A program made the position numbers and the translations under genes. A stretch of DNA of 64,000 bases from Podarcis filfolensis (lineage: Eukaryota): NCBI GenBank assembly GCA_964270895.1, contig OZ185444.1, one strand, 5' to 3'. The notes under the pieces were generated by a model. The model was not told the origin of the DNA, ran no database searches, and worked only from the letters and a program-made list of their open reading frames with translations. Below, one piece after another: positions 1 to 64,000 of the stretch; positions within the stretch are counted from its first letter, which is position 1; each line of letters opens with the position of its first letter.

Positions 1-620
1 CGACCGACTACCTTCGCCGTTATCCCGCCTCCGTGAGCGGAGAAGATAACTCGACGTCGCTTATTACCCCCCCTCCTTTTATCCATAGTTGGATGTAGCC
101 CATAATTACAGCCACCCTCCCTTCCCGACAGCGGACAGAATCCCCCGGTGTCTTTCCTCTCGTGGAACAAAACGCCGTACAAAACCCCTCCAGTGGTGCA
201 GGTTGTGTGGCCGCCCTGCTTGCTCCCTTTTCCTGCCAGGCAAGCTGCGCCTTGTTCTCTGGACGCCCTTTCAGGGGAGGGAGCTTTGAGGCCTCGGCCC
301 TGCACGCACTTGCCTGCCTGGGAATAAGCGCACGTGTGAATGTGGTATTAGCTGCCCTAGTGAGCGGGCGGGCGGGGGGCGGCGGTGCTGCGCTGTGAGG
401 CTGCAACATGGTGCGCCTTTCACTGGGAGGAGGAGCACCGCTGAAAGTAGCGAGACGGGCTTGGAACAGAACGGCGACGTGCCGCCAAATTGTTTCATTC
501 GCTGCTCTGTGTGATGCCCTCGAACCTTCTGACGAAGGACGACTTAAGCAGAGTGCCTCGACATGGCTGGGGTTTTTTTTTACCTTGGACGCTCAGCTGC
601 CCTTGGATTTTCAGTAAGGA
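1..620 (+). promoter_or_regulatory. CAPRIN2: CpG-rich promoter / probable non-coding first exon of CAPRIN2
   Basis: CpG-dense against an AT-rich background; GC boxes (GGGCGGGCGGGGGGCGG ~365-381); possible donor TCA|GTAAGG at 613/614; lies 0.8 kb upstream of the first coding exon. Confidence 0.65.
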
Positions 621-720
621 ATGAGGAAATGTCTTGCTCACCTGCTTCCCAACTGCTAATTTGTTGGTAATGGGTAACCTAGCATCTTTCTCAAATTGTG
701 TTTGATGCTGGTGTGAACTC

Positions 721-722
<2 letters not shown>

Positions 723-752
<30 letters not shown>
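723..752. repeat. (CA)n microsatellite
   Basis: Direct reading. Confidence 0.95.
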
Positions 753-1422
753 GCAACTGACCCACAGGGCTTCCTCTCTGGAAGTAATTTTTTTCTGCTG
801 GTACATAGGTGAATTAACCAATTAGAGATACATAATGAAAGTCTTGTGTTCTTCCTGAAAAGATGTTTAGGCACTCCTCTGCTAGCTTCGGTCTCCAGCA
901 TGAGGAATTGCTGATGCCTTATTTGTGACCCTGTTTCTAGTGCAGGTGGGGAGGGCTAAAGCCTCCAGTAGGTTGGTTTGTTTGTTTGCCTGTATAGGAA
1001 AGTGGCATATAGATTTGATGTTCTAGTTGGTACATGCATGCAAAGAGTTTAGGATAGTGATTAGTATTAGCTGGCATCTTACTGGAATGGGGAATAAGGG
1101 AAAGAAAGGAGAGACTCCCCTTCTTCAGGAATCTTATTGACCCAAATGCTGGTAGGTCTGCAGCTGTTTAAATCAGTCCCCGCCCCCATCTAGAATAGAT
1201 TATGGATGAGGATGTTAAAGTGCTCTCAATTGTAAAGTTATCTGAACAGAGAAATACTGGTTTCTGGATGCCTCTCCTGTTCCGTAATGGTGCATGTTCC
1301 ACAAAAGGCACATTCGATGCTCACTGTGTAGATGACAAACCTAATAGTAACTGGATGCTGAAGTTGCAGCTGTGAGGGAAAAACTAAACAGTACCAGTTT
1401 CTTTGCAGCCCTAGCTGTTTCA

Positions 1423-1674
1423 ATGGTGCAGCTTTCACAGTCCCCGCTTTGCCACACTTCGCCTTCATGCCCCTCTGAGGAAACGGAGGAGAAGAGCATG
1501 AAACCCGCCAAGCAGCAGGTGACTCAGGGCCCACATGGGGACAATCAGCCTCCCTTGAGCCCCCTGCAGGCAGCTTTGAGTTCTGCTGCAACGGCTTCCC
1601 AGGCGTATGAGACTTACATTGATAATGGACTTATCTGCATGAAACACAAGATCAGGAACATTGAGAAAAAGAAG
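1423..1674 (+). CDS. CAPRIN2: CAPRIN2 coding exon c1 (MVQLSQ...IEKKK)
   Basis: Acceptor TTTCTTTGCAG ends 1408; ATG 1423 (in-frame TAA upstream at 1348); donor AAG|GTATGT; 252 nt. Confidence 0.92.
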
Positions 1675-4638
1675 GTATGTATCTCTCCTAGATTAGAGAA
1701 ATGGTACCAAAGGAAACTGCCCAAACTACTGTGTTTGTTCATTCACTCTTTCTTGCCGTTGTCTATTGGATTGAAAGCTCTTTGAGGTGAAAGGCCTGTA
1801 TTTATTGCTTATGAAAGTGTGAAATGCTGTGTAACTATAAACTGATTTCACTTAAGATACTTGCCAGCCTTCAAAATTAGATTAATAAAACATAGTGGCT
1901 AGAGTTTATGACTAGAGAGAAATAAGAACTTTATGCTTTGGCCTGTAATTTGCATGAGCCGTCAGTATTGAGTTGGTTCAGGTGTCATGAAAAACTATTG
2001 TTACTGTGATGAGAACAAGCTTTAGGTTCATGTGTTCCCTGTGTGGCTACAATGGCAAAATCCCACATCTTTTACTTCCATTTTTCAATTACAATTTTGC
2101 CAGTATGGTATTCTGGCTTCCAAACTGGCCCACTAAGTCCTAAAGGGTGGGTGCTGCTGTGTGTGTAGTGTAGAGTGCATGCCAATATTAAACTGTCTAC
2201 TGAATTTTGATGCAGTCTGTCAGTGCTGTCAGTATATAAAGATAGTTACAAGTAGGTAGCCGTGTTTGTCTGCCGTAGTCGAAACAAAATAAAAAAAAAA
2301 TCCTTCCAGTAGCACCTTGGAGACCAACTAAGTTTGTTATTGGTATGAGCTTTCATGTGCATGCACACTTCTTCAGAGTGTACATGCACACGAAAGCTCA
2401 TACCAATAACAAACTTAGCTGGTCTCTAAGGTGCTACTGGAAGTATATAAAGAAACCTACATGACTAGAAGTAGTTTCATGCTTAATTAGCCAGTCTTAA
2501 TTCAGCAGGAAGGTGGCTTTGCCATCCAGCTGCAGTAGTTACCAGAGTTTGAATGTCATAGAAAGGCTGTTATGAACCTAACATTCACCTTATGCAACTG
2601 TAACTAGATATATTGCCAGTGGTAATATCTTAACAGTGGTTCCAGTATTATGAAATTCTTGTATTGCCATCATCTTTATAGAACTTGATGCTGAGCTGCA
2701 GCAACCTTTGCCATTCATATGAATATATTGTGTACCTCTTGCTTAAACTAACTGCCAAAATCTAATGTTAAATGTCTGCCAAAGAGGTCTAATTTATTGT
2801 TGTTTTGATGTGCATGTTATTGTATTTAAGGCTATAAATGCATGGTAGCATGTGTAGGCATCCATGTTATTCAAGTCTGGTCTATGTTTAAAGTCTTAAG
2901 AAGTTGGTTATACATGGTCTAATCCTGCACTTCTCAATACATGTTTTCAGCTCAAACTAGAAGACTACAGAGATCGTCTGAAAAAGGGGGAACCCCTCAA
3001 TCAGGATCAGTTGGTAAGCTTTCTGTTCTTCTGATTGCTGCAAACATTTGCAGCAATGAATTCAGCAGCTCATGTCAGACTTCTGAGATGCTCCTTCATG
3101 CCTAGGCAAAATACACTGGCCTAAATCTTAACAATTTGACCAAACTGCGGGAGGCAGTGGAAGAAAGGAGTGCCTGGCGTGCTCAGGTGCATGGGGTCAT
3201 GAAGAGTCGGACATGACTAAACGAATAGACAACAACAAATCTTAACAAAGAGTTATTGCTCATTGATTTCAGTGGTGCCAGTCAAACTGAGGTCTTGTGT
3301 TGTGTTTAGGCCCTATTGAAGCTATGGGAATAGAGCTACCTACCTTCAAGCAGTCCTCTGGGCCAAACATGGCTGGGAAAGTATGTAGAAAATAGATAGG
3401 AAAGCAAACTACTAAAATCTTAAAATAGTTCTCAGCTAAGGTCTGTAAGCTGCTCCAGAATGATCAAACATAATTAACTTTTTGCTGAGAATAGCATATC
3501 TATCTTCATCCTGACTCATGCTGTTGGCTCCTTTTGACTCAGGCTCTTGGCTCTTTTTACAGTGTTTGGATAGAAAATGTATTTTAAGTTCCAGTAATAG
3601 TAACTGTGATGCTGCATTATCCCATTCTTATACAGGATTGGTTATGAATTGAGGTAGCAGGAAAGCCATGAACTTTGAATTTTACATGTTTGAGTATTGT
3701 GTGTGAGCATTAACAAAAATATTATAATACTGCACAGAGAAACAATAACTTTTATTCTTTTATGGAGGATGGCTTGGGCTTTACACACAAAATCTCTTCA
3801 ATAGTTCTCTTTGCCGGCCCCTCCTCTCCCCCCACTGCCATTTCCAGATTATTCTGATACAGCAAGATACAGTTTATTGGTTCACAGCTAGTAGACTTTT
3901 TGGATTAGAATTCTAAGGTATATGAGCAAATGTTGTTAAATGTCATCATCTTCATGACACCATAGTGGATGAATTGGTTGGGAAATTGATGCTACGAAGG
4001 GGCTATTGGTACACCAAGAGTTCAAATTGGTTCCATCATTTTGATGGAGATAGAAGATAGTGCTGCTTATGGCATGTGATATCTGATATTACTGCTTTGG
4101 TAGGGGAAGTGCTGTCTAATTGCCATTTACCAAATTGTATAGATGCAGTTTGGGCCACAGCTTGTTAGAGATCAAATAACTGCCGGATCTGTGGTCAAGG
4201 TAAGCACTGAGCATCTTGAGTTGGAGATGTGGCCTTTGTTAACCCATTTTCCATGGTGTAACCCTGAATGATGAATAACTGCTGAAGGGAAGTATAGCTA
4301 CTTAAACACTCCAGCCATAATTGTTGAGCAAGAAATTTGCGAACTTTATGATGGTGATTTCCTCCTGGCTTAGTGAGCCGAGTCCTTCACATGTAAGCAT
4401 GATAATTGTTAGCATAGCACTACTCAGTTTGCTCAAGATCAGAGATGGGGAACCTCATCCCTGACTATTAGCCATGCTAGCTGGGGTTGATGGGAGTTGC
4501 TGCAACATCATCTGGAAGAGCAACTAGTCCTTTATATAAGAAGAGATAGAAGAGTATGTAAGAAGAGAGGCATAACTATTTTTAATGTTGTATTTTACAT
4601 TGTTGTGACCTGCCTTGGGGCCTCATGGTGTGAGACGG

Positions 4639-4684
<46 letters not shown>

Positions 4685-7600
4685 TAGCATTCTGTAAATT
4701 ATAGCTGCTTTTGTAAGTAGTAAAATAATATAATAATGACAGATCTATAGCAGCCTTCATTGTATGTATCTTCTAAAAAATCCATCATTGGTTTTAACTG
4801 TATAACCAGTACATGGCAGAAAACTTCATAATTAAAATTCTTTTTAAGTCACCTTATAATTTAGTCATAGTGGCTGTTGCTCACACTGCTCCTCAGGTTT
4901 AGCACCTTATGACTATCAGAAGTTGAGATGTTACTGGAAGCTTTGTGTACATTAAAGGACAGTCTTCTTAAAACATTGGTGCTTCATAATTCTAGGCACT
5001 TTATACATGATGAATAATAATAATGTGTGGCTGATTACAGGAAGCTGTTGAAAAATATGATGAAGTGATCCATAACTTGGAGTTTGCTAAAGACCTTCAG
5101 AAGACATTTTCTGGGCTTAGTCAAGATGTAAGTAGATTGAATTATTGACTAGAAATGGGTTGGTGTGGCTTAGGATCCACTTTGTGAGGGGAGGCAGGCT
5201 TTGTTCAGGTTCTCTTTATCCTTCCCCCATCCCCACTTGTCTGAGAATCTGGAGTTGGGTCTCTACTCTTGTATGTCCGGTGCCTTCTTGCATATCAGCG
5301 CCAAAAATGTTGATATGGAGTACTCCTCTTCCATCCCACCCCTGTCATTCCATCCTACCCTGATATGAAACACTACCCAGAAACTTAAGCTTTGAACATT
5401 TGTTGTATGATAAGTGGAATGATTGTAGAAGTTGAAAGGTGTTGTTAGAGACTTGAGGAAAAATCTTTAGCACCTTCATTAAGAAGATGACTTAGGTAAG
5501 ACTTTGGATTGACTTCTCTGAGCTACAGTCCAGCTGCTGGTCGGATCTGTCAGGAACTTGTGTAATTATGCCTGTTTTGTTTTTATATTAATACAGCTTC
5601 TAAAAGCACAGAGGAAAGCACAGAGAAGGGAGAGTATAATGAAGCTTGAAGCAGAGAAGAAGAAACTCCGCACAGTACTGCAGGTCCAGTATGTGTTGCA
5701 GAGTTTCACTCAAGAGCACGTGCAGAAAGACTTCAGATGTGGCTTGAATGGCGCAATATTTTTGTCTTCTAAAGAACTAGACTACCTCATTAATTTTGCA
5801 AAATTGACCTGCTCAGGAAGAAATGAAGGCGTGAGGTAAGTAAATGTGTCCTTACTTAAATTGCAAAGCGAATCTGTGCTAGCATTTGGACATTTAGCTT
5901 TATTAGAAGTGTAGTTTTGAAACCTTATGGGTTTTCCGCATAGGAGGCCCTTTCAGGATAGCTCTTTGGATGAGCTGCCTCCAGCCTCCTTGCTGCTGGT
6001 GCTTTCTTTCCTCCTTGCCACAGTTATTTTCTCACTGCAGAGAGAGCGAGGTTAGCAGGTTTTTGCCTGCAAAGTGAGGGGGCACCCACTGTTAAGGGAG
6101 CAATTGTTTGTCGCTTAAGATAGTGGTGCGAATTGGATCTATCAGTGACAGGCAGTTCCTTCTTTTTTTCCTGCTGTTGCTTCATTGTTCCTTTACGTAT
6201 GATGGAGCAAGAATGGCAGGAGCCAGTCAACTCCTGGTAGTGGATCCCTTCTAAGTCACAGCATGTCAACAATTGCCCAGCCATCCTGGTGCTCAGTGCT
6301 TGGCATAGTTTGTTTTACAGAACTTTGTGTTTAGAAATATATATATTATTTCTTTGGGCAGCCTTTTTAAACCTGGAGTGGTTGTAGTCTACCAGGTGGT
6401 GGTAGTCTACAGTTCTCATCAGCCCCAGTCAACATGATTGATGATGAGAGTTGTAGTCTAGCAAGGGCACCAGGTTGGGGAAAGCTGCCTTAGGGTTACA
6501 AGGCTGATAGAGCTGGCTTTGTGGCTTTCACCTGTTTGTTTATCCCCAAAAAAGACTGGGGTAAACATAAAACTCTTCAAGCAAATACTATTCAGGGGAC
6601 AACTTACAGAATTGTCTGAACAACTAATGGAGCACCGTAATATGTATTCTGAGGACTGAACTGAGATGTTGTGGCTTAGTTCTCTGAACGAGGAGACTTC
6701 ATATGCAACACTAAATGAAATCATATTGCATATGCAACACAGACTACTGGCTAATCTTGGGGATACCAGTGGTATCAACTTCTAATTTGCACATTTGGGT
6801 TTTTAATTGAAAAGCCATGCTGGGCAAATCCAGGCTGATGTGCTTATTGTTCCCAGAAACCTTAGTGTTGCTGTCATCAAGAGAGACCCTATTGGCATCT
6901 CCTAAGACCTCCTGCTGCTCAAATTGTTGTTCTAAAATTTGAGTGTTTTGGTTTAGTTGGAGAATTGCCTGTTTTCCACTCCACCCCCCCCCCCCCACAT
7001 TTTATTTCTTTTGAGAATTGTGTATGTGATCTGGCACTGACACTTATTTTCCCCCTCTGGCATGAAGTGTTGAAGACCAAATGGAGCAATCATCACGCTA
7101 CTTCTGGGATCTGCTAGAAGGCAGTGAAAAAACAGTAGCTGGGACAACTTGTGAGTACCCTTTAGATATTTTTGCATCTAACGTCTACCGTCTCCAGGCA
7201 AAATACTTCATAGCAAGATTGGGATTAGAACATTTATTCCAGTTCAGAAACATACTTATATTGTTCCTTCCCTTGCTCGAAAGAATTATTTTCTAGGCCA
7301 GTAACTGTTGTTGCTTGGTTAGGTCAACATAAATGCAGATTGTTTATAACTGTTTAGAGATCCCCAGTATGGCCTGTAGTTCCCCACTGCACAGTTTGGG
7401 CAATATCCAATATGGCATGAACAAACATGACAGAACCTCCTCTTCCTTTCCTCTCCCTGCACCCACAATCTGCTCCAGAAGACTCCCAACTCTCCAGAAC
7501 AGACCTTGAGTGTGTGCAAGGAATGCAAAGAGGAAGTACTGCTAGATGCATTGTGCTCAGTCTGTTATCATGGGTGGGAAGTCATTTTACTTAATAAGCA

Positions 7601-10600
7601 AGCCACAATATTATGTAGATGTACTGTACATGGGATTGCATTTATGTGTTAAGTGTTTAATAACAGGTGAGTTCCCACAGCTGTAGGAACCATGTTTTAT
7701 CTTGGTATATAATTAAGGTAGACCAGCACATTTATGGGTGTGACTCCAGGAGATTTGCTAGATAGGGAAATTGGTCTTTTAACCAGTTGTGAGTTCAGCA
7801 TCCCTGTGCTTAAGGCATATATTCTTCAGAGTATATCTCAGGATAACTTCCCAAGGCTGCATTATTTTTTTTTAATGTTTGAGGATATGACAGTCTTTTA
7901 CCAATAAGCCAATTAGTTCTTGAAATCAAGGGTGTTCTGTGGATGTTCTCAGTGTTCACAACTGTAATTTTTTGGGGTCTTTTGGTTAACTTAAATGCCT
8001 GAATTACATTGCCCTTTCAAAATCCTCTTAAGTATTTACTTAAAAACATTTCCAAGAATATATTGTGCCAAGAAAAAACGTTTGATCTTTATTTGTTAAG
8101 ATGAGATGGTGTCATATCCCAAAACTGAAAACTCATTTTGTGATCTTTTAATCTGCTTAACATTCAACTCTCTGTCCTCTAGATAAATACCTGAAGGATT
8201 TGATATCTAAACTGTTAAATTCTGGTTATTTTGAAAAAACTCCTGCTCCTTCCAACCTACCACTAAAAGAGGAATCAAAAGAACTGTCTACAAGACCTGA
8301 GTTGTGTGAAGAAATGCAAAGACCTGAAAGAACAAGACAACCCTCAGATTCAGAGCATGTCAGTGAATCAGGTAATATATTTGTAGAAATCTTAAATTCT
8401 TAACTGCTGATACAGTACAGATGTATGTCTTAAATTTACATGTCAATTTATATAGCTTAAATTTTTAGCTAAATAAGTTATGTATATTCTGCTCTTCACC
8501 TTCTTTAGGCTTTATTGGTGGTTAAAATCAATTGTACCACAATAATAAAACAACCCTAGCTGTTTGGGATTAATTTTAAACTTTCCTACTAAATGTATTT
8601 AGTAAGAAATACAGAAGAAGTTGTGTGACTTCGTACTATAATACTGGACATTAGCAAATTCTCAGAGGTGGTTGCTAGACTAGCCTGAATTGTAAGTCAT
8701 TTTGTTTGGTCTCCCCCCCCCCCCCCGCCCACCCGGCAAAAATGAATGTGCTATGGATGCTTAGAGAAGCAAACTGTTTTCTATCATTTGGCTTTGTGAG
8801 AACTTGAATCTAAATTATGCAATCCTTCTTCCTAGCACCTCAAATGGAGCCCATTCAGTCTGAGATACAGCCTCAAGAGGTAAGTTATTAAATGATATGC
8901 TACAGTAGAAGAAATTAGTGTTAAACTGCAGAATAGCTTGCTATATCAGTGCAGTGATGCTAGAACTAAAAACTGGAGATAATACAGGAATTTCTCAGAA
9001 AGCTCCACTTGAAGAAATTTGTAGCAAGGCAATTGCCAAATGGGAGTCCATAAATCCTTTGACTTTGAGACAGGGTGCAGTGAGGTAGAATTAACAATCA
9101 GCTGCCTGTTTAGCTTTGAGGGTTTATGGGCATAGTCTCTAGCACAATGTGGATTTTCTGTGCTATCACTGTGGTTTTTTGAACCAAGCCAACTACCTTG
9201 CTGTGGTCTTAAACCAGGCATATTTCTCTCTTTCAAGAATCCTGGATATAAACTAGCCAGGAAGCTGCAGCAGATGTTCTCAATAAGAGAACCATATAAT
9301 GAGTATTCAGGATGGCACAGTAGCATTTTGTAAATCTGAAAGCAAGTGTTTTGTCTTTATGTCTGAAGATCTCGACATTTATTTATTAAATTTATATACT
9401 GCCCTTCATCATAAGATCTTAGGACGGTTCACTATCACACAGCTTTACAAACATTTTTGGAAAATGTACAATTCAGTCCAGTTGGATGACTCTTGTACAG
9501 CAACTTTCTGGAATGATTTCACATGAGCCTTAATTGTGCTAGCAATAAGATGAGTACTGGTAAAATGCTACGTTTCTTTGGTTTGTATAGTTTCTTAATA
9601 GGCACTATTTGCCTGAAGCTGACTCCCCTATTAAGAAGCCTGAGGAATCCAAACCTTGGGAAGTGGAACATGTTAAAACAAATGAACCTCCAAAGTCCTG
9701 GGAAATGCTTGTTGACATGGAAGAGCAGGAGCAGAAGCAGAAACAAGATTATGTTAAAACTCTGGAATCTGTAAGGCAGCAGGGAAAGAAACTGGAACTT
9801 TCAAAGCCTTGGGAAGCTCATCTTAAGGAAGGTGGTGATGATGATCACAAGGAGGAAGTTCTGAAGCCATGGGGAACTCAGGTTAGAGAACAGCGGGCCT
9901 CCCCTAAACACTGGATGAGCAAAGCTAAGGAAGAGCAGGAACAAAAGCCACAATGTCCAAAAACATGGGTTGCTCAAATAAGGGTGGAAAAACCGGAACC
10001 TGCGAAGCTTTGGAGTGCATGTGTTGGAGAGGAGGAGCAAAAGAAACACGAACCTGCAAAGCAATGGGTAGCACACATCAAGCAAGAGAGGGAACAAAAA
10101 ACCCAACCCCCAAAGGTTTGGGAAACATCTGAGGGACCACGGCAAGCACTTCAGAAGCCATTACAGAACCCTCCAAAGATATGGGGAGCTGAAAACCTTA
10201 CCTCAAAGGAAGAATCTGGGCCAAAGAAGCCTGATTTGGGACCCAGTGAAGTGAGTTGGTATAAACAATAGTATTGCCTGTACAATATTTTTATACTAAA
10301 ACTGCAGTTTAGGGTGGTGATGTATCTAAAAGTTCAAAGTTTGGGCTTTGTCAATGACCAGCTTATTTTTTGCCACAGTATAACTCTACATGAAACAGTG
10401 TTCTCAGCAAATATTTGGACATGGAAATAAACTAAACCTAAAGGGGTGTAAATAGTTTGCTGTTCAGTGAATTTTTGCCAAGTTCATATTTGGAATGGCA
10501 AGGGGGAGAGAACTTAGCATTGCTGATCACAAAGCTTGAAGATTCTAGATGTTCAAAAAGGGGGAGTAATATATAATAGAGGAATAGAGCAGGGGGGAAT

Positions 10601-11668
10601 ATAGACATAGACCTCCAAGTTTGGATCAGTTTTGGATTTCTATAATAAAAAAAATGAGGGAAGGATAATGAATCTGGAAGGCTTTTTTTAACCTACATGA
10701 CAGGGTTGCTAGGATTAAAGGAGAAGGTGAGGGTAGCCAATGGGTCTCAACCCCTTGGTGAGTTAGGGACTTCCCTGCATGTGAAGACAGTCTCTGCAGA
10801 TTGAACAAACAAGACTAATAGTGGGTCCAACAGTCAGTGGTTTCTGCTTGTGCTGGAGAGGGAAGTGAGTGGCAGATAGGGCTCATCAACCTTATCAATC
10901 AGCTGAGATTAGATCCTTCTGTATGACTGATCTCTACTTAAACAATCAATTTGTCAAAACATATTTCTAAATGCTTTTTAATATAGAAATGAGAGCTCAG
11001 ACTGAAGTTTGATTCTGACATGAAACAAGTGGTTACAGTAAAATGCCATTAGGTAATGGGGCTTTCAAAAGTTAGCTAATCTGATACTTTGTGTATAACA
11101 CTGAGTCTGTGGTGTATTTATGTAAAAGGTGTACATTGCTAAGTCATATTATAATAAATCTAATACATGGAATTCTTATTTTACATAGGATGAAAAGACA
11201 GATGGAGTGAATGAAGGAGGCATTGATGCTACGTCTGTTGGAGAACCTTGTAAACTACCTAGGAGCTTTGAAAACAGCCTTCAGGTTTGCTTTTTTGGTC
11301 ATACTGATCATAGGAAATGCTTCAAAATGCTTAAACTTAGAATCCTGAGAACAGCTGGAATACTTCCTGTGTGAAGTATCCACTTTGAATCTTTCCAGGG
11401 AAAGGAGAATTTAAAGCCAAAGAAAAACTGTTCAAGTTGTTACATAGGGCTGAGTGGTAGAGCATCTGCTTTGCATGCAGGAGGCCACAGGTTCAATTCC
11501 TGGCACCTCCAGGTTGGACTGGGAAAAGACCCTTGTCTGAATTCCTGGTGAGCTGCTGCCAGTCAGTAGCAGACAGTACTGAGCTAGACAGACCAGTGGT
11601 CTGCCCTCTGTAAGGCAGCTTCCTAAGTTGAGTGTCTCAGGAATCAATTCATAACCTTAGTAGTAGTA

Positions 11669-11700
<32 letters not shown>

Positions 11701-14700
11701 TTTTTATTTATACCCCGCCCTCCCCAGCCAAGGCCGGGCTCAGAGCGGCTTACAAGCAATAATAAAAACAAGATGAATGATTACAACTTAAAAACAAAAA
11801 TAAAAAACAACATTAAAATAATGGAATATTAAAATGTAGCCTCATCACAGGAGGAGAAGGAAAAGAAAAAAGAAAGAGGAGGAGGGAATCAAATTGGCTC
11901 CAAGCCAAAGGCCAGGCGGAACAACTCTGTCTTACAGGCCCTGCGGAAAGAAATCAGGTCCTGTAGTGCCCTGGTCTCATGAGGCAGAGCGTTCCACCAG
12001 GCCGGAGCCAGAGTTGAAAAGGCCCTGGCTCTGGTTGAAGCCAATCTAACTTCCTTAGGGCCTGGGACCACTAGGGTGTTGTTATTTATGGACCTTGAGG
12101 CTCTCCGTGGGGCATACCAGGAGAGGCGGTCCCGTAGGTACAAGGGTCCTAGGCCGTGAAGGGCTTTAAAGGTCAAAAGCAGCACCTTAAATCTGACCCT
12201 GTACTCCACCGGGAGCCAGTGTAGCTTGAAAAGCACTGGGTGAATATGCTCCCATGGCAGAGACCCCGTGAGGAGCCTCGCTGCAGCATTCTGTACCCGC
12301 TTGAGTTTCTGGGACAGCTTCAAGGGCAGCCCCGCGTAGAGCGAATTACAGTAGTCAAGCCTGGAGATGACCGTCGCATGGATCACTGTGGCCAGGTCGG
12401 GGTGGGAAAGGTAAGGGACCAACTGCTTGATGCGGCGAAGGTGGAAAAATGTCGCCTTGGCTGTTGCTGTAACTTGCGCCTCCATGGAAAGTGAGGCGTC
12501 AAGGATTACACCCAAACTCTTAATGGAAGGCAATGGCACTAATTGGGCCCCCGCAAGAGAAGGGAGTTGGTCCCTCATCCCCATGCCATCCTGACCTAGC
12601 CATAGGACCTCTGTGAAGGATTTAGTTTCAATCGGCTCCCACGAAACCATCCAGCTACAGCTTCCAAGCATCTGGTCAGTGTGTTTGGGGCCGAGTCGGT
12701 GTGACCATCCATCAGCAGATAGAGCTGAGTGTCATCAGCATATTGATGACAGCCCAGCCCAAAGCTCTGGATAATCTGGGCAAGGGGGCGCATAAAGATG
12801 TTAAAAAGCATCGGGGAGAGAATTGCGCCCTGCGGCACTCCACACACCAAGGAGTGGCACAACGACATTTCCCTCCCTAGTGCCACCCTCTGTCCCCGAC
12901 CAGAGATAAAAGAGCACAACCAGTTACGGGCTATGCCCTGTATCCCCACGTCTGCGAGGCGGTGGTCCAGAAGATCATGATTGACCATGTCAAAGGCTGC
13001 TGACAAATCTAAAAGGATTAGCAGTCCTCAAGGCTTGTCGGAATCTATCAGGATCCATCAGTTTTTGCGGACGAGCCCAAATAGGTTCGCCACCCGAGCT
13101 GGGGAGGTGTGGGAAGTCAATCTTGGCTTTCAGAGCGTAGTGATCAGACCATGGCACTTCCACAGCGGGGAGCATGATCACATCTATGCCAGCCCCAAAG
13201 ATCAGATCCAGCGTGTGGCTTACTTGATGAGTGGGGCCCAAAACAAACTGGGAGAGCCCTAGTGTTGCCATGGAAGTCACTAGGTCCAGAGCCTGTGAGG
13301 AGGGAGCGGCATCGGCATGGACGTTGTAGTAGTAGATCAATGTTTAAAAATCCGGAAGTTTTTAATTTTAATATCAGGAAGAGGTCTACTTCAGGAAAGG
13401 TATGAATGGACCTCCTGTTAAAATAGTAATTTGAAAAGGAGCTCATATTCTGAAAATGCCACTTTCAGGACTTGGTTCTAGGATCCTCCCTTTTGACTTG
13501 AAATTGTGTACCTGCAGCACAGACCCTACTTTGTTCACTGAGGGCTTTCTCCATTGTAACAATGTTTAGAATTTAAGCCTGAAGTAAAATGTAAGATGTA
13601 CATTGGGAGAATATTATTGATTAGAGGGGTAACCACCATGGTGCTCTCCAGATGTTGTAGACTACAGCTTGCATTGCTCTTGACCTCTGGCCCTGTTGGC
13701 TGATGGGAGTTGGATTCCAACATCTAGAGGGTACCATGTTGGCTACTCGTGTTTTGCAAGTTGACTTCAGCAACAACAAAGCCTTTAATCCAGGGGTCAG
13801 CAAACTTTTTCAGCAGGGGGATGTTGGTTTCTGTTTCCCTCACTGAGCAGCAGCTGCAAGTCATGGGACTATGTTTTCATTCCACAGTTCAGTTACTGTT
13901 GGGTTCCCACGGGAAAGGGAGACTGGATGTGACGGTCACTGGTTTCCTGTTTCTTTGTTGGCAGTTGCTCTCTGCTCTCACAGAGGCAAGATGTGTATTT
14001 GTATGCTCTCAGCATAGTTTAGAAATAAAGCTTAGCAATGTAGCACCATACCTGCTTCATCCTTTCGTTTACGGACTATGGGATTATGCTCTGCTGGGCT
14101 CAAGGCAAGATGAGCCGTATCAGCTCGAGGGCCGGAGCTGAATAAACTAACACGGTCCACTGTCCCTCAGACCTTGTGGGGGGCTGGACTATATTTTGGG
14201 GGGGAAATGAATGAATTCCTATGCCCCACAAATAACCCAGAGATGCATTTTAAATAAAAGCACACTTTCTACTTGTGCAAAAACACGCTGATTCCCGGAC
14301 CGTCCGTGGGCTGGATTTAGAAGGCGATTGGGCCGGATCCGGCCCCCGGACCTTAGTTTGCCTATCCATGCTTTAACCCATACAGTAGCATACCGGAAAA
14401 AGCACTCTGGGAATCTTGGCTACTCTGAATAGTTCAACTAAGATTTTCCTCAGCGATTTTTATTATTATTATTTTATTAGGCACCTAAACCTGTTCATCA
14501 ACCAGTTGCAGAGTTTTGCTCTACTAGTCTTCCAAAGGATCCAGTATTAAGAAGGGAAAGACTACAAGACCTGATGACTCAAATACAAGGGACCTATAAT
14601 TTCATGCAAGTAAGTTGTCCTGGATAACATGGAGTTTGGGGGAGCATGATAGGTACCTAACGGATGGTGAGCGCAAGGAAAAAATGAAAAGGAGGGCATC

Positions 14701-17700
14701 AGTTGGTGTTAAGGTCTCAGATATTTTAATGGCACATGTTTGCAATTGCTGAAGGCAATTTTCAGAGGTTAAAATGCACCACAAAACATGTAAACTTTTA
14801 TTCATCTCTGAATAGATTCTTGTTTTTTTCAATTGTGCAAGACTTGTAACTTTTTTGTTTTTAAGGAGTCTTTACTGGATTTTGATAAACCTTCACAACG
14901 TGCCATTTGTTCATCACAAGCACCTTCAGTTGATTCCACAGGTAATCATAATTGTGGTTAATGGTGAACAAGGAAGACCCTATTTTGTTTCATGTTCTAG
15001 GAATCTCTTATCACTTTCATAAAGCAGAAAAGACTGGCATAGCAACAAATTATTAAATCTATGTGAAAAAGATGTTTGATAGGTGAGATTAATACTTCAT
15101 GGTATATCTTAGAAGTATTGTATGCAAACTTTAATTTAAATTCAATTTTTTGTTGTTGTTACAACCATTATGGTCACTTCAACCACCACCAGAAATAAAT
15201 AGACACACTATACAGATTGTGCAGAGATATACTCTTAAAAAAGAGATAAACTTTAATAGGGTTCATTATTTTCCTAAAGCCTCTATTTCTGTTAAGCAGT
15301 AAATTTTCTTAAATTACATTGCATCCAAAATGTTGCTTGATACTGGAGCAGAACTTAATTCTTCCTGTTAGAAATTTCTTCAAAAGTTTTATCTTTGAAT
15401 TTCAATTTTTAAAACTTTGAAACTTGGTCCTTGATCTTGACATAAATAGTCACTAAATGAGAACTAATTCTCTTAAATGTAAAACCTCAAGTGAGATTTT
15501 CTGTTGGTCCTACACATACTGGATGGTTAGAAAGTGTATGGGAAATTGTATTGTCTGAACTTACCACTGCAGATATTTTGAAATAGTATAGTTTCTATTT
15601 ACAACTTTAATAACCAACAATAATGTATTGTACAAAACGCCAATGACTCATACATCACTATAGAGGGAATATTTACCTCCCTTCCTCCCAGCAGACTCTT
15701 TGGTTGGCCTAGACATGTCTCGGACTGTCCCCTTTCTCAGCTGATGTTTTGTTGTTGTTGATGGCTTGTGATTTGATTTCATTCAGATGTCAACTCTGGA
15801 CAGTTGCTCCATATTTATTACTTAATATAAAGATGAACATAATGTAAACAACCTCTGTACTCCACTCAGTCACAGTTATTATGGTTTTTATTTTATTTTG
15901 ATTTGTACATCTTGCTGACTTTTTACAACTCCATTTTCAAGTATCAGTAAACATACATATATATTTAAATAAAACCTTATATGTTAGCATTGTCTTAATA
16001 GATTATCTAGCATCAGGCATACATTGTTATGGTGGTAGTTCAACTCTGATATTTGAAGAGCAGTTTCATGTGTAGAAAGGGCATAACCAAATGTTCCCAT
16101 ATTTTGTAGCACCTAATGAACAACTTTCAAGCCAAAATGATTTCCCTGAGGAACCGGTTCAGGTAAGAGTGATAAGCCATTTGTCACAATGCATGTCAAA
16201 CATGCATTGATTATTTGGAATGTATTTTTGTATTTGACTGCATAAACTGCCTTGAGCAGGCATCTCCATCTGGAGCCCCTCCAGATGTTTTGGACTACAA
16301 TTCCCATCATCCCTGGCCACTGGTCCTGTTAGCTAGGGATCATGGGAGTTGTAGGCCAAAACATCTGGAGGGCTGCAGGTTGGGGATGCCTGGCCTTGAG
16401 TAACCTTCTAAAAAGATAGGGGTATAAATGTGGCTTGCCATTTTGGCTTAAACAGATTTTAGGAGGCACAGTGGCTGGGACCTAAAGAACCAGGCAACTT
16501 GTTCCAAGAGAGTAGTGGGGCTTTTGATGTGTGTGCCATGCAACTTGGATGGAGCTGCTTCTAGAGAAGAAACTTCTCAAACTTGAGGGATTCACACATG
16601 CAGTTTTTATTTCAGCTCAATGCCATATCAAAGTCTTATTGGGTGAGGGCTCAGATAGTAGGGCTTTCCTAACATAGCGCTTTCTAGTTCTTCAGAGTCT
16701 GGTCACTATTAATTCAGTACATTTTGTTTTGTATCACTCCTAGATCCTCTACAAATGTTGAGTCAATCGATATGTTCTTTTCTTTACATATCAGTGTTGT
16801 GGGGAAAAGCTGCTAAGTCCATGTGTTAAGCATCATTCCACAGCCTTTGTGACTCTATGTGCATGTTGTGGTTGTTCTAACAGTGAGGCCTAATACAGAC
16901 ATCACAGAAAAATTGTAACATGGCTGTCAAACAGGCTTTCAAACCCTTGCCACATACTCGCATTCTGTCTCAATTTTACATTAACCATAATTTGGCATGA
17001 AGTCTAAACAGTGGTTTGGAGTATGCTGCCTTCTTATTACAATTTGCCTGATTTGGGCATCATGACATATAAGTTCAAAGCCAGTTCTCAACAGCATTTG
17101 GCTGTTGCATCAGAACTGGGGCTGAGACTAACATCAGGAAACAGTAGCCAGTCCACTTTTGAATAGTTCTATTCAAGTATTCTAGCTTGCATTCCCTTTT
17201 GGTATTAAAGGAATAAAATGTTGCAGGACTACCTGGAGCAAAGGCTCTTGCCTCATTGTTGAATGTAAGTAATCTTAATTCAAGTCAGTTCAACGTAAGG
17301 TGCAGCAGTACTCTTCAAAATCAGTCTGTCTTAGGTATGCCTACATAATATGAAGGGGCACCTAGCAGTAAAATTTTTATTTGGCATAGGCAATTTTCAT
17401 GATACTGAAATAAGTTCTTTTAATAATTAATTTTTCATTAATAACAATCCAGTATAGACCATATTAATACAATACTAAATCATAATTCAATTAAAAAAGC
17501 CAATTATCAGATTCCAAATTAAACATTTTGGTTCACTTCCCATGTTCTGATTTTAGGAGATTTTTAGGAGATGTTGATTCCTTGTTCCTGCTCCAATCCG
17601 CTTATTTAATCCAAATAATACAGTTCCATTGTTGATCCTTTATTTTAACAACCAATGATGTGCTGACTTTCGTCCATATTTAACTGTTCCATATCCTTTA

Positions 17701-20700
17701 ATTTGCAAGAGGAGTTTATATCTGGTAACTTTGTGTGGAATACTTCCCCCCCCAACCTTCCTTTTTTGTTGCAATCAGTCATTTTTTGCATTCCCTGCCC
17801 CCCTCCATGGACTCAATTTTACTGCATACCTTTCGCCATCTTGCTTTTCTCAAAAGTGAAAGTGATCCAGCATCTGGCGTCTGGCCATTACTCCGGGCAG
17901 CCTTCCAGCGTTTTCTTTGAATACTCTCCCATCCAATAACAAGCTGATATCTCGCCAACACCATAATAAATCAAAGTAAGAGTCCTCGGGGGGGGGGGGC
18001 ATTGCCACACAGCATCCCAATATTTTCCACATAGTTCCGTTCTTTCAGTTAATCCATAAGCATTATAAAGTTCTTGTTGATTCCCTATTGCAGTCCATTA
18101 ATAATTGCAATCCATTAATAATTACAATCCAGTTCGGTGAAGAGCTGCCAAATCATAAAACAGCATAGTGAATATATAAAGAGAAAACAAAGACTTCTCT
18201 CCACCACATAACAATCCAATTACGACGAAAATCTGTTCCAGATCGAGACTTTGACACTTAGTGACTGATTCATTGAGCAGGTTAACTTGTCTCCTTCTTC
18301 CAGAACATGCCTGTTTCTTAAGTCCGAATTCTGATATATCTTAAAAAACAGAAGAATCTCCGCTCATGGTAACCGCGTTGGAGAGTTTTCAATGCTATGC
18401 ACTCAGCGACCCCTCCCCCCTGCATTCCGTAGGAGTGGGAGGCAGGTACTGGATGATCTGCGAGTGAGAGCTCTCCCCCTCCTACCCAAGGGGGGGGGGG
18501 TTTGCAAGGATAATTACTCTCAAATTATCCTTAATTGGCTGCATGCCCCGGGTCTGCTATTGTGGGAACAGCTGTTTACCATGGCAGCAAAAACCGGAAG
18601 TCCTAAATAATATTTTCAAGAATTTTTTCAGACTATATATGAAGTCTACCGTACATTACATTATATATTACATTGTATATCCCTCTATTGACAGGTTGCT
18701 GCTTCTCCCATAGCCTTGCACGGCTCAATCACCTCCTTAACTTCTGACAATACACTGTCTGAATCAGAAACTGAACTTGCGACACCACAGGTTACTGATT
18801 GTTCTTTAGAGTTTGCCCTTGATCCTGATTAACATGTTGCCCTCTAATGAGGAGGTGCCTATTTCTGACCTTCCTTCGTTTGGTATTTCTGAGAAATGGG
18901 GCAGGCACACATTGGGAGCATCTTATGCCAGGTGATACTGAATGTGACAGGTTGGTGTGCAGCAAATGCTGGTGTGCCTTTGAGAAAAGCCCCTACTGGG
19001 AGAAGGCATATCAAATGAAGCCAACTCCCCCCCCCCCCGCTGTTGTACTGTTAAGGAGGAGCAAAGCAGGGTCTTGAGTAGTATGAACCAACATGCCGTT
19101 TATTCACATTAAGGCATAGTTTAAAGTTAACAGCGGTTTTATGTGATGTGTGAACCAGGCTTGGAATTTACCCTTATGTATTCCTATAACAGAGTTTTTA
19201 CATTTACAAGATAACACTTCAGCAAATTGAAGTTCTGATAATATAACCTTGAACAGTTTTCAGTAAGGCAAATTATTCAATGAAACTGAGCTGTCTATCA
19301 AAAAATAGGTGGGTTAGCCCTGGGACTCTTTGAAGCATTCTTCTCAAATAGATATATTTGCTTAATTATAATATAGTTAGATATACAGTGGTACCTCGGG
19401 TTACATACGCTTCAGGTTACATACGCTTTAGGTTAGACTCCGCTAACCCAGAAATAGTACCTCGGGTTAAGAACTTTGCTTCAAGATGAGAACAGAAATT
19501 GTGTTCCGGCGGCAGCAGGAGGCCCCATTAGCTAAAGTGGTGCTTCAGGTTAAGAACAGTTTCAGGTTAAGAACGGACCTCTGGAACGAATTAAGTACTT
19601 AATCCGAGGTACCACTGTAGCTTGGAAGTTAAATGATTGTAGTAGCTGAAGATGTAGCTTAATCTTGCAACTGGTACTTTGCCAATTAAGATACAGCTCT
19701 AGTTGTGTTATACTACAAGGGAAACTGAAAACCAGAATATGTCAATTTACAGTGCTAAAGCTACTGATAGCTATTGAATAAGGAAGTGACTATTATCATT
19801 TTTTGCACACGATATGAATACTTAACAGCTTGCTTGTAGTTGGAACAACAGGGAATTCACTTCTAGTGAATTTGCACTAACTTCATTCCTCTTAGGTGAT
19901 ATTTGGTGGGGAAGGAAATTAAGTGAAATACAACAGTTATTTGATGCATGCAGTATTGACTGAGAAGGAAATGTATTTTTGCCAATTGGTCATTATGGTG
20001 GAATGATGTAAGGGTTGCAGCCTTGGATTCATTTCAGAGTTTACCTAACTTGAATATTGATATCTAGGCATGTAGTAAGAGGATATACTTTCCGTAATAA
20101 CTGAGTCTCAGCATCTTCCAAAATACCATGTGTAATCTGGGCACACTTTCTTGCAAGCATTTTTTCCCCATTTTAAGTAACTAATAACTATCTGGTTATG
20201 TCTCTAGACATCTGTTACAAATTCTCAAGAATCTGAGAACTTCAGTCCACCTCAGTCCTTTTATCAGATAAGCAAAGAGATTGCTGAAGTATTAAAGCCT
20301 AAAAAATCTGAAATTTCTCAGGTGAGTTTGACACATACTGTAAGAATTTGACTGATAAAAAAGTGTGCCGTTATTGCAGGGGTGGCAAATATTGTTCCCT
20401 TGATATGTTGGCCCCAGCTGGCATGGCTGGTCAAGGATGATGAGAGTTGTAGTCCAACAACAACTGGAGGGGGACCATGTTTGCTATCCCTTTGCTATAT
20501 AATGTTGATCTCTGAAAATGAAAACTAGTAAGTTTTAAAATGCGAGTTCATTGCCATAAGGATCTCCATCATGTTAAACTTCTGTATGTAAATGTTTGAA
20601 GTGGTAACACATCTAGCTCAAACATGTTTGACATAGTCAGCAGAGACTAATGGAAATCCCAAATGCACAGCAAGAACAAATGAAGTAGAAGCTATTCTGT

Positions 20701-23700
20701 TCTTTGACATGCCCAACCATTGGCTTGCAAGAAACTGCTGGTGTTTTGACAGCATAGGGTTTAATAGTGTGAATGGCTTTCCCATTGGCATGACAATAGA
20801 ATATTACTATTTTTTCCTTCAAGGTTCCTATTCCTCTTTCAAGTGAATCACAGACATCATTGACTCCATCAAGAACTACCATGTCACCAGAACCCCAAGA
20901 GAAGGGTTTCCAGTCTCCTTCCCCAAGTAGTAGCATTAGCATGAAAGCAGCTCCCTTTCAGGCTGTGCAGATTGTAAGTACGTTGGCTGTCTAGGTGAAT
21001 GCAATTAGATGGGAGGGCAAAAGCTAGACATAAACAAGGAGCTGCTAAATCCAGGGTCTCCTCAGAAACAGCAGAGCACCCTGTATAATAGAGGATACGT
21101 GTTTAGTAGGAACTATTATTTTTAAGCAGATGCAGATGTATTTACTACAAGTTTACAAGAGAAGCATTCCCTGAAGGGATCCCTTTATTTTTATTTTTTG
21201 CATGCTTACAGCTGCATTTAGACCTAATAATACAATTGCTGTTTTACAGTTCCTACTTGAAGTTTTGCAGCTTTGAGACTAGAACCCCTGTGAATAAGGA
21301 GTACCAATCTTAATACTTAGTTGAAATTAATTGCAAATTCCTGGTAGAATGTGATATGGCCATAGCACCGGACCCCCCCCCCCCCACTCCAGCGTAAATG
21401 GAAAATACTTAAATTTCTACTCTGTGTAGACTACACAGCACAAGATGGGGCAGACTTGATAATGCATGTGGCCTATAGAAACACTGTAAAAATAGCCCCT
21501 TTTTTGCATAATTGTGTGTTGTGTTGCAGGTGTTCAAAGTGAACGCGCCTTTACCACCTCGCAGGGAGCGGGATATAAAAGAGAACTCTTTGCATCCTAC
21601 AGGATATAATCAGAATTTTTGTACAGCAAGTACACAGACTCCACCCCAGTGCAAACCACAGTCTACTCAAAATGTTGAACAAAGTGCTTTTTCTCAAGAT
21701 GCTTTGCCAAATGGTAAGGAAAACCTCAGTGCAAGAATGGTAATGGGGACATCAGAGTACAACTTGATTGATTCCTCAGCAATGGGGGTGCCTTACAATA
21801 TTTAACCCAAATGATTTCAAGGCACTCTGCTAGTGGCTATAAAAGCAGAAGTAGAAAAGGACTGAAGAGTGATGACTTGGCAGTATCCAACTGCCCATCT
21901 CCAAGGAAACATGAACTTATCTGACACGTAGTGAAAAAATTGTGGCTGGGTTGGGACTGTTTCTTTAACAAAACCCTACGGAGGATAAAGCCATCAATAG
22001 TCAATAGCCACAATGGTTGTTTCCTGCCCCCACTGTCATAGCATGCCTCTGAATACCAGAGTAGTTGCTGGAAATCTCAGGTGGAGAGAGCACTATCATT
22101 CACATGCCCTGCTAGGACAATAGGTAGGCATCTAGTTGGCCACTGTGAGAACACAATGTTGAACCAAAAGGGCCTTTGGCCTGATTCAGCAGCGATCTTA
22201 CATCCTTAAATCTTCCTGGGCCAGGTGAAGATTTTCTTAGGCTTTCAACTTTTGTTGCTCTTTAACTTTGGCTACTTATGTTTTCTACTGCAATCTGTCC
22301 TGTATTTGAGGGGTGGAGTATAGATTTAAATTGTAAAAATAAGTCCTAATTATTGATGTGACAGCCTTTGATGAAGTAAAGCATTGTTGGAAATAACTGC
22401 ATTAACTACTTGTTATGATAAACATGATTAGATTTTCAAGGAGGCAGGTGGATAACTTATCTGTAAAACTTTTACTTTGTTAAAGCTCTAGAAATGGTTT
22501 GGTTAATTGTAACTGCCAGTAATAGGGGAGATGATTCTAGCTGTTCAAAATAAAGACTTGCAAACTATCTTAAGTCTTTAGCTGCTAAAGGTTGGGTGAA
22601 GCAATAAGGTAAACTCCTCCTGCATTTAGGCTGAAAATTATAAGGCTATTTTTGAAGTACCTGGTTGAGGGAGCTGTTCCTGTAAGCAATGGTATTCTCG
22701 CCTTTTATGCAGCACAGACGCCCACTTTCCCTAGACCACCTCAACCTTTTGTCACAAGCCGTGGATCGGTCAGAGGCACCGTTCGAGGTGGAAGGTCAGC
22801 AACCAATTCATATCGCTCTCCTGGTGGCTATAAAGGTATGTATGGTTTCTGTGGAAATACCTACCAGTGGATATATCTTAACATTGTACAAGTAGAATAT
22901 AGTTGGCCAATACAAAAAAACACATAGTAAAGGGCAACATTCAAACTGCTGAACTTTAAAACCTTATTTGCTCATGGTTGTTGTTTTTTAATAGTAAGAC
23001 ACATTGGGTTGGATCAAAGCTGTGTCAGCAGTTGGTTGCTTGAACAACAGGGTTTCCCAGGCTCTCCTCTGCTGTAACGCCGTGTCCCCTGAAGTCTCTC
23101 AGTTGGGACCTTTCATTAAAGTGTGGCTGCAGCACAGAGGCTGAGGTTAGAATGGAGTCAAATGCTAAAATTGGTAAGCGCACCATGCACAAATAGAAGG
23201 AGGGAAGTCCCATTTCATGAGCAGCCATCTGCCTGTGCAGCTGTGCATCAAACCCTTTTGTGGTTCTCTGTTGTAAGCTGCTTGATAGCTTAAGGTTGAA
23301 AAGGCAGGCACTCAACGGGCAACTTTCAAGTGCCTAAATAAGATATCTATGAAGCTGATCCATTACTTTAAGCAAAAGCAAGGGGTTGTTTTTTAAGCTG
23401 TTTTTTTAAAAAGAATTCTATTTCTTTGAGAAGAATTGTTTATTGCATATGTAACAATATAACTCCGTACATATCAACCACAATATTAGTCTTGTTTTTT
23501 AAAGTGACTTTCACCAAATAGTAGTAGCATGTGAAAAGGAAGAAACTTAAGCCAAAAGATCAAATGCAGCATTTGATGTCCATATCTAGTTGGATTTTGA
23601 CCTCAACAAGAAACACTCATGTATTTGGTTGGTGGTAATTCCGGGATGCTATTTGGTATTGCAAACTAGGTGAATATGAATTTAAGTGTCAATGACCCTA

Positions 23701-26700
23701 AATAACTTTGGTTGTAAGCATGTGCTCAAACTGAAGTCAGATACATAGTTACTGAGCATTTCTCCTTTGCCTGAAAATGCTGGCTGCCAAAGTGAGTCAT
23801 AAACTCCTTAATTTTCTAACACAGGAAGAGTTTTCTAACACTGTAATTACTGGATAAACTTCCTAGTTACTCTTTACCCGTAAAACAAAGTTATGTCATA
23901 AGAGTCGGAACCTCTCGGTACTCAGCAACGTATTGGGTATTTGACCTTCCCCTAGGAGGGAACTACCAGAGTTCTCCAATGCGTTACTGGGTGACACGGA
24001 GATCAATCTGTCAAATCATTCTAGTTCTTAAAGCAAATGATTTCATATTTTGTTCAGCAGGTTTTGAAGTTTACAGAGGATCACCTTCTGTTCCTAATGG
24101 CCTTTATAGCCAAATGCATCTTCCTGGCAGAGATTATCCTTCGGTGCAGTATCCTCACAGGGTAATTTTTTTGGAAGACTTTTGGCTTTGCAAAAGTATA
24201 CATGACCCTTGGTGGTGGTGTCCTGGATCCTGCTTGGGAATAAAGAACAAATACAGTACTTATTTGCACATAGTCAGGTTAATGGTGCTTTGCAAATTTG
24301 ACTTACCAGATTGAGAGGAGTATTGTAATGTATCATTTAGTAGGGACTAATTTTAATTGAAATGCCATCTAGAAAGGGCTGAATATATTCAGTGTTCATG
24401 CTTCCCATCCTAACTCTGAGAACATGACTTAAGTTTATATCGCTCAAGTCTATTGGGTTAATGCAGGCATTGCCAAACTGGGCCCTCCAGCTATTTTAGG
24501 ACTACAACTCACAGAATCCCTGACTAACAGGACCAGTGGTCAGGGATGATGGGAATTGTAGTCCCAAAACAGCTGGAGGGCCAAGTTTGGCCATGCCTGG
24601 GTTAATGTGTATGTCATGGAGCTATCTTTCTGAGTTCCCAGTATGCTGATGGATAGCTACAATGGTATTACATTTTGCTCCACTTTCAAGGAATATACAC
24701 TCATCTCAATTTAATAAAGCACATTCAGTCAGCTGTAGTGATACTGGAGCAAGGGTTGGCCATGTGAGGTGTCCAAGTGGATTATGACCCCTCCCACTGC
24801 TTTGAAGGCAGGAAAGATTTGATCATATTCTTTCTCCAGGAGTCTTCTCCCAATACTACTCAGGAGTGGGTGCCCCTGGAGCACTGCTCCTGACTGGAGC
24901 TGTTCTCCCAAAGGATGGAGATGCATAGTTGAGGTGTGCATCAAAGTGACATGCAGCCACACCACCCTAAAACATATACCTGAGGCCACTGGTTTCCCCA
25001 CCTGGAAGTATCCACAAAGGCATCAGTGCACTATAAAAACTGCCTTTTGAGCTCCCCTGGTCAGTCAACTAGTGTGCTTTTTCTCATGGCCATCACAAAA
25101 GTGTGGAGAATCTTGGAACTCAGTGCTGTTGCCAGCAATGACCACCGGTGTGTGTAACCGGTTCTCCTCATCCAACCCTTAAACCATCTCACCTCTCTGA
25201 GTGGGCCTGGCAGAAGCTGAATGTCTGGGTCCTCAAGATCAACATTCCCACATAATTGCCTTTACACAAAACAGTATCTTATGTCCTTCTGCCTAACTAC
25301 AGTAGGGGAAAGGCTTTAATTCAATCCTAGTGGATAAGGAGTTGCAATCTGTATTCTATGAGTCATTACACCTGCCAACACCATGACACACTGCACATTG
25401 GCAGCCTTGTCTATAAATGCACCAGATTTGCCATGTTAACTAGGCCACATTTCATACACCATTGCAAGTTGGACATACATGCTTCAGAATATATTTTTTT
25501 ACCTTCTAGCTATCCTTTTTTTCTTGAAAGTTCAGCTTTGGAAACCAGTAGGTCCAGGCCACACTGCTTTATTCTTTTCCTCCTCTTCTTCGTTTTTCGG
25601 TGCACACTCTGTCTCTCATGCTGTCTCATATTACTAAGTTGTTTCGGCATCACCTCTGCCTTGGAATAGAACCTCACCAGTAGAGAAAGGGGGAAAATCT
25701 GATCATGTTTCCTTCCTTCTGAGCAATAGGAGGAATCATAACCCACTTGGACACCTCCCACACCCAATAAGAAGTAACATTCATGGCGTGTACTGCACCA
25801 ACATTCTAATTTAAAAGTGTAGGTGCTTAATATGCATCCTGTTGATGCTGGTAGAAATTAAGTATGTTGGACTAACTACTTCTGATGTCTACTAAGCAGC
25901 AATAAACTTCAATGCTGGTACAATGGTACCTCAGTTTTCGAATGTCTCAGAAGTCGAATGTTTCGGTTTTCGAATGCCGAAAACCCGAAAGTAACTGCTT
26001 TGGTTTTCAAATGCTTTTTGGAAGTCGAACATGCCACACAGCTTCCATATTGAGTTTTCTTGAAGTAAATGCTTTAGTTTTTGAACGTTTCAGAACTCGA
26101 ATGGTCTTCTGGAACTGATTACGTTCGAAAACCGAGGTACCACTGTGTAGTAATTTTCTTTTCTCCCTCCCCTTCCCCATGAAGTAGATGTTATATGGCT
26201 GTAAATATTGTCTGGAGGTGCTTGACTAAACAGGAACAAATATTTGTGATCTCCTAGGATTTGAATTACCAGCAGAACTATAAGCGAGGCGGTATTAGTA
26301 GTGGCCGGGCAACCTCAAGAGGTAAGTTTACTTCGAACATTGCTTAAAATGCAGTTCTGTCCTAGATACTATGTAATACCTGAAATAAAACAATATAGGG
26401 CTGCATACAATAGTGACTGGATAATCGGATGTGCTTTCACCGCATAAGTTTTTGGGCTGGAATCAACTGTCTTATGCAACATATGGGCTCCATTGCTGCT
26501 CACAAGATGAATCTAATTCTTTCTGGCCCAGGAACATGATTTGTAGAGCTATTAAAAATTGATGATGGGGAAGGGGAGAGTTGTCATTTCAGTTGAGTTC
26601 TTAGCCTGCTCTCCTTGATGGAGGAGAGATGATCATGTCTCATCTCTTCAATCATTTGCCAAAGCAAGGAGGATCGGTCAAATACCCCGGCTTTCTAGGA

Positions 26701-29008
26701 GATGCTGGGATTTGTTCTTGTCTTATTTTTATTTAATAATTGGCTTTTAACTGTGAAAGGTTTTCTCAGCTGTGGTACTTTCACCATGAGAAATCTCCCT
26801 CTGCCTTCTCTGGTGGATGGGGAGTTGCCCATCACTGGGTGTCCTGTTCCATCTGTAAAGGAAACTTTACGGAAAGGCAGTGTTCCTGCTCTGCCTTCGC
26901 CATACCTCAGAGTCATATGAGCAAAAAGAACCAGAAAATATTCTCTAGAGCAGGGGTAGTCAGCCTTTTTATACCTACCGCCCACTAATGCATCTTTCTT
27001 GATGGTAAAATTTCCTTACCGCCCACCAGTGCTCAATGCAAGGAGGATTCATTTAGTGCCGTAGAATCCCCTACCACCCACCTAGAATCCTGACATGCAC
27101 ACTAGTTGGCATTCGGGACCAGGTTGTCAACCTCTGCTTGAGAGAATCCAAGACTAGCTTAAATAAACAGTTCAGAGCAGCCATTTCACTGTAACTATTG
27201 TCTCAAGCCAGTAGTAAGCCCACTTTATACACAGGTGATTTAAAGTAGGCCTAATGGTTTGTTCAGATTATCAAGGAGAAGTACTGAAGTTGCTCCAGTC
27301 TAGCCATATTAGCAGCTTGGTGCAGAGTTTATAAAATCCTTAAAGCTTCTGTATTTTAGGTTACAGACAAGAAAACAGACAGGAAGAGATTTGCTCATCA
27401 GGTAGAGCTCGAGGTAGAACTCGTGTTAGAGAATACTTCAGAAGAAGGGAATTGAGGAAAACTGAGAGAAATGTGAAGGAAGCAGAGTCTGAAAGCAGTC
27501 TTGTGACCACGAGGATGCATCAGTTCAGTTAGTGTTGATTAACAGTTCAGTTGATATTGGTAACTTGGTTTTCTATACTAAATAAACACACATTTATAAG
27601 ATATGTCCTTTCTTGGTAGTAAGAATATTGCACCCTCCAAAATGTGTTTTCTGTTAACTAGATATTTAAGTATTTGTCTTGATTTCCAAGGTGAGCATGT
27701 AGCCACTGCTTATTCACCATAAACATAATAGTAGAACTATTGCATTGTCATCTTAACCTCTGCTACTCTTTCTGGGTGAAGAGAAGCTTGAATCAATTCA
27801 ACGCTAAGCTTGCTGTGGAAGTGCACTTGTTACATATCTGACACACACATTGTTTTCAGAGTAAGGAGGTGGGAACGCTGTTTGAGTTAAGAGGAAATCT
27901 GGACTTGCAGCGTGCTGATAGACTGGCCCTTGTGTTTGCCATGAAGCAGCTCTGCTTTTTTTCAGAGCACAGCACCAACTGCTGTCAGTCAGGGAGCCAC
28001 TGTGTGTTTTGGAGGTTATCTTGCCATTAGTGGAGAAGATTTTTAAAATACTGAACAGATACTGGAGCAGATGAGCATGGGGTGGGGAGAATGAATAAAG
28101 CACAGCAACCAAAGCATGGCTGGCTTGCAGCAGCATGAGGAACACACTCAATCCAGAGGCTGTATATTTGTTGGTTGAGTAAAGCTGGAGTTGCTTTGCA
28201 GCTGAGAAACCCACACCCAAGCCTCTCTAACATTATATCCATCTCCACACTCACTTTGAAGAAAAATGATTAAAAACTTGTAAGAACTAGGTACAAGTCT
28301 AACTGGGATCTGTCTAGTCACTAATACACAAGGTCTTTTTTAACGACTGCTTGAAACATGCAAGCTTGAACAAACGAGTGCTAGAAATACTGAATTTAAG
28401 GTTACGTCAGAACTAACCATTGCTCATAATCTTCAACAACAGGATGGAGCGATTCTTCTCAGGTGAGCAGCCCAGAACGTGACAGTGAGACTTTTGACAG
28501 TGGGGACTCTGGGCAGGGTGACTCACGCAGCATTACTCCTGTTGATATGCCAGTGACGAGCCAAGCAACCACCTTTGTACCTGTGCACATCTATGCCTTC
28601 CCACAGCAAGTCAGAGCTGCCTTTTCGGCTAGTAGAACTTCTAACTTTACTCCTGGAACTCTAGACCAACCTATTACATTTGACTCCCTGTTACACAATC
28701 TTGGTGAAGCCTTTAATATCCATCTTGGTAGGTTTAGCTGTCCTGTGAATGGTACTTATGTGTTCCTCTTCAATATGCTGAAGTTGGCTGTGAATGTTCC
28801 TCTGTATGTGAACCTGATGAAAAATGAAGAGATTCTAGTATCTGCATATGCCAATGATGGTGCTCCAGATCATGAGACTGCTAGTAATCATGCAGTCCTC
28901 CAGCTTTTTCAGGGAGACCAGATTTGGTTACGCCTCCATAGAGGAGCTATTTATGGAAGTAGCTGGAAGTACTCTACATTCTCAGGATTTGTTCTGTATC
29001 AAGACTGA
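1423..29008 (+). CDS. CAPRIN2: Caprin-2 (RNA-granule protein with C-terminal C1q domain), whole spliced CDS span, ~1135-1149 aa
   Basis: 20 exons joined by hand through GT-AG introns with consistent phases (one ambiguous junction). Translation matches recalled Caprin-2: AYETYIDNGLICMKHKIRNIEKKK, LPKDPVLRRERLQDLMTQIQG, RGSVRG..RGGR, C1q tail ..HRGAIYGSSWKYSTFSGFVLYQD*. Confidence 0.97.
2247..2443. mobile_element. Penelope-like element terminal-repeat remnant with foldback (66-bp arms)
   Basis: Begins GTAGGTAGCCGTGT..GTCTGCCGTAGTCGAAAC, resembling recalled reptile PLE termini. Arms 2303-2368 and 2378-2443 match at 62/66. Second copy at 62224. Confidence 0.72.
2343..2376 (-). ncRNA. Minimal type I hammerhead-ribozyme core (probably decayed)
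   Basis: Minus strand reads CTGAAGA-A-GTGTG CATG CACAT-GAAA-GC-TC-ATAC; the stem I 5' strand is missing. Confidence 0.55.
2951..3013 (+). CDS. CAPRIN2: CAPRIN2 exon c2 (LKLEDYRDRLKKGEPLNQDQL)
   Basis: TTTTCAG| ... |GTAAGC; 63 nt, phase 0/0. Confidence 0.95.
3135..3236 (+). mobile_element. 5'-truncated RTE/BovB-type 3' end with 12-bp TSD
   Basis: GCCTGGCGTGCT..CATGGGGTC..AAGAGTCGGACA.GACT plus (CAA)n tail. TSD AAATCTTAACAA at 3123-3134 and 3237-3248. Confidence 0.8.
4580..4683 (+). mobile_element. L2-type 3' tail ending in (AAT)n
   Basis: TTGTGACCTGCCTTGGG..GAGACGGG followed by ~14 TAA units (4641-4683). Confidence 0.5.
5041..5127 (+). CDS. CAPRIN2: CAPRIN2 exon c3 (EAVEKYDEVIHNLEFAKDLQKTFSGLSQD)
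   Basis: TTACAG| ... |GTAAGT; 87 nt. Confidence 0.95.
5597..5835 (+). CDS. CAPRIN2: CAPRIN2 exon c4 (LLKAQRKAQRRE...RNEGV)
   Basis: ATACAG| ... AG|GTAAGT; 239 nt, phase 0/2. Confidence 0.95.
7068..7150 (+). CDS. CAPRIN2: CAPRIN2 exon c5 (VEDQMEQSSRYFWDLLEGSEKTVAGTT)
   Basis: TGAAG| ... T|GTGAGT; 83 nt, phase 2/1. Confidence 0.93.
8183..8371 (+). CDS. CAPRIN2: CAPRIN2 exon c6 (YKYLKDLISKLLNSGYFE...VSES)
   Basis: TCCTCTAG| ... G|GTAATA; 189 nt, phase 1/1. Confidence 0.93.
8836..8879 (+). CDS. CAPRIN2: CAPRIN2 exon c7 (PQMEPIQSEIQPQE)
   Basis: CTTCTTCCTAG| ... GAG|GTAAGT; 44 nt, phase 1/0. Confidence 0.92.
9591..10250 (+). CDS. CAPRIN2: CAPRIN2 exon c8, large low-complexity exon (FLNRHY...GPSE)
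   Basis: TTTGTATAG| ... GAA|GTGAGT; 660 nt open frame (track ORF 9609-10271). Confidence 0.93.
11189..11284 (+). CDS. CAPRIN2: CAPRIN2 candidate cassette exon c9 (DEKTDGVNEGGIDATSVGEPCKLPRSFENSLQ)
   Basis: TTCTTATTTTACATAG| ... CAG|GTTTGC; 96 nt, stop-free, phase 0/0; no recalled human counterpart. Confidence 0.6.
11447..11629 (+). mobile_element. tRNA-derived squamate SINE (Squam3-like), copy A
   Basis: tRNA-like head (GTGGTAGAGCA..GGTTCAATTCC), GCTGCTGCCAGTCAG core, TAAGGCAGCTTCCTA tail. Confidence 0.78.
11667..13326 (-). mobile_element. L2-clade LINE fragment, antisense in CAPRIN2 intron; broken ORF2 (EN C-terminal part + RT)
   Basis: Track ORFs 12990-13340 (PTHQVSHTLDLIF), 12596-13006 (SAAFD, GVPQGAILSPMLF, YADDTQLY), 11889-12671 (SRLDYCNSL, LHWLPV); (ATT)n tail. 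Possible TSD TAGTAGTAG at 11658 and 13327. Confidence 0.92.
13791..14370. mobile_element. Non-autonomous hAT-type DNA transposon (~580 bp)
   Basis: CAGGGGTCAGCAAACT...AGTTTGCCTATCCATG ends; flanks CTTTAATC / CTTTAACC (7/8 TSD). Confidence 0.75.
14481..14609 (+). CDS. CAPRIN2: CAPRIN2 exon c10 (APKPVHQ...LPKDPVLRRERLQDLMTQIQGTYNFMQ)
   Basis: TTTTATTAG| ... CAA|GTAAGT; 129 nt. Confidence 0.95.
14866..14941 (+). CDS. CAPRIN2: CAPRIN2 exon c11 (ESLLDFDKPS...DST)
   Basis: TTTTTAAG| ... G|GTAATC; 76 nt, phase 0/1. Confidence 0.93.
16110..16162 (+). CDS. CAPRIN2: CAPRIN2 exon c12 (PNEQLSSQNDFPEEPVQ)
   Basis: TTTTGTAG| ... CAG|GTAAGA; 53 nt, phase 1/0. Confidence 0.9.
16257..16392. mobile_element. 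hAT-type MITE, 136 bp
   Basis: TIR CAGGCATC...GATGCCTG, internally palindromic; perfect 8-bp TSD GCCTTGAG. Confidence 0.9.
17417..18603 (-). mobile_element. Putative internally deleted L1-like element
   Basis: Minus strand starts GGACTTCCGGTTTTTGCTGCCATGG and ends A-rich; more CpG than its flanks; weak ORF2-C-like peptide (LARYQLVIGW). No TSD found. Confidence 0.35.
18695..18790 (+). CDS. CAPRIN2: CAPRIN2 exon c13 (VAASPIALHG...SETELATPQ)
   Basis: TGACAG| ... CAG|GTTACT (weak donor; in-frame stop follows); 96 nt; resembles human ATSSPV...SETE. Confidence 0.8.
19386..19617. mobile_element. Tc1/mariner (Tigger-like) MITE T1
   Basis: TA|CAGTGGTACCTCGG...CCGAGGTACCACTG|TA. Confidence 0.9.
20208..20321 (+). 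CDS. CAPRIN2: CAPRIN2 candidate cassette exon c14 (TSVTNSQESENFSPPQSFYQISKEIAEVLKPKKSEISQ)
   Basis: GTCTCTAG| ... CAG|GTGAGT; 114 nt, stop-free, phase 0/0; no recalled human counterpart. Confidence 0.68.
20824..20973 (+). CDS. CAPRIN2: CAPRIN2 exon c15 (VPIPLSSE...GFQSPSP...APFQAVQI)
   Basis: TTTTTCCTTCAAG| ... ATT|GTAAGT; 150 nt. Confidence 0.92.
21530..21713 (+). CDS. CAPRIN2: CAPRIN2 exon c16 (VFKVNAPLPPR...TASTQTPPQC...DALPN)
   Basis: GTTGCAG| ... G|GTAAGG (phase 1); alternative phase-0 donor ATG|GTAATG at 21739. Confidence 0.88.
22040..22210 (+). mobile_element. Degraded CR1-like 3' end
   Basis: GTTGGCCACTGTGAGAAC..GGGCCTTTGGCCTGATTCAGCAG..CTTACATCCTTA tail. Confidence 0.5.
22658..22835 (+). 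CDS. CAPRIN2: CAPRIN2 exon c17 (YLVEGAVPVSNG...SRGSVRGTVRGGRS...GGYK), RG/RGG region
   Basis: Donor G|GTATGT at 22835 is clear; 5' boundary uncertain (22658 phase 0 or 22674 phase 1). Confidence 0.82.
24061..24161 (+). CDS. CAPRIN2: CAPRIN2 exon c18 (GFEVYRGSPS...QYPHR)
   Basis: TTCAGCAG| tandem acceptor ... AGG|GTAATT; 101 nt, phase 1/0. Confidence 0.92.
24464..24599. mobile_element. hAT-type MITE, 136 bp (internally opposite orientation to 16257 copy)
   Basis: CAGGCAT...ATGCCTG; perfect 8-bp TSD GGTTAATG. Confidence 0.9.
25921..26145. mobile_element. Tc1/mariner-type MITE T2
   Basis: TA|CAATGGTACCTC...GAGGTACCACTG. Confidence 0.8.
26258..26321 (+). CDS. CAPRIN2: CAPRIN2 exon c19 (DLNYQQNYKRGGISSGRATSR)
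   Basis: CTCCTAG| ... G|GTAAGT; 64 nt, phase 0/1. Confidence 0.92.
26951..27136. mobile_element. hAT-type MITE
   Basis: CAGGGGTAGTCAGCCT...AGGTTGTCAACCTCTG; flanks CTCTAGAG / CTTGAGAG. Confidence 0.65.
27360..27532 (+). CDS. CAPRIN2: Candidate alternative terminal exon of CAPRIN2 (C1q-less isoform, 57-aa Arg-rich tail)
   Basis: CTTCTGTATTTTAG| acceptor in the phase required by c19; open to TAG 27530-27532; AATAAA at 27581. Confidence 0.6.
27581..27586 (+). terminator. Candidate intronic polyadenylation signal (AATAAA)
   Basis: 49 nt after the alternative-exon stop, followed by U-rich sequence. Confidence 0.5.
28443..29008 (+). CDS. CAPRIN2: CAPRIN2 last exon c20 (WSDSSQVSSPERD...C1q domain...LYQD*)
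   Basis: CAACAACAG| phase 1; TGA 29006-29008; C1q motifs FSASRT, GRFSCPVNGTYVF, STFSGFVLY. Confidence 0.97.
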
Positions 29009-29320
29009 ATACTAATGTTTACAATAGATCTGCTCTAAACAATTTGGTGAAGGAAGGTGAAAACTGGGAAGACTCGTTTTGCACTGCACATTAACTGCTT
29101 GAAACACACCCACATAATTCTGATATGGTGATATGGTGAACTGTCTTGCTATGAGATGGAGTTGGGTCAGCACAAATGTGGCACTTTATCAGTTTTGATG
29201 TAGTCTTGATGGTAAAGCTGTGAATGTATGTTTGCTTTTCTCCCTGAACTGTAATTATCAGCTTACTACACTGCTCAAAATTTGCCTCAAGTCTAGGCTA
29301 TTCACAATGCCTTGTGCCTC

Positions 29321-29326
29321 AATAAA
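29321..29326 (+). terminator. Probable CAPRIN2 polyadenylation signal (AATAAA)
   Basis: First AATAAA I saw after the stop, ~310 nt downstream. Confidence 0.55.
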
Positions 29327-29382
29327 AAATATGCCTTAGTATCAATGTCTGTACTGCTGGGTGCACATGATCTCCTTTATAA

Positions 29383-29550
29383 GGGGGGCACATTCTATGG
29401 TAGAGTATATGCGTTGCATGCAGGAGATCCCAGACTCAGTCCTCATAACTCCCACCTAAAAGGATGCGGCTGCTGCTTGTCAAAGTAGACTTATAAAACT
29501 AGATGACCTGTCAAGGGTCCAACTCGGTATAAGGCAGCTTCATATGTTCT
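29383..29550 (+). mobile_element. tRNA-derived squamate SINE copy B (degraded)
   Basis: TGGTAGAG..TTGCATGCAGGAG head; GTATAAGGCAGCTTCATATG tail. Confidence 0.6.
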
Positions 29551-31351
29551 TACTTTCCCTTATAAAAATATGCAATCTAAGACTTGGAGTAGACCAACTG
29601 AAATGAATTGCCCTTGACTGAATTGGGTCCATTAATTTAAAAGGGTCAGCTCTACGTAGAAATTGGTTGGATACAACCCAAAGCAAGAAGTTGGGAGATG
29701 ACTTTCAAAGTTACCTTTCCCCATTACTTTATAGAGTTTATACAGCTGTAGTCAGCTTGTGCTGATGTGAATTTAAGACATGGGTAAGCTTCAAAGTTAT
29801 TGTCATTCTTTCTTGCAGTGGGTGGGTGGGAGAACTCCACATCTACTGGGAAATGTAACAGTAAATGTAATCCCAAAAATATTTCAAGTGATATTTTACT
29901 AGTCCTAATTGTTTCCTGGCAGTTCCTTGTCTACTGATAATGCTGCCTCCTTGATACCTACCAGTGCTGCTACTTGGAAAGAAGTCCTCCTATATCTGGG
30001 GCAATACTCTAAACCAGTTCTCATTTTTTCTTGCTGCTGTTTAACTAATTGAAAGTTCCTCAGGTCAATGTCTACATTGACTAGTTTTTGCACACATGGA
30101 TGTATGGGCCTCTGTAGTACGGGGTAGTTGTCTTTAGTCCTTTGCTGAAAAACTTGTTAAAATTAAGAGCTGCTGTTAGCACTTAGTTGCATCTGACATG
30201 TTAGCAAGAATACTGTTTTCAACAGCAAGAGCTATATATGCCAGTATAGCTGCCCACGGTGCACACATGTGTGGGTGGGTGGGGGCATAGAATCTGACTT
30301 GCATCTTAAAGGATAAAACTTTTACCTGCTAATTCTGCCACCCATGAAACAGTCTTCAGAACTCCTCTGTTGTATTAGTGTTCAGCTTCTCACTAACACA
30401 AAAACTAGCTCATGCATAGCCTTTTAAATAGATTTAATTAAGTGACACTTATGGTAGTGTCTTCCTTTGCTCACTTGAAACAAAGTCCTGCCCTTTTAAG
30501 ACTTTTGGTGTAGGATGTCCTACATTCATTTTTCTAGAGCTGATTGTGTGGCTGTATACTGGCAGTTGTCCCAGCCACTCGTTTCATAGCATAAAAGGCA
30601 AGGTTTTCATCTATAAGGCTTAAATCTTGCAAGCTTTCCAATGCTGCATATGTGAATATTGGTACAAAGAGCTAAGCTGAGCCTTAAAACACCCTTAATG
30701 TTTTCTTCAATCACCAAAGTTACTATAGCTTTTAATGCATCCTAAAACTAATTGTTTTCTATCAGCTGTTTCAGGTGATGAACTCTTTAACTTCTCTTGA
30801 GTTCAAACTATCTGAAGTAAGCGTCACACACATGTGGTTAGGCTTCTTGCTCTAATATTGGGCAAACTATTCAAATAGTATTTGTTGTTTAGACTGTATT
30901 TTTCAACCACATTTCTTGAAGCAGTATGCAAATTAGGCAGATTACATTGCTAATACCTTCGAGTACATTCTAGATCAGGGCAGCTCAACTTTCCATACTA
31001 AGTGGGCCACAAGAGTACTTCAACATGGAGCCCACAGGCCACACACTGCCTTGTGTGTGTGTGTACGAGGAAGCAAGGCCAAAATTTGGGACACACATCA
31101 CAGCTACTTGGCTTTGGGAAGGAGGTGCAAGGCTCTGGCAGGGTTCTAGAGCCCTCCACCTCCTTCCTAAAGCTGGGAAAGCACTAATTAAGCTTTGGGA
31201 AGGGTATGCGAGGGCTGCAGGTGAGGGTAGCATCAAATGTTGCTGAGGACTCTCAGAAAAGGCCTTGGTAGCGGCATGTAGCCCTTAAGCCGCACATTGG
31301 ACTAGATTGTAAGAACCCCCCCAAAAAACCCCACCTTGCAAGGTTCTGCAT

Positions 31352-31487
31352 CAGGCATCCGCAACCTTCAGCCCTCCAGATGTTTTGGACTACAATTCCC
31401 ATCATCCCTGACCACTGGTCCTGTTAGCTAGGGATCATGGGAGTTGTAGGCCAAAACATCTGGAGGGCTGCAGGTTGGGGATGCCTG
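31352..31487. mobile_element. hAT-type MITE, 136 bp, near-identical to 16257 copy
   Basis: CAGGCATC...GATGCCTG; flanks TTCTGCAT / TTCTACAT (7/8). Confidence 0.9.
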
Positions 31488-31686
31488 TTCTACATTCAAA
31501 GTGCTCAAAGTACATAGAATTGGATTTGTAACTAAAGTAAAAAGTGAATTGAAGGATTGCTTTGTATAAACTAAAAGGTTTTTCAGATGTCAGAATGGAA
31601 TATTAAAACTGGTCAATGGGATGGAAGCTTTAGTGCAGCTGGAGCTCTGCTTGGATAGTTTGCGAGTAAGCATATGGAACCTTGTA

Positions 31687-31912
31687 CAGTGGTACCTCGC
31701 AAGATGAATGCCTCGTAAGACGAAAAACTCGCAAGACAAAAGAGTTTTTCGTTTTTTGACGTGCTTCGCAAGACAAATTTCCCTGTGGGCTTGCTTCGCA
31801 AGACGAAAACGTCTTGCAAGTTTGTTTTTCAATGCATTCCTATGGGAATCCGTGCTTCACAAGACGAAAAAACTCACAGAACGAATTAATTTCGTCTTGC
31901 GAGGTACCACTG
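31687..31912. mobile_element. Tc1/mariner-type MITE T3 with internal GCAAGAC repeats
   Basis: TA|CAGTGGTACCTCGCAAGA...TCTTGCGAGGTACCACTG|TA. Confidence 0.88.
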
Positions 31913-31943
31913 TACTTCAGTCTTCTTTGTGGGTGGGTATCAA

Positions 31944-32290
31944 GAGACGCGGGTGGCACTGTGATCTAAACCATTGAGCCTAGGACTTGCCAATTGGAAG
32001 GTTGGTGGTTCAAATCCCCGCGATGGGGTGAGCTCCCGTTGCTCAGTCCCAGCACCTGCCAACCTAGCATTTTGAAAGCATGTCAAAGTGCAAGTAGTAA
32101 ATAGGTACTGCTCCGGCAGGAAAGTAAACTGCGCTTCTGTGCACTGCTCTGATTTCGCCAGAAGTGGCCTAGTCATGCTGGCCACATGACCCAGAAAAAC
32201 TGTCTGCAGACAAACGTCAGCTCCCTCAGCCAGTAAAGCCCAGAGTTGCTCACGACTGGACTTAACTGTCAGGGGTCCTTTACCTTTACC
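31944..32290 (+). mobile_element. Sauria SINE
   Basis: GACGCGGGTGGC..GGTTCAAATCC..GGGGTGAGCTCCCGTT..AGTCATGCTGGCCACATGACC..CCTTTACCTTTACC tail. Confidence 0.88.
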
Positions 32291-33071
32291 CAGGATTAAC
32301 GGGGCCATAAGCGATTTTATTGTCCCAGGGTGTAAAATGAAATCAATTTTAGACTTATATCTGCATATTTGTCTTGAAGTATGTGTGCGTTGCACTGCCA
32401 TGCCACATTAGCTGCAGATTTTTTGGATATGGTTTCTTAACCTGTTTATCATGTGGAGGCACACCCTGAATTGAGCTATTTCCACTCTCCATAGGCAGGA
32501 TTATGCAAATACATTTCAGGTTCCACTCCTGCTTGCTCTCCCACTGTAAGTCTTCTACAGTGACCCTGTATGTTTATTTGATCTTCAGCTTCAGACGGGA
32601 CAGCTTGCTACTTCCCTCCCTTACTTTCCCAAAGGGAGGTGGAGGGAATCTGCTTTCAACCTGTACAATTACTGCGATTTTACCCTCACAACAGCACTTC
32701 TGATTTAAGAAAGCTTCCTTGTACAGGGACAACTTGGAGGGGGGGGAAACCTGGGCAGTCTCAGCTGCAAAAAGGGGACCTCAGCTCCCAAGTTGTTCTG
32801 GGAGTGTTGCCTTTTACTTGACAGCTAATGAGCTCCCTCTCCCTAAGTCAGGGAGAGGGACCCTGTGGCCTTACAGGTGGTGGACTATAATGCCTATCAC
32901 CCATTGCCAAAGCACAGCTGAGGAGGGTAGACATTTTGGAGCTATGCAAAGCCAACAAACAGGCAGTGCATCTGAAACTCATTTGCACAGCTTTGCTTAC
33001 AGTAACCCACACTCAGATTCACTCCATTCTCCCAAAGAGAATGGACATTGATGGTTAGTTCTTTCACCCCG

Positions 33072-33560
33072 TTTTTAAATTTTATTTATACTTTTCAGAT
33101 ATATGCATTTCACTGATTTTACAATCATTTTGACATTTTAAAACTTGACTTCCTTCCCCTTCTCTGCAATTCATTAAATTTATTTTTAATATCTTCTGCA
33201 TATCCAAACTTATTTATTTATCTTCTTTTAATATATACTCTTGCGTAGCTGCAGGTTATTACAGTAATCCTGCCCGTGTTTTTATCTGTTAACTATTTAT
33301 CTGTAAATATTCAATAAACCATTTCCATTCTTTTATAAAAAGTTTGTTATCTTGATTTCTTATTCTTCCAGTAAGTTTCGCCATTTTTGCATATTCCATA
33401 AGTTTTTGTATCTATTCTTCCTTTGCTGGGACTACTTCTTTCCATTTTGGGGCAAGTAACATTCTTGCCTGGTGGTAAATTCTAACATTTCCTTCCTTTG
33501 TGCACTCTTGTTTATTGTAACTCTTTTTTCTATGTCCCCTCCTCCTACCCCACTGAACAC
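33072..33560 (-). mobile_element. L1-clade LINE 3' end
   Basis: Minus strand translates ARMLLAPKWK..KLMEYAKMAKLTGRIRNQDNKLFIKEWKWFIEYL (L1 ORF2 C-terminus style), then an A-rich tail. Confidence 0.72.
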
Positions 33561-34379
33561 CTTCACTGGGTCAGGGTGGAATTCCTTATAGTTAGCATTC
33601 TGTTCCTGACTGTAGCTTGGCGCTTTTGGGAAGCCCTTGAAGTTGGGAGCAGAACGGCAGCACCTAATATTCATAGCGTGTAAATATTTTTCTTCCTATT
33701 TAACTTTTATTATGCCTCTTATGCTCATTCTTTAGTTTTTCTATAATGTAAAGCCCCAAACTTCACATTTCCTTGCATATGAGGCGCTACTGAATACAGC
33801 AAAAAGAGATAAGGGATAGGTCCTTATCTTTACACATACCCCACGTTTTGTGATGGGGATGACCAGTATGCATGTGAAAGAATGTTTGTAATGATCAGGT
33901 TACCTGAAAGAATGTCTTCTCCCATATAGATTTGCACAACAGAGGTCTTTCTGGTTGTGCCACAGCCTTGGATTTAGCATTAACTAGGAAGAGGACCTTT
34001 TTTGCAGTGGCACCCACTCCATGGAATGGCCTCCCCATTGGAAAAGGCATGATTCAAATGGTGTAATTCTGGTGCATGCTGAAAACTTTTGTTTCATCAT
34101 GTTTTTTGCAGGCTTCTGATGCCATTATGCAAAAAGGGTGTTAAATGCAGTATTCACTATAGAACACAATTCTATAGTGCATTCAAAACTGCATTAAAAA
34201 AAAGGTAAAGTCTTGACTTGTTTGCTTCCTTGTTTATCTGCAAGTGCAGGGTGCACTATTTCATGGAGCAAGGGGAAGTTGTGAAGTGACACACCCCACA
34301 CCTGCAAATAAACAAGGAATCAAACAAGCCAAGACCACATTAAAAATTGTAAAGAGTTAGACATAAAAAACTTCCCTAT

Positions 34380-34566
34380 ACAGGGCTGCCTTCAGATGTC
34401 TTCTAAAAGTTGGATAGTAGTTTGTTTCCTTGACATTTGATGGGAGGGCGTTCCACAGGGTGGGTGCCACTACCTAGAAGGCCCTCTGCCTGGTTCTCTG
34501 TAACCTCACTTCTCGCACTGAGGGAACCCCCATAAGGCCCTCGGAGCTGGACCTCAGTGTCTGGGC
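34380..34566 (-). mobile_element. L2 3' fragment
   Basis: GGGAGGGCGTTCCACAGG..GAAGGCCCTC motif shared with the 11667-13326 L2. Confidence 0.65.
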
Positions 34567-34789
34567 GCATTTATAAATTTTAAATTTATTTTTGTACATT
34601 GTTTTAATTGTTTGTTTTCCTTCTGGGACCATTCCCCCAAGTGTGTTTTATAAGCTGGTCTCCGACCGTAATAAATTATCTATCTCTAATAATTTTATTT
34701 TTTTAAAGCTAGTGTGCATTTGCCTTTTTTTAGTAGTTGCTGTGTTGAAGATCAAACACTATACGCAATATTCTTATCCTCTGCTACAC

Positions 34790-34870
34790 TTTCATTGTTG
34801 AGATTCCTGCATTGCAAGGGATTGGAATACTAGATGTCCCTTGAGATTCCAACTCTACAATTCTATGATT
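34790..34870 (+). mobile_element. CR1 3' end
   Basis: CCTGCATTGCAAGGGG..TAGATG..TTCCAACTCTACAATTCTATGATT tail. Confidence 0.6.
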
Positions 34871-35511
34871 AACTGGCTCACACATACAGCACTATGTGAA
34901 CTCCTGGATCTGAAATGGACTATGTTATGCTTACACTGTCACCAAAGCTGCTGGAGACTGCTTCACATATAGTTAAGAAATCCTTACCTGCCACTCAAAG
35001 TGTATATGCCCTTTATTCATACATACAACAAGGAGAGTGCTTCTCTTGCCAGCATAAATTTTATCTAATTGTGTGTCAATATTGTAGTGATGAGTACAAG
35101 ATTTCTAGGTGGACTTCTTTTGGACCAATGTTCTAGTACTCGGCATACACACAATATCTTTTGAAGTACATTTTTATCACAAAGAATCCTGTAACTATGT
35201 GAGGGGGAAATTACAGTTCCCAGGATTTTTTTTGGCGGGGGATGACAACAATGGGTGTGGCTGTGTACACACCACCTTAAATGTTTGGCGGGTCAGACTA
35301 AACAAGCAGTAGCATCACGTTCCCCCCCCCCACAGTCTGTAGCAAAAAAGAAATATTCTGGGTAAAAAGCAGGCTTGTGCGACCTTGGAAACCAACAAAT
35401 TAAGGTGCTACTTATAACTTTTTTTTACTATGAACCTAATGCACCTATATTACTTTGTAAGATAACATGGACTGATTACCTCCCCCACCCTCAGTATTTG
35501 TAAGCTTCCCT

Positions 35512-35578
35512 TTATTATTATTATTATTATTAATTGAATTTATATACCGCCCTATACCCGGAGATCTCAGGGCGGTTT
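35512..35578 (-). mobile_element. L2-type 3' tail
   Basis: (TTA)n then TTTATATACCGCCC..CTCAGGGCGG, as at 11700-11750. Confidence 0.6.
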
Positions 35579-36503
35579 TCCCCTCAAAGTTGCTCGCAAC
35601 TGAAGATCATAGAATGGGATATGACATATTAGAAGCTGCAAGTTGCAGCTTTTATTTTTGGGAGGGTGGCTGGGCGGGCATTGCCCAAACCCCAGCGGGG
35701 CGGCAGAAAGGCGAAAGGCTGGGAGGAATCCCTAAGCACTCACGTAAGAGCCTTCGCCTTTTTGAGCATCCACTTTGCGCATGTGGTCTCTTGTCACACC
35801 CCTTTAAAACCCACGTCAAGTTCAACCTGTGAGGACCAGCTTGCTCCCTCTAGCTAGTACCCAAAAATAAGGAAGGGCCTCTGCCTATTTCAGCCTGGGA
35901 CTGAGGGAATCGCTGCCCAAAGCAGCTGGAGGGCTGCGCGCCACTCCCCTGTCCAGCAGGTGAGACACTTTCGGAGAGCCGAAGCGCCACAACCTGCCGG
36001 GCCAATGGATCCTCCAGCGAAGTCCCGGCAACAGGTCCTCGTAGCACCGGCCTCCCTGCTTTCCCATATCAGCTGGAAGCCAACAAGGGAAAGGAAGGAG
36101 AGAAGCCCCCGTTTGCTCCAACTACAGCGGATGCTCTCCGTAACAAACCATGGCCGCCCCCATCTTTAAAAAGTCCACAGCCGGGGGAGGGCGGGAGCGG
36201 CTGCTCTAGACCGCCCCCTCTCTCTTTCTCGGCTCGGCAATGTGTGTTTCGCTTCCGTACAACAACATGGCGCCTGCCATTCGGGCACCGCGAGAGAGTC
36301 GGGGAGGCGGAGAGACGAGAAGGAAAGCGCCCGGGGCGCAAAGCATCTTCTCCTTCGCGACAGCCGCGCTGTCGTAAACCGGTGAATGGCTCCCGTGTGG
36401 CGAAGGGGGAGAGGCGAGCTGGGGATTGTGTGCGGCGGCGGCGGCCCTTCTCTCTGAGGCGCCTGTGCTTCTCCCCCCACCCGCCCGCCGCCATCGGAGA
36501 GAC

Positions 36504-61770
<25,267 letters not shown>

Positions 61771-62223
61771 TAGGTGTCCGGTGGTTTTTCTTTTTTCTTT
61801 TTTAAAAGCTTAGGGCTTCTTGGAAAGTGACTTTTTATTTTGGTTTGCGTAGAGGGTCCAGGAAAGTATCAAAACCTGTGTGGAGGGAGGATTTTCCTTG
61901 ACCTTCCCCACCAACTGCAGCTCCAAATTGTACATTGATATATTTTTCACAACAAAGAAAATCTATTTGGCTTATTTTTTTTAAATATCATATCCTCCAA
62001 TCGTTTTGTTTTATACACACACACACTTTATCTCCGTTATGTTAAGAAGACTCCACGTCAGCCATAGAAATCCTCAGAAATTACTAACTGGCAAGAAGAA
62101 ATAATACTAGCCATGCTATGTTTGCTTGGTATAGATGATATAGATATAGATATCTAAGATTGGTTCCCAAAGCAGCTTACAATGAAAATCCATACCAAAT
62201 TGCAATTATAATTAGGGATATGT

Positions 62224-62411
62224 TACAGGTAGGTAGCCGTGTTGGTCTGCCGTAGTCGAAACAAAATAAAATTCCTTCCAGTAGCACCTTAGAGACCAAC
62301 TAAGTTTGTCACTTCTTCTGAAGAAGTGTGCATGCACATGAAAGCTCATACCAATGACAAACTTAGTTGGTCTCTAAGGTGCTACTGGAAGGAATTTTTT
62401 TATTTTGTTTC
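62224..62411. mobile_element. Penelope-like terminal-repeat remnant with foldback, copy 2
   Basis: Same head as the 2247 copy; arms 62258-62311 and 62355-62411. Confidence 0.72.
62318..62351 (+). ncRNA. Minimal type I hammerhead-ribozyme core (probably decayed)
   Basis: CTGAAGA-A-GTGTG CATG CACAT-GAAA-GC-TC-ATAC on the IPO8 sense strand. Confidence 0.55.
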
Positions 62412-63364
62412 AATTAGGGATATGTCACTGTGCAGAAGAGGGAAGATGCTTTTAGCCTCTGGCTGTTGGTGGTATCATCTTGATTCCAGGCTGTTCTTTC
62501 CAGGGGACATACAGGCAGGCTTGGTTGCTGGCTGATAGTAAAGGTGATCACACACCCCCTGCAACGTCTTCTAATAGTGCCTGAATGGGTGGGGTGGGGG
62601 TATTTCAGACAAACCTCCTAAATGAGAAAGGCAAAATTATATTGTGGAAATGATCAGAGGGGGCAATTGCAGTGGAAGTTTTACTGTTCTTTAAAATTGG
62701 CAGCTTTTTAAAGAAAAAGAGAGAGATGTCCCATCCCCATAGTTGAAAGCCGATTCCTTCTAAAACCATTTTGGATACCCCCCCCCCACAACAAACAGCT
62801 TCCATACCCCAATTCCCCACTTGCGAATGAGGTGGCAAATTATAAGTCCCCTTCCCTCATCCCAAAATCATTTTTGGGGTTGAATCTCACCCCTGAAGTG
62901 AAAGTGAAACAGCAGCCTCCAATTCACCATTTGCAAATGGCTTTTTGACCCCCCCCCAAAAAAAATCATAGGCTTTAAGAAGCTCATGTTTTCCCTCTCA
63001 GTGCATGTAGCATGTGCCTCCCAATTCTGTCTTAATGGGTGTATAGAAGTCATTTGCTGTATATAGAGTCCGGAGTTTTAAAATGTTGTGCTCCCCACAT
63101 GCAGCATCTGTGTGAGTAAGGGATTTTTCACAACCTGTGCGTGGCAACATTTATACTGAGCTGTAGATTTCTTAACAATAAGGAATTTCAGATCATACTT
63201 GAATCTGTTGTGTTGCTGAATTTTGTTGTGTTTGGAAGTCATTTTCTGTGGACAATTAGGATGAACAGTAACAGACAGTTGTCCTTTAAGGCTGAGGAGG
63301 AAACATTTAACAAGAACCGGAAGCCATTTACTGTGGCTGTCTTGACATCTTGTAATATTCGTTC

Positions 63365-64000
63365 TTTTTTTTTTTAAAATAATATTTATTGAAGTTTCCA
63401 AAATACAGAAAGAGAAGAAAAGAAATTATGAAGATACATTCAGAACCTTATTTTCAAACATCCACTTTCTGGGACTCCCCCCTTCCCCCACCCCTACCGT
63501 ATTCCCCTTTCATATTGTTGTTTCCACAAGTTCTATTTCTGATTTAAAGCACAATTTATATACCCCATTGTTCAAATTTAAATTTATACAAACCTTATGC
63601 AACACCCTTGATAAAAAAAAAAGCAAAAGATCTCTCCCCATAGCCCACCCCCTTTTCTTTCCACAATGTCCCCCTTTTTTCCCATTAAAGTAAAAGCACA
63701 CAGAATAAAAGTATAAAAAAATAAAAAATATATTAGAAAAAAGAAAACCAATTCAGAAAATAGTTGCAAGCCTTTGGATTCTAATTCTCCCTCCCCTTCC
63801 CCGGTTTAATTTCCCTTATCCTCCAATCTATGTTTCCAGCCTGGAAATCTTAAGTCCATCAATCCCATTTTTCCCCCAACTCCTTGCAGAATTATTTCCC
63901 ATTTCTAGGATTACTTTCTTTAAAAATTAATTCCTAAATCTTTAAAAATGTCAAATTATAAAATTCCCCCCATTGTTCTTTCAAGGTTATAGTCCAGCTT
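63365..64000 (-). mobile_element. L1-like LINE 3' end, truncated by window edge
   Basis: Poly-T start (minus-strand poly-A) followed by A/G-rich LINE-like minus-strand sequence. Confidence 0.5.

Follow-up and report, generated by a model that had tools for sequence, protein, structure and literature searches.

Our analysis of a 64,000-nucleotide stretch of Podarcis filfolensis DNA (the window, contig OZ185444.1) points, with a probability that we put at about 0.78, to a composite alternative exon within the final CAPRIN2 intron that would yield a Caprin-2 protein devoid of its C1q domain. Both splice joints of this exon are seen in RNA contigs, its frame is intact in this lizard and in two close relatives, and its path is the dominant one in one run. 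We propose that the donor of exon c19 pairs with an acceptor at 27359 rather than with the acceptor of the C1q exon. Translation would then read 57 codons into the alternative exon and end at 27530-27532, the product retaining the whole Caprin-2 body and losing both its linker and its C1q trimerisation domain. From there the transcript has two routes to a 3' end: a weak donor, G/GTAACT at 27560, can be joined to the C1q exon, which is then used as 3' UTR, or cleavage may occur after an AATAAA lying 21 nt beyond that donor. Both routes would give the identical C1q-less protein.

The CAPRIN2 locus and the layout of its last intron

The features on which the argument depends are the following, in window coordinates.

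24059..24161, plus strand: CAPRIN2 exon c18, constitutive, upstream; open translation; first base ambiguous by about 1 nt
26258..26321, plus strand: CAPRIN2 exon c19, 64 nt, starting in phase 0 and ending in phase 1; donor GAG/GTAAGT
27346..27359, plus strand: alternative exon acceptor, pyrimidine tract and AG, read from the sequence and used in joint 26321->27360 (X1 and X2)
27360..27559, plus strand: alternative composite exon, 200 nt, purine-rich; limits from joints and loose ends
27360..27532, plus strand: coding part of the alternative exon, 57-residue tail including a split Gly codon; TAG at 27530-27532
27560..27565, plus strand: alternative exon donor GTAACT, weak, with C at +5; from X2 loose ends
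27581..27586, plus strand: AATAAA, candidate intronic poly(A) site, 21 nt beyond the donor and 49 nt after the stop
28443..29008, plus strand: last constitutive exon, linker and Caprin-2 C1q domain; stop at 29006-29008; structure and Pfam matches, X1 joint
29009..29341, plus strand: canonical 3' UTR, extending just beyond an AATAAA-like signal near 29322, where X2 contig 29074-29341 stops

The identity of the gene is given by its last constitutive exon, which encodes a Caprin-2-type C1q domain at the C-terminus. Window:28463-29005:+ matches the Caprin-2 C1q structures 4OUL, 4OUM and 4OUS (E 4e-77 to 6.5e-71), near-identically across 131 residues, and the same exon matches Pfam C1q PF00386 (E 3.5e-34). 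This exon also fixes the phase at the end of c19 independently, since from 28443 it needs one base for its first codon, and the frame so fixed is the one that matches 4OUL (E 4e-77).

The preliminary description of this intron had pointed to an acceptor at 27359 in phase 1, 57 codons, a stop at 27530-27532 and an AATAAA 49 nt further on, and each of these elements is present. The acceptor tract reads CTTCTGTATTTTAG, its last base being 27359; G plus window:27362-27529:+ gives the 57 residues; and a T-rich stretch at 27604-27615 follows the AATAAA, so that hexamer and U-rich sequence stand in the arrangement expected for intronic polyadenylation. The exon is 64% A+G, a purine richness that would suppress stop codons by composition alone. 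When a repeat or transposon origin was looked for, no second copy of the exon was found within the window. Judged by sequence only, this layout is not beyond chance and makes a weak case: four AG sites in the last intron open at least 50 codons in phase 1, and a pyrimidine-rich AG with a comparable open frame occurs in 60% of simulated introns, with about 6% of simulated introns carrying a poly(A) hexamer as well. It is because of the RNA joints described below that we accept the exon as real, the layout by itself being insufficient.

Splicing of the alternative exon into RNA

Two runs, each from a different study and a different related organism (X1 from organism A, X2 from organism B), contain the joint 26321->27360 with GT..AG ends, at depth 2.9 in X1 and at depth 456 in X2. 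This confirms that RNA of two related lizards truly includes the exon, and it bears out the earlier suggestion of a dedicated last-intron exon that c19 joins in the expected phase. One X2 contig of 560 nt runs from upstream exons through c18 and c19 into the alternative exon, of which it covers 30 nt, and the c18-c19 joint 24161->26258 (GT..AG) is found in an X2 contig of depth 456 and in one read of the raw-read RNA run X21. The partners of c19 in RNA contigs are c18, 27360 and 28443, the canonical joint 26321->28443 being present in X1, whose contigs hold the alternative and canonical joints side by side. A contig at 27358-27560 covers the alternative exon in X2 at depth 395, compared with 3-4 in neighbouring intron contigs, and no c19-to-C1q joint was seen among X2 contigs, a kind of data that cannot reveal transcript ends or rare variants. 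In this one run the alternative-exon path dominates.

Further runs were consulted as sequence words and as raw reads. In 14 transcriptome-sized runs from four studies, 27-53% of the words of 27300-27660 are present, which is about the share expected from the alternative exon alone. In run X21 a small number of reads fall on c18 and on the C1q exon and zero on the alternative exon, and raw-read RNA run X23 has zero CAPRIN2 reads; coverage of the gene in these two runs is too sparse to reveal a 3' end or either of the c19 junctions.

Could the joints be artefacts of chimeric contigs, of DNA runs that contain a processed retrocopy, or of a foreign organism's sequence? X1 and X2 are recorded merely as 'RNA?', that is, RNA by guess, and in X1 intron coverage is close to exon depth. 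However, the joints are exact GT..AG joints at c18/c19, c19/alternative exon, c19/C1q and alternative exon/C1q, two organisms and two separate studies supply them, canonical and alternative forms coexist in X1, and exon depth in X2 is about 100-fold intron depth. We took both runs as RNA because of the spliced joints and this depth ratio, and we regard an artefact as very improbable.

The alternative exon is also spliced onward. In X2, sequence running past 27560 carries on into the C1q exon for that exon's first 15 letters, and contigs from 28442 are preceded by the alternative exon's last 13 letters; the junction 27559/28443 is read from these reciprocal loose ends, with 13-15 letters across it in this one run. 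The exon has its own donor joined to the downstream exon, as a cassette exon does. It had been described as a terminal exon: the frame indeed closes before C1q, but the RNA is also spliced from the donor at 27560 to 28443 in X2, and the exon is composite, 200 nt long, serving as cassette or terminal exon.

Use of the AATAAA is suggested by depth bookkeeping in X2. Depth is about 395 into the 3' end of the alternative exon versus 97 on the C1q exon, and the contig at 27531-28471 has a mean depth of 17.2 over a background of 3-4, an excess equivalent to about 300x across about 40 nt, which would place an end near 27600, 10-30 nt beyond the hexamer. No poly(A)-tailed reads were seen at the 27581-27586 site, where the raw-read runs have no coverage.

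A poison exon that triggers nonsense-mediated decay (NMD) was considered and rejected. The stop ends at 27532 and the last junction follows 27559, a distance of 27 nt, where decay would call for more than 50-55 nt; the stop falls inside this escape zone, so the spliced mRNA should be stable. The exon would avoid NMD twice, through where its stop lies and, probably, through the nearby poly(A) site.

The Arg-rich tail and the age of the exon

The preliminary description ascribed an RG-rich RNA-binding or NLS-like function to the tail, and this part of it found no support. Among the 56 residues of the tail there are 13 Arg, yet one RG dipeptide and zero RGG, and a Pfam search of it returned no family. 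An RNA-binding tail of the RGG/RG-box kind, which would call for clustered RGG or repeated RG, was rejected on these grounds. No match was found among 1.84 billion protein representatives at E up to 0.001, a search that is weak as a negative because cluster representatives conceal isoforms and a match of 56 residues has to exceed about 41 bits; a word-indexed protein collection gave no candidate among the eligible proteins, those of 31-98 aa only. Relative to organisms A and B the alternative exon has three substitutions and no gaps, and the frame is intact, a conservation that covers three closely related organisms (this lizard, A and B). All three substitutions are non-synonymous (I>N, V>G and T>A), which suggests that the tail peptide may not be under selection. 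A role for the Arg-rich tail is not supported.

These results bear on a second reading, that the exon acts at the RNA level only, as a switch of 3' end or 3' UTR or by removing C1q, the tail being a by-product constrained only to stay open until about 50 nt from the donor, where NMD is escaped. The changes from A and B fit it, all of them altering a residue while the frame remains open, as does the lack of any family or homologue of the tail. The two unused frames of the alternative exon stop 100-156 nt before the donor, compared with 27 nt in the used frame, and purine richness can hold a frame open without selection on residues. Yet three substitutions are too few for measuring selection, and an Arg-rich, charged tail could work through its composition rather than its exact sequence. 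We give this reading a little less than an even chance. It differs from our preferred explanation solely in the role of the tail.

It is also conceivable, and in our view rather unlikely, that the exon is a young, lineage-restricted exonisation of cryptic sites in a purine-rich intron with no selected function, its abundance in one sample being an accident of tissue or condition. The commonness of such layouts in simulated introns, the weak donor and the lack of a related tail among protein representatives are all in keeping with this, and so is the divergence of the exon (3/203), which is no lower than that of the flanking intron (about 1.6-1.9%). Against it, X2 depths of 395-456 with no canonical joint in its contigs are far above splicing noise, and the exon is present in both organisms and, judged by word share, in the 14 runs from four studies. 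We retain the composite exon yielding a C1q-less Caprin-2 as the best explanation.

Caprin-2 without C1q and known systems

The C1q domain is what separates Caprin-2 from Caprin-1, and it is needed for the effect on LRP5/6 phosphorylation (PMC2528581, PMC11480233). C1q trimerisation is required for this phosphorylation and not for binding, and Caprin-1 and its paralogue Caprin-2 reportedly have non-redundant functions (PMC11480233). The closest experimental counterpart is Caprin-2 deltaC of Ding et al. 2008, human Caprin-2 1-935, truncated near the lizard position, before the linker and C1q: it did not rescue Wnt reporter activity, while a middle fragment still binds LRP5 (PMC2528581). This likeness predicts that the lizard form would lose Wnt-enhancing activity and retain LRP5 binding by its middle region. 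DeltaC is, however, an engineered human protein that does not carry the additional 57-residue tail.

Translation of the alternative transcript would be expected to give an isoform that lacks C1q-dependent Wnt/LRP5/6 activity and retains RNA-granule functions. Such a protein may work only as an RNA-granule protein, or it may be a competitor of the full-length form. Since a natural exon removes C1q and is dominant in at least one sample, a large share of Caprin-2 in the tissue concerned may well be unable to take part in Wnt signalling. More speculatively, and we think improbably, the main Caprin-2 of some lizard tissues would be C1q-less through this composite exon, its frame held open for a decay-safe stop less than 50 nt from the donor, and the gene could toggle, without loss of mRNA, between two forms, one trimeric and competent for Wnt signalling, the other a Caprin-1-like RNA-granule protein bearing a new Arg-rich tail. 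Were the exon ancient and also present in birds or mammals, a regulated switch in this Wnt and lens/erythroid differentiation factor would have been overlooked. Our literature search found no description of this exon or of C1q-less Caprin-2 in reptiles, and the exon improves the annotation of CAPRIN2.

A C1q-less Caprin-2 has reportedly been seen in humans already, which would place the lizard form within a known type. This short isoform, EEG-1S, is said to have been described by Aerbajinai and colleagues in 2004; like the predicted lizard isoform, it comes from the same gene and retains the Caprin body, the C1q domain at the C-terminus being absent. Protein searches found no sequence relation between the lizard tail and EEG-1S. 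In its expected domain content (HR1, HR2, a basic C-terminus and no C1q; c18 and c19 being the upstream exons read here), the predicted isoform also resembles Caprin-1, which, unlike the lizard tail with its single RG and no RGG, ends in RGG boxes.

In its architecture the exon belongs with composite terminal exons, of which the switch between secreted and membrane IgM is a case. It shares with them a stop codon and a 5' splice site competing with a poly(A) signal tens of nucleotides downstream. Stop-carrying exons with an intronic poly(A) site are described to escape NMD (Vlasenok et al. 2026, PMC13187750). In contrast with those exons, the spliced form of the lizard exon is already predicted to escape decay (27 nt), so that its poly(A) site, though probably used, would be unneeded for this. 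As alternative exons go, the lizard exon is of an ordinary type, and it involves no new kind of mechanism.

An alternative exon in the last CAPRIN2 intron

A reptile CAPRIN2 gene has its 3' end in the window, on the + strand. The Caprin-2 C1q structure 4OUL matches the open frame 28463-29005 (E 4e-77) and is near-identical to it over 131 residues, and the Pfam C1q profile also matches this frame (E 3.5e-34). At the canonical 3' end (29322-29341), an AATAAA-like signal lies near 29322, and a contig of X2, a sequencing run from related organism B, ends at 29341.

Exons and splice sites at the 3' end of CAPRIN2
24059-24161, + strand: exon c18, contained in a 560-nt contig of X2
26258-26321, + strand: exon c19, donor GAG/GTAAGT, open in the phase required by the C1q exon
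27560, + strand: donor of the alternative exon, genomic ATATTG/GTAACT; weak, with C at +5
28443 (start), + strand: C1q exon (last exon), preceded by CAACAG; its first codon is completed by one base of the preceding exon

The preliminary description placed a hidden terminal exon between c19 and the C1q exon, and its elements can all be read in the sequence: a pyrimidine tract and AG ending at 27359, a phase-1 frame of 57 open codons with TAG at 27530-27532, and an AATAAA hexamer at 27581-27586 followed by a T-rich stretch. On sequence alone this layout is not beyond chance, because four AG sites in the same 2.1-kb intron open at least 50 phase-1 codons and, among simulated introns, 60% have a frame this long behind a pyrimidine-rich AG, and about 6% combine the two with a poly(A) hexamer. 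The purine content of the stretch is 64%, a bias that removes stop codons from both strands; the stretch is single copy in the window and thus not an obvious transposon piece.

A run search with the query 27300-27660 returned 14 transcriptome-sized runs (4 studies, organisms A and B) holding 27-53% of the query words, approximately the contribution expected from the alternative exon alone; genome-sized runs in the same search held 71-100%. Four runs were then compared over 23800-29400. In X2, a single 560-nt contig at depth 456 joins upstream exons to c18, c19 and the initial 30 nt after 27360, all introns crossed being GT..AG, and a 203-nt contig spans 27358-27560 at depth 395 compared with 3-4 for the adjoining intron contigs. 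The canonical c19-to-C1q joint is found in none of the X2 contigs, which shows dominance of the alternative path and does not imply absence of the canonical one, because contigs can drop minor variants. X1, from organism A, holds both joints, 26321->27360 (depth 2.9) and 26321->28443 (contig depth 8.7), so that the predicted junction between c19 and the alternative exon is present in contigs of both runs. Among the raw-read RNA runs, X23 has zero CAPRIN2 reads, and X21 has a few that fall on c18 or the C1q exon, with zero on the alternative exon, at a depth (at most ~1) too low to inform.

Composite structure and putative intronic polyadenylation

X2 sequence past 27560 runs on into the C1q exon, of which it covers the initial 15 letters, and the 13 letters directly before 27560 stand ahead of the X2 contigs that start at 28442. 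Because of these reciprocal continuations, the alternative exon is a 200-nt composite exon (27360-27559) with its own donor, which is used for splicing to the C1q exon. As proposed, this is a dedicated exon, but not a terminal one alone. Since the stop at 27530-27532 precedes the donor, the protein encoded would be the same with splicing as with cleavage at the candidate poly(A) site. On splicing, this stop lies 27 nt upstream of the last junction, inside the 50-55 nt zone in which, by rule, nonsense-mediated decay is not triggered (PMC13187750), and a classical poison exon was rejected on this ground.

In X2, a depth of ~395 reaches the 3' end of the alternative exon; the C1q exon stands at 97 and its UTR at 66. 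The contig 27531-28471 has a mean depth of 17.2 over 930 nt against an intron background of 3-4, an excess equivalent to ~300x over ~40 nt and corresponding to an end near 27600, where an end is also predicted from the AATAAA located 21 nt beyond the donor. These values, which are mean depths and not read ends, support use of the candidate AATAAA in X2 and suggest that roughly three quarters of the transcripts end near 27600 and one quarter splice on.

Directly after the predicted cleavage zone, organism A is without 39 nt (27603-27641), a gap flanked by two ATGT direct repeats; organism B retains all 39 nt.

Neighboring elements

The c18-c19 intron contains a palindromic hairpin element (24470-24600) with sub-threshold mir-5408 precursor matches on both strands (51.5 bits, cut-off 90). 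Its depth reaches thousands in each of the four runs; opposite-strand joints occur at 24524/24550, and the loose ends agree poorly. The element has the appearance of a MITE-like repeat of very high abundance, not of a single-copy gene. At 26044-26146, which has a tRNA-like GGTTCGAA-type motif, the X23 raw RNA reads are confined to one strand (depth ~14), and 69 of them exit at 26146 into a single consistent sequence (agreement 0.95), probably reflecting transcription of a repeat copy located elsewhere. Just upstream of the alternative exon, 26792-27165 is repeat-like, with depth elevated in every one of the four runs (up to 311) and loose ends at 26945-26951 and 27033, and is likely a SINE-type element. 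Further downstream, a CpG island (36000-37100, GC 0.58) contains an open frame that begins with ATG at 36501, within ORF 36426-36956, and resembles an importin-8 or importin-7 first exon; this identity would fit the CAPRIN2-IPO8 neighborhood of human 12p11.

The predicted short isoform

The 56-residue tail contains 13 Arg, 2 Lys and 9 Glu; the proposal that it is RG-rich fails, there being one RG dipeptide and zero RGG. Searched by itself, the tail gave no Pfam family, and neither 1.84 billion protein representatives nor a short-fragment search gave a match; these are all weak negatives, as the query is short and isoforms are hidden in clusters. Relative to the window, organisms A and B carry substitutions at three exon positions (27390, 27474 and 27506), all non-synonymous (I>N, V>G, T>A), with zero indels and zero new stops. 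Exon divergence (1.5%) is no lower than that of the flanking intron (1.6-1.9%). The frame is kept in A and B, yet nothing in these comparisons indicates constraint on the tail residues.

The predicted product is an isoform without the trimerising C1q domain. In human knock-down cells, Wnt reporter activity is not restored by Caprin-2 1-935, although the middle region of the protein still binds LRP5 (PMC2528581); LRP5/6 phosphorylation requires C1q trimerisation, whereas LRP5/6 binding does not (PMC11480233). By inference, the lizard short form would be Wnt-inactive or possibly competitive, and would retain the RNA-granule functions of the Caprin body.

The alternative exon improves the annotation; for Caprin-2 biology its interest is modest. 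In the literature searched, neither this exon nor Caprin-2 isoforms of reptiles are described. A human CAPRIN2 product without C1q, EEG-1S, has reportedly been described. Exons of the composite type, in which a donor competes with a poly(A) site, form a known class (PMC13187750). The alternative exon is real and newly documented; C1q-less products and composite exons are already known.
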